IMG/VR virus record: IMGVR_UViG_3300028601_000021
Coordinates: 92,030 to 156,029 of that record
Strand: one strand, 5' to 3'
Source: a virus
Lineage: Duplodnaviria > Caudoviricetes
DNA: 64,000 nt
Position 1 is the first letter of the stretch, and each line of letters begins with the position of its first letter. The position numbers and the translations under genes were made by a program. The notes beneath the pieces were generated by a model that worked only from the letters and a program-made list of their open reading frames with translations, had not been told where the DNA came from and searched no databases. This document shows positions 1 through 64,000 of the stretch, piece after piece.

Positions 1-1098
1 ATTACCATGGTCTATCCTACCATTCTTGATACAAAGAGCACAGAATTCTTTGATCAGAGTTTCGTCTCTTACTCGGCTGTGATTGAGATTTAAGGACTTC
101 AGTAGAGTACCCTTGTATAGCTGATTTCTACTGTTTGGACCATCTCCACCACTAGTCACAAAGCCAAATAATTTACGATTTAATCCATCTGCAGGTTCTG
201 TGTAGATATTGAAATCTTTGAATTGATTCTCATCTCTACACTGCACTGCTCTATTATAAATCCTAGTCCAAGGATTAATACCTCTATTGACTAAGTCATC
301 GATGATGTAATCTAAGATAGCTCTACCAGTAGACTTAGCTTCAGGTATATAAACCATATTTGGATAAGTGACCATGAGATCAGCAGCACGTCTAGCTAAT
401 CGTATGATATTACTATCGTTACATCTCAGAGTACCGACTACGCCCATATCAGCAGGGTCCATAATAACAAAGCTAGTATAGTCATTACCGATCTGCTCTC
501 CACTATCCATGCTGAGGATAAGACTTTTATTTTTAAAATCAGCAGTATCCAATACCTCTTTATGAACATACCACCTAGTCATGTAGTTATCTTCCATATC
601 TATGTGTTTAGGTTCCTTCATAGATTGATGGATGAGCTTTAATAAGTTTGGTGGGATAGGACCGAATTCCTGACCTGCTTTCCATAAGTTTAAATAGTCA
701 CGATCCACATCTTCCTGTGAACTAGCAGAAGTACGTAACACTACTTCTCGTAACCAGGCATCAGTCTTACCTAACTGTCTATGACTAAAGACAGCATAGA
801 CCATAGTCTTACCTTTAGCACTATTCTTCTTAACTAGATCTATTAAGTCTGGCTTATCTTTACAGTCGTACATACGTTCAGTAAATGCAGCAGCTTCGTT
901 GAATAAGTTAAAAGCAAATCTACCAGTTTCAGTATCTGGTCTACCAGCAGTAGTCGTATAGATGTTACCATGTCTCTTACCGGCTTTAGCGGCATCTTCA
1001 CCTGCACGGATAGTAGCAGCGATAAGAGTAGGGAAGGTAATCCATATATAGTTAAAGTAAGCTATTTCGTCTATGTGCGCTGTAGGAACTGTCGCTCC
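1..1098 (-). CDS. terL: Terminase large subunit, exon 2 (runs off window start)
   Basis: Manual translation from 1098 gives GATVPTAHIDEIAYFNYIW (Walker B HIDE), then NIYTTTAG, and IKNGRIDHGN at the window edge in the same frame. These are phiKZ-type TerL motifs. Not in the ORF track. Confidence 0.9.
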
Positions 1099-1404
1099 CA
1101 TTTGGTGTTACGATAGAACCGATTCCGTTCCACCTCTGTACATTGGTTTGTACAGATCAGACTATATCACAACCCATAGTTTTGGTTATGGGTCCCTACT
1201 ATTTCGAGACCTCTTGGTCCCTACGCTACTCATTCCCAGCAGACTCCGTTTCGTCTACCTTGTTTTCGCTAGTCGTTAGGCTTATGCCTAGACGATGATG
1301 ATCATCTAGGTTAGCACGGTAGGTTATCCCAATGATAGGACTTTCCCCGTTTAAGTAGGTTTTTTATACTAGATTACTCTAGTAGGCCGCAGAGTTGACA
1401 GTTT
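1099..1404 (-). ncRNA. Group I self-splicing intron (306 nt, no internal ORF) in terL
   Basis: P1: exon GGCCGU pairs with intron GCGGCC, with U-G at the splice site. P3 CCUACU/AGUAGG; P7 GACUA/UAGUC within GAUAUAGUC; terminal G at 1099. Splicing restores in-frame KLGR|GATVPTAHIDE. Confidence 0.9.
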
Positions 1405-2070
1405 ACGGCCCAATTTATAGGCATCACGTTCATTGTTAGAGTTTACATAGGTACGATACTGATTCTTAAGGGCAGTATAAGACAGACCTTCTTTAGCATC
1501 TTTATCTTTACTGAAAGCATCTTTCTGCAATAGATAGCTAGGTAAAGCATCCCTGATATCTTTTAGACGAGTGACGTTGTCCTGGAGTAGACTTTGGTCC
1601 TTAGTCATCATAGCGATATCGAATTTATAACCTTGGAAATACATCTGATGGGACATGATACCCTGAGTACCCATAGTCTTACCAGTCTGTCGAGGTTGCA
1701 CTAATCCGATATCGATATCGTTGTAATACAACCAGATAAGAGCTAAGTTACCACGGTGGAATTCAAAAGGGATAGCTTCACCACCAGTAGTAGGAATATG
1801 CACTACTTCTCTGAAATAATACCAATGGTTTCTTTGACATTCAAAAAATATACGACTAACTATTTCTGGTGTAAGGTTAGCTGGGTTATGTGGATCTATG
1901 TGCATGAGTAAAGGATCATGGATAGCCAACATAAACTGATTATTCTTCACACCCATGGTTTTTAATACACGAGATATATGAATAGCTGAGATATTCTTAG
2001 TGGTCTCGTGTATAGTAGCTGGGTATTTATACCAGTCTTCTTGAAATTGTATAGTGGGTAATAGCTTCAT
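1405..2070 (-). CDS. terL: Terminase large subunit, exon 1 (ATPase N-terminus)
   Basis: NHWYYFREV, FHRGNLA and Walker A PRQTGKT. The listed ORF 1369..2070 reads on into the intron (KLSTLRPTRVI*). Confidence 0.9.
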
Positions 2071-2178
2071 GTGAGCCCATCCTATGTATGGTTCTGACCA
2101 TATTTTACAAAGAGATACTTATAAGGCTATAAAGATAGTCTTTAAAATTTAGCCGATATGATTAAGAGGTAGGTGTAT

Positions 2179-4614
2179 ATGGCTTCACCTTATTTATTGA
2201 AAGGTTTCTATAAGAAAGGTCCGGGTGGTAACAGTCAGTTAGTAAGGTTTGGGTCTGATGCTATTGTGTTGGAAAGTGGAGCTACTCTTACTAGCCACAT
2301 AAATGACATGTCGGCCCATTTACCTTTCTCCGATATAGAAAATGCTATTATCCAAAGGATACATGCTGCTATCGGTAGAGTACTAGATGGTGGTGACGGT
2401 AGTAGTTTATTGAATAAACATGCTACTATGCGTTTATTATCCGAAGATATCTCATTGGTATCTAATAAAGTAAATGGTTTTTTGACAGATTTAGCCGATG
2501 GTGGGGTGATAGATAAGTTATCCGAATTGGTTTCTAAATTAGATCTACATGATACTGGTATATCGAATATACAAACATCTATTTCAGTATTACCTAGTTT
2601 AGTATCTCAACTGAATACAGCCATAGTAGATATATCTAACACCAACAACAATCTCAATGCTCTATCTGATACTGTCGATACATTAATACCTCTATTGGAT
2701 CAATACACGACAGTAGTGAATACGCTTACTACTATTCAGGCAGCTATAACCAGTATCAATGGATCTATTGCGGTGATACCGTCTTTAAGCGATACTACCG
2801 CTGCTCATACTGCAGCTATATCGACTATTAACGACACACTAACCACCGCAGTAACTAATATAGATACTCTATTGCCACTGATAGCTAATTACAATACATT
2901 ATTAGCTACCGTTACCTCTCAAGGTATGGGAATAGATAGTCTACAGACTGCAATGGCCGGTATCGGTACCAATGTCACTTCTCTGAATAGTGAAGTAACT
3001 GCGTTGTCGGATGATCTAAATGACACTAAAGTAGTAGTCACGTCTCAAGGTACTAAGCTAGCTACTTTAGAAAGTGATTTAGCTACGACGGTATTATCTG
3101 TTTCGAACAATGCCACAGATATAGACACCATAGAGTCTACTTTAGTTAGTCATACTAGTTCTATTGCTGATTTAGAAAATGAGTTATCTACAGTAACAAA
3201 TACAGTAAATACTCATACTCTAGAATTGACAGATATCAATGCGGATATCACTAATCTACAAACAACTACGGATACATTAAACTCTAGCTTGGTCATAACT
3301 AATCAACATATATCTGCATTAGAAACCTCACAAGCTACACAAGATTTAATCTTATCTAATATAAACGATGCATTGGTCACTGTTGGGTCAGAGATAGATA
3401 CTCTGGAAGATATATCCAATAGCAATGCGACTACTATTGTGGGATTGACATCTGCACTTCAGGCTACTCAAACAGTAGTGGCTACTCAAGGTAGTGATAT
3501 AGTGGCATTGAACACGGAAGTGGATTCTATATCGAATACAGTAGAGGAGCTAGTTTCTAACATCTCACCTAGAGTAATAGGTGTTTGTCATTATGCAGGA
3601 GCCAATGCTCTTAATAATTTTAGACATATAAATCAAGAAGGTAATTTCCTTTCTGGATTTAAATATTACACTAGTGCCATCTACACAGATAAGATGCGGG
3701 ATGTGGTTATTGGTGGCGATCATATGAAAGAGATAGATACTCTTTATATAAAGACATCCATATCCGGTCCCGTAGGTACCGATAGTGAAGGAAAGAAATG
3801 TTGGTGGATATCACCAGATCCACTACCTGGATTTAGACCTATGCTGGCCTTTAAAAGAGATGGCGTAATTAAGCCACACGTGTATATTGGTAAATACATG
3901 GGCTATTACAGTACTCCAGAGACACAGCCGACTACAGGGTATAGTAGATCTACTTATGAAAATAATTTAGCTACTTACAAGAATGTAGATGGTGTAACTG
4001 GTTTTCGTATGGTGGATATTTACGATTTGGGTTTATTGCGTACCCTATTGTTAGTATTTGGTGGTAGCGCTGATGTAAAGACAGTTTGGGGTGATAACTT
4101 TTCTAATGTAGTTAAACCAGATACAGGTAGTACTGGTGCTAAAGCTCTAGGTATATTCGATTTATGGCGTTCTTATCATTATTGTATCGATAAATTAAAA
4201 GTCAGTAGAGATAGAAAAATAGAATTAGTGAATCCTTTCACTGGAGCTACTATTTATACTGACCTAGATATGCCATATAGTACAGCGAATCGTTATTTAT
4301 CCGAAATAGTATTAGGAGATTTACAGATAGGTGAAGATATCCATAATTATATGGAATTATTCTTACCTGCTGCATTTGTCACTGATATCAGAGATGCTGC
4401 TTTTATGGACGGTGTGAGATTCACTAGTTCCAGTGCTAATTCTGAAAAAGATGTATATATAGGTGGTTCTCCAAGAGATAGTAGCACTGACTACATTTCT
4501 CCAGGTGGTGTCACTGATAAAACAAGATTATTTTGTGGTATCTTTATGTGTGTTATGGAACACAATGTTAATCACACTAGCTCCTATGGATCTATGCGAT
4601 TAGCTAAATCGTAA
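2179..4614 (+). CDS. Putative tail fibre / receptor-binding protein (coiled-coil shaft plus C-terminal globular domain)
   Basis: About 350 aa of T/S/N/D-rich heptad repeats, then a domain with AFKRDG..HVYIGKY and a terminal GSMRLAKS reminiscent of C-type-lectin/FGE-fold phage proteins. Confidence 0.6.
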   Translation: MASPYLLKGFYKKGPGGNSQLVRFGSDAIVLESGATLTSHINDMSAHLPFSDIENAIIQRIHAAIGRVLDGGDGSSLLNKHATMRLLSEDISLVSNKVNGFLTDLADGGVIDKLSELVSKLDLHDTGISNIQTSISVLPSLVSQLNTAIVDISNTNNNLNALSDTVDTLIPLLDQYTTVVNTLTTIQAAITSINGSIAVIPSLSDTTAAHTAAISTINDTLTTAVTNIDTLLPLIANYNTLLATVTSQGMGIDSLQTAMAGIGTNVTSLNSEVTALSDDLNDTKVVVTSQGTKLATLESDLATTVLSVSNNATDIDTIESTLVSHTSSIADLENELSTVTNTVNTHTLELTDINADITNLQTTTDTLNSSLVITNQHISALETSQATQDLILSNINDALVTVGSEIDTLEDISNSNATTIVGLTSALQATQTVVATQGSDIVALNTEVDSISNTVEELVSNISPRVIGVCHYAGANALNNFRHINQEGNFLSGFKYYTSAIYTDKMRDVVIGGDHMKEIDTLYIKTSISGPVGTDSEGKKCWWISPDPLPGFRPMLAFKRDGVIKPHVYIGKYMGYYSTPETQPTTGYSRSTYENNLATYKNVDGVTGFRMVDIYDLGLLRTLLLVFGGSADVKTVWGDNFSNVVKPDTGSTGAKALGIFDLWRSYHYCIDKLKVSRDRKIELVNPFTGATIYTDLDMPYSTANRYLSEIVLGDLQIGEDIHNYMELFLPAAFVTDIRDAAFMDGVRFTSSSANSEKDVYIGGSPRDSSTDYISPGGVTDKTRLFCGIFMCVMEHNVNHTSSYGSMRLAKS

Positions 4615-4628
4615 ATAGTAACTAACTA

Positions 4629-4678
4629 AGGGATAAAGATATTATAGCGTAAGTTTAAACTATGATGTCTTTATCCCT
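4629..4678 (+). terminator. Hairpin followed by T-rich tract
   Basis: agggataaagatattatag...ctatgatgtctttatccct then aattttctttctttt. Confidence 0.55.
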
Positions 4679-4714
4679 AATTTTCTTTCTTTTAACCGTC
4701 ATGAGGAATTTTAA

Positions 4715-5278
4715 ATGCAAGCTAGAGTAAAAGATGTAAACGGAACTAAGATCATCACCGGTGGACCTTCTCCTGCCAAGATGAATTGTGGTCTGAATGA
4801 AAAGATCGTCCCGGCTAATGTCGATTATCCCGAGATGACTTCTCCTATCCTTTACATGTACACTGGTCCTACGATCACTATCGCTGCTGATGGTGAGTCT
4901 GTTGATGTCAAGTACACTGTCGTGGAAAAGTCCATCGAAGCTATCAAGGCTGATCTCCTGGCTCCTTTCGGTGCTGTGTTTGATGAGATCGACAAACGCA
5001 GTCTTCGTGCCGTCCGTAGTATCCTTACTGCCCAGGCTGGTGGTGGAGAAGCTGATCCTAAGGATATCGAGACTGCTTCTTTCTACGAGACTGGTGCTGT
5101 CACCAACCGTGCCATGGTAGCTGAAATCAATGCTGCTACTGAATTCTCTTTCTTCCAGGAAAACTACCAGCGTCTGGTGCCCTTTAAGCCTTGGGATGCC
5201 ATTATGGTAGAAGTTCCTGCTGAAGAGACTCCTGAAGCTCCTGTCGAAGAACCGCCTGTCGAAGAGCCTGTCGTTTAG
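4715..5278 (+). CDS. Hypothetical protein, possible tail-fibre assembly chaperone
   Basis: SD GAGGA, biased codon usage, follows the fibre gene; FDEIDKRSLRAVR segment; acidic P/E tail. Confidence 0.45.
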   Translation: MQARVKDVNGTKIITGGPSPAKMNCGLNEKIVPANVDYPEMTSPILYMYTGPTITIAADGESVDVKYTVVEKSIEAIKADLLAPFGAVFDEIDKRSLRAVRSILTAQAGGGEADPKDIETASFYETGAVTNRAMVAEINAATEFSFFQENYQRLVPFKPWDAIMVEVPAEETPEAPVEEPPVEEPVV

Positions 5279-5301
5279 TATCGGTAAGGTACAAAAGTAT
5301 A

Positions 5302-5337
5302 CTACTAGAGGAGTACCCTTCGGTACTCCTCTAGTAG
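5302..5337. terminator. Perfect 16-bp palindrome between convergent genes
   Basis: ctactagaggagtacc-cttc-ggtactcctctagtag. Confidence 0.75.
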
Positions 5338-5350
5338 CTTATACGACTAA

Positions 5351-6094
5351 TTATTTCCTAGCAAACTCGTCATAATAAATGACCTTTTCGCTGTTCGTAT
5401 TCCAAATCTCTGTTACGTCTTCTTTTGAAAGTAAGCCTAATTGTACAGCTCGCTCATAAAACGTAGCAAGATATCCTTCATACATAGGCATGTCCTGTAA
5501 GATCTCAGTACTACCAAAGTACAGTGCACTGTACCTACGCATCTCTCTTTCCTTACAGAAACAGAACAGCATAGTTTCAGGTACACCACAACTACCAGTA
5601 GCTACAGCCTTGACAGGGCATCTGCAGGATAAGATAGCAGAAACAATAGCACCGACGATACAAGTCTGTTCATTAGGTAATTTGTTACCTAAGTAAATAG
5701 TAACCGTATCTTCTTTACTACGGCTATCTAAGAATCTAGTGATCCTATTGATGTATTCATTAGTGAACCAATGTTCAGCTCTCAACCAAATACGGTAATT
5801 GTTACCGGTACGTCTGATAAAGATAGGCATGGGAGGAGGTCCCTGTCTACCCATAGCTGGATTCATCTGTGGTATATTTACTTTATTCTCTTTCTTATTG
5901 GAAAGTAAAGAAGAAAAGTAATCGTACTGTTCCATACCAGGTACAAGAGATTCATTAGCTATGATGACTTTATCATCATCGACGATAGTAGTTTCTACTT
6001 CTACTTTATCGATATCGTCCACCACTACTTCTGTCTCTACTTTAGGATCTTCCTCTACCATAGACAGGAGGTAATCAAATTCATTCGATGTCAT
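5351..6094 (-). CDS. ClpP-fold protein, catalytically degenerate (ClpR-like)
   Basis: Aligns by eye with the neighbouring ClpP (VTIYLGN / GAIVSAILSCRCPVKAVATGSCG). The Ser position is Val and the His position is Gly. Acidic N-terminus with IANESL. Confidence 0.6.
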   Translation of the reverse strand: MTSNEFDYLLSMVEEDPKVETEVVVDDIDKVEVETTIVDDDKVIIANESLVPGMEQYDYFSSLLSNKKENKVNIPQMNPAMGRQGPPPMPIFIRRTGNNYRIWLRAEHWFTNEYINRITRFLDSRSKEDTVTIYLGNKLPNEQTCIVGAIVSAILSCRCPVKAVATGSCGVPETMLFCFCKEREMRRYSALYFGSTEILQDMPMYEGYLATFYERAVQLGLLSKEDVTEIWNTNSEKVIYYDEFARK

Positions 6095-6881
6095 CTAACA
6101 TACCTCCCATATCTAAACGCTGATTCATATCCTGAGAAGAGATGAATACATTCTCTCTACCTACAGCGATACGTTCGAGTTCATCTTCAGTGATATGACC
6201 TTTCTTGGCAGCTACTGAGAGTAGACATTTCTTTACGTACTCTACCTGAGCAGCAGCCCTACTACGGATACCTTCACTATTACCAAAGTCCATGTGACTA
6301 GACATATGGTACATGAAGTTAGCCATAGGACCAGCGATACATACATGTCCAGCAGACCAAGCTAAGCTACCGGCACTGGCACAGAGACCTCTAGCGATAC
6401 AGAATACCTTACCTTTACAGGTATCAATACAGCTAGCGATAGCTGCACCAGTAGCTACATAACCACCAGGACTATCGATGTAGATATAAATCTTATCGTT
6501 CTCAGTCATCACTTCCAAGATATCCAGTAGATCGATATATTCATTTACGTCTCTGATTTGACCAGTGATATAAGCAGTGACTACTAAACCACCCTCTTTG
6601 TTCTTGTAAATGAATACAGGACAATAAGGCATAGCTTTAGCTGATTCGACATGAGGTTGACTATATTCCTGGAGATTAGCAATAGACATGGGATCAGTCT
6701 CTTCAATCAACTGCATATCACTACGGTATTCTTCATACCAAGGAACCATGGTGTCTTTAGTACTGGTAGGTACTTGCTCTTCACCGATATCGTCACCATC
6801 TTCATCTACGGGTATGGATACATCTTCCACATCCATATCTAAAGAGATACGTGAGATATTTGTTTTAAGATTTTTAAACAT
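6081..6881 (-). CDS. clpP: ClpP-like serine protease (peptidase S14)
   Basis: YIYIDSPGGYV, GLCASAGS (catalytic Ser) and FMYH (catalytic His); acidic N-terminal extension. Confidence 0.85.
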   Translation of the reverse strand: MFKNLKTNISRISLDMDVEDVSIPVDEDGDDIGEEQVPTSTKDTMVPWYEEYRSDMQLIEETDPMSIANLQEYSQPHVESAKAMPYCPVFIYKNKEGGLVVTAYITGQIRDVNEYIDLLDILEVMTENDKIYIYIDSPGGYVATGAAIASCIDTCKGKVFCIARGLCASAGSLAWSAGHVCIAGPMANFMYHMSSHMDFGNSEGIRSRAAAQVEYVKKCLLSVAAKKGHITEDELERIAVGRENVFISSQDMNQRLDMGGMLDDIE

Positions 6882-6887
6882 AATGAC

Positions 6888-7694
6888 CTATCTCCTTAAA
6901 AGAGCGTGGTGTAAGCTATGGCGATTACCATCCTTACCGATAAAGGTCTTATGACCAGGGATATATTTAGCATCGATAGGAGTAGCGCTTCTAGTGATAC
7001 GGATATGCTTGGTACCGAATAACTGTACGAATTCAGTATCGGAAATGATAGAAGATTCCATACCTACTGCAGTATTGGATACAGGGAAATCTTCAGGTCT
7101 GAGTTCTAATGATTCAGTGGCAGGAGAGAAACGCTTACTGGCTTCTTTAAATCCACCACTATGAACAGAATCAAAAGTAACCAAGATCTGGATATCACGT
7201 ACTCGCTGACCTGTAGAAGGATTGACAGTTTCCTGACAAAGACTACGTACAGAGAAGCTGGTATTCTCATGAGGATTCTCAAGAGATTCTTTTAGATAAG
7301 GACCATAAGGACCAGAAGGCTTGAGATCTCCCAGTACAAGTACACCACCATTAGCTAAAGCTTCAGTAGCAGTATATACTTTTCTGAAATGATGAGATTC
7401 TTTCTGCTTACAGATTTCCATAAGACGAGTGAGATCTTCCTTAGTACGGACAGGAGGATGGTCACATTCGCCATAGAGACTACCAGCTTTCAGCATCATA
7501 TTAAATCTACTAGTGGGATCAGTGATGCATTTGATCGTCGGTTCCGGATTATAGAAGAAATCATTGAGAGTAGGTACACCTAATACCATCAACGGTACAC
7601 CTCTGTAATAACCATCGGCATCTGGTTTAAGTGCCTTTAGTTTCTTACCATCCATGGTATCCATGGTTTCCACTACGAAATAATATTTAGTCAT
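6888..7694 (-). CDS. Prohead (head maturation) serine protease, phiKZ gp175-like
   Basis: LYGECDHPP, KPSGPYG, NTSFSVRSL and TFDSV motifs; C-terminal ATES/GMES candidate autocleavage sites. Confidence 0.8.
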   Translation of the reverse strand: MTKYYFVVETMDTMDGKKLKALKPDADGYYRGVPLMVLGVPTLNDFFYNPEPTIKCITDPTSRFNMMLKAGSLYGECDHPPVRTKEDLTRLMEICKQKESHHFRKVYTATEALANGGVLVLGDLKPSGPYGPYLKESLENPHENTSFSVRSLCQETVNPSTGQRVRDIQILVTFDSVHSGGFKEASKRFSPATESLELRPEDFPVSNTAVGMESSIISDTEFVQLFGTKHIRITRSATPIDAKYIPGHKTFIGKDGNRHSLHHALLRR

Positions 7695-7746
7695 GAGAAT
7701 TCACACCTCTTTTTATAAAAAAATATAGACATAGATTACCTATACC

Positions 7747-7788
7747 ATAGAGGATACCAGTACTTTTTAGGTAGCTGGTATCCTCTAT
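7747..7788. terminator. Intergenic palindrome
   Basis: atagaggataccag...ctggtatcctctat. Confidence 0.65.
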
Positions 7789-7792
7789 AGTT

Positions 7793-8224
7793 TTAGCATC
7801 TGTCATCCATCCCGTGTTGTTCTAACAGAAATCTCATCTTCCTGTTAATATCAGCCACAGTAGGAGAATCATTTTCTCCAGCACAGACCATGTTCATTGC
7901 CACTCTAGCTCTGAGTTCAGTGCTAGCTTCGGGGTACTGATTACCGCATTCTTCACATACATATCGGTATACGTCGAATTTAGTTACATGAGATTTCACT
8001 ACAGTGTGCTTTCTCACGTACATAGTACCTCTACATTTGTGGCAGCAGAAATCCACCATCGGATATTCAGGATGATCCATATCACCTTCGATGATTTCAT
8101 TGTAACTATCGATGCTGTCGATATCCTCTTTGGTATATCCATTCTGATTAAAGGCATCAGCGATGTCATCACCTTCCATCAGTACCTTTTCCCCATTCTT
8201 CCATCGGATCAAATAAGTGGACAT
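7793..8224 (-). CDS. Hypothetical zinc-ribbon protein
   Basis: CHKC and CEEC pairs; SD GAGGAG; own upstream promoter motif. Confidence 0.65.
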   Translation of the reverse strand: MSTYLIRWKNGEKVLMEGDDIADAFNQNGYTKEDIDSIDSYNEIIEGDMDHPEYPMVDFCCHKCRGTMYVRKHTVVKSHVTKFDVYRYVCEECGNQYPEASTELRARVAMNMVCAGENDSPTVADINRKMRFLLEQHGMDDRC

Positions 8225-8266
8225 AAGTAAAGCTCCTCTATGGGTTTAAGTAGTTTATATCAAATA

Positions 8267-8278
8267 AATGATATATAT
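8267..8278 (-). promoter_or_regulatory. Early-promoter-like motif (variant ATATATATCATT)
   Basis: Variant of the repeated TATATATTACT motif upstream of 7793..8224. Confidence 0.5.
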
Positions 8279-8300
8279 CTCAAATAATTTGATATGACTA

Positions 8301-8978
8301 CTAAGCTCGTAACTGTAATTCGATAGCCGATGCTTGATCACTTTTATTGATCAATGCACTATTCAAACTAGCATTACTATAACTACCCAGGAGCTTACTC
8401 ATAGTGTCGTCAGGACCGTAGGCCACGTTACGTATTCCGATGAATATGGGAGGCTTTTTCATGTCCGTATGTCGGTACTTTTTAAAGACATCTTGACCAT
8501 CTCTAAATAAATGACTATAAAGAGTTTCAAAGACTACGTGGTTGATACCAAAGTTGATATCACATACTTCTGCAATCTTATCAAACAACCAAGGTATGTT
8601 TTCGTAAGTAATGAATTTAGGTAGACGACCTAAAGCTACAAACTCTACCCACAGTACATAAGCTAGCTTATCGTTACGTACGATATCATTGGTGACCATT
8701 ATCTTATCACCCTTATGTAACTCCACTACCAAATACTGATCTTCATCGATAGTTTCATTATAGGTATCACTAGGGGATATACTGATAACTGCAGTAAGTA
8801 ATAGACCCAACTCTACTTTATCATCTATCACCATATGAAATACACCAACAGTATTGATAGTATCCGTCTGAGTTAATAGGTCATGAGCTTCATAACGCTT
8901 AGGTATATAACACTTACAGACATCCCCTGTAAATATCGTACAATTAGACTTCTCGTCTTTCACAAAGTATTTATTCAT
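8301..8978 (-). CDS. Virion RNA polymerase beta-prime C-terminal fragment (phiKZ gp176-like)
   Basis: NHVVFETLYSHLFRD...IGIRNV..DTMSKLLGSY..LNSALIN resembles the beta-prime C-terminus; lies near the prohead protease as in phiKZ. Confidence 0.6.
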   Translation of the reverse strand: MNKYFVKDEKSNCTIFTGDVCKCYIPKRYEAHDLLTQTDTINTVGVFHMVIDDKVELGLLLTAVISISPSDTYNETIDEDQYLVVELHKGDKIMVTNDIVRNDKLAYVLWVEFVALGRLPKFITYENIPWLFDKIAEVCDINFGINHVVFETLYSHLFRDGQDVFKKYRHTDMKKPPIFIGIRNVAYGPDDTMSKLLGSYSNASLNSALINKSDQASAIELQLRA

Positions 8979-8982
8979 AGGG

Positions 8983-10275
8983 TTACCTATTTCCAGTCAT
9001 CAATTGAATCAATTCAAACTGCGCTTCTCTTAAGTTACTAAAAGGATATTGATCCTTCTTGAGATATAGATCTGTACCTACAGGTATTTCACTACTGTAT
9101 TCACTATCGAAATACACCATATCTTTAGTGTTATTCATATATAGTAACTGTAATGAAGTGTACTTAGATTCAGTATAAGGTATGATCTGATGAGTAGACT
9201 TATTTCTCAATACACCTTTGAAAGCATTTGTCATAGCCACGTGGTAATCTGCGTAACTATCGCAAGGAGTACGGTGTACGTAGATATGTGGGTTATCGAT
9301 AAAGATAAGGAAAGCATCATTACAAGTATCGGCCCACATCATCTGCTTGAGATAAGTGTCTACAGTGTAAGGAGCTTCTACTACCATGTCATCTCTATTC
9401 ATAGCTACTTGTTTCATCAATAGCTGCTTATCTAGAGCTAAAGTGGAAGGGTGTACTATGAAACTCTTGTGACTGGTAGTCAGATACTCATCAGGGAAAT
9501 AGATCATTCCACCCAACACTAACAGTACCGTATGAGTCAAAAAATTATATCCATCAGGTAAGATGAATTCCCAATCGCAATTTATATATCTGTCATTAGT
9601 TCTATTACGATAAACGACAGTGGTATCTCTAATAGGAGCAATGGTCATATTACCCAGTGGAGTAGTATCGATCAATACCGCATCTGCTCTATGTTCTTTA
9701 CTGGTGTCCCAGAGTAACTTAGCACCATCACGGATATATAACTGATCTTCAAATACCGTAGGTTGGGTACAGAATCCATTAACTACAGGGATACAGTTAT
9801 TGAAATTGATAGGCACTTCTTTAGTATTCTCTATTACTAAATCAGGCATGGACCATCTGAACTGCCATACATCTCTAAGATCAGGTGTCTTGATGTTACA
9901 GTAATGAGGTTCTAAGCCTACATAATGAAAAGGATAGAAAGTACTAAAAGTAGTCTTAGGGCTATCTGTACCTGAAAAGAAACCGAAAGGTTCAACAGCA
10001 TATCCCACGACATATTCTTCTCTAAGACCATCCATGAATTGCTGCCAAGTAATAACAGTATTGTCGTATCTTTCTTGAAGGATAGTAGCTGCATCTAAGG
10101 TATATGTCTTATGTTGTATATCATCAAAGATAGCTACTGCGTATTGAAAAGGTTTGTCATTGATAGATTTAGCGATACAATCTATGAGAGCTAATTCAGA
10201 AGGAAGATAAGCAGCTACCTGCTTACCACATCTGGTGTATATGTATTTTAAACTGTACATCTGGTGTATCCTCAT
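8983..10275 (-). CDS. phiKZ-like virion structural protein
   Basis: 430 aa with NCIPVVNG..LYIRDG and VLLVLGG segments typical of phiKZ-family virion proteins. Confidence 0.5.
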   Translation of the reverse strand: MRIHQMYSLKYIYTRCGKQVAAYLPSELALIDCIAKSINDKPFQYAVAIFDDIQHKTYTLDAATILQERYDNTVITWQQFMDGLREEYVVGYAVEPFGFFSGTDSPKTTFSTFYPFHYVGLEPHYCNIKTPDLRDVWQFRWSMPDLVIENTKEVPINFNNCIPVVNGFCTQPTVFEDQLYIRDGAKLLWDTSKEHRADAVLIDTTPLGNMTIAPIRDTTVVYRNRTNDRYINCDWEFILPDGYNFLTHTVLLVLGGMIYFPDEYLTTSHKSFIVHPSTLALDKQLLMKQVAMNRDDMVVEAPYTVDTYLKQMMWADTCNDAFLIFIDNPHIYVHRTPCDSYADYHVAMTNAFKGVLRNKSTHQIIPYTESKYTSLQLLYMNNTKDMVYFDSEYSSEIPVGTDLYLKKDQYPFSNLREAQFELIQLMTGNR

Positions 10276-10347
10276 TTATATATGGAATTGCTATACCATC
10301 GTGGGTAATTGTTAGCTAAGTACCAAAAAAGTAAGATACCTCCTTTA

Positions 10348-10384
10348 CTCACACGGTAGTACCACCGTGGTACTACCGTGTGAG
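10348..10384. terminator. Perfect 17-bp palindrome
   Basis: ctcacacggtagtacca-ccg-tggtactaccgtgtgag. Confidence 0.7.
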
Positions 10385-10391
10385 AGGATGT

Positions 10392-11075
10392 TTATTCGGA
10401 GAGATGGGGGAGGCTGGCCACATACTCTTGCAGAGAGGACAATGCAGCGGCATTTGCATCCATCTCATGCGAGAGATTGAAATATGCTTCCTTGTCGCTG
10501 CCATCTCTGAGACTAGCACAGGCCACCTGTATCTGGTCCATGTCTGCGAATATGCCCACAGACTGCGTGGCATGGCGACGCTCGTGCACCACGAGAAACA
10601 AAATGAAAGCCTTTACATATTCTACGGTGACTCTAGTTCCACCGAGAACTTCAAAAGTTTCCTTCATCTCTCGGATGATAGCATCCACGTAGTACCAGAT
10701 GTACCCGTGCTGCTTACGTCGTGATTCGGCCATCTCTTCGCCATAGATACCTTCCGCGAGCATAATCTCAATAGCTCGCTCTGACATGGCTATGGTTCCT
10801 TCGCCGATAAGACACTCAGCCGCAAACACATTATCCATGTGTTTGTAGAACTCATTGCAGTTCCACTCATAGCCGATGCAGAATGCGGCCTCGTACATAT
10901 CTACGGTATCGAGCATCTTTTCAGTACCGTTAGACTGAGAGATGAACCCAGCCAACGTATCCGTAAACACTTCTTTTACTTCTTCATTAGAAGTAAGTTC
11001 CGTACCCTTATCGAGGCAGATACGGAAAAGTTTAAACATCTCACTCATAATCTTAATACCGGGGCTCATTGACAT
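10392..11075 (-). CDS. Putative zincin-like metallopeptidase (HExxH)
   Basis: VVHERRHATQ plus downstream HEMDANA. Start re-assigned to ATG 11075 using SD GGAGG at 11081-11085. Confidence 0.6.
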   Translation of the reverse strand: MSMSPGIKIMSEMFKLFRICLDKGTELTSNEEVKEVFTDTLAGFISQSNGTEKMLDTVDMYEAAFCIGYEWNCNEFYKHMDNVFAAECLIGEGTIAMSERAIEIMLAEGIYGEEMAESRRKQHGYIWYYVDAIIREMKETFEVLGGTRVTVEYVKAFILFLVVHERRHATQSVGIFADMDQIQVACASLRDGSDKEAYFNLSHEMDANAAALSSLQEYVASLPHLSE

Positions 11076-11118
11076 ATATCCCTCCAGAAAGGTTATGTTG
11101 TGCACATTGATTCGAGTA

Positions 11119-11130
11119 AGTGATATATAT
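11119..11130 (-). promoter_or_regulatory. Early-promoter-like motif ATATATATCACT
   Basis: Repeated motif about 45 nt upstream of the 11075 start. Confidence 0.6.
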
Positions 11131-11153
11131 CTGAAATAAATTGATAAGCGATA

Positions 11154-11192
11154 TATACTACCGTAGTACCTAAATGGTACTACGGTAGTATA
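11154..11192. terminator. Perfect 17-bp palindrome
   Basis: tatactaccgtagtacc-taaat-ggtactacggtagtata. Confidence 0.7.
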
Positions 11193-11196
11193 AATA

Positions 11197-12903
11197 TTAG
11201 AATAAGTTATTATCAGGGGTATTGTAACCACCACGTACTAAGACCTGGCTACTATACACATCTACCGGTACACCTTGTAACAGCAGGAAGTCACTACCTG
11301 GGATTTCTTTGAGGAATTCCACGATAACAGTATTTCCTACTAATTGGTCGGTATTACCGATAGTAATTACGTTCCATGCTTGACCATACTGCTCTACCGG
11401 TACAGGGGTAGTGATGATCATATTACCGGTACGAGCATCTCGTATAGTAAAATGAGTAGGTACTACTGGTCCTGTCTCACTAAAGGCATGATACATAGGA
11501 CGACTCAGATAGTAAAAGCTCTCTAAGAACTCTACCATACTAGTAAAGATCGTAGTAGGTACAAAGTACTTAGTGATATCACTATCGTAATGAATGACAG
11601 GTCTACGGTGCAAGGTGACATCTACACCATAAGCATATTCATCGTGCTTACTATCTTTCAGGATATAACGCTCATACATATTACCTGGTTTAAGAGTAAT
11701 ATAGATATCCTGTAAATAGATCACTGGATCTGTGGCATCGTAGAAAGGAGCTACATCTACACTGATACGTAATCTCTGTTCTACACCGAATCTATTACCA
11801 ATAAATTCAGTATCATCAATCAAAGAGATATAGTCAGTAATGCGATGTACTCTATCACGTCGATCCGTATACAAGTAATACTCTAACTCATAAGTACGAG
11901 TAGTATAATTCCATACAGGAACGACAGATACCTTACACCCATAAGTAGAAGTATTATCCACCACTACCAATTGTTTCACACAAGATAAATATCGATACTT
12001 ACCTTCAGTGGTATTGATAGTAGAAGTCTCTCTACTAGATAAATGATACTTGATAACTAAAGGCTGTTTATAACCAGGGAAGCTAGGAATGAAATCATCG
12101 ATACCATGGATAAAACATCTCTGATTATCGACAGGGATATCTTTTCTTGTACCATCGGCATATACGACATAAGGTACGATATTGAGATGATCTACATCCT
12201 GCTTACGATAGATGAAGAAGTCTTCACCTCTGGTCTGTAAACAAGTAGCACCGAATTCCACGATAGGATTAGCTTCGGATGCTAAATCATTTAACAGTAC
12301 GGCACGTCTACAGAACAGTACCACGCTAGCACACTGTACACCAGCAGTATCGAATAACTGCATAGTGACTTGCTCACCATCAGTCAGTGCATGAGTAGTG
12401 TGGCAATTAGTAGATACTCGTACTGTATCCATACCAGTGATATGAGACATAGGGATACGGTCACCACGTACTCTACCATCCGCATCGACATAGATAGACA
12501 GTACTTCTACGATACCATCAGTACTAGTCCGTACTAATCTGTATTCATGGATAGATTGACCGAAGAATACCAACTTGGCATCGACATTCAACAGAGTAGG
12601 TCTGACCCTATCGTCATATAACAAGAAGAACATATCGTTACCATAGGAAGCTATGGAGATATTGTCTTCTTCATTCAACACTAACATACGCTGAGCACGG
12701 ATGTCGTGTTTATATCTTTCATCTACGCTATGTACATAGTAGACGATACCAGTCTCTTTATCGATGACAGGACTGGGTGGTTCTAATATATACTTACCAG
12801 CAGCAGAAGGATCTGCACCATCTACGTCTGGGTCATAGACCTCATGTAACCAACAAGTAGCCGGTACATTTTTCTTAAATACTACTACGCTACTATCAGC
12901 CAT
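11197..12903 (-). CDS. Virion structural protein (phiKZ gp26-like)
   Basis: 568 aa; size and synteny in the block divergent from the tail sheath; PTHF motif. Confidence 0.55.
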   Translation of the reverse strand: MADSSVVVFKKNVPATCWLHEVYDPDVDGADPSAAGKYILEPPSPVIDKETGIVYYVHSVDERYKHDIRAQRMLVLNEEDNISIASYGNDMFFLLYDDRVRPTLLNVDAKLVFFGQSIHEYRLVRTSTDGIVEVLSIYVDADGRVRGDRIPMSHITGMDTVRVSTNCHTTHALTDGEQVTMQLFDTAGVQCASVVLFCRRAVLLNDLASEANPIVEFGATCLQTRGEDFFIYRKQDVDHLNIVPYVVYADGTRKDIPVDNQRCFIHGIDDFIPSFPGYKQPLVIKYHLSSRETSTINTTEGKYRYLSCVKQLVVVDNTSTYGCKVSVVPVWNYTTRTYELEYYLYTDRRDRVHRITDYISLIDDTEFIGNRFGVEQRLRISVDVAPFYDATDPVIYLQDIYITLKPGNMYERYILKDSKHDEYAYGVDVTLHRRPVIHYDSDITKYFVPTTIFTSMVEFLESFYYLSRPMYHAFSETGPVVPTHFTIRDARTGNMIITTPVPVEQYGQAWNVITIGNTDQLVGNTVIVEFLKEIPGSDFLLLQGVPVDVYSSQVLVRGGYNTPDNNLF

Positions 12904-15568
12904 AATAATCTCCTCCAGCCGTGATGCTATCTTCTGGCATATATAGTTCGATGAATCGTCTTACGATATTGTATTTGTCCACAGTCGTTGTGTATTGCTG
13001 ATATGAAGGATAGTAATCGATGAATGCAGGTACACTACCTTTATTCTGTACGATATCTATATCTTTCAAATAGAAGTATTCTTCTAACTGATTCTTGAAT
13101 CTATCAGCATCTGGATCATCAGCTATACCTCTATCATTAAAGATGACATCTCTAATGATGGTATTCATGAATACGCTATAAAGCCTATGATTCCCTGGCA
13201 CCAATAATAAACCACTTAAGTCTGGTGACTTACCATAGAAATACGTATTAAGTACCTCTAATCTAGTTTTGTCATCGTTACTATGGAATCTATCGATGAA
13301 ATCCTTTACTACTTGAGGTACAGCAGTCTGTACTTCAAAGGTACTACCATTTTCATATTTACCAGTAGGTAATAACAGATGAGTACCATAATTGAATAAA
13401 GTGTTCTCACTGTAACCATTGACATGACAGAGTGAAATAGAAGGGAACCAAAGATTAGCTGGAGTAGGATCGTAAATATGATCTGCTTTTACAAATCCAT
13501 GGGATAAGTCTTCTACTTCAGCGATATTGAGATATATTTCTACTTGGTTATCGGACTCTTTGAAATACTCAAAGGATTGAATCACTAGTTGTTTAAAAGA
13601 TACACCCAATTCATCTTTTGCAGTATGAATAGTGTAATCTATGTCACGTACTAAGTATCTGCCATTTAGATAGATATTTTCATTCTTAAAGTTCAAGATA
13701 GGGGAAGTGATACTGCTACTACCCATAACGTATCTACTGAGATCTACCACTACGTTACTACCATTGGTGATAAGACTATCTAGTACCATATTCCAATAAT
13801 AACTACACTTATTGTTCAACAGTACGTACTGTTTTAGATAAGCATCTTCACTAAAGAATATCTTAGTGATACCGTCTGTTGTCAATGTGGTATATAGACC
13901 TAATTCCTCAGTGACATCTACATAACGTACACTACTAGTCTTATCCACACCTTTATACTTACCTTGTTCGAAGGTATCTACTTTTTCATAGATAGTAAAA
14001 TCAGTATGGGGCACTTCAAATACATTACTAGTACTGTTGGGTACAAAGTAAGGTATGGATCTATTGTCATCTAAGTACATAGCTAAAGTGATCATGTCAC
14101 CTACATGAGTGACGACCTCATTAGCTAAAGATACTTCGATGAAAGTATCATCCTGATAAGATACCTGCACATACTGCTGATGTACTTTCTTACCATTTAA
14201 ATAGACGATAGGTAATACTTGGTGACCACGATAGATATAAGGCTTAGTGAAAGTAAGAGATCCCACGAAAGCATCAGTGACTTGGGTGTGTACGATACGT
14301 TCACAGATAAGAGCTAATACATGGTAGTATCCCAATCCCTCTACATACTTAGTCATATTACCAGGTACTATCTTCTCATAGACATCAAACAGTAACTGCA
14401 AGTATACAGTCTGTTCTAATTTGTTAGCTGTCCAGAAATCTAATTCAGGATGCTTTAATAATTTCTTACCTAAGAGAAAGTCTATGATATCATCATCACT
14501 GTGGGTATAAAGTAAATCGATGTAAGACTTGTCCCGTAGTAACATATTGTCTTTATCATGGATACGTACCTTTACATGTACTGTTACTTTTTGTGTACCT
14601 AAATGATCTCTAAATGCATCGATGATGTAAACAGGTATACTCATATCGTTATGAGTTACTTGACCTACTGTGGTATCGGCACATCTATGTAAATACACAC
14701 CTTCTACTGGTAATCTACCAGAAACTGTTTTCTTACGTACATAGAAATCACAAGTATTATGAGTAATGACTTTGTGATCTGGATTCAATGCTTTAGGTAC
14801 ATGTATCAGCTGTTTATATGTATGATCCTTTTCAGAATAATACATCTGGATACTACTATCGAAATCAGTAAGGTCTACATCAAATGCAGCTACGATATTA
14901 GTATCGTAAATGAGATCGATGTAATCACCGATAGCAGGTACGTAATTAGGATGAGTACATTCCAGTCCATTCACGTACATGGTAGTCTGGTATAAGTTAG
15001 CTGCGCTATTAAAAGCTTGCTGTACACTGTACAAATAACTACCATCGTAATCGGATTTAGGTATCAAAAAACTATGAGCAGTTATATCGTTCAATAAATC
15101 ACTATCGAAATATACAGTGAAATATACCTCGGACAATTCCTCTACAGTCAAGAACTTATTCACCATAGGTTTAGCTACAGCGATATATAAGGCAGTACGA
15201 GTTTGGTTGTATCTTAAGTACATCTGTCCCTTATGGAACATGTGACCTCTAAAAGAGTACATGTTAAATAAAGTACGATGGGTATTGCAGATGTCTACAG
15301 CTGATACCCAAGTATTACTAGGTATACTGAGATGTAGACACATGTCACTATCGGATAAACCGTATACGAAATAAGGTGTATTCCTGGTAGGTAAGGGCAT
15401 CGATGTACCCTTACTACCAGTGAAGTTACCACTATGTGATCTAGGACTCAACAGACTGGGTCTGATATTTTCCCTGTACTCACTAATAGGCTCATTCCAT
15501 ACCTTATCTACGATATATTGATTCAGTACTGCTGGGATGATGTAATCTAAATCCATAAGGATACTCAC
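12896..15568 (-). CDS. Virion structural protein (phiKZ gp27-like)
   Basis: 890 aa; VWNEP, QVTHNDMSIP and YLNGRYLVRDIDY; synteny. Confidence 0.6.
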   Translation of the reverse strand: MSILMDLDYIIPAVLNQYIVDKVWNEPISEYRENIRPSLLSPRSHSGNFTGSKGTSMPLPTRNTPYFVYGLSDSDMCLHLSIPSNTWVSAVDICNTHRTLFNMYSFRGHMFHKGQMYLRYNQTRTALYIAVAKPMVNKFLTVEELSEVYFTVYFDSDLLNDITAHSFLIPKSDYDGSYLYSVQQAFNSAANLYQTTMYVNGLECTHPNYVPAIGDYIDLIYDTNIVAAFDVDLTDFDSSIQMYYSEKDHTYKQLIHVPKALNPDHKVITHNTCDFYVRKKTVSGRLPVEGVYLHRCADTTVGQVTHNDMSIPVYIIDAFRDHLGTQKVTVHVKVRIHDKDNMLLRDKSYIDLLYTHSDDDIIDFLLGKKLLKHPELDFWTANKLEQTVYLQLLFDVYEKIVPGNMTKYVEGLGYYHVLALICERIVHTQVTDAFVGSLTFTKPYIYRGHQVLPIVYLNGKKVHQQYVQVSYQDDTFIEVSLANEVVTHVGDMITLAMYLDDNRSIPYFVPNSTSNVFEVPHTDFTIYEKVDTFEQGKYKGVDKTSSVRYVDVTEELGLYTTLTTDGITKIFFSEDAYLKQYVLLNNKCSYYWNMVLDSLITNGSNVVVDLSRYVMGSSSITSPILNFKNENIYLNGRYLVRDIDYTIHTAKDELGVSFKQLVIQSFEYFKESDNQVEIYLNIAEVEDLSHGFVKADHIYDPTPANLWFPSISLCHVNGYSENTLFNYGTHLLLPTGKYENGSTFEVQTAVPQVVKDFIDRFHSNDDKTRLEVLNTYFYGKSPDLSGLLLVPGNHRLYSVFMNTIIRDVIFNDRGIADDPDADRFKNQLEEYFYLKDIDIVQNKGSVPAFIDYYPSYQQYTTTVDKYNIVRRFIELYMPEDSITAGGDYYG

Positions 15569-15583
15569 CTGCAGGTAATAGAT

Positions 15584-16639
15584 TTATTTAAATCGACTCT
15601 TTCCGTCATTAGCTAAGCTACCAATAAAGGTAGGACTGTTATCCAATTCATATAAGAAACGCTTAGTCTCTTCATGAAGTCTATTGGCTTTCAATTCGAA
15701 ATAAAGCTTGGTTTTACCATTGGACATAGCCACCACCAATTGGTGTACCCAATAAGGGGGATATTCTATAGCTATCATCGATGAAATCACGTCAGTACCT
15801 ATACTTTTTACGGTACGGAAGAATATCTCGGGACTAAATCCTCTTACTCTATCTGGACCTAAAGTACTGACTAGTTTACATACCTTAGTGGTATCTAAAC
15901 CATTGACTGTTTCTTCAGCCATAGCAGAAATAAGACCATTTAAAACAGTAGTATTTCCTAAGAAGGTACAACGATTAAACAAAGTAGGGCAGGTTTTATC
16001 TGCACTATCTTTATCCAATACCTGGCACATGTACATAGCAAATACAGCAGCAATAGTAAGCTGTTCTTGTAAGGTAAGATCGTATAATTTAGCGATTATA
16101 CCAGAGATCGTCATACTATACGACTTTACTATGTATACTCCCAATGTAGGAGTAAGCCAAGTCTCACTATCGTTATAAGACATCACTAAAGCACCTTTAA
16201 CAAATAAAGAATGCATAGCGTGCATATCGGTGACTTGATACTCACCAGGAGCATTGCGATTACTTCTTAAGATATTACTTAAATTGACCACGACTTTCCC
16301 ATAGAACTCAGGGAAAGATGACAATATCTGAGCTTCAGATAATTGAGCAGTATCTAATACCACTTCATTAGATAAGAGTAATTCAGGAATACCTGAAGCA
16401 TTCTTATCAAAATATAATGGAGAGAATAGAGCTGAAAGTTTTCCTTCATCCCTCAGATGGCGGAATATAGTATTAGAAGGCGTCTCCAACAAAGGCTTAT
16501 CCGCATAAAGTCTTTCTACTATATGGGGTGCGATACCGTATCTTCTATTGGTAGCAAGAAACTTTAACGCTTTCACAGCGGTAGGTTTGATGCCAGCGAA
16601 TTGGGCAAAATCGATATTATAAAGATGCTTTTTTGCCAT
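15584..16639 (-). CDS. Virion protein (phiKZ gp28-like)
   Basis: 351 aa with IAIEYPPYW; immediately divergent from the tail sheath. Confidence 0.55.
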   Translation of the reverse strand: MAKKHLYNIDFAQFAGIKPTAVKALKFLATNRRYGIAPHIVERLYADKPLLETPSNTIFRHLRDEGKLSALFSPLYFDKNASGIPELLLSNEVVLDTAQLSEAQILSSFPEFYGKVVVNLSNILRSNRNAPGEYQVTDMHAMHSLFVKGALVMSYNDSETWLTPTLGVYIVKSYSMTISGIIAKLYDLTLQEQLTIAAVFAMYMCQVLDKDSADKTCPTLFNRCTFLGNTTVLNGLISAMAEETVNGLDTTKVCKLVSTLGPDRVRGFSPEIFFRTVKSIGTDVISSMIAIEYPPYWVHQLVVAMSNGKTKLYFELKANRLHEETKRFLYELDNSPTFIGSLANDGKSRFK

Positions 16640-16796
16640 GATTTTTATACTCCAACTAAATTAGTTTGGTGGGTAATTTGTTTCTAGTGTATTAGGTACT
16701 ACGTCCCATTTTATAGTAAGACAGGATAGTTTACTATACGATTGTGGTCGGTACGTGTAAAAGGATCTTATTATACTTTTCAAGGAGTTTTAAAAC

Positions 16797-18839
16797 ATGT
16801 CTAATTTAACTATGTGGACATTCCCGCACTACGAAGTGAGGGTAGAAGATCTTTCTATCTACACTCCGGTGTATCGGGAACAGTTGCCTTTGCATCGTCC
16901 CGTGTTTTTCATGAGAATGCAAAAAGGTCCTATCGGGGTTCCGGTATGGAATTCTGACATCAATTTCGCTAATCGCATCTGCGGTCGTGGTACTTTCGAC
17001 AAGAACAACAAGTATCACAGTCGTGAATCCGTATTCGCAAAACGAGTCTTCGGTCGTCAGGGTTGTTTCCTTGTTCGTCTTGCCGATGACACTGCTAAGT
17101 TTGCTTCTATCGTACTCGAATGTCACATGACAGAGATGGAAGTTCCGCAGTGGGAACGTGATGAGTTCGGTAACTATTCGTATGATACCGAGGGTAACCG
17201 TATTCCTGAAATGACCACCGGTGCTACTCCTGTTCAGGTTACTGTTCCTGGTTATGCCTTGAACTGGCAAGCACGTGAAATGACTGCAGATGAGACTCTT
17301 AAGGGAATCGAAATCAAGACAGTCACTTCTGGTGTTGGTGGTGGTGTAAGTACCAAGGTAGTTCCTGTACTGGCACTCCGCGCTCTGTATCCTGGTGAAT
17401 ACGGTAACGATCTCGCATTTAAGCTTTTCTATGACAAAGACAATATGGAACCTGCTATGGCCGATTCCATTGGTTCCTTGACTTATATGTTCCAGGCTAT
17501 GGATCGTACATATGGTCAGGATACGATGTCTCCTGTTCGTACAGTTTATAGTGATCCGATGGTGTCCTTTTCTATGAAGGATAGAGCTATCGATACTCGT
17601 CTGGATAAGAACATGGCCCTGAGCTCTGTTATCCAGGAACAGTATTATGATAATTATGCTAAGCTGTCGAATCTTCCTTTCTCGACGTATCTGTATTCTG
17701 ATAACGTAAAGCTTATCAGTGATGTAGTTGCTTTTGCTGAGAATGATTTGGATGGTCTCGAAGAAAGTGGTTGGATGTTTAACATCCTCAATGCCACCAC
17801 CATGGATGGTATCCCGCTTAAGGCTACTTATATCGCCACTACCTCTCCTGCTGGTAACTGGGCAATCAGCCTTAACAAGAACTATCTTATCTATCTGAAG
17901 GGTGGTAGTGATGGTGACATCTCTGATGAAGCTATCGAAACGCTTACTCGTCAGTACCTTATGGATGACATTTATCCTGACTTGGCTGACAGTGCTCGTT
18001 ATCCCATCACTCATGTGTACGATACCGGTGTTGCTCTGGAAACCAAGAAAGCTCTGATTGAGTTCCTCGGTTATCGCGACGACGTCAAGGTTATTTTGTC
18101 CACTCAGGATTGTAACCGTGATCGTATGAATATCAAAGATGAAGATATGTCCGTTGGTGCTTCTCTTCATGCTGCTTGTATCCTACAGCCTGAATCTCAG
18201 GTCTTCGGTACAGAAGTGTGTCGTGCAGAGATCTATCAGCAGGCTGGTTATCTGAATGATAGCACCATCTATGATGGTATCCTGCCTGCTACTCTCGATG
18301 CCCTCGCTAAGCGTTGTCGTTGGCAGAGTCGTGGATTCATTGAAGGTATGCCTAAGGGTATTCCTGGATCTGAAGTGACGATGTTCCGTGAATGGAACTG
18401 GACTCCTTCTAAGCCTGAGCATAAGCAGAAGAGTTGGGACACTGGGCTTAACTACTTCCAGTACTATGACATGACTCGTGTCCATTACGCAGACATCCGT
18501 TCCGTCTATCGTTATGATACTTCTGTCCTGTCTTCGGCTATCTTTACTGATGCCGTGGTCTATGCCAAGCATGTGGTCCGTTACAACTGGTCCATTCTGT
18601 CTGGTCTTGAAATTCCTTTCGCTCGCTTAGCTGAACGTGCTAAGACTAACGTCTTAAACGATATGCTGACGATGCTTAACAATATGTACGGTGTCGATGT
18701 AGAGTTCTACCAGACTGCTGAAGAAGCTAAGATTGGGTACATCTCCCATGCAAAGGTCAAGCTGATCGGTTATGCTCCTAATCGAGTCTGGATCGTAGAT
18801 ATACAGTGTTACCGTGACGGCTATACTCCGGAGGCATAA
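16797..18839 (+). CDS. Tail sheath protein (phiKZ gp29-like)
   Basis: 680 aa; LPLHRP, LKGGSDG, YDTG and SVYRYDTSVLSS; strong codon bias. Confidence 0.85.
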   Translation: MSNLTMWTFPHYEVRVEDLSIYTPVYREQLPLHRPVFFMRMQKGPIGVPVWNSDINFANRICGRGTFDKNNKYHSRESVFAKRVFGRQGCFLVRLADDTAKFASIVLECHMTEMEVPQWERDEFGNYSYDTEGNRIPEMTTGATPVQVTVPGYALNWQAREMTADETLKGIEIKTVTSGVGGGVSTKVVPVLALRALYPGEYGNDLAFKLFYDKDNMEPAMADSIGSLTYMFQAMDRTYGQDTMSPVRTVYSDPMVSFSMKDRAIDTRLDKNMALSSVIQEQYYDNYAKLSNLPFSTYLYSDNVKLISDVVAFAENDLDGLEESGWMFNILNATTMDGIPLKATYIATTSPAGNWAISLNKNYLIYLKGGSDGDISDEAIETLTRQYLMDDIYPDLADSARYPITHVYDTGVALETKKALIEFLGYRDDVKVILSTQDCNRDRMNIKDEDMSVGASLHAACILQPESQVFGTEVCRAEIYQQAGYLNDSTIYDGILPATLDALAKRCRWQSRGFIEGMPKGIPGSEVTMFREWNWTPSKPEHKQKSWDTGLNYFQYYDMTRVHYADIRSVYRYDTSVLSSAIFTDAVVYAKHVVRYNWSILSGLEIPFARLAERAKTNVLNDMLTMLNNMYGVDVEFYQTAEEAKIGYISHAKVKLIGYAPNRVWIVDIQCYRDGYTPEA

Positions 18840-18842
18840 GAA

Positions 18843-19883
18843 ATGGCTGATAACACTCAGATGACCACTGAGTTCATGAAACAAGCGCTGTACGCTAACA
18901 CCACTCAGATGGGTGTTGCTGGACGTACTGGCGTGGCAAATATGATCTCCGGCGGTCAGCTCGGTTCTGGTATTCGGTTTACAGATTTGGATGCTGCCAG
19001 TCCTCTGGTATTCAATCCTGCTGTAATTGTCGTCACCCACGTACCTGCTATGTGGAAGACATATCCCAAAATGCAGGAGATGTTGAAGTCTCTTGTAGAA
19101 ACCCATGCTAAGTCTATCACTGGTATCGATTTCGGTTACCAGATGGAGACTCAGGATACTCCTGTCGGACATGACGGTCAGACTCAGAAAGTACCTACTC
19201 GTAGTACTCGTAGTCAGGTATCTCCGTCCATGACCTTTCAGGAAGTCTCCGGTAACCTGATTTGGAACTTGGTGCGTATGTGGATCTGTGATATGCAGCA
19301 TCCTGATACCAATGCTTCTAAGCTCTCTGCTCAGATGGAAGGTGGAAGCATTCCGCCGTGGTTGATGTCGGCTTACTCCATGTCCATGGTAGCTATCCAG
19401 TTTGATCCCACTGGTCTCCCTGAACGCATCATCGATGGTGCTTTCTATACGAACATGTTCCCGACTGATACGACTGAACTCGGTATCCAGCGCTCTATCG
19501 GTACGAGTGAAATCAAGGAACGTACTATTCCTTTCACTGGTATCGTACAGCACAATGAGAATACTCGTGAATTGGCTTATCAGGTGGCTAAGATGCTTAA
19601 CTTGCATAAGATCAATTACGACTTTTCTCTTCCTGGGCTCACTGGTCAGACCAATCCCCAGAAGGGAAGTATCACTGAGACTATCAGTAAGCTCGGTCTT
19701 TACGATCAGGCTCTGGGAGTCGAGATGCCTGCAGTGACTGCATTTAAGCCTTTGGGTGAAGATCAGTACACTGATCGTGTCACTGGCGGTAGTGCATTCT
19801 CTCCGGATAGCGATAGCACGGCACCTGGTGGTGATGGTAGTGGATTCACTGATCGTCAGCCGCATCCCGCTACTCAGGGTTAA
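18843..19883 (+). CDS. Tail tube protein (phiKZ gp30-like)
   Basis: Directly follows the sheath; LKSLVETHAKSITG and NMFP motifs; C-terminal extension. Confidence 0.8.
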   Translation: MADNTQMTTEFMKQALYANTTQMGVAGRTGVANMISGGQLGSGIRFTDLDAASPLVFNPAVIVVTHVPAMWKTYPKMQEMLKSLVETHAKSITGIDFGYQMETQDTPVGHDGQTQKVPTRSTRSQVSPSMTFQEVSGNLIWNLVRMWICDMQHPDTNASKLSAQMEGGSIPPWLMSAYSMSMVAIQFDPTGLPERIIDGAFYTNMFPTDTTELGIQRSIGTSEIKERTIPFTGIVQHNENTRELAYQVAKMLNLHKINYDFSLPGLTGQTNPQKGSITETISKLGLYDQALGVEMPAVTAFKPLGEDQYTDRVTGGSAFSPDSDSTAPGGDGSGFTDRQPHPATQG

Positions 19884-19912
19884 TTAGCGTCATATAGTTG
19901 AATTAGACAGTG

Positions 19913-19953
19913 TATACTACCGCAGTACCTATTACAGGTACTGCGGTAGTATA
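19913..19953. terminator. Perfect 18-bp palindrome between convergent genes
   Basis: tatactaccgcagtacct-attac-aggtactgcggtagtata. Confidence 0.75.
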
Positions 19954-19963
19954 TATAACTGTT

Positions 19964-22741
19964 TTACATTTCTTCTATAGCTGTGCTATCAGCTGGAGGT
20001 TCATTGGTTCCAGTCTGTTCAGTTTCACTAGGAGCAGTTTCTTCTTCCATGCCAGTAGCATCCATGTTGGTAGGTTCTTCCATACCACCCATGTCGTCCA
20101 TACCGCCACCAAAGTCATCACCACCGCCCATGTCTCCGCCCATACCGTCATCCATTCCGCCACCCATACTTCCACCAAAGCTATCACCACCACCAAATCC
20201 ATCTGTAGTAGCAGTGGTGAGTTGTGTTCTACTTTCTTCAAGTAACTTAGCAAAGTTATTAAGAGCCTGACTGAATTCCACCCACTTAATCTGATCTTTA
20301 GCGAGATCTTCAACACCAGGTAATTCAAGAGTATTGAATCCACCCAATCTATTGAAAATATCTTCACAGGTGTACTTCTTCCAGAATGCTCTAATAATAC
20401 CAAGCATACCTTGGGCTTTCATGTCTTCCTGGCCCACTAACTCATTGGAGAATAGGACGTTAGACAACTCATCAACTGTAGCCAAGTATTCTTTCAACTC
20501 TGTATACTGAGCCTTATCAGGAGCAATATTCGGAGTAGGTAATCTTAACTGGATATGATCGATGATCTTAGTCAATACCAAAGGTATATCTTTAGTGTCG
20601 ACGATACCTTCATTGGTATTGGCCGTGGTGTTGACTTTATCATTTAACTTACCCTTACTCTTGATGATATTCAAGATACCTTCTTTAAGAGTACGTGAGT
20701 ATTTGATATAAGTCTTTACGAATTGTTCCATATGTCTACAGAGGGTATTCTGATCTTTCTTAATCTGCTTACTGAAAAACAGATTACCTGTAACTACAGA
20801 ACGACTGTATTCTGTTTCGGATAACTGATTAAGCGCAGCATAAGGTACACCCAATGCGGTAACTAACATGGTGTCGAATGTAGACATAAGGTCGTTGTCT
20901 ACCTTTACACTACTACCAGCCTGATTGGTATTCTCGATATCAAATCCTTGAATACCAGCCATGTTCTTAGGTGAGATAGTGAGTGCATTTCTAGCGATGT
21001 TTCTACTGATATCAGTAGGATCGATAGACAACTTCATCTTACGCTTATCGATAAACTGATTAGCTACCATATCCATGATTTGTTCATAGTTAGTAGTCTT
21101 CTCGTCGAAGGTAAGACTGATGTTGTGATGGTTGACACTATCATTGGCCATAGCCATAACAGAAGCTACCATAAATGTAGCACGCAGAGATAAGATGAAA
21201 TGGATATCTTCCAATAGACTCTTACCTGTACCATTTGATCTATAATCAAAACAAAGGTAGGTCATAAGACTAGGTGGTACGAATACCATACCAGTACGCT
21301 TATGTTCCAATAGTCTAAAGAACATGACGTTAGCGATACCATTTGCCTTCTCTACATCCACACTGTCTAAACCCATACCAGTCAGTTTAGCTTTGATGTA
21401 ATTATCCAAGAGATGATCGAATACGCTATTGGACATCGCTTTAGAATATCTATCTAACTTATTGCCACCACAAGAACTACCGAACATAGCCTGATGTGCA
21501 GCGCCTACACTACCACCACAGCATCCACCACTACCTTCATCTGTAGCAGCTAAAGGATGCCCAAATTCATCTATCAATACTAAATAACCTAAATGCTCTT
21601 TAGGGTTACCGGGTACATGAATAGGAATGACAGATTCAGGAGGAAGTACCATGTAGAAAGGATGACCTAATTCTTTCTCATCATTCTCTTCATACTTCTG
21701 CATAGATACTAATTCATCAATACGATAGTACATATAAGAATTTAAGCTTTCCTCGTACTTACGTTCTAAGTTCTTTTTCTTAAAGTTCTTATATTCACCA
21801 GCGAATTTGATGATCTCTGGATTCTCAGATAACTTAATGACATCACCTTCATCTAATTTCTTAGTGAGTGTGACATTCATAGATTCTAAGCTAGTCAAGA
21901 TTTCATCTGGTATCTTTTCATCATCGGTGAAAGAAAAGATATCAGGATTAAGAGGATGGAGATCTTCCAACACTGCTTTATACAGATCTTGCTTTTGGTC
22001 ATTCTTACTCATGCGCTGTGCGAATGATTCGGTACCAGCAGTAGTGCTAGATATGATCTTCTTATCCCAAATCATATCCATAGTTTTCTTGGTGTAATAG
22101 ACATTAGGATCTAATAAAGATTCATTGGCTATCTTGGCACCATTTTCTGTGGAGATGACTCGCATCGTAGACGTATCACTTTGTAGTCCATCTTTCTTAA
22201 ATGCCTGGAAATGAGTAGATGGGAATGTGAAGATAGGTACAGAACCGGCACCATACAAGCATTGCTTACACCAATCATCTGCTTTACCACCTAAGTTTAA
22301 TACTTCATTGGTAAAGTTAGTGATGTATTCAGCTATTTCGGTACGGAGAGATTCATCCAATTCCTCTAACTCATCAATAGCACACTTAAATACTCCTTCC
22401 TGGAGATCATTAGGTGACATAATTGTAGAGACACGAATAATACTAGCCTGATTGATTTCAGGTGCTAATAGTTTCATCTTTTCGATATCGAAAAGGATAC
22501 GACCTATCTCATCGTGTACTGGAGCAAAGTATTGCATCATCCCTTTAGGATTAAGAATTTGCTGACTTGCCCTAGGGTTAGTTACATGTGTGTTCCTGAA
22601 AAAGGTATTCTGTTCACTTCTACTATATTTAGAAGAGTATTCTACGGTGGAATTCTGATTGTCAGGTACCTTATCGTCTTTGATACCCATTAGCTGGGAT
22701 AAAGCTTTGGGTAAGATTCTGGCTGGGGTATTTTCGGACAT
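19964..22741 (-). CDS. Portal protein (phiKZ gp129-like)
   Basis: 925 aa; STIMSPND, LPPESVIPIHVPGNPKEHLGYLVLIDEFGHP and DYRSNGTGKSLL; G/M/D-rich acidic tail. Confidence 0.75.
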   Translation of the reverse strand: MSENTPARILPKALSQLMGIKDDKVPDNQNSTVEYSSKYSRSEQNTFFRNTHVTNPRASQQILNPKGMMQYFAPVHDEIGRILFDIEKMKLLAPEINQASIIRVSTIMSPNDLQEGVFKCAIDELEELDESLRTEIAEYITNFTNEVLNLGGKADDWCKQCLYGAGSVPIFTFPSTHFQAFKKDGLQSDTSTMRVISTENGAKIANESLLDPNVYYTKKTMDMIWDKKIISSTTAGTESFAQRMSKNDQKQDLYKAVLEDLHPLNPDIFSFTDDEKIPDEILTSLESMNVTLTKKLDEGDVIKLSENPEIIKFAGEYKNFKKKNLERKYEESLNSYMYYRIDELVSMQKYEENDEKELGHPFYMVLPPESVIPIHVPGNPKEHLGYLVLIDEFGHPLAATDEGSGGCCGGSVGAAHQAMFGSSCGGNKLDRYSKAMSNSVFDHLLDNYIKAKLTGMGLDSVDVEKANGIANVMFFRLLEHKRTGMVFVPPSLMTYLCFDYRSNGTGKSLLEDIHFILSLRATFMVASVMAMANDSVNHHNISLTFDEKTTNYEQIMDMVANQFIDKRKMKLSIDPTDISRNIARNALTISPKNMAGIQGFDIENTNQAGSSVKVDNDLMSTFDTMLVTALGVPYAALNQLSETEYSRSVVTGNLFFSKQIKKDQNTLCRHMEQFVKTYIKYSRTLKEGILNIIKSKGKLNDKVNTTANTNEGIVDTKDIPLVLTKIIDHIQLRLPTPNIAPDKAQYTELKEYLATVDELSNVLFSNELVGQEDMKAQGMLGIIRAFWKKYTCEDIFNRLGGFNTLELPGVEDLAKDQIKWVEFSQALNNFAKLLEESRTQLTTATTDGFGGGDSFGGSMGGGMDDGMGGDMGGGDDFGGGMDDMGGMEEPTNMDATGMEEETAPSETEQTGTNEPPADSTAIEEM

Positions 22742-22900
22742 AAACTATGTACTCCTCTACTGTAATGAGGTAATTAAACTGTGTGGTAAATCGTATACGA
22801 TCGTCTTCGTAGGTATAGTAGTATATATTTGACCGCTTATCCTATAGTGGATAATCCAATGAATATCGCTATGCCGTGCATAGTAAAGGAGAGACTATAT

Positions 22901-25054
22901 ATGTCCACAGGACAAATAGAAGTATACCGTAAGGAAATATTTGATTTCTTACGTACAGTCAGTATAAAGTTTGAACCGTTCTCGTATACTCTAGGTAGAG
23001 CTTATATGGAGGAACACGGTTATACTGATTTTAATGATGTATGGAATCCTTATTTTCAAAACTTATGTGGTGATTATGCTTATTACGATACTCCTATCTA
23101 TGTGTACGCCATAGAGGATAATCAAGAGCATATACTGACTAAGGAATTCTTAGCTACACATCCTAAAACTGCAGCTATGTATCGTATCCCTAATACGGAA
23201 TACTTTACTTTATGCAAGAAGTATCCTAAACAGGAAGGATTGATTAAGAGTATTATCTATCCTGCTAAAGATATACAGACAGTGATAGCTGCACCTAATT
23301 TATCAGTATTGGCTTATGATGCTAATATACTCCATATAGATGAAAGAGAATCTTTAATATCCGAATTAGAGTCTTTCTTATCTATGGTCAATACTAGATG
23401 GTGGGTACCTGAATATTGTTATGAAAATCTATATCATGTATCCTTTTGGATGTTACTATGGCAGACTTTACCTAATGTATTGTTAGCTAAAAGAGTAGAT
23501 AACATACATACCCCAGCGGTGCATCCTTTTCACATATGGGAGTACTTAACTTCCCATGGAATAGGGGATTATAGAGACATACTTTCCTCTAATCAAGCAA
23601 AGTGGCTTTATCGTAACCTACCTTGGGTATTGAAGAATAAAGGTAAGAATAATACTCTTATCGAATTAGCTAAACATCTCTTAACTGAGATGCGAGTACA
23701 TATGGGTGGTGTGACAATCAAACCCAATACTTATGATAGTATAGATGATTGTCTACCTACTCCAGAATTAGTAGTGAACCAGATAGAGACAGATGCTATC
23801 TTATCTCAAATGACTTTACCTCAGTTGTTGAATAAGATAGAAGCTGCTAAGTTAATACCTGCTACAGATGCAGATGAAAGAGTAGAGATAGCTACCACTT
23901 TAGCTACTACTGAAAAAGATAAGTTGAAAACTAAGTATGTGGAATTCGTACGTAAGAATACCGATACTAAGTGGGAAAGATTACTGGTAGAATTCTTATT
24001 TGATTCTTTCATGTACAGATTCATCAATAACGATTTACAGTATAAATTAAAGTATACCGATAGCGTTATGGGCGGTGGGTATAGTTTATCTGTAGAAGAT
24101 AGTGTGGCTTTATTGTATTATGCCTTACATAGGCAATTTGGTACTGAAGTCACTTATCTACCCAATAGTGTATCTACTAGGATATGTTATCATCGTACTA
24201 GACCAAATGTGAATACTCTACCTAAGTCTTTTCATATCCTAGGTGAGAAGTATTACATTAAGTCATATGTAGATGTAGAAGGTATGACAGATAGGATACC
24301 TTACTATCCTAGGATGTTTTTATCCCATGATGAATATCTTGATTTCATAGCCTCTCAATTTCAATGTATCTTATTAGATGTGGTGAATGTACACAGTAGT
24401 GGTCATAGACTTTATCACGAAGCTATGACTTATTTGTATGGGCATCTATTGGTCAATAAGAGACACGAGCCGATATCATTTGGTCCTGATGTCACTACTT
24501 ATAATGTACTTAGATCCAGGAACTTAGATTTAGAGGCTATCATTTCATATTACGATAGTACGATAGATCTTAAAGAGAATTATCGTATCTTATCTGATAC
24601 ATTAATGTCTACTTTGTTTCCTCTGGCTAATAGTAGATTTACATCACTCATAGGTGTATCTTCATATGAGAAAAAAATATATGAAGGGCTACGTAGTTTG
24701 TTTGTACAATTATGCAGTTACAATATCTCATTCTTAGATACAGATAGGGATTATCAAGAATACTTCGGTATCCCTGCTATGTTAGAACATATAGAAGCTA
24801 GAACCAGTAAGGGTAATACTCATCTATATCTAACTGGTACTTACGATGTGATAAATAGACCTGTGGGTACTAGACCTATTTCGCCAGTACCTATTGGTAT
24901 GGAAGCGAACAATATCTCTCCTGCTAGTCTATTCACCTCTTCTATGGAAATAGATATAAGAAAAGATATAGATTTAGGTGCACGTAAGGCTACTGCTACC
25001 ATATGGGCACCTACTGGTATATCTATGAGTATCATCAATCCAGCTACCCCTTAA
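22901..25054 (+). CDS. Virion structural protein (phiKZ gp128-like, probable baseplate)
   Basis: Divergent from the portal; WNPYFQNLCGDY, VHPFHIWEYLTSHG and WLYRN. Start re-assigned by SD AAGGAG. Confidence 0.6.
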   Translation: MSTGQIEVYRKEIFDFLRTVSIKFEPFSYTLGRAYMEEHGYTDFNDVWNPYFQNLCGDYAYYDTPIYVYAIEDNQEHILTKEFLATHPKTAAMYRIPNTEYFTLCKKYPKQEGLIKSIIYPAKDIQTVIAAPNLSVLAYDANILHIDERESLISELESFLSMVNTRWWVPEYCYENLYHVSFWMLLWQTLPNVLLAKRVDNIHTPAVHPFHIWEYLTSHGIGDYRDILSSNQAKWLYRNLPWVLKNKGKNNTLIELAKHLLTEMRVHMGGVTIKPNTYDSIDDCLPTPELVVNQIETDAILSQMTLPQLLNKIEAAKLIPATDADERVEIATTLATTEKDKLKTKYVEFVRKNTDTKWERLLVEFLFDSFMYRFINNDLQYKLKYTDSVMGGGYSLSVEDSVALLYYALHRQFGTEVTYLPNSVSTRICYHRTRPNVNTLPKSFHILGEKYYIKSYVDVEGMTDRIPYYPRMFLSHDEYLDFIASQFQCILLDVVNVHSSGHRLYHEAMTYLYGHLLVNKRHEPISFGPDVTTYNVLRSRNLDLEAIISYYDSTIDLKENYRILSDTLMSTLFPLANSRFTSLIGVSSYEKKIYEGLRSLFVQLCSYNISFLDTDRDYQEYFGIPAMLEHIEARTSKGNTHLYLTGTYDVINRPVGTRPISPVPIGMEANNISPASLFTSSMEIDIRKDIDLGARKATATIWAPTGISMSIINPATP

Positions 25055-25081
25055 AGACTTTATATACGGAGTATATTTATT

Positions 25082-25915
25082 ATGGATAATGTGAATGCAG
25101 TAGCTTATGCTACTAAGTCCTTACTGAGTGGTAAAATAGAACTTTGTCAGATGTTACCTATCACATTTGAAGAAGATCTTACTTCCACTTTGAACTATAA
25201 GCATGGGGTATTTGCTAATACCAGACCTGAAACTATCCCTAAAGTGAAATACTTTGGTATCGGTATCGGTGGTCGTTATTTGGTAGATGATGCTGCTCTT
25301 ACTAGTGCTTATAAGCCAGCTATGGATGACATGGATTTATACATGCCTATCCCATTTAGATTGGTACCTATCGATGAAGACTTGAGTAGTGCCGAACGAG
25401 CCAATTATCGCATGCGTGTACGTAAGACTATCAATGGTGTAGAGTACTATGCTTATTATCTTAAGCTCATCGAGTACAGTGAAGGCCTTAAGTTCACTCG
25501 TATCAATCCTGCTACTCAGGAAGAAGAACCTTATGAGTTAGATCCCACTAATCTCACCCCTATAGGTAAGAAACCCAGTACCTCAGGTACTACGGATGCT
25601 ACTATCCAGGAAATTAAAGCTTCTGTAAAAGCACAAATCACTTTTACTGGAGCTGAAGTCACAGAAGCCATTAACATCATGTTCAATGGTGACTTGCGAT
25701 ATGCAGTAATTTCTGAACTTGGTCTTTACATGGGTGAAGATAAAGTAGTCAGTAGTGTCACACCTGCAGGTACCAGTATCTCCTATAGTGAATCTATCTA
25801 TACCCAGATGGTCATCAAGAATACCTTTAATGGTACTGATATGTCCCAGAATGGTAGTGTGGAGAAGAGAGATATTGTGTTTACTTCCGGTACACCTATG
25901 ATCTTGCTTGGATAA
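25082..25915 (+). CDS. phiKZ-like virion structural protein
   Basis: YFGIGIGG, PIPFRLVPIDEDLS and YYAYYLK motifs. Confidence 0.55.
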   Translation: MDNVNAVAYATKSLLSGKIELCQMLPITFEEDLTSTLNYKHGVFANTRPETIPKVKYFGIGIGGRYLVDDAALTSAYKPAMDDMDLYMPIPFRLVPIDEDLSSAERANYRMRVRKTINGVEYYAYYLKLIEYSEGLKFTRINPATQEEEPYELDPTNLTPIGKKPSTSGTTDATIQEIKASVKAQITFTGAEVTEAINIMFNGDLRYAVISELGLYMGEDKVVSSVTPAGTSISYSESIYTQMVIKNTFNGTDMSQNGSVEKRDIVFTSGTPMILLG

Positions 25916-25936
25916 AAAAATACACACAGAGTATAC

Positions 25937-25977
25937 ACTCCTACTACAGTACCTATATCGGGTACTGTAGTAGGAGT
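25937..25977. terminator. Palindrome between convergent genes
   Basis: actcctactacagtacc...ggtactgtagtaggagt. Confidence 0.7.
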
Positions 25978-25984
25978 ATCTCTA

Positions 25985-26218
25985 TTAATAAATAAAACAT
26001 ATGATCTGATCTGTGATAGTGTTCTTTTTATCCTCTATCTCTTTTTGGATAGATACATAATCCAATCCTAAAGGGATAGCTATTTTCATCAGATCTTTAG
26101 ACTGTTGTTGTTTTTGTATGAGTTGTAATTGAAGACACCTGGCTTGACTACGTAGTGTATTTAGATGATTAATCAAAGCAGCTTTTTGTTCATCAGATAT
26201 AGACCGTTTTCCTGGCAT
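25985..26218 (-). CDS. Hypothetical protein
   Basis: 77 aa, SD GGAG, flanked by hairpins. Confidence 0.5.
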   Translation of the reverse strand: MPGKRSISDEQKAALINHLNTLRSQARCLQLQLIQKQQQSKDLMKIAIPLGLDYVSIQKEIEDKKNTITDQIICFIY

Positions 26219-26238
26219 TTATCACTCCGTAGAATGCA

Positions 26239-26280
26239 TATATCCTACTATCAATAGGATTGTACTGATAGTAGGATATA
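26239..26280. terminator. Intergenic palindrome
   Basis: tatatcctactatca...tgatagtaggatata. Confidence 0.6.
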
Positions 26281-26285
26281 GTGGC

Positions 26286-26708
26286 TTATTCTTCCAATTC
26301 CTTAGATTTACCATTCACCACTTTAGCATCATCTCCGCACCATCTTTCTGGTACGAATACAGTCTGTGGTTCTTCTTCTTTTGTCAATACACATTCTCTA
26401 CATGTAGGTGGTACTATCTTGATTTCCAATATATCCACACTACCACCTCTGAACAAAGTAGCTATCCATCCAGAGGATAATCGTTCGTACCACACTAAGC
26501 ATTTATCAGGATCGTTATAATGATTACCTAAATACAATCTAATGGTGTGATCTACTTTATCCACTATTAAAGTTTCATCTTCCGTTATTTTATTTATAAG
26601 TTCTAGAGCTTTTACTTTGAAAGTTGGGTTGAGAGTATACTTTTCTATGATGGGTCTAGCTAGATCCAACAATTCCTCTCTAGTCAATTCCATGTGATTT
26701 ACTATCAT
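26286..26708 (-). CDS. Hypothetical protein
   Basis: Start re-assigned to 26708 (SD GGAGG); the listed upstream ATG lies inside a hairpin. Confidence 0.5.
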   Translation of the reverse strand: MIVNHMELTREELLDLARPIIEKYTLNPTFKVKALELINKITEDETLIVDKVDHTIRLYLGNHYNDPDKCLVWYERLSSGWIATLFRGGSVDILEIKIVPPTCRECVLTKEEEPQTVFVPERWCGDDAKVVNGKSKELEE

Positions 26709-26757
26709 AAGTGGGACCTCCGGTATAGGATTGCCACTATGCGGAAACAAAAAAGTA

Positions 26758-26785
26758 GTACAGGCTCCCATATGGGAGCCTGTAC
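26758..26785 (-). terminator. Palindrome downstream of 26811..28646
   Basis: gtacaggctccca-ta-tgggagcctgtac; the A-run to its left gives a U-tract on the minus strand. Confidence 0.65.
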
Positions 26786-26810
26786 CTGTAAATATGAAAC
26801 AAACAGTCCT

Positions 26811-28646
26811 CTAGTTAGTACGGTAAATAACCAATGCATCTTCCAGGGTGTTACCTGAATAGTACTTATCTGTTTCCATATCAGTACCAGTAAGGTCCAA
26901 CTGAATGACAGGATACTTATTAGCCAGATCTATCAAGATCTGATGAAGTGCATTCTTAGCTGTATCTGAGTGATAGCCACTTTCGGCTTTCAGCTTAGTA
27001 GCTCTGGTGGGAAGTTTGAGGTTGGTAATAGCCTTTTGCTGTCTACGTACCATGATAGTACGATTAGCCAGCTGAGAGAGAACAGACTTATCGATAGAAT
27101 CATGTTCATCTCTGATCAGGTCATGAATCATTCTGCTATTCATACCACGGTACCGTAAACCGTTGTCTTCCATAGCAAGAGCATAATTCATATCCTCTTC
27201 ATTGGTGGTTACACTAAGGAACATCCAATTACGTACATCACATACTGCATTGATAGCATGACGTACGCAACGGAGCAGGTGAAGTACCCAAGACTTAAAC
27301 TTGGTGTATTCTTCGATACCTTTCATGTCATTCTGATTCAGAGCTTTACAGAGATCGATGATATCCTTGAATTCACTGATGGTGATAAAACTATTCTGAC
27401 CATCAGCGGGATCGACATACATCAATGATACCATAGCAGCTTTATTGAATTCTTCCACTGCAGTGGTCTCGATGTACTTCTTCAGCTTATGGTCAGTGAT
27501 ACCTTTGATGGTATCGATCAGACCTTTAAAGTTTTCCAGAGTATTGAATGCCACTTTCTTACGTGCTTCCTTTACCTGATTGAGTACTTCGAGTACCTTA
27601 AGCAAAGGAGTATCGACTACTACTTTCTCGTAATAAGAAAGATGATAGAAGTAACGGGGATATTCAGATTTGATAGAAGAACTTCTGATGGTGTTCATGA
27701 AGTCGTTCTTTGCATTATCCCAATTGGAATACAAAGAATGCATTTCCACATCCATTACCAAAGCTTCAGTGCCACCATCTGTACCGTATACCACCATGGA
27801 CTTTACTTTCTGTCCACCAATGGTATTGATGATTTCCATGATAGCTTCATTTTCTTTGGTACGATCAAGGATGGTGACATCTTCTTCTACTTCATCGAAG
27901 GTCATACCACCGAACAATGTGAAATCGCTATCGTCGTTTTCAGTAGCACGGATAGCTTCCATGACAGCATTGTTCACTACATTGGGTTTGTAAATGGTAT
28001 TGGTAGCACTTGCTACTTCTACCGGATTAGCCACTGCTTGTACTGGTTGGGTGTATTCCATTCTGGTTACCGGTGCGTTCCTGAGTTCAGTTTGATTGTG
28101 ACTAGGTGGTACCTTCACATTTAACAATGCTTGGGTATTTACCTTCGGTCCGTATACTTCGGACAGAGGATTACCACCAGCATTTGTCATGCCCTGGTTG
28201 ATCATACCACCACCCATCATTCCACTGGGTGCCTGTACCATGACGCCATTTACGATAGTACCGGGAGGATAAGTCTGCCCCTGAGGGACTACTACTCCAG
28301 GCATCCCCATCTGCTGTGGCTGCATGATCTGTACCTGCTGCTGACCTCTCATCATCTGGCGTATCTGATTAAGCATAGCCACCACGTAAGTATACATGGC
28401 CTGATGAAGATCCGTTGGATTGAAAGGCATCTGATACTGCTGACCAGTATGAGGATTGTACTGAACCAATCTACTACCGAAATCATTACAGAAACGTACC
28501 AAACCACCACTATTTATAGTGTTCTGTATGGCATTTACTTCGGGATGACTGATCTGTCCCTGATTCAACATCTGCTGAATTACAGCTCCAAGAGATTGCA
28601 TAGCTGAACTCTGTAATTCATTCACACCACTATTGACTGGATACAT
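26811..28646 (-). CDS. Hypothetical protein with Q/M/G/P-rich low-complexity N-terminal region
   Basis: 611 aa, directly downstream of an RNAP subunit gene. Confidence 0.6.
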   Translation of the reverse strand: MYPVNSGVNELQSSAMQSLGAVIQQMLNQGQISHPEVNAIQNTINSGGLVRFCNDFGSRLVQYNPHTGQQYQMPFNPTDLHQAMYTYVVAMLNQIRQMMRGQQQVQIMQPQQMGMPGVVVPQGQTYPPGTIVNGVMVQAPSGMMGGGMINQGMTNAGGNPLSEVYGPKVNTQALLNVKVPPSHNQTELRNAPVTRMEYTQPVQAVANPVEVASATNTIYKPNVVNNAVMEAIRATENDDSDFTLFGGMTFDEVEEDVTILDRTKENEAIMEIINTIGGQKVKSMVVYGTDGGTEALVMDVEMHSLYSNWDNAKNDFMNTIRSSSIKSEYPRYFYHLSYYEKVVVDTPLLKVLEVLNQVKEARKKVAFNTLENFKGLIDTIKGITDHKLKKYIETTAVEEFNKAAMVSLMYVDPADGQNSFITISEFKDIIDLCKALNQNDMKGIEEYTKFKSWVLHLLRCVRHAINAVCDVRNWMFLSVTTNEEDMNYALAMEDNGLRYRGMNSRMIHDLIRDEHDSIDKSVLSQLANRTIMVRRQQKAITNLKLPTRATKLKAESGYHSDTAKNALHQILIDLANKYPVIQLDLTGTDMETDKYYSGNTLEDALVIYRTN

Positions 28647-28670
28647 ACTTTATTCTCCTTATTGGGTATG

Positions 28671-30203
28671 TTATCTGCTGGGCAAGTCTTTATCTAGCAA
28701 ATCGATATCTGCAGCATAATCTGGTTTTACAAAACAACCATCTCCCCTTGTGATTTCCACATAAGGATTGATACTACCAGATACACCAGGACTACTCGAT
28801 GGGATAGATAAGATGGATTCCACTACGGGAAAGCTAGTGTGGAATCTATGTTCTTTGGCGGTAATAAGATTGACTGTCTTCTTATTAGTACTGTCTTGGT
28901 TGGCTGCTTGTCTGACTTTCTTACCCATAAGAGAGAGTAATTCATTGTCATTGTAACAAGTGATACCACGGACCAGACTACTTTTATAGATACCAGTGAT
29001 CTTAGAATTAGGCATACGGAACAAACTACGTACTGCCTTATCATTAAGATTCTTCTGTCTCTGTAGAGTAGTGTAGCATCTGGTGAAAATAGCTTTAGTT
29101 AGATCCACCATCAACAATTCCAATACGCCTACTTTCTTTTCATACAGATCATTAGGAGCATGGTTGATTAACCATTCATCCAAATGACTAAATACATTCA
29201 CAAATAGATCGTGGATGTCTTCGCAAATCACACCTTGCTTTGCTAATTCCATCTTAGTGATAGGATCGAGATATGTAGCTAAGCTTTCCAGATGAGTACT
29301 AGCTTGGCTACATGCTAAACTGGTCTTATACTTAGGACCAAAGATAGCTCTACCTAACATGATCTTGTAGGCACTATTCTCCAAATCGAATAGATCTGCA
29401 AATGTATAGAAAGTAAAGAAAGAGAACAGATACACCATAGATGCTACCATACGGCGTATGGTTACCTGGGACATCAATGATTCATTCACATTCAAATACA
29501 CGTCATCTCTACATCTGAATGTCATATACCCATCGATGGGATTATGAGATTCCGATAGATACATATCTTTCTGGGATACCCCGAATGCATCCAGAGTACC
29601 TACAAATCCACGAGTACAAAGAGGATACAACATCAGAGCTGTTTTGATATCGTTCTTAGTTCTCTTTCTAGATTTATAATGCACCTTAACAGTAATGATT
29701 GTATCATAGAAAGATTTACCTTCCATAGATACATAGCTGTATTGTTCGGTACGCCAGAAATGCATGGGGCTACGCATTACTTTAATAACGATACAATCTT
29801 GAGTACGATAGATGATACGTTCGATAATAGCCAATTGTACATAGTACTTTGTATCATTAATGACAATACAACCATTATGGAGATACGGTACATATATGTG
29901 TGTGGTATACAGCTGCTGCTCGAATTCAAAGGTAAACTCTATCAGAATCAATTCAGATTTCTGGATATTGTATTTGCCTTTAGTGATGGAATGTTCCATC
30001 ATCGCATCTATACGTTTCTCTGGAGAAAGGATAGTGTATCCTTTATATGTGATAGCGCCATTGAAAAGCTTGATAGCTTCTCTGAATACCGTATCAATAT
30101 AAGACACACTCTGGTCTACTTGTTCTTTTCTGTAATCCTTTAATAGATAGTTGTTAAATTCTGGTAGCTGATGCCTTATAGCACCTTGTATTTCATTCCA
30201 CAT
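28671..30203 (-). CDS. Non-virion RNA polymerase beta N-terminal fragment (phiKZ gp123-like)
   Basis: LPEFN, ITYKGYTILSPE, IYVPYL..INDTKY, NDLYEKK and GSINPYV pattern. Confidence 0.7.
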   Translation of the reverse strand: MWNEIQGAIRHQLPEFNNYLLKDYRKEQVDQSVSYIDTVFREAIKLFNGAITYKGYTILSPEKRIDAMMEHSITKGKYNIQKSELILIEFTFEFEQQLYTTHIYVPYLHNGCIVINDTKYYVQLAIIERIIYRTQDCIVIKVMRSPMHFWRTEQYSYVSMEGKSFYDTIITVKVHYKSRKRTKNDIKTALMLYPLCTRGFVGTLDAFGVSQKDMYLSESHNPIDGYMTFRCRDDVYLNVNESLMSQVTIRRMVASMVYLFSFFTFYTFADLFDLENSAYKIMLGRAIFGPKYKTSLACSQASTHLESLATYLDPITKMELAKQGVICEDIHDLFVNVFSHLDEWLINHAPNDLYEKKVGVLELLMVDLTKAIFTRCYTTLQRQKNLNDKAVRSLFRMPNSKITGIYKSSLVRGITCYNDNELLSLMGKKVRQAANQDSTNKKTVNLITAKEHRFHTSFPVVESILSIPSSSPGVSGSINPYVEITRGDGCFVKPDYAADIDLLDKDLPSR

Positions 30204-30237
30204 GATCTACAAACTCCTTGGTGTGTAAAGAGGTGTA

Positions 30238-31476
30238 TTACAGAAAGAACATAAAAGGTAAGATACATTTCGTAAAGGACCACACTCCTCCTAGAAACGA
30301 CCCTATACCTGCCATTACTGTCTTCAATGCTAGGGTGATACCTATCGCACTAGGTACTATCACTGCTGCTGCTTTTATGGCTGTAGACCAAGCTGCAGAT
30401 TCAGCTGCTTTAGTAGATAATGCTTCTTTTTCTACTTTAAGTGAATGGATAGTAGTCTCTTTATCCATCCGTTCTAACTCACTGTTCATCTTTACCCTAT
30501 CGTGGATGAGATGATCGTTGGTACGATATCTATCGATAGTGTATTCTTGTTGTTTGATCTCGTGCTTTTGCTGATCGATAGTGGATTTTAATCTACTTAC
30601 TTCAGCTTCTAATTCAGCTATCTTATCTGTATATTTGACTAAGTTAGCTTTATACTGTCGTTCTTCTTCATCCTTCTTATCCCTAAGGTCCGTAATCATA
30701 GTACGTACTTTATTGATAGAAGTACCGAATACCCAGGTATCGTTACCTAAATGCACTTCATCTACACCGTCGAAGATAGCATCTGTATCATCAATAGTGT
30801 AGGTCAATCTACGAGACACATATTCTTTATTCTCTACATCGTACTGTACTGAGGATGCAGCAGATACACTAATGAAAGGATATTCATGTCCATGACATAC
30901 TGGAGTATGCATGACTAAATCACCTACAGCCCAGAATAGATTGGAAATCTTTGGATCTGGGTGATTAGCTATAACAGAGATAGTGTGGTTGTTGATACTA
31001 TCTTTAATATCGTTAACTGCTTTCTCTATCAATTCTTTCTTGGTGGTACCTATACGAGGATGGATCTCTTCTAATCTACCTTTATGTAATTCAAAAGATA
31101 GAGCCATATCTAATTCAGGTACGAATATGGCATCCTGCATAAGTTCTTTAGAAAGTACAGTGACTTCAGTTACTAGTTTATTAGGGTGGAACTTGAAGGT
31201 ATCAATACATTTATCACGTCTACCTAATGTACGATGAGTAGATATTACTACTTTACCACCATCATCTTGAACACCAGCGTAATAAGGTGGTACTTCTACT
31301 GGTTTACCAGTATAGTCCAATACATGGAGTATTCTAGAAGTTTGATTCAATATAACAGTTTCACTATACCAGCTACTGCAATTACAATGCAATTCATTGC
31401 AGTTTTCTTTCACTACGAGTTTATAGGGAGGGGTATGCTGCAAAGAAGAAGTAGAGAACGTAGGTGCATTGGCCAT
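30238..31476 (-). CDS. Hypothetical coiled-coil protein with C-terminal hydrophobic segment
   Basis: 412 aa; SD AAGGAG; heptad region followed by a hydrophobic tail. Confidence 0.6.
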   Translation of the reverse strand: MANAPTFSTSSLQHTPPYKLVVKENCNELHCNCSSWYSETVILNQTSRILHVLDYTGKPVEVPPYYAGVQDDGGKVVISTHRTLGRRDKCIDTFKFHPNKLVTEVTVLSKELMQDAIFVPELDMALSFELHKGRLEEIHPRIGTTKKELIEKAVNDIKDSINNHTISVIANHPDPKISNLFWAVGDLVMHTPVCHGHEYPFISVSAASSVQYDVENKEYVSRRLTYTIDDTDAIFDGVDEVHLGNDTWVFGTSINKVRTMITDLRDKKDEEERQYKANLVKYTDKIAELEAEVSRLKSTIDQQKHEIKQQEYTIDRYRTNDHLIHDRVKMNSELERMDKETTIHSLKVEKEALSTKAAESAAWSTAIKAAAVIVPSAIGITLALKTVMAGIGSFLGGVWSFTKCILPFMFFL

Positions 31477-31561
31477 GTGAGAAATCTCCTTGACGCTTAT
31501 ACCTAATAGAATATAGGTGTGAAATTTTTATATACTCTAGTAGATAATAAATTTATATAAG

Positions 31562-31595
31562 GCTACTACAGCACCATTTACGGTGCTGTAGTAGC
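31562..31595. terminator. Intergenic palindrome
   Basis: gctactacagcacc...ggtgctgtagtagc. Confidence 0.6.
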
Positions 31596-31650
31596 TGGTA
31601 TGTATATAGATAAAAGAGTTTTAGGAAATAGATGATACCACTTCCAATTA

Positions 31651-31662
31651 AGTAATATATAT
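31651..31662 (-). promoter_or_regulatory. Early-promoter-like motif ATATATATTACT
   Basis: Contains TATATTAC, the published phiKZ early consensus. Confidence 0.6.
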
Positions 31663-31681
31663 CTAAAGCCTAAATGACGTT

Positions 31682-33100
31682 TTAGTTAAAAGCAGTAAAT
31701 AAGACAGTACCTATTTCTCTGACATCCTTAGGGATAATAGAGTCTACGATATCAGTATTCTTCTTAGACATAGTGACTACATTCTGCATATTTAGAGCAG
31801 ACCTAGTACCGTAGGTTTTACCGGATACTAGTTTAGTCTTATCTACTTTTAAGGTAGCAGCTGCATTATTGTAAGCTGTTATTTTACCAGTCTTATCTTC
31901 ACTTAAATCCATATTGGCATTTAAGAAACGTAAATCAGATAAAGCATCTACCATATCAGTAGGACTTAAAGTAGTAGCTACGGTATCGTAGGTATAAGGA
32001 TCTCCATTATAGACAGAAGCATCCTTTACTTTATTCTTCAATACTAAACTACTTCTATTATCGAAATAGCTATTGCAATTCAATAATTGACTAAGTAATG
32101 CATTGAGACCCAAACTACCAGCTAGTAATAACAACATATCGTAAAGGTCTTTGTTATTACCGTAATTAAATAGTCCACTAAATCCTACATTACCGCATAA
32201 AGATCTAGCTAAGTCATATAAGCTATCTACGTCATTGTTACTTACATTAGAACTTGGCGATATACCTGGGATAGCATTACCGTTAGCATCACTGCGTTTA
32301 GGATAATTCAATCCAGTAGGTAGTAAACTATTCAAATCCAATAACTTATCGGTCACACCGTCTATAAATGGTAATTTATCAGATAAGAAAGAAGCACTAT
32401 CTGTCAATTGATCAGTGAGATTAGTAGTGGTGTTATTAAAGAAACCAGTAACGCTATCTGGTAACATACCTAAAGCACTATCTAAGGCATTCTTACCAAA
32501 GCTAGCTACGCTACTGGTGATCTTACCAGCTATACCGGATACACTACTAGTGACAGTAGAAAGCATACTACCGACATCCAATCCCTGAAAAGCAGACATA
32601 GCACCACTCATATTACCTGAGATGCTACTAGCCATAGATTTCAGAGCACTAGTGATACTACCACCACTAGTGAGATTCTCTATCCCTGTACGAGACGATA
32701 GGGTATTCAACATATCCGTAGGTAAAGATAGATTGGATAAATCTACCACACCAGCTATGTCGGTAGGAGTAGAAGCTATACCGATAGTTTCTTTTACGGA
32801 TTTAGTGATAAAGGATACTGGTTGAGCTAAAGCAGCACTACTATCACCAGCTAAAGATTGTACCTTGGATAAGGATTCACTACTACCTTTAGCTACGATA
32901 TCGGCGATACTACCCATCTTACTATCTTTCAATACAGCAGAAGCATCTTTAGTAAAAGCATTAGCTGTTTTAGTGAGACTATCTGCTATACCACTGACAT
33001 TACTAGTGGATGCTAAACTAGATGCTTGTGATGTAGCTGCAGCTACACCTGATTGGATCTTACTGAGATCTATAGAAGACAAATCAAATTTACTAGCCAT
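31682..33100 (-). CDS. Ser/Ala-rich hypothetical protein, probably virion-associated
   Basis: 472 aa with a low-complexity S/A/G/T N-terminal half. Confidence 0.5.
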   Translation of the reverse strand: MASKFDLSSIDLSKIQSGVAAATSQASSLASTSNVSGIADSLTKTANAFTKDASAVLKDSKMGSIADIVAKGSSESLSKVQSLAGDSSAALAQPVSFITKSVKETIGIASTPTDIAGVVDLSNLSLPTDMLNTLSSRTGIENLTSGGSITSALKSMASSISGNMSGAMSAFQGLDVGSMLSTVTSSVSGIAGKITSSVASFGKNALDSALGMLPDSVTGFFNNTTTNLTDQLTDSASFLSDKLPFIDGVTDKLLDLNSLLPTGLNYPKRSDANGNAIPGISPSSNVSNNDVDSLYDLARSLCGNVGFSGLFNYGNNKDLYDMLLLLAGSLGLNALLSQLLNCNSYFDNRSSLVLKNKVKDASVYNGDPYTYDTVATTLSPTDMVDALSDLRFLNANMDLSEDKTGKITAYNNAAATLKVDKTKLVSGKTYGTRSALNMQNVVTMSKKNTDIVDSIIPKDVREIGTVLFTAFN

Positions 33101-33105
33101 AGTAA

Positions 33106-33780
33106 TTATCCTTCAGTGACCACATTGGCTTTGATATGCATACCAGCTAAGAGAGTCTGGTAAACCATAGCACTACGGGATACACTACCTGTTTCATTTA
33201 AAGTCACATGAGCTTGACCATTTTCCTCTAGCTCTCTCTTCAGACCAGCATAGGCAGCGATATCACCACCTCTATACTTAGCTAATTCCTGAGTAGTGTG
33301 CTCCAGTCCTTTAGATAATAAGAACTGCATTTCGATACGAGATAAGCTAGCTGCTTTATCTGGTTTCACTACTTGACCAGAGAGTAGATCGATACGTTTA
33401 TCACTATCGGGTATAGAACGCTTGTGTGATAAGATTTGACTGACTCTGCGCACCGGTAGTTTCAGTACTAAGTATTTCTCTGGGGTGAGGTAGGATTTAC
33501 CAGTAACTGGATCTTTAAACTGAATGCGTTCAAATAATTCCAGATTCAGACTATCTGCTGCTTTAAAGAGATCTTCCATCTTTAAATTGATCTTAAGATT
33601 AGGTACGTAGATATAGATCTGTGTTTCACCTTTTCTCATAGAAAGCATGTAGTCGTGGAATGCTTTGTCATCTAAAGCAGCGAAGAAAGCTTTATACCTC
33701 TCTGCATTAGTACCACCTGGATCTATCATCATCAGATGCTTAATTATATATTCTTCTACTTTCTTACGTTTGGGTGTCAT
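33106..33780 (-). CDS. Virion RNA polymerase beta C-terminal fragment (phiKZ gp149-like)
   Basis: LELFERI..DPVTG, LPVRRVSQ..HKRS, DLLSGQV, LSRIEMQ and KYRGGD. Confidence 0.8.
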   Translation of the reverse strand: MTPKRKKVEEYIIKHLMMIDPGGTNAERYKAFFAALDDKAFHDYMLSMRKGETQIYIYVPNLKINLKMEDLFKAADSLNLELFERIQFKDPVTGKSYLTPEKYLVLKLPVRRVSQILSHKRSIPDSDKRIDLLSGQVVKPDKAASLSRIEMQFLLSKGLEHTTQELAKYRGGDIAAYAGLKRELEENGQAHVTLNETGSVSRSAMVYQTLLAGMHIKANVVTEG

Positions 33781-33877
33781 ATAAGTATTTCCTTTATTTA
33801 GAGAATAAATGGACTATAAGATCGTGATAAGATAGTGACCGGATATACAGGAAAAAATTAACACCGTCATCGGATAA

Positions 33878-33910
33878 ATAGCAGGAGTACCACTACGGTA
33901 CTCCTGCTAT
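33878..33910. terminator. Palindrome ending the exported-protein cluster
   Basis: atagcaggagtacc-actac-ggtactcctgctat. Confidence 0.7.
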
Positions 33911-33912
33911 AA

Positions 33913-34308
33913 TTATTCATCGGTAGGACAAGTAAATGTATCACCTTGAATGGTACAAGGACCTTTGGGTGTCATGAGTGTGATATCTTCGGTATCGAAC
34001 ATCTCTTCCACCACACGACCGTGTAGTTCATTTCCCGGTTCATTCAATTCATAGGTGATCTGAAGTTGACCCATGTGTCGGAAATACCAGGCATTCTGAA
34101 CTCCTCGGATAATCACCTCACCTGTTTTATTGTCTACCACCCACGGAAGTCCATCGTAGGCCTTACTTCCGATGGAATAAGTATTTCCTGTTTCAGGAGC
34201 AGTTACTTCCATGGGTGTGGGTGTGGTCTCAGGAGTCTTGGGGTGCATACCACCGATGCATCCGGTTACAAACAAAACAATGAAGAAATAGATACTCTGC
34301 CATTTCAT
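33913..34308 (-). CDS. Putative lipoprotein (paralogue family A)
   Basis: Signal peptide with lipobox FVTGC; WVVDNKTGEVII; C-terminal Cys pair ending FTCP. Confidence 0.65.
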   Translation of the reverse strand: MKWQSIYFFIVLFVTGCIGGMHPKTPETTPTPMEVTAPETGNTYSIGSKAYDGLPWVVDNKTGEVIIRGVQNAWYFRHMGQLQITYELNEPGNELHGRVVEEMFDTEDITLMTPKGPCTIQGDTFTCPTDE

Positions 34309-34718
34309 TGCAGGATCTCCTTCACCGATTCATTCCATTCATCCAATCCGGGACATTCCACGTGCTGGAGATCAGGGATACCGCACTCCTGGTTATCCGG
34401 AGTAAGTACCTTGACCTTAGTCCATGCCACTTCTGTTTCCTGGAATTCTCCATTCACCGCATATGTCATAATGACTACACCACCACCGATGACCTGAGCC
34501 AACAAGAGCTCTTCAATAATCACTTCCCTGGTAGCCTTATCTACCACCCTCGGTGCTACGATGACAGGGTATTCACCACCATCACCTTCGACACTTTCAT
34601 CGATGTTGAAGTCGAACATTTCCTCATCAGTGAGAGGAGGATTGTCCTGAGCCACAGCCATGGTACCGACGAACATCAATACCACCAGAATCATAATTGT
34701 GTAAAAAGTCTTTTTCAT
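34305..34718 (-). CDS. Putative exported protein (paralogue family A)
   Basis: Signal peptide ending AVA-Q; RVVDKATREVII; ECG..VECP. Confidence 0.65.
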   Translation of the reverse strand: MKKTFYTIMILVVLMFVGTMAVAQDNPPLTDEEMFDFNIDESVEGDGGEYPVIVAPRVVDKATREVIIEELLLAQVIGGGVVIMTYAVNGEFQETEVAWTKVKVLTPDNQECGIPDLQHVECPGLDEWNESVKEILQ

Positions 34719-34747
34719 AATATCAATTCCTTATTGGTATTTAAAAG

Positions 34748-35080
34748 TTAAGGACAGACAAAGTTTCCATCCGACATTACACCACACTCACCATTCTCAT
34801 TGAATATCTTCACCTTATCATAAAGATATTCATTAGCCACAAAGCTCTGGGCTTCATCGTCGATATTGAGAACACGCACTACTCCATTACAGGAGCTGTA
34901 GTATGCATCGATCACGTGGTTTACATACACCCTACCGGTGTAAATATCCATAGCCCAGATACCTTCCTTTGGGACAGAGATATCTTCTAGTGCCGGGGTG
35001 TTTACTGGAGTGATATCTGTGGCATTGACGGATACCACGTTCAATACCACCATCAGAATAATCATCAGGAAAGTTTTCAT
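34748..35080 (-). CDS. Putative exported protein (paralogue family A)
   Basis: Signal peptide ending VNA-T; WAMDIYTGRVYV; ECG..FVCP. Confidence 0.65.
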   Translation of the reverse strand: MKTFLMIILMVVLNVVSVNATDITPVNTPALEDISVPKEGIWAMDIYTGRVYVNHVIDAYYSSCNGVVRVLNIDDEAQSFVANEYLYDKVKIFNENGECGVMSDGNFVCP

Positions 35081-35607
35081 ACTGCAGTCATCCTCTCAAG
35101 TTTTTCAGTCATGATGGTTTTAAGAACATAATTCACACAGCCAATTTTCAAGATGTCAATAATGGTGTAATCCTCCAACTTAGTAGTCCACCGCTTATCG
35201 AACTTATCGGATTCCTTCATATCCACAAATGTGGTGTGGTGTGGTTTTCCACCGTTATGCGGGATGTATGTTTCGATGATGGTTTCATAGGTCTTGCCCA
35301 TCACATCGATGGTAGCGCGACCATTGAAGGAGATACCTGCCTGGAAATAATACGTGTGACGCAGGACCGTGTAATCCACACCAGCTACTTCCTTACACTT
35401 GGTGCTCCCTTCGATGGACCTGTAGACATTCAAGAATGCTTCAAATTTCGTACCATCGATATTAAAAGAAAATCCGTTCACAGTACCGGTATCGGATCTA
35501 CAGATCAATCCGATAAGTACGGTGTTGTCTAACTTAGCCGCCACCACATTAGCTAAGCCGCAATCATGAGCAAACCCGATCAATTCATTGATGAAAGCTT
35601 CTTGCAT
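35077..35607 (-). CDS. Hypothetical protein (paralogue family B)
   Basis: Start re-assigned by SD AAGGAG; similar to 35733..36269. Confidence 0.6.
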   Translation of the reverse strand: MQEAFINELIGFAHDCGLANVVAAKLDNTVLIGLICRSDTGTVNGFSFNIDGTKFEAFLNVYRSIEGSTKCKEVAGVDYTVLRHTYYFQAGISFNGRATIDVMGKTYETIIETYIPHNGGKPHHTTFVDMKESDKFDKRWTTKLEDYTIIDILKIGCVNYVLKTIMTEKLERMTAV

Positions 35608-35646
35608 TTTATCTCCTTTATTGAGGTAAATGGTTAAATTCATATT

Positions 35647-35657
35647 AGTAATATATA
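35647..35657 (-). promoter_or_regulatory. Early-promoter-like motif TATATATTACT
   Basis: Exact repeated motif upstream of the 35607-33913 operon. Confidence 0.65.
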
Positions 35658-35686
35658 GCTATTATTCCTTGAAAAACTATAAAAAA

Positions 35687-35725
35687 TATACACCACAGTA
35701 ACTACTACAGCTACTGTGGTGTATA
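35687..35725 (-). terminator. Palindrome with adjacent U-tract on the minus strand
   Basis: tatacaccacagta...tactgtggtgtata preceded by an A-run. Confidence 0.7.
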
Positions 35726-35732
35726 ATACTAA

Positions 35733-36269
35733 TTAATCTCGTGTGGCGGCTTCTGCTACATGGCGACGTACATTTCGCATGACTTGTCCGATACATGCGG
35801 TTTTGATTACGTGCATGATATCTTGTCGTTGTAACAATTCAAAATCATCAAGATTGAATTCTTTAGCTGATTCTATTTTACCAAATACTTTATATTCGGC
35901 ACCAAATCCATCTTCACGAATAATTGTTTTGATATACATTTCCAACACCGGATCGTGTTTCATTAAACCAAAACCATTTTCCAAAGAGCGAAGAACGATA
36001 TTTAGATAATATTTATGTGTACGTGCTTCACGAAATCCATCATCAGTATTACTACTTTTGTCTATGTATTTACCAGATTCATGTACAAGTAGAGCTATTT
36101 CTTTATCATCTATAAGTAATCCAGGTATGACACCATTTCTACTATCCATCAATATGGCAACAAGTAATACATCATCTAAGCATTCGCATAGATCCGAATA
36201 AATACCTTGAGAAGCTGCGTGGTTGGTCAGAATAGATCTGAAATCTGTCGATGTGGCTAGTGTGGACAT
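35733..36269 (-). CDS. Hypothetical protein (paralogue family B)
   Basis: SD AAGGAG; similar to 35077..35607. Confidence 0.6.
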   Translation of the reverse strand: MSTLATSTDFRSILTNHAASQGIYSDLCECLDDVLLVAILMDSRNGVIPGLLIDDKEIALLVHESGKYIDKSSNTDDGFREARTHKYYLNIVLRSLENGFGLMKHDPVLEMYIKTIIREDGFGAEYKVFGKIESAKEFNLDDFELLQRQDIMHVIKTACIGQVMRNVRRHVAEAATRD

Positions 36270-36299
36270 TTATAGCTCCTTTAATTTAGATAATGGTAC

Positions 36300-36332
36300 C
36301 TACTACAGTAGCTACGATAGCTACTGTAGTAG
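36300..36332. terminator. Palindrome after the gyrA-like gene
   Basis: ctactacagtagcta-cga-tagctactgtagtag. Confidence 0.7.
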
Positions 36333-36343
36333 ATATATTTACA

Positions 36344-38608
36344 TTAAGACTTGGGTAACTTAAAGTCTGCTATCTGGGCGAGTTCTTGATGTTTACGGAA
36401 GTACTTTCCATATTCACTAGATTTCACTTTCGATAGTTCCAATAGACTGGTATTGGTCTTACTGAATAGAGTTTTGATATTCTCTATCCGTAAGATATTA
36501 GTGGAGATCTTATTCAGACAAGCTGGATCTAACCCAATATAACACATCTTGGTATTGGCTGAGACTACGGCCAGTATCCTAGTTTCTCCACTAGGTGTGG
36601 TCATTAGTCTACCTAGATATTCTTTATTGGAAAGGATACGATCAAAGCGTATTTCATTAGGGGCACTGGTGTTCATATGCACTACTACCATATCCTTACA
36701 GGAACTAGGTAATGCATAAATCAAATCACTCTGCGCACCTTTAGAAATAGACTTACGGCTACTGTAATCATTAACGCTAGTCTTTATCACTTCGCCATTC
36801 TTATTGATACCGTAGAACTTAGGACCTACTGGGATAGTGGTTACTGATTCGTCTTTACCAGTTTTCATACCATCCAGTACAGCTACTGTACCATCTATAA
36901 GTACGAGTGTGTGGGGTTGTTCTACCGGAGAAAGGATCATCTTGGTACAAGCAAATTCCCTAGGTAATCCAGTCTGTTTATAGGTACAGAACCTATTATT
37001 CAAAAGAGGATACTTAAATGGATATTCTTTCTGATAGAATTGGATATCCAAATACTTAGACAACCTAAAGTTCCTCAATATATCCAGTAGATCATTTTCG
37101 TCTTTAAACTGGATGATACCTTGTCTGTCGATATGCACATAACCTATGAAATCACTAGTGAACAGCGTCTTTCTGGGTTCTCCATACTTCTTCTGTAGGA
37201 ACTGAGCATCGTTGTAGATATGCTCATGTAGCTTACCGTAACCATTCTTGACTTCTTCCAATTCAGCCAATACTTTCTCGATAGAGATACTGAGATTAGA
37301 TTTAGATTGTTTGGTCAAGGTAGAGATCTTAGCATTAGCCAAGATACGACTTTGCATCCTAGTTAATTCAGAGAATTCATTAGCTAGATCTCGTACACAA
37401 CTATCTTCATCAGTAGCATTTCTTACGATAGCTACGACTTTATCCGGATGATCACATACGATGTAATGAGCTTTAAGCTTTTGAAGTTCCATCTGGAGAT
37501 CGGCTTGTTTACCTTTGATACCAGCCATGATACTTCTAGTACGTTCACTGTACCAAGCATCCACTAGATCATAAGGACCCAAATGAGCTATCTTATTATT
37601 TCTAACGAAATAGTACATGGGGTGAATGGTATCTGTGACTTGTAGGAGTTTCTTCAATGGTTCTAAGACAGTGAATATCTTAGTGGTATTCTTAAACTCC
37701 ATCAGGAAGTCACTACTGAGATCTGTACCACCGTAGTTATTGATATCTTTCAACAGAGTAAGTAACCAATGGTTCTTTTGCTTTTGTAGGATATCCAACA
37801 AGTTCTCTATGACGTTACCTGGTATAGTACCAAAAGGAGTATTCTTCAGTCTACAACTATAGTTAGATAATTCTAATACACCATCTAGTTCGATAGGATG
37901 CTCGAATTTACCACAGTTATAGCTATCCAGTAATTCTTGTTTATTACGGATAAAGTTATGTGTGGGGTAATCAGGTAGCATGTATTCAGCTACGTCTTTA
38001 TACGGGGGATATATACTGGGTGTATTATTCCTACATTCAGCAAAAGCCATAACGATGTTGCAGAGATTACCAAAGTTTAACTGAGGAGTGGTGGACTTAA
38101 AGCCATAACCGATAGTTAGACTATTCATCAACAGTGCAGTAGGTAACCTAGGTATGAAATACTGAGGCTCCATACGTCTAAAGTCTTTTGAATAGGTCAT
38201 CGGTAAGGACTTAGCGTATACACCATTAAAAAAGAGATCTCTTGAGAATTCACTACTAGCCACTTCTAGATATCTAGGGTGGCCTGCGCTATCTGGTTTG
38301 GTGTAATCACCGAAGTTACCAGGTAAATAAATCAGTGGCCTACCTATACTGAAAGGCTGAGCTAATCTTATCATAGCACTGTAAATACTAGCGTCACCAC
38401 CTTGATGAAGTTTAGAAGCATCACCGATAAGAGCAGTCATACTGTCTTTGTCTTTTTGTGTACCCAAGCAGAATAAGATACGTCTAGTGACGCATTTTAG
38501 ACCATCTATGGGATTACTGTATTTCGTGGATACTACGTCTCCACTATAAGACATAAGACTTTCGGTGAGTAGTTCTGCTGCAGTATAATCTTTAGTCTTT
38601 TGGGACAT
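36344..38608 (-). CDS. gyrA: Type IIA topoisomerase subunit A (GyrA/ParC-like)
   Basis: DGLKCVTRRIL, GDASIYSAMIRLAQPF, GNFG, catalytic RY in HPRYLE, EPQYFIPRLP and PDYPT. Confidence 0.85.
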   Translation of the reverse strand: MSQKTKDYTAAELLTESLMSYSGDVVSTKYSNPIDGLKCVTRRILFCLGTQKDKDSMTALIGDASKLHQGGDASIYSAMIRLAQPFSIGRPLIYLPGNFGDYTKPDSAGHPRYLEVASSEFSRDLFFNGVYAKSLPMTYSKDFRRMEPQYFIPRLPTALLMNSLTIGYGFKSTTPQLNFGNLCNIVMAFAECRNNTPSIYPPYKDVAEYMLPDYPTHNFIRNKQELLDSYNCGKFEHPIELDGVLELSNYSCRLKNTPFGTIPGNVIENLLDILQKQKNHWLLTLLKDINNYGGTDLSSDFLMEFKNTTKIFTVLEPLKKLLQVTDTIHPMYYFVRNNKIAHLGPYDLVDAWYSERTRSIMAGIKGKQADLQMELQKLKAHYIVCDHPDKVVAIVRNATDEDSCVRDLANEFSELTRMQSRILANAKISTLTKQSKSNLSISIEKVLAELEEVKNGYGKLHEHIYNDAQFLQKKYGEPRKTLFTSDFIGYVHIDRQGIIQFKDENDLLDILRNFRLSKYLDIQFYQKEYPFKYPLLNNRFCTYKQTGLPREFACTKMILSPVEQPHTLVLIDGTVAVLDGMKTGKDESVTTIPVGPKFYGINKNGEVIKTSVNDYSSRKSISKGAQSDLIYALPSSCKDMVVVHMNTSAPNEIRFDRILSNKEYLGRLMTTPSGETRILAVVSANTKMCYIGLDPACLNKISTNILRIENIKTLFSKTNTSLLELSKVKSSEYGKYFRKHQELAQIADFKLPKS

Positions 38609-38650
38609 GTGATTTTATCTCCTGTGTCTGGTGCATTTATACATACGATA

Positions 38651-38682
38651 GGGTACCGATGTCATAGAAGACACCGGTACCC
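38651..38682. terminator. Imperfect hairpin upstream of gyrA
   Basis: gggtaccgatgtc...gacaccggtaccc. Confidence 0.4.
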
Positions 38683-38710
38683 CTGGTAGGTATAAATGAG
38701 CAGAATACAG

Positions 38711-39205
38711 CTATTCAGAAGTCTCGATTTGCGACAACTTAGACATCTCCACAGCTTCACTTAATTTATAAGTAACTACTGTATTGTTCGGAGTAATCAA
38801 AGTCAGACTGATATCAGCTACGCACAATCCCATAATCATAGCAAATGTCTCAAAGAAAGATTTAGTCATGGTAGGCTTAACTAAAGCTCGCTTAAAGTTA
38901 TTGCGATCATAATTGATCTGATGTGGTAGCATGCACAGAGATTCACTATAAGCTCTATGTCTGGCGTAAAGATATTCGTACGTGATCTTCTGATCCACGC
39001 AGTACATCCTTACTAACTTCGAAAAGATATCCGAAGTCTTGTTAATGTCTTCAGGTTGGAATATGGGTTCTCCAATCTTATCGATATCTTCCAATAGTTC
39101 TTTTGCTCGTTGAGACTGAAAGCGCAATAAACTATCGCCTGTATTTACCTGTGGTCCTGAATGGGAAGATGTTGGATTTTTACTCTTCTTAGTCCGTACT
39201 GACAT
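38711..39205 (-). CDS. Hypothetical protein between topoisomerase subunit genes
   Basis: 164 aa; NFKRAL..TMTKSFF resembles a helical family seen in phiKZ-like phages. Confidence 0.55.
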   Translation of the reverse strand: MSVRTKKSKNPTSSHSGPQVNTGDSLLRFQSQRAKELLEDIDKIGEPIFQPEDINKTSDIFSKLVRMYCVDQKITYEYLYARHRAYSESLCMLPHQINYDRNNFKRALVKPTMTKSFFETFAMIMGLCVADISLTLITPNNTVVTYKLSEAVEMSKLSQIETSE

Positions 39206-39271
39206 ATCGTTAGCTCACCTTAGGGTAATTGGAAGCTACAAATTATGGGTGGGTCAGTAGATAATCCTGTA

Positions 39272-41806
39272 TTACCTACATTTAGAAGATAAGATGATAT
39301 CGTTACTCACTGTACCGCTTTCACTCATCAATATCTTCCTCTGTAAAGCATCCTTGCCCATGAGCTCAAAGATACGATGTACATCTCCGATACTGGTGAT
39401 TCTGTACAATGTACGAGTACCAGGATCTGCGATAGTCTTTCTCATATCTTCTGGATGCATTTCACCTAGACCTTTATATCGGTCGATACGAATCGTATTA
39501 TTCTTATCCAGATTACACATAGCCTGATAAATATGCATCAAAGTGCATGGGAACATTTTCATGTTATCACAGAGCTTAGTGGTCATCATCGGATAGAACT
39601 CTCTCCACTTAATGGGAATCAGTAGAGGCAACAAATGCTTTTGAATGACTTCACCTAACTGAGCCAATGAGATCGGGATATCCTCTTCACCTACACTGAG
39701 TACCAACATATTCATACTCGGATGATGGACTATTTTCACATACTCACTTTCATCCGCAGGAGTGAACAATTCTCTCAACTTATCGATCTGGACATGTGGT
39801 AGTAAGTAATCGATACCGTACGTCAATCTCTCTAAGACTAGAGGTGGTATGTTCAGTACATTAGAGATATTGTCAAACATCTCACCGATTTGGATAACCA
39901 GATAACAAAAGTCTCTATAAGCATCTCCTTCTAATTTAAAAGGAGTCTTATGCGCCACACTAGTGATATGAAAATCCATAGTGTTCTTATAGATGAAGTT
40001 GATACGAGCATCGTACAAAGCTACCTTATCCCGTAGATACATCTTACGATTCTTGAAGTTCATTACGAAGAGTGGAGGTGTGGCCAAATAGACCATACCA
40101 CTTTCCAGGATCTTAGGATTCAATACATACAAATTACCCAAGTACAGCGATACGATATGTTCGCCATCGGCATCGGCATCTGTAGTGATAATGATCTTAC
40201 CGAAATTACTCTCACTCATATCCTGAGTATTAGGTGTGATACCCATAATCTTGATAAGGTCACTAAAGATATCGTTATCCTTCAGTTTCTGAAAAGCTAC
40301 TCTTCGATCATCTGAGATAGAGATAGCATTCAGTGGTTTACCTCTAGTTTCGATAATAGCCTGGAAGTCACTATTGATCTCTTTCTTGAGATGACCTGCT
40401 GATGTACCTTCTACGATAAACAATTCTGCTTGAGACCTATTGGTAGTTTTACAAGCTGTGTAGTTACCTGGATTCTTGAGTTCAAGTAACAACTTCTTCG
40501 TATCTTTCACCTTCATAGGCTTATTATAGAAGATATTGTATTTGTTCTCCAGATCAGGCATAAACAACTCTACCAATGCTTTGATGTCATCCGTAGGAAT
40601 TTGTTTCAATGCTTTCAGTAGTTCTTTTCCAAAGTACTCTTCGAATACCTTATCTCTAAACGTATCCTTCGTCGTACCACTAAACTGAGCACCACCGTAC
40701 ATGATAGAAAGAGCTACCTGGACTGGTACGGTATAGTTGATCATTAAGAAGAATTTCTTCAACTCCTGATCTTCTATGTACTCAGAGATGAGTCTGTTAA
40801 AGACTCTAGTGAATACAGCCTGAGGTGAGTTGCTCTCGATACGCATGATGATATTGTTGACTAATACCAGCATACCCGTCTTCTTTAAAGACTTAGTCAA
40901 AAGCATCTTACATTTAAAAGATAACCTATCGTCACCTGTACTTTTGGATTTCTCGATACCCTCCTTGGACCAGATAATGGGACCATCCGCACCTAAGTAT
41001 TCCAACAGGTATTCAGTCCTATTGGCGATAGCATCGGTGTCGTAAATTATAGTCGGTGTATAAATCTGATCCAAGTTACGTAAAATCTCTAAAGTCTCAG
41101 GTAATCCGAGGTTTATGTCCCAAATCTTAGTGGGCAGAGGTACATCCACCACACCTACTACGAACCTGATATTCTCAGTAAAGATATCATTTACCCGTAT
41201 GATCTTCACTAAGTCCAAAAAACCAGTCTGTGCAAAGTATTCTATTTCATGGAACTCATAGGTATTACCCTGTGCTTTCCATGACTTAACAGGTTCATAG
41301 AGAATCCATGTACCAGTAAACTGAGGTGTAGGATTTTCTACCAACTTAAGATCTACCATTTCACCATCTACCAGAGACAAGATACCGGCACCTTCTTGAC
41401 GAAGTGTGATAGCTTTGCTCTTAGTGGATAAGGCAGCTTGACATTTAGCACCCAGACCATAAGTACCACCAGAGAAGTCATATGCATCCTGGTTGTATTT
41501 ACCACTGGCCCAAAGCTTAGTCAAACTATCCTGGAACTTACCTAAAGGAAAACCTCTACCATTATCAGCGATCAATAATTGATAAGTCTTTCTCCTACGA
41601 TCTCGAAAGATCAGTATTTGTACGATACCACTGTAAGGTACGTTATTCAATTCATCCCAACTGTTGTCCACTAGCTCTTTAGCTATATGGACTTGACCTG
41701 CATTATCGAGACTACCGATAAATGCAGTAGGACGTACTCTGATAGGCTCCAGTCCATTGAGTACATTGATACTGTCATCATTGTAACTCAGTACCTTTTT
41801 GGTCAT
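39272..41806 (-). CDS. gyrB: Type IIA topoisomerase subunit B (GyrB/ParE-like)
   Basis: GHKL motifs ELVDNS, DNGRG and SGGTYGLG; TOPRIM motifs VEGTSA, RGKPLN and TDADADG; RYKGLGEM. Confidence 0.9.
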   Translation of the reverse strand: MTKKVLSYNDDSINVLNGLEPIRVRPTAFIGSLDNAGQVHIAKELVDNSWDELNNVPYSGIVQILIFRDRRRKTYQLLIADNGRGFPLGKFQDSLTKLWASGKYNQDAYDFSGGTYGLGAKCQAALSTKSKAITLRQEGAGILSLVDGEMVDLKLVENPTPQFTGTWILYEPVKSWKAQGNTYEFHEIEYFAQTGFLDLVKIIRVNDIFTENIRFVVGVVDVPLPTKIWDINLGLPETLEILRNLDQIYTPTIIYDTDAIANRTEYLLEYLGADGPIIWSKEGIEKSKSTGDDRLSFKCKMLLTKSLKKTGMLVLVNNIIMRIESNSPQAVFTRVFNRLISEYIEDQELKKFFLMINYTVPVQVALSIMYGGAQFSGTTKDTFRDKVFEEYFGKELLKALKQIPTDDIKALVELFMPDLENKYNIFYNKPMKVKDTKKLLLELKNPGNYTACKTTNRSQAELFIVEGTSAGHLKKEINSDFQAIIETRGKPLNAISISDDRRVAFQKLKDNDIFSDLIKIMGITPNTQDMSESNFGKIIITTDADADGEHIVSLYLGNLYVLNPKILESGMVYLATPPLFVMNFKNRKMYLRDKVALYDARINFIYKNTMDFHITSVAHKTPFKLEGDAYRDFCYLVIQIGEMFDNISNVLNIPPLVLERLTYGIDYLLPHVQIDKLRELFTPADESEYVKIVHHPSMNMLVLSVGEEDIPISLAQLGEVIQKHLLPLLIPIKWREFYPMMTTKLCDNMKMFPCTLMHIYQAMCNLDKNNTIRIDRYKGLGEMHPEDMRKTIADPGTRTLYRITSIGDVHRIFELMGKDALQRKILMSESGTVSNDIILSSKCR

Positions 41807-41901
41807 AGTCTCTCCTCTTTTGGTGGGGTAAATGGAGTAAAATTTTACTACAAATTATGTTTTACAAAGGTTAAAAGTTATATCTATATCGACATCAAAT
41901 T

Positions 41902-41912
41902 AGTAATATATA
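41902..41912 (-). promoter_or_regulatory. Early-promoter-like motif TATATATTACT
   Basis: Upstream of the gyrB-like gene. Confidence 0.65.
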
Positions 41913-42033
41913 CGTATCCCTATAATGAGATAAAAGTATACACACTATATGTTATAGGGACACCGTACGGAACTCCGTACTTATTCGATATAAGAGCTAT
42001 ATGCCTTAACATATTTAAAAGAGGTAAATCCAC

Positions 42034-42591
42034 ATGTATGAGCCAGATGGTAAGTATACCCCTGCTATACTGCCAGAAGTGGCAGCTATATGTAGTAGTC
42101 TAGAGGACGATATCTTACAAGTAGATGCCGTATTTAACCATACACGCACTATACGTCAGAGAGTAATCGAACGTATAGAAACTGCAGTCATGATGATGGA
42201 AATAGATCCAGATAGAGATGACGCAGAAACTTTTTCCTCTAAGATGAGAGCAGTAGAAGCACTTAGTGGTTTACTGAATGATCAGGAAAAGAACGTAATC
42301 AATAGAGCTAATATTAAGCTCAAGAAGAAAGATAGTGACCAGGCTCATGCCTTAGGTATCAACGTAGTGGAACTCATACATCAGGTGCACAACATGCCTA
42401 ATAGTGAAAACTTTGGTAACAGATTTAAGATCTCTGAACAAGAAAGAGATCAGTTGATTGACAGAGCATTCGATGCCGGTGGTACCGTCATCATCGAAGA
42501 AGAACTAGTGGAGTCTAATGACGTCTCCGAATTATCCGATGTCTTGGCTGTAGAAATGAATACCGCTGTATCGCACGATCAAGAATTATAA
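42034..42591 (+). CDS. Hypothetical helical protein
   Basis: 185 aa, SD GAGGT, acidic C-terminus. Confidence 0.6.
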   Translation: MYEPDGKYTPAILPEVAAICSSLEDDILQVDAVFNHTRTIRQRVIERIETAVMMMEIDPDRDDAETFSSKMRAVEALSGLLNDQEKNVINRANIKLKKKDSDQAHALGINVVELIHQVHNMPNSENFGNRFKISEQERDQLIDRAFDAGGTVIIEEELVESNDVSELSDVLAVEMNTAVSHDQEL

Positions 42592-42611
42592 GGTATCTAA
42601 GAAGGATACCG

Positions 42612-42654
42612 CTATACTACCACAGTACCCATTATAGGTACTGTGGTAGTATAG
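42612..42654. repeat. Palindrome; 31-bp core identical to 50024..50054
   Basis: taccacagtacccattataggtactgtggta at 42618..42648. Confidence 0.8.
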
Positions 42655-42662
42655 TTATATAC

Positions 42663-43349
42663 TTATTTCTGGAACTTAGAAGTCACATAGTTGACGATAG
42701 CATCGGACTTAAATACGGAACGTACCTGTTCCATATTGGGATGACTACCCTTCTTACGATTAGGATTGGTGTAATCGTAGAACAGACGATAGAAGATAGA
42801 GATCTTCATGTGTTCATCACGATTGTAGTTCTGCAGACCCTGGAGCGCCATTTCTTCAGACAGGACTTTCTTACGAGTTTCCTTATCAGCGAAGAAAGCT
42901 ACGATCTGTTCCAATACTGCATCTTCAGGATGCTTAATAGCGTACATACAGATCTGTCTAAAAGCTTCAATAGTCTGACGACGCTTAGCTTCAGTATTAA
43001 GATACCCATCGTTAATAGTAAGGTAACGAGTGATGTAGTCCCGGATGTACATGGAAGCTGTGGATTCATTCTTTTCTTTATTCCCATCGATAGGAGCAGT
43101 GAGAGTGACAGCCTTCTTAGGAGAAGGAATTACCGTAGACTTGGCAGCGGGCTTAGGGGCTTCTACCTTAGGAGTAACAGCAGGAGTGGATACATCTTCT
43201 ACTTCTACCTTAACTTCTTCTTTGGCAGCAGCAGGAGCTTCTTCTACCTTTACTTCGGTCTTTTCGGGAGTAGAAACGATAGTAGCTGTTTCCTTCTCCA
43301 TGAGTTCTTTAGCGACATCAGAGATCGCAGTGGTCTTCGTATCAGCCAT
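42663..43349 (-). CDS. Hypothetical protein with disordered A/E/K/P-rich N-terminus
   Basis: 228 aa, SD AGGAG, biased codon usage. Confidence 0.6.
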   Translation of the reverse strand: MADTKTTAISDVAKELMEKETATIVSTPEKTEVKVEEAPAAAKEEVKVEVEDVSTPAVTPKVEAPKPAAKSTVIPSPKKAVTLTAPIDGNKEKNESTASMYIRDYITRYLTINDGYLNTEAKRRQTIEAFRQICMYAIKHPEDAVLEQIVAFFADKETRKKVLSEEMALQGLQNYNRDEHMKISIFYRLFYDYTNPNRKKGSHPNMEQVRSVFKSDAIVNYVTSKFQK

Positions 43350-43382
43350 GTTAATTACTCCTATGAAATGTATTCCAGGTAT

Positions 43383-45143
43383 TTACATCGGGATGATGTA
43401 GTCGTTTATATCTTTTACCGTAGTAGAGGAGATACCAGAGAAATGCATAGACTTCATAGAGATAGAAGTAAACTTACTACCTATCATGACGCCTAGGATA
43501 CCGATAGCTTCAGTATCTAATTGACTGAAGTATTCTCCTGCACAAGTATAACATAACCCACCAATGGTGTTACAATACATAGGGGACCTGAGGGTAACGG
43601 TCTTACCTACGTATTTACTCAAATTCTCCTTAGTCAACATATCGTATCTACCTGGACTTACTACGACATATCTACCTAGGTATTCTTTACCATTCTTTTC
43701 TGTAAGTTCTAAGGTAATACCCTTATTGCTATTACAGTTCTTATCGGTAATACGGACAGCGTTCAATACTCGTAAGATGAGCTCTGTCTGCTCACCACCC
43801 TTAGCAGTACCCTTACCACGGTCGTAACTACCACGTCTGATTTCATTAGCAATAGTGGGTAAGTGTTTGATATCCCATCCGTCAGCTAAACTACCAGGGG
43901 TAGTGACGTATTGAGTAGCACCACCACTGAAAGCTAATGAGATACCCATAGTGAGATACATCTTTTTACGATGCTCGTTATAAGACTTCTTAGCGGATAC
44001 AGCATAGAACCTTTCGGAACTATCGCCCTTAATCCAAGCTTTATCCATAGCGATGAGTTCTTGTTCTATCTTGGTATACACGATAGGATCGTTCAGCTCA
44101 TCTTTATGGAGTTCTAGTAATTCAGCTCTACGCTTAGCTACTCTAGGATCGGTGGATAAGGCTTTCCTAGATAGTCCAGGTACACCGATAGCTGTCATGT
44201 GACCTAAGAAATATCCCAACTGCATATACTTATCGTATTCTTTACGACCACACACACCGTTGAGGATAAGATTAGCCACGATATCATCTATTTTCCCTGT
44301 AGTGAAATCACTACTACCGGGTTTACTATTGACATAAGGTACTTTATCCCCAAAGGCACCGACCAAAACTAATCTATTGGCTAGGAACAGACCACAGGTA
44401 GTGATAATTTGTTCTTTATCTTTATAGTTCTCAATGACACCAGCAGATAAAGGAAACTTATCAAATAGATGAAAAGGAGCAGTATCGCCATCCCCTAACT
44501 TCACCAATATAAGAGTGGCAGGAGATCTATCATTATTAACATCAGATGCAGCTAAATGAAAGCTACCATAGATATCATAGTCCTTACTAGGGGATACTGC
44601 AGGACTGACCTCAGTAGTCTTTTCTAAGTACAGTACATTGAAAGGACGATCCTTTATATCTGATCCTAATGTACCTTCGAATACCACATCATTCGATACT
44701 TGATTTATATTCCTATAGTTACGTACTTCCTGTACGGTATAAGACATATCCCAAGGAGTAGTGACTACTTGACCTACTTTAAATAGAGCTCTATCGTTAC
44801 CTATAGCAGGATAATAGAACTTATCATATTTAGAAAGCACACTAGCTGTATCTTTGGGTATAGCTAATTTGGTCATCTTAGCTTTATCTGGATTAGTCTT
44901 AGCCACAAAGAACATAAAGCTATCCACATAATCCATGAGATCATAAAGATGTTCAGCTTCGATCTTAATGACATCTTTACCCAATACATGATCGGGTAAG
45001 GTCAATAAGGGTTTAGATGTGACAGTGAATAGATCCAGTAATACCGTCTTTCTATCAAATTTATGTTGATTATCTAGAAAGAAGAGTATCTTAGGATCTA
45101 AGTCCTTTTTATCGATAGGTATCGATGTATATTTTATCGACAT
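43383..45143 (-). CDS. Virion RNA polymerase beta-prime middle fragment (phiKZ gp80-like)
   Basis: Bridge-helix-like RRGSYDRGKGTAKGG; Zn site LRSPMYC..GLCYTCAG; trigger-loop-like SMKSMH. Confidence 0.85.
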   Translation of the reverse strand: MSIKYTSIPIDKKDLDPKILFFLDNQHKFDRKTVLLDLFTVTSKPLLTLPDHVLGKDVIKIEAEHLYDLMDYVDSFMFFVAKTNPDKAKMTKLAIPKDTASVLSKYDKFYYPAIGNDRALFKVGQVVTTPWDMSYTVQEVRNYRNINQVSNDVVFEGTLGSDIKDRPFNVLYLEKTTEVSPAVSPSKDYDIYGSFHLAASDVNNDRSPATLILVKLGDGDTAPFHLFDKFPLSAGVIENYKDKEQIITTCGLFLANRLVLVGAFGDKVPYVNSKPGSSDFTTGKIDDIVANLILNGVCGRKEYDKYMQLGYFLGHMTAIGVPGLSRKALSTDPRVAKRRAELLELHKDELNDPIVYTKIEQELIAMDKAWIKGDSSERFYAVSAKKSYNEHRKKMYLTMGISLAFSGGATQYVTTPGSLADGWDIKHLPTIANEIRRGSYDRGKGTAKGGEQTELILRVLNAVRITDKNCNSNKGITLELTEKNGKEYLGRYVVVSPGRYDMLTKENLSKYVGKTVTLRSPMYCNTIGGLCYTCAGEYFSQLDTEAIGILGVMIGSKFTSISMKSMHFSGISSTTVKDINDYIIPM

Positions 45144-45157
45144 AGATATCCCTAGGT

Positions 45158-46231
45158 TTAAAAGGTACTACAGATATGACCGACCATCATAGCCATAGTA
45201 GCTTTTTCGGTATCAGTAAAATAGTTACTGGATTCTACCATTTCATTTACTTTAGATTTGAGGTCTCTATCGTCAAATGGAGGGTCGTAGTGGTGTGCTA
45301 CTAGCATGGCTAAATCTTCATCCCTCGGCCTGATATTTTCCCTATTTAACCAGTATTCAATGTGGTGTTTTACTCTCTTGTGATGAGCATCCATATATCG
45401 CACACCGAGAGATTTCACCACATCAGGTAATTCATTCTCTGTATCAAATAAAGCATAGAACTTGACTTGATCGACAGAGATCTTATCTAAATCATAATTA
45501 TCCACATGGTATTTCATGTACTTACCATCTAGGTGTACCATTTTCTGGTAAATACGATCCATAGCTACACTAAAGTTATCTCTACCTTTAGCGATCTTAT
45601 CGATATACACCATGACGTTATCGATATCAGTGATATTAGTAGCAGGTGAATCACTATCTTCCAGTACAGCTTTAAGATGATCTAAAAAGGAGTCATTGGA
45701 ATGACACCTATCTGCCATATTAACCACTCTATCTATCTCTACTGGTACTTGACTGTAATTATGAATCAATTCTATCACTACGGTCAGTAGATCTTCGTCT
45801 TCTTCAGCAGATACGGCAGATTCGATATGTCTACGTAGTTCTTCATTGCTTTTAAACAACTTACCTAGATATTCGCCATCGAAGACTTTTCTGAAATAAA
45901 AGATATATTTCATACTATATAAGTCTTCAAATAGATTATCGTCTTCTAAGAAGATACCCAATTGAGCTAATTCTTGTACAGCTAAGGCATAACAATCTGT
46001 CAATATCAACTTGTAAGTATAATCATCTGGACCATAATTTGACAAGTATACTTGATTTACTATATAGTCTTCTGTGGCTGGAGATACACTACGTAAATCC
46101 AATATTTCTTGTATGTGTTCTTGTTCTTCTACTTCTCTTGCTAACATAAGTCTATCCTTTATATAAATGTATGGGACTATAAGATTGACGCTCATCTGTA
46201 CAGTAATAAAAGGAGTAGTTAAAATACTCAT
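45158..46231 (-). CDS. Hypothetical protein
   Basis: 357 aa acidic ORF co-oriented with the RNAP gene. Confidence 0.6.
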   Translation of the reverse strand: MSILTTPFITVQMSVNLIVPYIYIKDRLMLAREVEEQEHIQEILDLRSVSPATEDYIVNQVYLSNYGPDDYTYKLILTDCYALAVQELAQLGIFLEDDNLFEDLYSMKYIFYFRKVFDGEYLGKLFKSNEELRRHIESAVSAEEDEDLLTVVIELIHNYSQVPVEIDRVVNMADRCHSNDSFLDHLKAVLEDSDSPATNITDIDNVMVYIDKIAKGRDNFSVAMDRIYQKMVHLDGKYMKYHVDNYDLDKISVDQVKFYALFDTENELPDVVKSLGVRYMDAHHKRVKHHIEYWLNRENIRPRDEDLAMLVAHHYDPPFDDRDLKSKVNEMVESSNYFTDTEKATMAMMVGHICSTF

Positions 46232-46245
46232 AAGAGGTATTTACC

Positions 46246-46671
46246 GTGGAAACCCCGCCAGTACAAGTAGATAAAATAAACATGATCAAATTAATACTGT
46301 ATCTAGGTATAGTGTCTTTGATAGGTGCGGTAATAGGCGTCACTCTGATCTATGTAATCAAATCACAGAAACCGGTAGTGGTAGTAGTAGAGTCATCCAC
46401 TAATGAATCAGCAGAAAGATATCTCAATCCTATAGATAGAGATCCTGTGAGAGGTATTCGTTATAAGGTACCATCGGAAGAAGACACAATAAAGGTATAC
46501 ACTGGTGAGGAAGAAGATAGTCCTATAGATGGTTTCATACGTAAAAGGAAAAGACCAGCCACTATAGTGAAATGTGATTGTGGTAAGTACAATTGTGATG
46601 GTATATGTAGACCGGATTGTAATTGCACTGGGAGTAAAGGTAAGTTATATGAAAAATACCCAAGACACTGA
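46246..46671 (+). CDS. Hypothetical membrane protein with Cys-rich C-terminus
   Basis: N-terminal TM helix; CDCGKYNCDGICRPDCNC. Confidence 0.55.
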   Translation: METPPVQVDKINMIKLILYLGIVSLIGAVIGVTLIYVIKSQKPVVVVVESSTNESAERYLNPIDRDPVRGIRYKVPSEEDTIKVYTGEEEDSPIDGFIRKRKRPATIVKCDCGKYNCDGICRPDCNCTGSKGKLYEKYPRH

Positions 46672-47071
46672 CACTACATCCAATCTAAAGAAATTTATAT
46701 CGTGGGTAATTCTATTATCTATTTTGGGTGTACTCATCGGTATATTCATTGTCAATAAGGTATTTCCATATAAACTAATCAATAGTAATCAATTTTATGA
46801 GTTGGTGATAATCGATTCTGGATTTGCTGATTTTTTCCACAGTATATTCCCTATTCCGGTAGAGAATAAAGTCAGATTTAAGAAAGTAGAGGATACCCAT
46901 GATCCATTGGAAGAAGACGATGAACTTCCGTTTCTACCGATAAAACATATAGGTATTTTGAGTAAGCACAAGTCGGAGTATTATTCTCGTAATATCGAAT
47001 ATGGCGGGTGGTACAAATCTGGAATAAAAGACAATAGTCCATTTAGACAAATAGATGACGATGACGAATAA
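46649..47071 (+). CDS. Hypothetical membrane protein
   Basis: Start re-assigned to ATG 46649; one TM helix. Confidence 0.5.
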   Translation: MKNTQDTDTTSNLKKFISWVILLSILGVLIGIFIVNKVFPYKLINSNQFYELVIIDSGFADFFHSIFPIPVENKVRFKKVEDTHDPLEEDDELPFLPIKHIGILSKHKSEYYSRNIEYGGWYKSGIKDNSPFRQIDDDDE

Positions 47072-47091
47072 ACCATATAAAGGAGTTTTCC

Positions 47092-47940
47092 ATGTCAGGA
47101 GTAGTTCCAGGTAGAGCTAATAAATTTAATGTAGTCGAAGGTATCTATCCTCAGGTATCAGATACCAAGGCAGGGTGGTTATCTAAACCTTATGTAATTC
47201 CAATCGCTAACGTATTCTTGATTGAAAAAGATACAGGTAAGGTCAAACTTTCCAATGGTATCCATGCATATCAGGAATTACCGTATTTGATCGATGCTAA
47301 TATCACCGATAGCCAGAGATTATTGTTGGAAAACTATAATCAGGCCAATGGTGTCCTCGTACTCGATCACGAAGGTAGAATCAATGAAGGGTTCTTACCT
47401 AGGTTATTCCGTGGTGCTATCAAGACAGTCAGTACCTATGCGGAGATGGTTCAGCGCGGTGAAGATCCCACCGACGGCGAAGTGTTTAAGAATGGTGCAG
47501 TCATCGTCATTGATGCGTCTGGTGATCCTTCAGGTCTGGTACAGGAAGGTGGTGCCTACTATGCTTGGTATGATCCAGATGGAGAAGGTGACTTATCTCC
47601 AGGGTGGCATAAGGTCTCTGAATTCAAAGAACCTGATGTTTCTCTCGTAAACTACTTTAAGTATCGCGGTGAAGGTTCTCAATCCATCGGAGCTATTTTC
47701 GATGACGTAGATACCACCGGTGAGGCACCTGACAAATATTTAAAGTTCAGTTATGCCGAACATTCTAAGTTGGCTTCAGTTGAATTCGGTGCTGATGTAA
47801 CCGATTACGATAACGTTCAGGCCGCTGGAGCTATCATGTACAATCACGCTATTATTTCCAAAGAACTAAACGCCGCTGGTCTGGAAGAATTATTGTTACG
47901 AAATATCGAACAAATTCCACCAGAAGAAGTACCTGTATAA
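47092..47940 (+). CDS. Tail-associated protein with Mtd/hyaluronidase N-terminal-like motif
   Basis: IEKDTGKVKLSNGIHAYQELPY resembles the ExDTgkxKxGdG..w..LpY motif; ANGVLVLDHEGRI; SD AAGGAG. Confidence 0.5.
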   Translation: MSGVVPGRANKFNVVEGIYPQVSDTKAGWLSKPYVIPIANVFLIEKDTGKVKLSNGIHAYQELPYLIDANITDSQRLLLENYNQANGVLVLDHEGRINEGFLPRLFRGAIKTVSTYAEMVQRGEDPTDGEVFKNGAVIVIDASGDPSGLVQEGGAYYAWYDPDGEGDLSPGWHKVSEFKEPDVSLVNYFKYRGEGSQSIGAIFDDVDTTGEAPDKYLKFSYAEHSKLASVEFGADVTDYDNVQAAGAIMYNHAIISKELNAAGLEELLLRNIEQIPPEEVPV

Positions 47941-47948
47941 TGTATCGA

Positions 47949-47988
47949 TACACACCACAGTATCCATCAACGGATACTGTGGTGTGTA
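47949..47988 (+). terminator. Palindrome followed by T-rich tract
   Basis: tacacaccacagtatcc...ggatactgtggtgtgta. Confidence 0.7.
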
Positions 47989-48065
47989 CCTTATTTCTCT
48001 TCTTTACTTACCTATTTTATAGGGTTAGGTAGGATTAATTGTAAAATAAAGGGAGTGATAAATAT

Positions 48066-48686
48066 ATGGTACCGATAGTGGCTTCGATATTAGCATCCGT
48101 GGGTGGTTTGCTTGTAGAAAAGGGATTATCTTTTATTAAAGATTTGTTTAGTGGAATGACCGATCACGGTGCTATTTTAGCTAAAGAATTCATTAAAGAG
48201 AAGACTGGAGTGGATGTCACTTCCAAAGAACAGTTGACAGCATTGACCACTGAAGATACGGATAGGTTGAAACAGACTGTTCTTGACAACATGGATACTC
48301 TCATGGATCTCAAGATCAGATATAGGCAACAGGATTTAAATAATGTCATTTCTGCTAGGGAAATGAACATGCAAATGGCTGAACATGGGGTTAGAGGATT
48401 TATGTCCTTTACCAATTTCATAGCACTGATACTTATCCTGTTTATGGTGACTTTTTTCCCATGTATGGTATTTTTGACCATACCAGAAGACAATGTCCGA
48501 TTTGCAGATACCATACTGGGTTTTATGTTGGGTAGTGTAGTTGGTGTAGTGGTTAACTTCTATTTTGGTAGTAGTATGACTACACAAGAAATAGCAGGGA
48601 AATCCACAAGAGCCAATAGTAGAGCGACCGATCGCACGCTAGGTGACACCCACCCCAATGTAATCAAGAAAAGTTTTATTAAATAA
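48066..48686 (+). CDS. Putative holin (3TM-type)
   Basis: Hydrophobic N-terminus, SAREM motif, and two TM helices ending VVNFYFGSS. Confidence 0.55.
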   Translation: MVPIVASILASVGGLLVEKGLSFIKDLFSGMTDHGAILAKEFIKEKTGVDVTSKEQLTALTTEDTDRLKQTVLDNMDTLMDLKIRYRQQDLNNVISAREMNMQMAEHGVRGFMSFTNFIALILILFMVTFFPCMVFLTIPEDNVRFADTILGFMLGSVVGVVVNFYFGSSMTTQEIAGKSTRANSRATDRTLGDTHPNVIKKSFIK

Positions 48687-48726
48687 ACATTTATGTATGT
48701 ATTACATATAAGTAGAGGGTAGTATC

Positions 48727-49377
48727 GTGCCAGGTACAGAGTACAATCCGACAAGAGCAGGGGATGGTTGCCCTGCGACAAATGACGGATTCAATTGTAA
48801 ATTATCGCATTCGTTGCATGTACGAATAAGTACCTTAGAGACTACTGTCAGAAATGCCATAGGTACTTATAATCCATTAATTCCTTTATCCGATAGAATA
48901 CGTGAGAATATATCCATGGTGGCTGAGATGGCGCACCACAGTAAACATCATGTCAATTCTCTATTGGGTAGAGTACAAAAACTAGAAGATAACAATAATC
49001 AACTTAGTATTAATTTTTCTACTATACGACAGCATGTGGTGTCGGCTAGTAAGAATCATAAGTTTCAAAGTGAAACTGTAAATAAGTTGGTAGCAGAACA
49101 TCAAGAGATAATGAAATCTCTACAGAATGAAGAAGTATGTCGTAAACTTTCTTCTGCTGATCTGGAGAATGTCAAGAAAGATCGAGATGAGTTATACGAT
49201 AAACAGGAAGAATTGGAAAAGGAATTACGTGAAGTGTCTACTAAGTTTGCTATAGAGTCTTCTACTAGAGCAGCTCAAGAAGCTACTACACGTCGTATAT
49301 TCGCGGTAGCTGGTGCTATTGTTACGTTTATCTGTACTATTATTTCCGTAGTAGTTCCTTTTTTGGTCAAGGGATAA
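48727..49377 (+). CDS. Coiled-coil protein with C-terminal TM anchor
   Basis: Heptad region then IFAVAGAIVTFICTIISVVV. Confidence 0.55.
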   Translation: MPGTEYNPTRAGDGCPATNDGFNCKLSHSLHVRISTLETTVRNAIGTYNPLIPLSDRIRENISMVAEMAHHSKHHVNSLLGRVQKLEDNNNQLSINFSTIRQHVVSASKNHKFQSETVNKLVAEHQEIMKSLQNEEVCRKLSSADLENVKKDRDELYDKQEELEKELREVSTKFAIESSTRAAQEATTRRIFAVAGAIVTFICTIISVVVPFLVKG

Positions 49378-49382
49378 ATATC

Positions 49383-49426
49383 TACTAAATATACCCATTC
49401 TGTAACAAGAGTGGGTATATTTAGTA
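49383..49426. terminator. Intergenic palindrome
   Basis: tactaaatatacccattct...agagtgggtatatttagta. Confidence 0.6.
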
Positions 49427-49448
49427 TATTACATATATAGGTATTTAT

Positions 49449-50006
49449 ATGGCTAAAAAAATAAAGTTTCCTAAAGTGATAGCTTACACGGATGGTAGTT
49501 ATATAAATACTACTGATGCTGGTGGATGGGCTGCTTATATAGAATCTGAACAAGGACAAGATATTACTATCTCTGGTGGTACTATTAACACTAGTAATAA
49601 CCGTATGGAAATGTATGCTATTTTGATGGTATTGCGTACATTGACAGTACCTTGTGATTTAGTCATATATAGCGATAGTCAGTATTGTATCAATGGTATC
49701 ATGGATTGGATGTATAAGTGGGCTCGTAAGAATTGGATGAGAGATGGTGAGCTTATACCTAACCACGATCTGTGGATGGAGATATACGACGAAGTACAAA
49801 AGATGAATAGTGTCACTTGTCATTGGGTAAAAGGTCATAATGGTGATCCTAATAATGAGTTAGTGGATGGCTTAGCTCAATATTGGTCAAGACTAGTGAA
49901 ACCTACTCCCGAACAACAACGCATACAAGCAGCTAAACAAAAGTCTAAACCTAAGTCTAAATATAAGTATTGGTTACAAGCCAAGAAGAAAAAATATAGA
50001 GACTAA
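49449..50006 (+). CDS. rnhA: Ribonuclease HI
   Basis: AYTDGS, GGWAA, TSNNRMEM, SDSQY, NHDLW and WVKGHNGDPNNELVDGLA; basic C-terminal tail. Confidence 0.95.
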   Translation: MAKKIKFPKVIAYTDGSYINTTDAGGWAAYIESEQGQDITISGGTINTSNNRMEMYAILMVLRTLTVPCDLVIYSDSQYCINGIMDWMYKWARKNWMRDGELIPNHDLWMEIYDEVQKMNSVTCHWVKGHNGDPNNELVDGLAQYWSRLVKPTPEQQRIQAAKQKSKPKSKYKYWLQAKKKKYRD

Positions 50007-50016
50007 TGGTGAATAC

Positions 50017-50061
50017 CTACTTATACCACAGTACCCATTATAGGTACTGTGGTATAAGTAG
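50017..50061. repeat. Palindrome; 31-bp core identical to 42618..42648
   Basis: ctacttataccacagtacc-cattata-ggtactgtggtataagtag. Confidence 0.8.
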
Positions 50062-50082
50062 TGGTGGTGGTCTTATCTTCTT

Positions 50083-50649
50083 TTATGAATTAATGATGTC
50101 TATCTTACTGCGTAGATATCCATTACGGATAAATGTTTCGGTAAGAGAAATAAATTTACCTTCCGGATACAGGTCTTGATCTACTGGTGTGACGGTATAC
50201 AGTACGCTTGGTACATGAGATCTCCGCACAGCACCATTCTGGTATAGGGTACGGGTTACTTTGATATTCGTTTTCGAAATGATAACGTACTCTTCTTTAT
50301 CGAATAAAAGAATAGTACCGAGATCGAACTTAGGTTCTGGTTTACCAAATGTATTCGGTAATTCATTTACATCAGATAAAGCTGTGGAATTATAGGATTC
50401 ACCATTATCATGCTGAATACCATCCAATCCACTAGCTTTTACGGAAATGAGATCACCATAACCACCAGACCAACCACAGTGTTCGCACTCTATTGCTGTA
50501 TTTGGATTACTGATAGCATCATGTAATTCGTCATGCGGAACAAATTCCATTTCCCATTCAAGATCTCTATTGATTTTAGCTGTGGACATTACTTCAGTGG
50601 AGAGATAGGGACTGTAACATTCTGGACAAACTACATCACTTGGCATCAT
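50083..50649 (-). CDS. Hypothetical zinc-ribbon protein
   Basis: CPEC and CEHCGW. Confidence 0.6.
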   Translation of the reverse strand: MMPSDVVCPECYSPYLSTEVMSTAKINRDLEWEMEFVPHDELHDAISNPNTAIECEHCGWSGGYGDLISVKASGLDGIQHDNGESYNSTALSDVNELPNTFGKPEPKFDLGTILLFDKEEYVIISKTNIKVTRTLYQNGAVRRSHVPSVLYTVTPVDQDLYPEGKFISLTETFIRNGYLRSKIDIINS

Positions 50650-51133
50650 TGTTCTCCTTTAAATAATGAAATAGATCAGTACCGGATATCATATTCTTAC
50701 TTTCGACTTTGGTTTTCATGGCTTGCTTCCAAACTGAAGGAGGTACGTCAAATCCTTCTAACCAGTTATTCCAATGTAACCACCACATAGGTGCTATTAC
50801 CCATGAATAATCGTCCGGTAGTTCTAATTTAGAAACAGGTATACCAAACTTAAGTCTAGCTGACGATGAATGACCTAAAATTAAATGTCCATAGTAAGCA
50901 CCAAACCACCTATGAACTAATCGGGTACCTAATTCAGCATGTCCTGCATTAGATTTATCAGTAATATAATTAGTACCGATATACCCGATATCGTGAAGAA
51001 ATATACAAATTAGTTCTTTCCAAGTAGGCCAGTTACCATATACTTTATACCAGGCTATAGTAACTAAGATACTGTGGATAGGACTATGAGCTCCAAACAA
51101 TATAGATTTAGTACCTTCTGATATGAATTTCAT
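50636..51133 (-). CDS. HD-domain-like protein
   Basis: HSPIHS, FLHDIGY, GHAELG, GHS and PDD. Confidence 0.55.
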   Translation of the reverse strand: MKFISEGTKSILFGAHSPIHSILVTIAWYKVYGNWPTWKELICIFLHDIGYIGTNYITDKSNAGHAELGTRLVHRWFGAYYGHLILGHSSSARLKFGIPVSKLELPDDYSWVIAPMWWLHWNNWLEGFDVPPSVWKQAMKTKVESKNMISGTDLFHYLKENNDAK

Positions 51134-51136
51134 GCA

Positions 51137-51922
51137 CTATTCCTTTGTGGCTATGGATACCAACATCGGAGTTTCAGACCAATCTACTTTAATACCTATA
51201 GCTTTCCAATCAGAATACAATTCTTCTTTTATTTCTAATTCCTTTTCAGTACATCTAGCTAAAATGAAATTAGGCGCATTGGGTCCAAAAAGAAGATCTT
51301 CATCATTCGTAGATAATTTCACCATAGGGCCATAATGTTCTTTGTCTGGATACCAATCATCGATCTCAAATACCAGATCGTGTACTTCTTCTGGTTTATC
51401 GTGATCTCTAGCTTTCACTTCTTTTAAGGTAGAAATGATAGGTACTTTACTACCATAGTGACCTTTAGGGAATTCATGATCAGTGACACTCACTAATAAA
51501 CAATGTTTGAATTCTTCGATCATAGCTGATTTTGCATAATCGAAATATTCTTCTTTTGTCTCTAATGCTTTATATCCACCTACAGCAAGAGAATCGTGGA
51601 GATTAGAAAATCTACGAATAGCATCTCTTATATAAGCAGGTGTATCAGAGGAACAAACAATTAAATATACCCAGGTGATATCGGTTCTAGTCATTTCTTT
51701 ATATCGAACCAATCTAACATATTCTTGTATATCTATAATGAAGTCTTTATAGGATTCCAATTTATATGTTTCATAATCCAAGAAAGCGGTCATGACATCA
51801 CAACGAATCATATCTTTCTTAGAAGGTACCCAAACAAAAGAAGGTACTTGAATTCCACAGAAAATCTTTTTCTTTGTATCGAAGTGAGAAAAGAGCGGTA
51901 ATTCCATTGGTGTTTTGTACAT
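51137..51922 (-). CDS. Hypothetical protein
   Basis: 261 aa, SD AAGGAG, upstream promoter motif. Confidence 0.6.
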   Translation of the reverse strand: MYKTPMELPLFSHFDTKKKIFCGIQVPSFVWVPSKKDMIRCDVMTAFLDYETYKLESYKDFIIDIQEYVRLVRYKEMTRTDITWVYLIVCSSDTPAYIRDAIRRFSNLHDSLAVGGYKALETKEEYFDYAKSAMIEEFKHCLLVSVTDHEFPKGHYGSKVPIISTLKEVKARDHDKPEEVHDLVFEIDDWYPDKEHYGPMVKLSTNDEDLLFGPNAPNFILARCTEKELEIKEELYSDWKAIGIKVDWSETPMLVSIATKE

Positions 51923-51966
51923 GAATAACTCTCCTTAAGTAAGTGGTGGTGGGTAGTGTTCACCCT

Positions 51967-51977
51967 AGTAATATATA
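51967..51977 (-). promoter_or_regulatory. Early-promoter-like motif TATATATTACT
   Basis: Exact repeated motif. Confidence 0.65.
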
Positions 51978-51994
51978 GATGAAAAATAATTGCG

Positions 51995-52035
51995 TATACC
52001 ACTACGGTACCTGCTAAAGGTACCGTAGTGGTATA
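51995..52035. terminator. Perfect 18-bp palindrome
   Basis: tataccactacggtacct...aggtaccgtagtggtata. Confidence 0.7.
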
Positions 52036-52039
52036 TACT

Positions 52040-53305
52040 TCATTTCAATAACTGCACTTTAGCGATCAATACATCTATCCATTGAGTCTTTCTTCTTTTA
52101 TCATCACAGAGGATAGGCTTCATTGGATTGTTCTCGTATAAATACTTATGCCCTAATTGTTCTGGTATACACCAGCTATCTGGTAATTCTTTATACTCTC
52201 TATTCTTGATATCCAAATAGCGCTGAGTCTTACCAGTATAAGCTAAAGTACCTTTAGCCATAGCTCTTTCCAATACATAAATGATCGTAGATATACCTGG
52301 AATCTTGTATTGATTAGTAGTGGTGTGGATAAAAATATGATTCCATAATGCACACATACTCATATTCCAATATCTACCTTCAATCAATTTACGTACTTTA
52401 TACTCAGCTAATTTACTGTCAGTTAACAGATAATAAGCGGTGTGAGTATATACATTACTATGTACAGTATACCAGGATACCATAAACCATTTCTTAACAA
52501 AAATTCCATAATCTCCTCTATCTAACAATAACAACGGAAAGTAACAAATACGTAATATATAAAACATACGATAAAAGATAGGATCGTCCGTCAATCTATA
52601 TCCTACCAACAACCAAGTTAATAATCTAGTGACATCTGGTCCTAACCCAAACCAACGATAGAGATAACCTCTATCGATTTCTACATCATCGCCCACTTCT
52701 GATTTAGCATGGGAAAAAGAAAGCAAATGCTTATCTTTACCATAAGGATCTACTTCTTTGAATGTAGTACTGTACCAAAGTTTAATTAACTTTTCTTTTA
52801 TATCAGGACGTTTATTAAGATTAGGAAAGAATTTCTTACTTTCCACTACCAACCAATATAAAAGACCACTGGTCATATCACCACTGAAATTATGGGTATC
52901 ATATCTCTCTTCATTGTCTAAGGGGTGTCTACCTATGGTACCTTTTACAGTAATATAGTTACCGACTATATCCAGTAATTCCTGCTTCTTTTTCTCTAGT
53001 TCTGGGATATCATAGATACTAGCTAAAAGGATAGCTATCCATTTAAAGCCATCACCGTCTTCAGTGACTGCATTTAATTTAAAATCATTGACTTCTTTAA
53101 TGATCTTTTCACTGTTGGGTAACAATCCATGACCTGTAGCAGCATCTACAGAATCCAATACATCCTTATAAATCATTTTATCTATACATTGATAACTTAC
53201 AGAGGGACACCAAGCGAATCGGATAAATAAGGTCACGATACATTTTAAAGGTTGCAACAAAATGATATCCATTAAAAAGAAACAAATCAGTTTGAACATA
53301 GACAT
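52040..53305 (-). CDS. Hypothetical protein (aromatic-rich)
   Basis: Start re-assigned by SD AGGAG; DGDG and FSGDMTSG segments. Confidence 0.55.
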   Translation of the reverse strand: MSMFKLICFFLMDIILLQPLKCIVTLFIRFAWCPSVSYQCIDKMIYKDVLDSVDAATGHGLLPNSEKIIKEVNDFKLNAVTEDGDGFKWIAILLASIYDIPELEKKKQELLDIVGNYITVKGTIGRHPLDNEERYDTHNFSGDMTSGLLYWLVVESKKFFPNLNKRPDIKEKLIKLWYSTTFKEVDPYGKDKHLLSFSHAKSEVGDDVEIDRGYLYRWFGLGPDVTRLLTWLLVGYRLTDDPIFYRMFYILRICYFPLLLLDRGDYGIFVKKWFMVSWYTVHSNVYTHTAYYLLTDSKLAEYKVRKLIEGRYWNMSMCALWNHIFIHTTTNQYKIPGISTIIYVLERAMAKGTLAYTGKTQRYLDIKNREYKELPDSWCIPEQLGHKYLYENNPMKPILCDDKRRKTQWIDVLIAKVQLLK

Positions 53306-53323
53306 GATTAGATTACTCCTAAA

Positions 53324-53357
53324 CACTACTGGTGTAGTTTAAATTACACCAGTAGTG
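53324..53357. terminator. Intergenic palindrome
   Basis: cactactggtgta...tacaccagtagtg. Confidence 0.6.
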
Positions 53358-53370
53358 AGGATATGGTTAT

Positions 53371-53649
53371 TTAGTCTCTTGTAAGGATATCAACAATTTC
53401 AGTATCATCATCTAAATCAGTATTCAATCTAGATAAACTAGTGAGATTGTTGACTTTTGTTAATATATCTTTTCTATCAGTAGCTATATGTTGCCATTTC
53501 TTCTTCTCTTTCTTGAGATGATCAATGGTTTGTAATAGATCATTGATAGTGTGGACAGGATATCCATATGAAGCTTTCTTACCTTTACGCAATTCATCAT
53601 CATTGCGTTGACGAAGTGCTGCCAATTGACTACTGGATAAGATACTCAT
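53371..53649 (-). CDS. Hypothetical coiled-coil protein
   Basis: 92 aa, ATGA overlap with the upstream gene. Confidence 0.6.
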   Translation of the reverse strand: MSILSSSQLAALRQRNDDELRKGKKASYGYPVHTINDLLQTIDHLKKEKKKWQHIATDRKDILTKVNNLTSLSRLNTDLDDDTEIVDILTRD

Positions 53650-53978
53650 TCTTCTGCCACCAATAGTCTACGTTGCAATTCCATTTGTAAGGAATACATG
53701 TATTCTTTGTAGATGACTAAATAATTAGTATCTTTTGTTCTATCTATCAAATCTGTATATTTGGTAATTTCTTCTATGATAAAATCATGAGAATAAGTAC
53801 TCACTCGTCGCATCTTAGATAATAACACATTAGCTGTTTCATTTACATCATTGACACGAGTGGGTATTTTCCCATGGTTCACTCGATAGTACTGTAATGC
53901 ACTGCGTACCCATTCCGAAATATTGTCTTTAGCTAACTGGATATTGGATACACATTCATCTACAGTCATAGTGGTCAT
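53646..53978 (-). CDS. Hypothetical protein (paralogue family C)
   Basis: Similar to 54275..54622; SD AAGGAG. Confidence 0.55.
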   Translation of the reverse strand: MTTMTVDECVSNIQLAKDNISEWVRSALQYYRVNHGKIPTRVNDVNETANVLLSKMRRVSTYSHDFIIEEITKYTDLIDRTKDTNYLVIYKEYMYSLQMELQRRLLVAEE

Positions 53979-53991
53979 AGCTGAAACTCCT

Positions 53992-54285
53992 TTAGTTGAT
54001 AGGTTCTATGATTTCAGAGGAATATCTAAATACATCTGTATTGACACCACTCGCCTCTATAGCTTTTACTGAATAAAACAACCAAACAGGATAATCGTAC
54101 ACTATCTCACCTATAGTGACATTCTCTATAGATATGAGTAAGATATCTTCATAGATATCATGGAGGGTACCTGCTTCTAGTGCAAATAAGTAAATTACCA
54201 TGTCATGAGATATATTACTATCTTCTATTTTAAGAGGCAAGATATCGGAGATATTCAAGTGTTCTATAAGTTTTCTAATTTCCAC
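53992..54285 (-). CDS. Hypothetical protein
   Basis: 97 aa in a tightly packed operon. Confidence 0.5.
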   Translation of the reverse strand: MEIRKLIEHLNISDILPLKIEDSNISHDMVIYLFALEAGTLHDIYEDILLISIENVTIGEIVYDYPVWLFYSVKAIEASGVNTDVFRYSSEIIEPIN

Positions 54286-54622
54286 GATCAGATCTCCTGT
54301 GTATAAGTTCTACTTCATAAGCACGTATGAGGTTATTTAGTACGTATACCTTATAATCATCTTGAAACTCGACTATCTTTTCTTTTAATTTAGTAAGTTT
54401 AAATTTCAAAGCAGTAGTGGTTTCTTTTGGTATTTGATGTACCATCTTAATTACCTTTTCAGTAAACAATTCTAATTCCACCACATTTGGTGGTATCCGA
54501 TTATAAGTATTCAGATAATACTCTTTTGTCTGATTCATGGCAGACATCAAATGATGAACCACTTGCTCCATATGTTTAGCTTGCAGTTCTATCATCTTAG
54601 CTGATCTAGTCATATTCACCAC
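54275..54622 (-). CDS. Hypothetical protein (paralogue family C)
   Basis: Similar to 53646..53978. Confidence 0.55.
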   Translation of the reverse strand: MVNMTRSAKMIELQAKHMEQVVHHLMSAMNQTKEYYLNTYNRIPPNVVELELFTEKVIKMVHQIPKETTTALKFKLTKLKEKIVEFQDDYKVYVLNNLIRAYEVELIHRRSDRGN

Positions 54623-54642
54623 CGCGTGGTATATAGATACCC

Positions 54643-55290
54643 TTATTGTAATCTATACATGGGTGTTATCAGTCTATTGTTCCATGTACGTTGAAATACC
54701 CCATATTCACTTTTATATCTAGCAATCTCATTCATCCAATGTAGACATCTTTCGTAGATATTGTAGGTATACTCAGGTATGGATACATATTCACTACAAA
54801 CGAAACATTTCTCTATTTCATTCTTCATGAATCCATTTAGACCTTCTTCTACTTGCTTCTTCATAGAAGCTCTGTACTTTTCCATCATGAATTCATTATC
54901 AGCCCACTGATCAATTATCTGGTGGGTATAGGTGATTACTAGTTCCTGTAATTTATCTCTTCCTAACATCTCATAACGGTGACCATGTATATCCACAGGA
55001 ATAAATATCGCTACACTATTGAGATACTTAGCCAATTCTTCTTTAGACATGACTACATCTTTCTTATTGCTCGGTATAGAAAAAGAAAATTTAATGAATC
55101 GTTTAGAAAGATAAGCCAAAGAAGGAATATACTTATCACTTACGATAATTTCACCTTTAGCTAAAGAACAACATTCTTTATTTATTTCAGTAAAAGTACG
55201 AATAGGGGTAAATAAATCAGTGCAATCATTCACTACTTTATTATGTTTTAACATATCAACAAAACTGATTTTATCACTGATGATCAACAT
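54643..55290 (-). CDS. Hypothetical protein
   Basis: 215 aa, SD GAGG. Confidence 0.55.
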   Translation of the reverse strand: MLIISDKISFVDMLKHNKVVNDCTDLFTPIRTFTEINKECCSLAKGEIIVSDKYIPSLAYLSKRFIKFSFSIPSNKKDVVMSKEELAKYLNSVAIFIPVDIHGHRYEMLGRDKLQELVITYTHQIIDQWADNEFMMEKYRASMKKQVEEGLNGFMKNEIEKCFVCSEYVSIPEYTYNIYERCLHWMNEIARYKSEYGVFQRTWNNRLITPMYRLQ

Positions 55291-55319
55291 GACTACGTAC
55301 CTCTGTATATTACTATGAT

Positions 55320-55430
55320 ATAGGTGATGGGACTGTCACTTAGCAGTATATGGGTGATACTGCTGGAAACTCCTGGTGGGGGTATAGTACTAGCTGCCTC
55401 TATATGGGGTGGCTAGTACTATACTTTTTA
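55320..55430 (+). ncRNA. Candidate multi-hairpin small RNA with intrinsic terminator
   Basis: Upstream TATATTAC (55306-55313); back-to-back hairpins with G-U pairs valid only on +; 19-bp final stem followed by TTTTT. Confidence 0.5.
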
Positions 55431-55459
55431 TACGAAAAATATGATCCTGCATATAATCA

Positions 55460-55503
55460 TACAGTGGACACTACTTACTTTGGTGTAAGTAGTGTCCACT
55501 GTA
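55460..55503. terminator. Perfect 19-bp palindrome after 55520..56368
   Basis: tacagtggacactacttac...gtaagtagtgtccactgta. Confidence 0.7.
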
Positions 55504-55519
55504 TATCGCGTGTGGTAGA

Positions 55520-56368
55520 TCAGGATTTAACGAACAAAGACGCCACTTCGATATTAGAAGTACGTTTCAGATACTTTTCTACAGTACCCACACCTTTATG
55601 GGTATTGTATTCCGATTTCCATAATTTACCTCTAGACAACCTAGTGTTTACCTTAGCATAAAGATTTGGTTCTCTGTGCCAATAATAGGTAATACACATA
55701 GCTATCTGATATGGTACATTTCTTGCTAAATTATCCTTTAAAGATAAGTTCCTATCATAGAAACCCATGATACTTTTGTAGACATCAGAGTGATTTTCTT
55801 TAGTCCACTTCATGAGATATTTGGCAGTAGTGAGTTGTATTTGAGCAGAACCATATGCACCTTTATGAGGTACAGGATTTCTACCCAATTCACTCTCTGC
55901 AGCCATAGTCTCTACTACCAGTAGTTTTAGACCAGTAGAACTCTTGATGTGAGGTAACCGTTGGAATACGGCACTTATCGTCTGTAGGAGTTTTACTTGA
56001 TCCATTGGTTCACCACCAGTCCATTTCTTTATCACTATAGGCTTTACATCACTGGTGACGTAGCGTATAGCTAATGGACTATTCGTTGGTCGTACTTCGG
56101 ATGTAGAGTTACTGGGCACTACTACATCATCCACTTTGGGGATCGGTACCACAGGAGCACTTAAGAGATGGGTATTCCATTTCTCCATAGTAGCCACTGG
56201 TATGTCGCAGGTTTTATCTCTAGGCATTCCTGTATTAGGAACTACTAGTAACACTACGGCTATTGATATTGTAAACACCCAATGTATACTGTTTGTTAAA
56301 TTGTTAAACAAGTTAAATACTCCTTTGTCGTTCCGTACACGATGAGTATCCGAGTCGTATACGTCCAT
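55520..56368 (-). CDS. Membrane-anchored lysozyme-like / lytic transglycosylase-like protein
   Basis: TM segment then ETMAAESELG (putative catalytic Glu), AYGSAQI..TA and WKSEYNT..G. Confidence 0.55.
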   Translation of the reverse strand: MDVYDSDTHRVRNDKGVFNLFNNLTNSIHWVFTISIAVVLLVVPNTGMPRDKTCDIPVATMEKWNTHLLSAPVVPIPKVDDVVVPSNSTSEVRPTNSPLAIRYVTSDVKPIVIKKWTGGEPMDQVKLLQTISAVFQRLPHIKSSTGLKLLVVETMAAESELGRNPVPHKGAYGSAQIQLTTAKYLMKWTKENHSDVYKSIMGFYDRNLSLKDNLARNVPYQIAMCITYYWHREPNLYAKVNTRLSRGKLWKSEYNTHKGVGTVEKYLKRTSNIEVASLFVKS

Positions 56369-56463
56369 CTAAACTAGTTTATTAAAGTGCAAGAATAACG
56401 ATGACCCACATTCATAATCACCTCCTTACTGATATTAATTACAGATTGCTCTATTCTCAATAT

Positions 56464-56474
56464 AGTAATATATA
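56464..56474 (-). promoter_or_regulatory. Early-promoter-like motif TATATATTACT
   Basis: Exact repeated motif. Confidence 0.65.
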
Positions 56475-56519
56475 CGTGTGATATAGTGAGTGACACTTTA
56501 ATAAATAAAACTAGATAAC

Positions 56520-56990
56520 TTATCTACTTTGAGATAGTACTTCGTATTCATCTAATACGATCACATTGTTATCTAAGCTAGGTTCAGTTTTGATGAGATT
56601 AAAATATCGTCTGATGTTTTTCCAGTCTATACCGATCTGGTAGCCATCATCGAGTTTAAAGGATTTTAAAGTTATACCTACAGATTTATCATCGATATAG
56701 TAGTCAGCGTAGGCTTTAGGACTATTGGACCATTCCTTCTGCTCGGGATACTCATTTATAGCATCGAAATGTAATCCACGTACGGCACACCATTCTACTG
56801 CAGCTTTTAAAGACTCATCGGCACGACAAGTCCAAAGCATCAACTTAAAGCCCAATTGCTTCAGTTGTAGTAAGGTAGGGATAGCTTCTGGATTACATCT
56901 ACCAATTTCAGGAAACTCAGCTCCTGATAAGGTAATAGTAGAATCAAAGTCTACAGCTATCCATTTGTTTTTAGTATCTGGTGCGCTCAT
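56520..56990 (-). CDS. HAD-superfamily phosphatase (BT0820-like)
   Basis: IAVDFDSTI, LWTCR and KAYADYYIDDK. Confidence 0.85.
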   Translation of the reverse strand: MSAPDTKNKWIAVDFDSTITLSGAEFPEIGRCNPEAIPTLLQLKQLGFKLMLWTCRADESLKAAVEWCAVRGLHFDAINEYPEQKEWSNSPKAYADYYIDDKSVGITLKSFKLDDGYQIGIDWKNIRRYFNLIKTEPSLDNNVIVLDEYEVLSQSR

Positions 56991-57035
56991 AGCTAAATAG
57001 CCCCATTTAAATATACAGTTATATATGTAAACCTA

Positions 57036-58193
57036 CTAAAGATGAATGTGAATATGGATTTCTTTATTATCCTTACTCACTTTAATGTCTTCAGTAGTGG
57101 ATTCCACGGTAGATGATACAAGAGTACCTTTATCTCCACATTTACAGTCGGTACAAGTAGACTTTATTGAATCTAAATGTGAAAAAGCACGGTACATCGA
57201 CAAGTAAAAATCTTCTACTATAGAATCATCATAAGCTGTACAACTTTCTCTTATCTTTTCAAAAATATCTATAGTTCTAGTGAAATGATCTTTAAGATAC
57301 TTATTATCGGAATTACCTATAACCGTACAAGTATCTTTCATGATCTGTTTCCATTTAGGAGAAGTAGTTTCTTCTGTCTTTTGGATATCGATCACCTTAT
57401 CCACAGTAGTCACTTGTTCTTCTAAAGACATGAGTGATTTCTGTAGATAGTCGTCGGCTTCTTGCTCATTGACAAGCTTAGTGAACTCTTCATATACATC
57501 GGCCAATATGAATTTATCATTAAAATTATCAGTGAGGTATTGTGCGACATATCCAGGGAAATCTAAGTTACTTTCCTGGATGTAAAATCTTTCATGGAAA
57601 TCAGTATCATCGTTACTTACAAGTACGCCAGGTATATACATGATACCATAGGCAGTATTCTTGGAAACGATAGTAAGGAAGTCGTTCCATACTCTCATCT
57701 CTGTGGGTTTACGAATAGAAATGATCTGGAGAAAATCCCATCCATTTTTATCACCGTCATTTACAAAATCTTCTAGTGTTTGGTCGCGACTATGTAGGAT
57801 AGAGTCTAATGTATCTTTACGTAACTCTATATCTTTGGAGCTTAGTGCGGTGACTAGAGGACGTAATACCGGAATGATAATATCTTCTTCTTTGATATTA
57901 TTGAGATCCGGTTTACTATATATCACAAAGTAATGATATCGAATATCTCCAGAAGTAGGAACATTGTTGGCTATTTCAAACACCAATGTTTTTATCTGAG
58001 AATATTCTGTTTCGATTCTAACACCAATACAAGAATTGAGAAATAAATCAGATACTACTCTTTTAGTAGCAGATTCTATGTCTAAATCAGGTAAAAATTC
58101 CACTAATTGATTGGCTACGATATCCTCAATTCCTAACCAGTCGTATATCTGAGGAATATCAGCTAAGTGGGCTTGATAAGTCTTACTATCCAT
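57036..58193 (-). CDS. Hypothetical protein
   Basis: 385 aa, acidic, ends IHIHIHL; SD AAGGAG. Confidence 0.6.
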   Translation of the reverse strand: MDSKTYQAHLADIPQIYDWLGIEDIVANQLVEFLPDLDIESATKRVVSDLFLNSCIGVRIETEYSQIKTLVFEIANNVPTSGDIRYHYFVIYSKPDLNNIKEEDIIIPVLRPLVTALSSKDIELRKDTLDSILHSRDQTLEDFVNDGDKNGWDFLQIISIRKPTEMRVWNDFLTIVSKNTAYGIMYIPGVLVSNDDTDFHERFYIQESNLDFPGYVAQYLTDNFNDKFILADVYEEFTKLVNEQEADDYLQKSLMSLEEQVTTVDKVIDIQKTEETTSPKWKQIMKDTCTVIGNSDNKYLKDHFTRTIDIFEKIRESCTAYDDSIVEDFYLSMYRAFSHLDSIKSTCTDCKCGDKGTLVSSTVESTTEDIKVSKDNKEIHIHIHL

Positions 58194-58204
58194 GTCATTT
58201 CTCC

Positions 58205-59929
58205 TTATGTGATGGAATTGTAAATGTATAAGATACGATCGATAGTTCTTTTATGCTTACTGTCATGGAAGTAAGTATATAGACTATCTAGTTCTTTAGG
58301 TGTGATAAGTTTCTCTGGGATGCTCTTATCATACACAGCTTTAATAAACTCATTTAGCTTCTTGTAATGTTTACCCAACACACGAGAAGCACTCTTACCG
58401 ATACGGTCTATACCTAGTCCTTGTAAGAAGCTCTCCACTGTACATTTGACCAGTGCAGTATAGAGGGACAGCCAATACTTTTGAGCCATTCTAGAGCCAA
58501 ATATATCCCAGTCTTTCCTGGATAAATAAAAGATATCTGAGACGTCTTCTATTTTTCCTAATTCTACGAACTTACTCCAAACTCCTTTACTTATCCCTTT
58601 AGCATCTATACCTGACTTAGATGTAAAGTGAGCAAGACCTTCTAACAGTCTACCTTTACAATTGGTATTGTTACAATACTGAAAAGGACTTAGAGTGGGA
58701 TCAAAATGCAATGGTGTATTACAAACAGGACATTCCCTAGGAAGAGCTATTGGATCACTATACTTATCTCTCTTATCGAACTTGATATGACCTATTACAG
58801 GTATGACATCTCCCTGTCTGGATATATAAACAGTATCATTGTAATGAGGTTCTAATTCAGCTACAGCTTTGCTATTAAACATAGAGCAGCTGGAAATTAC
58901 CACACCATCTACATTGACAGGAGTAAGCTTAGCCACAGGAACTAACTTACCGGTACGAGTGACTTGGTATTCGATATCCTCCAAAGTAGTGTAAGCTCCC
59001 TTAGGAGGAAACTTATAAGCTATCATAGCTCTAGGTGCTCTATCGGTATATCCCATCTTCTTATGGAGATAATAATCATCTACACGCAATACGATACCAT
59101 CTGTATCATAAGGACTGTTGGTAGTACCTTTCCAGTTTAATATAGCATCTAAAATACCATTGATGTCCTTGGTATTGTAGATCTTGTGATATACTCCAGC
59201 TAGTACATCCAATATAGCTATGTTCCATTTTAATACAGAAGATACTTCTTCTATATCAACTAAATTAAAATCGTAACAAACAAAGTCTACTTTACCTATA
59301 AAAAGAGGATTTACCTCTTTAGACATCATGATACCAGATACAGCATTCCTTGAGTTACTATATCTACTATCTGTCTTAGGTTGTACATAGTCTTCATACA
59401 CCGCTTTCTTAAATAAACATTCACCTCTGAAATCTATATCTTTAAACATAGACTTATGCTTAGGTAGATGTAATGGTAGATTACCGAAGTGTGCATACAG
59501 ATGAGTGATATCTATACCTGTAACACCATCACCTCTAGTGATGATCTTATTTAGCGTATAATCACGATACCAGATATCTAAAGCTAAACCATCGAGTTTA
59601 TCACTTAGACAAATGGTAGTATCACCTTCGGCTGCTTTAGTAACTTTCTTAATAAATAACAATACTTTGTCGATATCGTGAGCCTTATCCAAGCTATACA
59701 TACGAGAAGTGTGATTTACTTCAGTACCGTAACTATTCGTAGGATAACCCACTCTTACGGTAGGAGATTCAGTATTCTTCCATTCAGGATGAGCCTTCTC
59801 TGCCTCTACGACTTGTTTGACTAATAGATCATATTCCTCATCCGAAATGATAGGGTTATTCTCGATGAAGTAATATCGATCAGCTATAGCCACTTTCTCT
59901 AACAAATCGGCATATTGTCGTTTATCCAT
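58205..59929 (-). CDS. ligA: NAD-dependent DNA ligase (no BRCT domain)
   Basis: ISDEEYD, MYSLDK, KLDG, TRGDG, DGIV, IAYKF, QVTRTG, GDVIP, Zn finger CPVC..CNNTNC and HhH LGIDRIG. Start re-assigned by SD. Confidence 0.95.
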   Translation of the reverse strand: MDKRQYADLLEKVAIADRYYFIENNPIISDEEYDLLVKQVVEAEKAHPEWKNTESPTVRVGYPTNSYGTEVNHTSRMYSLDKAHDIDKVLLFIKKVTKAAEGDTTICLSDKLDGLALDIWYRDYTLNKIITRGDGVTGIDITHLYAHFGNLPLHLPKHKSMFKDIDFRGECLFKKAVYEDYVQPKTDSRYSNSRNAVSGIMMSKEVNPLFIGKVDFVCYDFNLVDIEEVSSVLKWNIAILDVLAGVYHKIYNTKDINGILDAILNWKGTTNSPYDTDGIVLRVDDYYLHKKMGYTDRAPRAMIAYKFPPKGAYTTLEDIEYQVTRTGKLVPVAKLTPVNVDGVVISSCSMFNSKAVAELEPHYNDTVYISRQGDVIPVIGHIKFDKRDKYSDPIALPRECPVCNTPLHFDPTLSPFQYCNNTNCKGRLLEGLAHFTSKSGIDAKGISKGVWSKFVELGKIEDVSDIFYLSRKDWDIFGSRMAQKYWLSLYTALVKCTVESFLQGLGIDRIGKSASRVLGKHYKKLNEFIKAVYDKSIPEKLITPKELDSLYTYFHDSKHKRTIDRILYIYNSIT

Positions 59930-59991
59930 GATGTGTCTCCTGTGTATTATACAGTAGTGACTTTTAATGTTTATATACAAAGCTTCATTTC

Positions 59992-60002
59992 AGTAATATA
60001 TA
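59992..60002 (-). promoter_or_regulatory. Early-promoter-like motif TATATATTACT
   Basis: Upstream of the ligase. Confidence 0.65.
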
Positions 60003-60028
60003 CTTGACCTATAAATGACAAAAAAATA

Positions 60029-60060
60029 AACAGTACCACCCAATTAAGGATGGTACTGTT
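60029..60060 (-). terminator. Hairpin with U-tract on the minus strand
   Basis: aacagtacca...tggtactgtt preceded by an A-run. Confidence 0.65.
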
Positions 60061-60065
60061 GTTGG

Positions 60066-60380
60066 TTATATCCATTTATGGGTTTCGCTACAGAGGATCT
60101 TGGTCGACTCGTATTCTTCCTCAGTGAGATTACTGTAGAAGTCATTGTAATCTTGAAGAGAGGTTCTCTCTCCATTCATATAGACGGCTTTATTGCGAGC
60201 CATCTGAGTTACCTTCACACATCCGTTGGGGACCAGTTTAGAGAGATTGCGTGCCACAACATCCACTACATCTGTAGGGATGTAAACTACGTCCATTGCT
60301 ATTTTCGAAGGATCGGATACGATCTCTACAACCATAGCTCTGTACTCGATGTCACTCTCGTGTACTAACTTATAACTCAT
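60066..60380 (-). CDS. Hypothetical protein
   Basis: Start re-assigned by SD GGAGG; own promoter motif and terminator. Confidence 0.6.
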   Translation of the reverse strand: MSYKLVHESDIEYRAMVVEIVSDPSKIAMDVVYIPTDVVDVVARNLSKLVPNGCVKVTQMARNKAVYMNGERTSLQDYNDFYSNLTEEEYESTKILCSETHKWI

Positions 60381-60422
60381 TGTATCCTCCTGGATAAGTT
60401 TGTTGTGGTTTAAGATCAATAT

Positions 60423-60433
60423 AGTGATATATA
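60423..60433 (-). promoter_or_regulatory. Early-promoter-like motif TATATATCACT
   Basis: One-base variant of the repeated motif. Confidence 0.6.
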
Positions 60434-60456
60434 CACGAATATGATTGATCAGCTAT

Positions 60457-60495
60457 ATATAGCTACAGTACCCGTAATAGGTACTGTAGCTATAT
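60457..60495. terminator. Perfect 16-bp palindrome
   Basis: atatagctacagtacc...ggtactgtagctatat. Confidence 0.7.
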
Positions 60496-60502
60496 GACTA
60501 TA

Positions 60503-60742
60503 CTAATTCCTAAAATGTAAATACATGATACTACCTGCATCATTTAATTCAGAGATATTACCCATATACACATTGAGTAATCTATCGTAATCAGCTAACG
60601 ATAAAGGCATCATAGCTAGTATGTGTCCTTTCTCATCTGATAAATTACACCAATTGTCGCTATGGTGGTGTACTATCTTTATTCGATTTACACCATTCCT
60701 CTTACTACTTTCTATAATGGCTTCTGCGTGTTCAAATGACAT
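60503..60742 (-). CDS. Hypothetical protein
   Basis: 79 aa ORF. Confidence 0.45.
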   Translation of the reverse strand: MSFEHAEAIIESSKRNGVNRIKIVHHHSDNWCNLSDEKGHILAMMPLSLADYDRLLNVYMGNISELNDAGSIMYLHFRN

Positions 60743-60769
60743 GACTAATTCGCACCTTAGTAAATTGTA

Positions 60770-62407
60770 TTATGATTTGAGGTTTCTAGCTAATTGATCA
60801 AACTTAGCAGCATGATAGTGCATCTTGTTATTACTCAATGCATCCATCCGATCTATCAACTCTTCATAGTCCTTATTCAGATTACCACTAACCATAGCCC
60901 TACTTATTAATGCAGGATTGGTAATGTAATCTAGCATCTTCAATACGACCTTATAGGTACGCTTAGCTATATTGGGTTTTCTCTGTTTAAGTACTTTAGC
61001 CACTTGTTCGTAATCAGCTATATATACATCTAAGATATTAGCTGGTATATTCTGCTGTTTAAAAGCACCGATGGTATTTTCAGCCATACGACAAAGACGA
61101 GTGTAGTCTTCTTCATATGTGTTGTTATATACATCATCTACTTTTAACAGAGTATTCATAACAGCAAATAACTTATAAGTAAAAGCCATAGCTCTGGTAT
61201 CTTTAAACTTATTGTACGGTGACATAGGTACGCTACCATACTTGAAATAAGCTAATAACTTACCTAGACCACTAGCTAAAGGACCACTCATCCCATTTCT
61301 ACTGACAAACTCATCTGCCACACGTTCTACTAAACGCATGTTGTGAGTAGTACTACGAGTATCGGATACTTTATCCTTACTGTTGTTAGCACTCATCAAT
61401 ACAAAAGATTCATGTAGATCAGTTATCATACTAAACAGATAACGGATCAAATATAAAGTCATTATGACATACGTAAATAGAAAGATTAAATGCCAACAAA
61501 TAATACCGATAAATTCTAAAGTAGAGAAAGGGATACCAGATGTGTCTTTATCTCTCTTCTTATTAGCGTCCTGTATCTTGGTGATAGCTGATAAGTAAGT
61601 ATCTGCTTGCTTATCATCCAGTAATTTCTGCTTCTTAAAGGCTGTAATTTGTTCGATAAGGGTATTAGAGTACTCCTCTACTAGACCACTCTTATCGTCA
61701 CTAGCCTTTAATCTATCTAAGGCCACTTGAGTACGTTTGATCTGATAATACTTATCTGCAGATCTTTCGATGACAGTACTAGCATGACCTATTTCGTGCA
61801 TCATGATAGCAGCTATCTCATTAGCTTCCATCCTTTCTACACCTAAGCCATTAGGTATATACTGATCCATCATAAAAGCACAGATAGGGTCAAAGAACAT
61901 ATTGACCTTATACTTAACAGTCTTCTTATTTTTCTGATAAGTACTATTCTTCAATAAAGGACTCTTCTCATCCCAGTTATCAGCCATAGACATAAAGTCT
62001 TTGACATGCTGCCTATCACTGGCTTTATCGAGACCACTAAACTGATCCACAGCTTCCATACAGCCATAGATGTTTTGAAAACTGATATCGATAGCAAACA
62101 TACCACTAGGTTGATAAGGCTTATACTTATTTAAATAGATCTTCTCTACCGTTAAGTTAGTATACTTTAAAGTGATAGCTTTAAATTCAGGTACAATAGT
62201 CTTCTCAGTGAACTTGATCAAAGACTCTATACGTTTATCATTGAAGGATTGGGCACTACTGTGTTTCTTAGAATCATAATCACCTAGACTCTCTAAGTGA
62301 TCAAATCCTTTCTGAAATAAAGCAGTGAGTTCTTTACCTAAAGGACTACCCATTTGAAATAGGATAGCTTCATTACCATCTTGTAATTTTCTAAGACTAG
62401 ATAACAT
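60770..62407 (-). CDS. Putative virion zinc metallopeptidase-like protein (HExxH, M48-like arrangement)
   Basis: EIAAIMMHEIGH, a hydrophobic stretch, and ERVADEFV..G...LASGLGKL; N-terminal GNE candidate cleavage site. Confidence 0.6.
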   Translation of the reverse strand: MLSSLRKLQDGNEAILFQMGSPLGKELTALFQKGFDHLESLGDYDSKKHSSAQSFNDKRIESLIKFTEKTIVPEFKAITLKYTNLTVEKIYLNKYKPYQPSGMFAIDISFQNIYGCMEAVDQFSGLDKASDRQHVKDFMSMADNWDEKSPLLKNSTYQKNKKTVKYKVNMFFDPICAFMMDQYIPNGLGVERMEANEIAAIMMHEIGHASTVIERSADKYYQIKRTQVALDRLKASDDKSGLVEEYSNTLIEQITAFKKQKLLDDKQADTYLSAITKIQDANKKRDKDTSGIPFSTLEFIGIICWHLIFLFTYVIMTLYLIRYLFSMITDLHESFVLMSANNSKDKVSDTRSTTHNMRLVERVADEFVSRNGMSGPLASGLGKLLAYFKYGSVPMSPYNKFKDTRAMAFTYKLFAVMNTLLKVDDVYNNTYEEDYTRLCRMAENTIGAFKQQNIPANILDVYIADYEQVAKVLKQRKPNIAKRTYKVVLKMLDYITNPALISRAMVSGNLNKDYEELIDRMDALSNNKMHYHAAKFDQLARNLKS

Positions 62408-62411
62408 AAGT

Positions 62412-62687
62412 TTACCATACTCCTTTAGGTATATGGAATAGAGGTAAATACTGAGTAGGACCAGTACCTTCGATATACTCGATATCGGGTTCTACATCTA
62501 CAGTGATAGCTACCTCTTTAGTTTCTTCTTCAGTGACGTCCTTATCATCTATCTTAGTAATCCTTACATGAGTAGGAGTGATAAGGTCTGTATTCTCTTC
62601 CTCTAATATAGCTCTTAATTTATTGAGTCGTATAGTCATTTGGATATCTCCTGTGTTTATATCATTGAGACGTAAGATGTTCGACAT
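62412..62687 (-). CDS. Hypothetical protein
   Basis: 91 aa ORF. Confidence 0.45.
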   Translation of the reverse strand: MSNILRLNDINTGDIQMTIRLNKLRAILEEENTDLITPTHVRITKIDDKDVTEEETKEVAITVDVEPDIEYIEGTGPTQYLPLFHIPKGVW

Positions 62688-62695
62688 ATATAAAA

Positions 62696-62731
62696 GTATA
62701 GAGGAGTAGCCTTACGGCTACTCCTCTATAC
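62696..62731 (-). terminator. Perfect 16-bp palindrome
   Basis: gtatagaggagtagcc-ttac-ggctactcctctatac. Confidence 0.7.
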
Positions 62732-62762
62732 CTATATCTATTTCAAAGCTTAGTAACGAATA

Positions 62763-63887
62763 CTATTTCTTGCAAGCAAGAAAAGCACGCTGAACCTTGA
62801 TGAACTGCTTAGCGAGCTGAACAGAGAACTTGATAGACTTAGAAACAAGCTTCTGAGCGGAAGTCATGCTCTTTACTTCTTTCTTAGCGTTATCACGCTG
62901 ATCTTTTGCAGCCTTAGCATCGGCATCATTGGAGTAACGACTGGAAGCACGATTGGCTTCACTGGCCAGCTTATCACCGGTCTTCTTGATACCAGCGATG
63001 GTCTTTTCGACAACACGACCCTTAGCGATGAGCTCTACAATCTTCTTGTTGTCCTTGACATCAGTGAGGCTCCAACCAGCGAGCTTATCACCAGAAAAAG
63101 ACACTTCAGAGATATTGGCGAAAGGATCTTTAAAATCCTGCTTGAACGTACCGTCTGCATCGACGTCAACGCCCAGACCAGGAATCTTGAATCCAGCATT
63201 ACCGCCTTCAGCGAACCTGTTGCTCATATCGAACAGCTGTCCGACTGCAGCAACGAGGTTACTGAAAGTACTGTTATCGAGTACCTTGAACTTCTTATCC
63301 TTGGCCTTTTCGGGATCGATACCAGACACATCTTTCAGAGCAAGAGCCAGACGCTTGGAGGTCTTTTCGACGGAAGTAAAGAAAGCCAGGATCTTGGAAC
63401 CGAGAGACTTAATACCTTCCCAGATCTTCTTGGCGATCTTTTTGACCCAATCCCAGAACTTCTTCATGGTGTCTTTGAAGCCTTCCATGACAGCGATGGA
63501 ATTGGCATCGTTCGGGGAAGCGACCATCTCCAGGGATTCGTTAGCAGCCAGAGTGATACCGAAGCCTTCTTCGACTTCACCCAACTGACCAGCACCCTGA
63601 CCGTAGTTGAAGGCCAGAGCGACAGGACGGGACCAACCGCACTGCTCGACCACGGCAGCCATACGCTCAGCGTACTCGAAAGTAGCCATCATTTCTTCAG
63701 CAGCTTCAGCAGTCTCTTCGCCTTCATCAGCGACTTCAACTACTTCTTCCTGCTCTTCCATTTCTTCAGCGACTTCGGTTTCGACTTCGATCTTCTGCTC
63801 GATGGAGACAGAAGTAGCTTCTTCATCTTCAAAGCGGCCACCAAAAGCTTCGTTACCTGCTACCAGGTTTTTGAGAGAATACGACAT
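62763..63887 (-). CDS. Internal head (ejection) protein, phiKZ-like
   Basis: Glu-rich propeptide with GNE, ANE, SLE and VME sites, then the amphipathic helix MKKFWDWVKKIAKKIWEGIK and a basic mature region; strong codon bias. Confidence 0.75.
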   Translation of the reverse strand: MSYSLKNLVAGNEAFGGRFEDEEATSVSIEQKIEVETEVAEEMEEQEEVVEVADEGEETAEAAEEMMATFEYAERMAAVVEQCGWSRPVALAFNYGQGAGQLGEVEEGFGITLAANESLEMVASPNDANSIAVMEGFKDTMKKFWDWVKKIAKKIWEGIKSLGSKILAFFTSVEKTSKRLALALKDVSGIDPEKAKDKKFKVLDNSTFSNLVAAVGQLFDMSNRFAEGGNAGFKIPGLGVDVDADGTFKQDFKDPFANISEVSFSGDKLAGWSLTDVKDNKKIVELIAKGRVVEKTIAGIKKTGDKLASEANRASSRYSNDADAKAAKDQRDNAKKEVKSMTSAQKLVSKSIKFSVQLAKQFIKVQRAFLACKK

Positions 63888-64000
63888 GTGATAATTCCTC
63901 ATATATGAGATTGGTTGAGATTAGAGTACGACCTGTACTTGATCATACCCAACAAGTTAGAGGTGCATGCACAGATACATATAATATCCGTTATAGTAAC

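Follow-up and report, generated by a model that had tools for sequence, protein, structure and literature searches.

A candidate antisense small RNA gene between two early minus-strand genes of an uncultured phiKZ-like jumbo phage

Does a gap between two minus-strand genes of a giant phage encode an RNA of its own, and if so, on which strand and with what effect? We analyzed a 64-kb stretch of DNA (the window) that forms the end of a 156-kb IMG/VR virus record, which is estimated to be ~54% complete. A 229-nt gap (55291-55519) separates two minus-strand genes that code for proteins of 282 and 215 aa. An initial annotation had proposed that this gap contains a stand-alone plus-strand RNA that is antisense to its neighbours, is made early and serves as a protein sponge or decoy. 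We found that the element is conserved, is paired in a manner specific to the plus strand, has the anatomy of a terminator at one end and has no coding capacity. The best explanation is a stand-alone antisense gene for a small non-coding RNA, placed on the plus strand within an early minus-strand operon, a reading to which we give a probability of roughly 60%. The transcription of this putative RNA, its start, its timing and its role are proposed below from features of the sequence.

PHROG matches assigned the record to a phiKZ-like jumbo phage and included a split RNA polymerase beta subunit, phiKZ-type virion proteins and a tail sheath. The source runs that contain the phage DNA are landfill and wastewater metagenomes. 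Pfam and PHROGs searches with the genes next to the gap did not return an informative function. The minus-strand features that frame the candidate are as follows.

55520..56368, minus strand: gene for the 282-aa protein (phrog_3108, function unknown), with a consensus early promoter upstream
55459..55504, minus strand: separate perfect 20-bp palindrome hairpin, 15 nt past the stop codon of the 282-aa gene
54643..55290, minus strand: orphan gene for the 215-aa protein, which opens a run of six closely spaced genes

The early promoter of the 282-aa gene lies at ~56450-56476 on the minus strand and scores 32.0 bits. We found no conserved minus-strand promoter inside the gap between the 282-aa and 215-aa genes, and early mRNA therefore very probably crosses it. 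The six-gene run extends on the minus strand from 55290 down to 52040 and closes with a hairpin just ahead of the next early promoter.

The neighbouring proteins have a few features of their own. The 215-aa protein belongs to no family, and its residues 24-96 are weakly similar (E of 1e-10 to 3e-5) to a domain of which giant proteins of 1253-3053 aa contain 5-7 copies. The 282-aa protein has an N-terminal hydrophobic segment and a C-terminal E-S ... G-S-A-Q-I-Q pattern that recalls what we take to be lytic transglycosylase motifs. In the 6.4-kb neighbourhood, conservation over 100-200 nt peaks at 56670-56880 (minus strand), within a gene for a 156-aa protein (phrog_1238). Identity to three lineages is 0.95-0.97 there, above the coding expectation for this region, and an overlapping nucleotide-level element could be hidden in the gene.

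The palindrome at 55459..55504 had been described as a hairpin of the adjacent gene, separate from the candidate RNA, and it is indeed a member of a genome-wide family of gene-end hairpins. It shows Watson-Crick compensatory changes in relatives and has a U-run on neither strand. The record contains 58 intergenic palindromes with stems of 14-25 bp, most of them at most 5-30 nt from gene ends. Many have words in common, such as TATAC-TAC-GTAGTACC, and those between convergent genes are bidirectional. Examples in the window lie at 5302-5337, 19911-19955, 25935-25979, 42612-42654, 50017-50061 and 51992-52038.

Folding of 55320-55432 on the plus strand predicted three short hairpins and a 19-bp stem followed by TTTTTATA. 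The parts of the candidate element are listed here.

55304..55313, plus strand: partial early (virion RNA polymerase) promoter core, TgTATATTAC against the consensus TATATATTAC, from a weight matrix
55309..55322, plus strand: invariant unpaired stretch ATTACTATG-N-TATA, running GG into hairpin 1; contains TATG and TATAGG
55323..55340, plus strand: hairpin 1, a predicted 6-bp stem (GGUGAU/GUCACU) with G-U pairs and the loop GGGACU
55341..55365, plus strand: hairpin 2, a predicted 8-10-bp stem with the 7-nt loop AUGGGUG
55367..55381, plus strand: linker and hairpin 3 (CUCC-UGGU-GGGG), a predicted 4-bp stem at 55370-55381
55382..55424, plus strand: terminator stem-loop from the fold and a terminator scan, 19-20 bp, with 8 G-C pairs, 3 G-U pairs (window version) and a 5-nt loop
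55425..55432, plus strand: U-tract and TTAT-type tail TTTTTATA, invariant in all relatives

The initial annotation had described these parts accurately. TATATTAC is present on the plus strand at 55306-55313, and the plus-strand fold recovered the hairpins, the short stem and the 19-bp stem with its T-run where they had been placed. The repeated motifs are also real: TATATGGG occurs at 55347 and 55401, and TGGG occurs at 55328, 55351, 55377 and 55405. TATATGGG is as frequent across the window as chance predicts (4 found, 4.0 expected), and its second copy is not kept in relatives.

Thermodynamic folding gave a lower minimum free energy for 55320-55432 on the plus strand (-51.8 kcal/mol) than on the minus strand (-33.8 kcal/mol), but both strands are far more stable than shuffled sequence, and the z-scores (-6.5 and -6.7, respectively) do not pick a strand. 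The plus-strand structure has 38 pairs and no A.C mismatch. Seven pairs are G-U, including three in the long stem, and each of these would turn into A.C on the minus strand. Such G-U pairs had been taken as a sign of RNA structure on the plus strand. The comparison of six versions described below bears this out, but the asymmetry in a single sequence is not predictive genome-wide. Among the 58 long intergenic hairpins, G-U asymmetry taken hairpin by hairpin is a poor guide to which strand is transcribed (8 vs 10 in minus-strand contexts), and T-run asymmetry is a moderate one (14 vs 4 in minus-strand contexts). Since the z-scores are alike on both strands and the G-U asymmetry is not predictive, the strand call rests on comparative data.

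We identified relatives through protein searches with the two flanking genes, which returned close relatives at 86-93% identity. Their contigs provided fifteen loci in which the RNA region is present and the genes are arranged alike, and these loci contain six distinct versions of the region that come from three or four close lineages only. Searches for more relatives with neighbouring proteins showed that the lineage is small, with clusters only at 62% identity or more, and no distant syntenic relatives of the 215-aa protein were found. Only 13% of the columns vary across 55306-55430, compared with 64-71% of third codon positions in the flanking genes and 60-93% of columns in the adjacent spacers. 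The edges of the block are sharp, with 60% of columns varying in the 15 nt before it and 69% in the 28 nt after it. The block is the second most conserved 100-nt window within 6.4 kb. We conclude that 55306-55430 is under purifying selection.

Conservation takes different forms along the block. The 5' domain (55314-55381) is nearly invariant, loops included, and the terminator stem covaries while its loop drifts, a layout that is typical of small RNAs. Hairpin 1 is identical in every relative, and so is its loop. In hairpin 2, one lineage has an A to G change in the loop and one lineage has lost the outermost U-G pair; the G-run of hairpin 3 has 4 or 5 G among relatives. Because the versions are few and close, covariation is confined to the terminator stem, and hairpins 1-3 have no covarying pairs.

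The long stem contains five variable pairs. All five are paired on the plus strand in each of the six versions, and three are broken on the minus strand. The changes run from A-U to G-C (two lineages), from U-A/A-U to U-G/G-U to C-G/G-C, and from U-G/G-U to U-A/A-U, with two central G-U pairs becoming A-U in two lineages. The sequence AGTACT, present in both arms, is replaced in both arms of one lineage by AGTGCT, which gives a tandem G-U on the plus strand and two A.C mismatches on the minus strand. Another lineage has AGCGCT in both arms, a full compensation for which AGTGCT is the intermediate from AGTACT. Where only one side of a long-stem pair has changed (four cases), the change is always A-to-G on the plus strand and gives G-U there and A.C on the minus strand. 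The 38 pairs hold up across the six versions, with 99.6% of the cells in the four-helix structure paired on the plus strand and 82.3% in its mirror on the minus strand, where seven pairs are never or seldom standard; these counts are biased towards the plus strand because the structure was taken from the plus-strand fold. The data suggest a discrete structured element of ~105-125 nt on the plus strand, opposite to the neighbour genes. Conservation, plus strand-specific covariation and a plus-strand terminator together support such an element, and the proposal of a stand-alone feature antisense to its neighbours held up on these three counts.

The same pairs bear on an explanation in which the functional molecule is the minus-strand mRNA. 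In that case, 55291-55458 would be a structured leader of the 215-aa gene or a processed fragment, and the features of the plus strand would be by-products. The region lies inside a minus-strand operon, and read-through transcripts must carry it since no conserved minus-strand promoter lies between the genes. The minus strand also still folds an 8-bp and a 13-bp hairpin, and the leader contains C-rich tracts and AGGAG, an arrangement resembling the ACCCACC-then-AGGAG order found 23-49 nt before eight other phage starts. In addition, the non-coding RNAs detected in phiKZ by Grad-seq are sense-strand UTR fragments (PMC8545117). However, seven pairs of the structure become A.C mismatches on the minus strand, where the L009 lineage gains two adjacent mismatches in the main stem. 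The consensus fold energy is -33 kcal/mol on the minus strand vs -57 kcal/mol on the plus strand, and the invariant T5 adjoins the stem on the plus strand only. We consider it unlikely that the minus-strand leader is the functional molecule.

The C-rich tract (ACCCACC or ACCCCACC) is a recurrent feature of this phage. It occurs 23-49 nt before eight start codons, with eight sites oriented with the gene and one opposite. Four sites lie in the window on the minus strand (16674, 39254, 41829 and 51954) and four lie upstream in the record; the site at 51954 is conserved in relatives. One possibility is that the tract works within the leader, for example by enhancing translation or as a site for recognition.

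The 3' end of the plus-strand element is well defined and has the form of an intrinsic terminator. A terminator scan called the long stem and T-run on the plus strand. After the stem, 6 of 7 positions are T on the plus strand and 0 of 7 on the minus strand, which is the strongest wrong-way asymmetry among the 58 long intergenic hairpins. Terminators in phiKZ consist of a hairpin and TTAT (PMC10914365). The 19-20-bp stem with TTTTTATA likewise combines a stable, G+C-containing stem with a directly adjoining U-run/TTAT, and compensatory change on the plus strand keeps the stem in the six versions. The 3' end of the RNA would probably fall at ~55428-55430. Sequence conservation extends ~10 nt beyond this expected end. 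In 55425-55445, the T5 tract behind the terminator stem precedes ATAC(C)G and then an A5-TAT that does not vary, so that pairing between T5 and A5 is possible on either strand.

The terminator is the best-supported part of the element, and it could in principle act alone. The locus would then be a DNA-level or insulating element without an RNA product: a one-way terminator against stray antisense transcription, a single-stranded DNA hairpin signal or a replication priming site. Single-stranded DNA hairpins tolerate G-T mismatches just as RNA tolerates G-U, and no promoter could be assigned to the candidate. Yet this explanation does not account for the near-invariant 68 nt ahead of the terminator, and the nearest plus-strand genes end 5 kb away, behind a bidirectional hairpin of their own. 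GC skew shows no inflection at the site, which also led us to reject a replication origin. An element that functions without an RNA product is very improbable.

We found no indication that the element codes for a protein. A 30-codon plus-strand frame measures 30, 30, 22, 30, 14 and 20 codons in the six versions; the three short forms (14-22 codons) arise from a stop codon or from the loss of 1 nt in the G-run, and the shared part contains no synonymous change. This truncation and the absence of synonymous change argue that the frame is not coding. A 103-codon plus-strand frame runs across the indel-rich spacer.

The candidate also did not match known RNA families. Rfam was scanned three times, with 151 nt by themselves, with the entire window under gathering thresholds and with 3 kb at an E cutoff of 10. 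No family was found, and the sub-threshold matches were microRNA-type hairpin noise only, with E of 0.07 or higher. A search for similar DNA in 50,697 phage records returned no match. Exact-pattern scans, three in viral contigs and one in metagenome contigs, returned nothing from collections that exclude near relatives by design. A covariance model (R1) applied to the whole 156-kb record and to the 158-kb record of a distant relative hit generic hairpins only, with no paralogue or homologue. None of the runs listed for the locus is an RNA run. Four wastewater runs labelled cDNA are probably DNA; they are available as contigs and provided scattered low cover across the whole 5 kb, which speaks neither for nor against expression.

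We characterized the promoter motifs of the phage and compared them with the 5' end of the element. TATATTAC is enriched in upstream regions of the genome (13 regions vs 1 expected), and aligning oriented intergenic sites produced the early-promoter consensus TATATATTAC-N5-TGA. Scores of 21-33 bits mark thirteen sites as good fits; every one is a minus-strand site, and most precede a start codon by 50-110 nt. The one plus-strand site among the fourteen used for training is a poor fit (8.3 bits). Sites in the window include the following.

60000, 56472, 51975, 41910, 35655 and 31659, minus strand: early-promoter sites, of which 51975 is invariant in relatives

Early promoters of phiKZ-like phages have a long AT-rich consensus, with transcription starting at a set point 6 nt downstream. 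The early promoter of phage AR9, AAATATATATTAT-N6-G, is read by the virion polymerase, and the AR9 polymerase does not tolerate even single promoter deviations (PMC5312081). TATATATTAC-N5-TGA is clearly the counterpart of this motif. The TATATTAC site at 55306-55313 scores 9.4 bits and ranks 27 genome-wide, among intragenic noise, with TG in place of TA upstream and TAT in place of TGA downstream. In three relative lineages it carries three different single mismatches (including TATAcATTAC and TATgTATTAC) and scores 5.0-5.3 bits, whereas those relatives show no change in a genuine early promoter that lies 3.4 kb from it. The partial core at 55304..55313 is thus probably not a working early promoter, and the early expression that had been proposed for the RNA is unsupported.

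A putative promoter or start region most likely lies in the unpaired ATTACTATG-N-TATAGG that forms the 5' border of the conserved block. Except for one A/T column, 55309..55322 is invariant across the six versions, vs the 60% of columns that vary in the 15 nt upstream. TATAGGT at 55319 is invariant, and its oriented-intergenic ratio is at background (0.14, vs 0.50 for TATAGGG and 0.25 for TATAGAG). Among the early-type and late-like motifs, we found no convincing plus-strand promoter for the candidate RNA. A possible host sigma-70 promoter on the plus strand, TCAACA-16-TATATT, matches at 9 of 12 positions. It was rejected since its -10 element mutates in relatives; that phiKZ-like phages, to our knowledge, do not depend on host polymerase also counted against it.

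Another motif, TTTATAGAG or TTTATAGGG, precedes the start codons of structural and other genes by 40-55 nt, and 19 of its 23 intergenic matches point in the direction of the gene. It reads TATAG and then AG or GG, and its enriched forms are TATAGGG and TATAGAG; the TATAGGT at 55319 only approximates this late-like motif. It often directly follows a gene-end hairpin to give a terminator-promoter cassette. Examples lie at 41953, 48018 and 7789 of the window and upstream in the record at -64919, -47933 and -84717 (window-relative). This motif is possibly a middle or late promoter.

We propose the following model for the small RNA. It would span ~55317-55323 to ~55429 on the plus strand and would consist of a sequence-constrained 5' domain, with three hairpins and G-rich loops, and a structure-constrained intrinsic terminator. 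The early mRNA very probably spans the 282-aa gene, the 215-aa gene and the five genes that follow, and the RNA would be complementary to ~110 nt of its intercistronic leader. Action in cis is most likely because the whole RNA is complementary to that leader. Pairing with the leader would take place a short way ahead of the 215-aa gene's ribosome-binding site; as delimited, the RNA stops ~20-30 nt short of this site and does not overlap it. The resulting long duplex may lead to cleavage or decay, or convergent transcription may interfere instead. Expression of the downstream early genes would then be uncoupled from, or fall below, that of the upstream gene, probably later in infection. We put forward a specifically cis-antisense small RNA as a tentative proposal. 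The rest of the probability that we assign to the small RNA gene belongs to cases in which trans action, or a constraint on both strands, accounts for the invariance.

A cis-antisense RNA does not need an invariant sequence, so the invariance of the 5' domain points to an extra constraint: the RNA may have a trans target or bind a protein, or the complementary leader on the minus strand may itself be functional. The main role of the RNA might be to act in trans or bind protein, with the GGGACU and AUGGGUG loops and ACUCCU recognizing other RNAs or a protein and the antisense position being incidental. Conservation of the 5' domain in sequence, loops included, is not required of a purely cis-acting antisense RNA. 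ACUCCU, within 55367..55381, is complementary to the usual ribosome-binding site of the phage, AGGAGU, and AGGAGTTT, the complement of the ACUCCU element, is found 11-15 nt before seven phage start codons. Exact complementarity of at least 8 nt to phage translation-initiation regions is more frequent than for shuffled sequences (46 vs 21.7 +/- 6.0), and the matches include AGGAGTTT at the seven ribosome-binding sites and CACCCA-type 5' UTR tracts.

The 8-mer excess, however, comes mostly from shared motifs, namely the ribosome-site complement and words of the hairpin family. In a windowed duplex test, the real RNA was only ~2 SD better than shuffles and early-gene leaders paired no better than others (p = 0.75); unrestricted duplex folding against phage targets was uninformative. 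The lack of an Rfam family, of a paralogue in the genome or the distant relative, of more than two GGA motifs and of CRISPR-repeat arrays like hairpin 2 also weighs against a main role in trans, which we judge to be quite improbable. One elaboration is that the RNA is a trans regulator of a nucleus-forming jumbo phage. Its GGG loops and ACUCCU would pair with ACCCACC tracts and AGGAGU sites in many phage or host leaders, or it would titrate a UGGG-binding protein. We see this as a long shot. If it were true, one small RNA would reset the translation of a whole message class at the early-to-late switch.

We compared the candidate to known systems, beginning with the roles that had been suggested for it. 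As in the CsrB, RsmY and RsmZ sponges, several hairpins show a short G-rich motif in or near their loops. Here, however, the repeated motif is UGGG, and the GGA that defines those sponges (A-N-GGA) occurs only twice, once in a loop (55330) and once in the linker (55365), vs usually five or more in loops; the Csr and Rsm models of Rfam did not match either. We therefore rejected a CsrA/RsmA sponge. RNA anti-CRISPRs are solitary CRISPR-repeat mimics found in phages. The candidate shares with them the form of a small stand-alone hairpin RNA, and the GGAAAC after hairpin 2 recalls the 3' handles of repeats. In contrast to a repeat, the hairpin-2 pattern was not present in repeated copies in any contig scanned: the genomes of 185,579 species contained 19 single matches, against ~17 expected by chance (a hand estimate from collection size and pattern specificity). 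An anti-defence decoy that mimics a CRISPR repeat was rejected as well.

P22 sar and lambda OOP are untranslated cis-antisense RNAs of ~70-110 nt from phages, which end at an intrinsic terminator and are complementary to an operon mRNA. sar pairs over the ant ribosome-binding site, and OOP over the 3' end of cII. The candidate is likewise short, intergenic, directed against its operon, equipped with an intrinsic terminator and fully complementary to the operon mRNA. Unlike these RNAs, it covers neither a coding region nor a ribosome-binding site as delimited, no promoter can be assigned to it, and it has no sequence or Rfam relationship to them. sar and OOP also have host-polymerase promoters, and phiKZ-like phages have their own polymerases. 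By analogy with sar, OOP and the late antisense transcripts of AR9 (PMC5312081), a cis-antisense function is most likely.

Closer parallels in setting come from giant phages. phiKZ has four antisense RNAs with mapped starts (PMC10914365), as well as a ~100-nt PHIKZ298/297 intergenic RNA and a 5' UTR-p40 RNA, both of them sense-strand UTR fragments by Grad-seq (PMC8545117). Like the RNAs of phiKZ and AR9, the candidate comes from a giant phage with two multisubunit RNA polymerases, is intergenic, ~100 nt long and strongly folded, and has a hairpin-then-TTAT terminator. It differs from those experimentally detected RNAs in that it is known from sequence alone and has no detectable sequence similarity to them. 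The timing of gene expression in nucleus-forming giant phages is only partly understood, and we know of few non-coding RNAs from lytic phages and almost none from nucleus-forming giant phages. As of 2021, 21 phage non-coding RNAs had been described (PMC8545117). The candidate is backed by conservation and strand-specific compensatory change, beyond a fold alone, and it offers a small, concrete object for asking whether giant phages shut early operons by antisense RNA. Phage antisense regulators are known as a kind, to which this uncultured phage probably adds another putative member.
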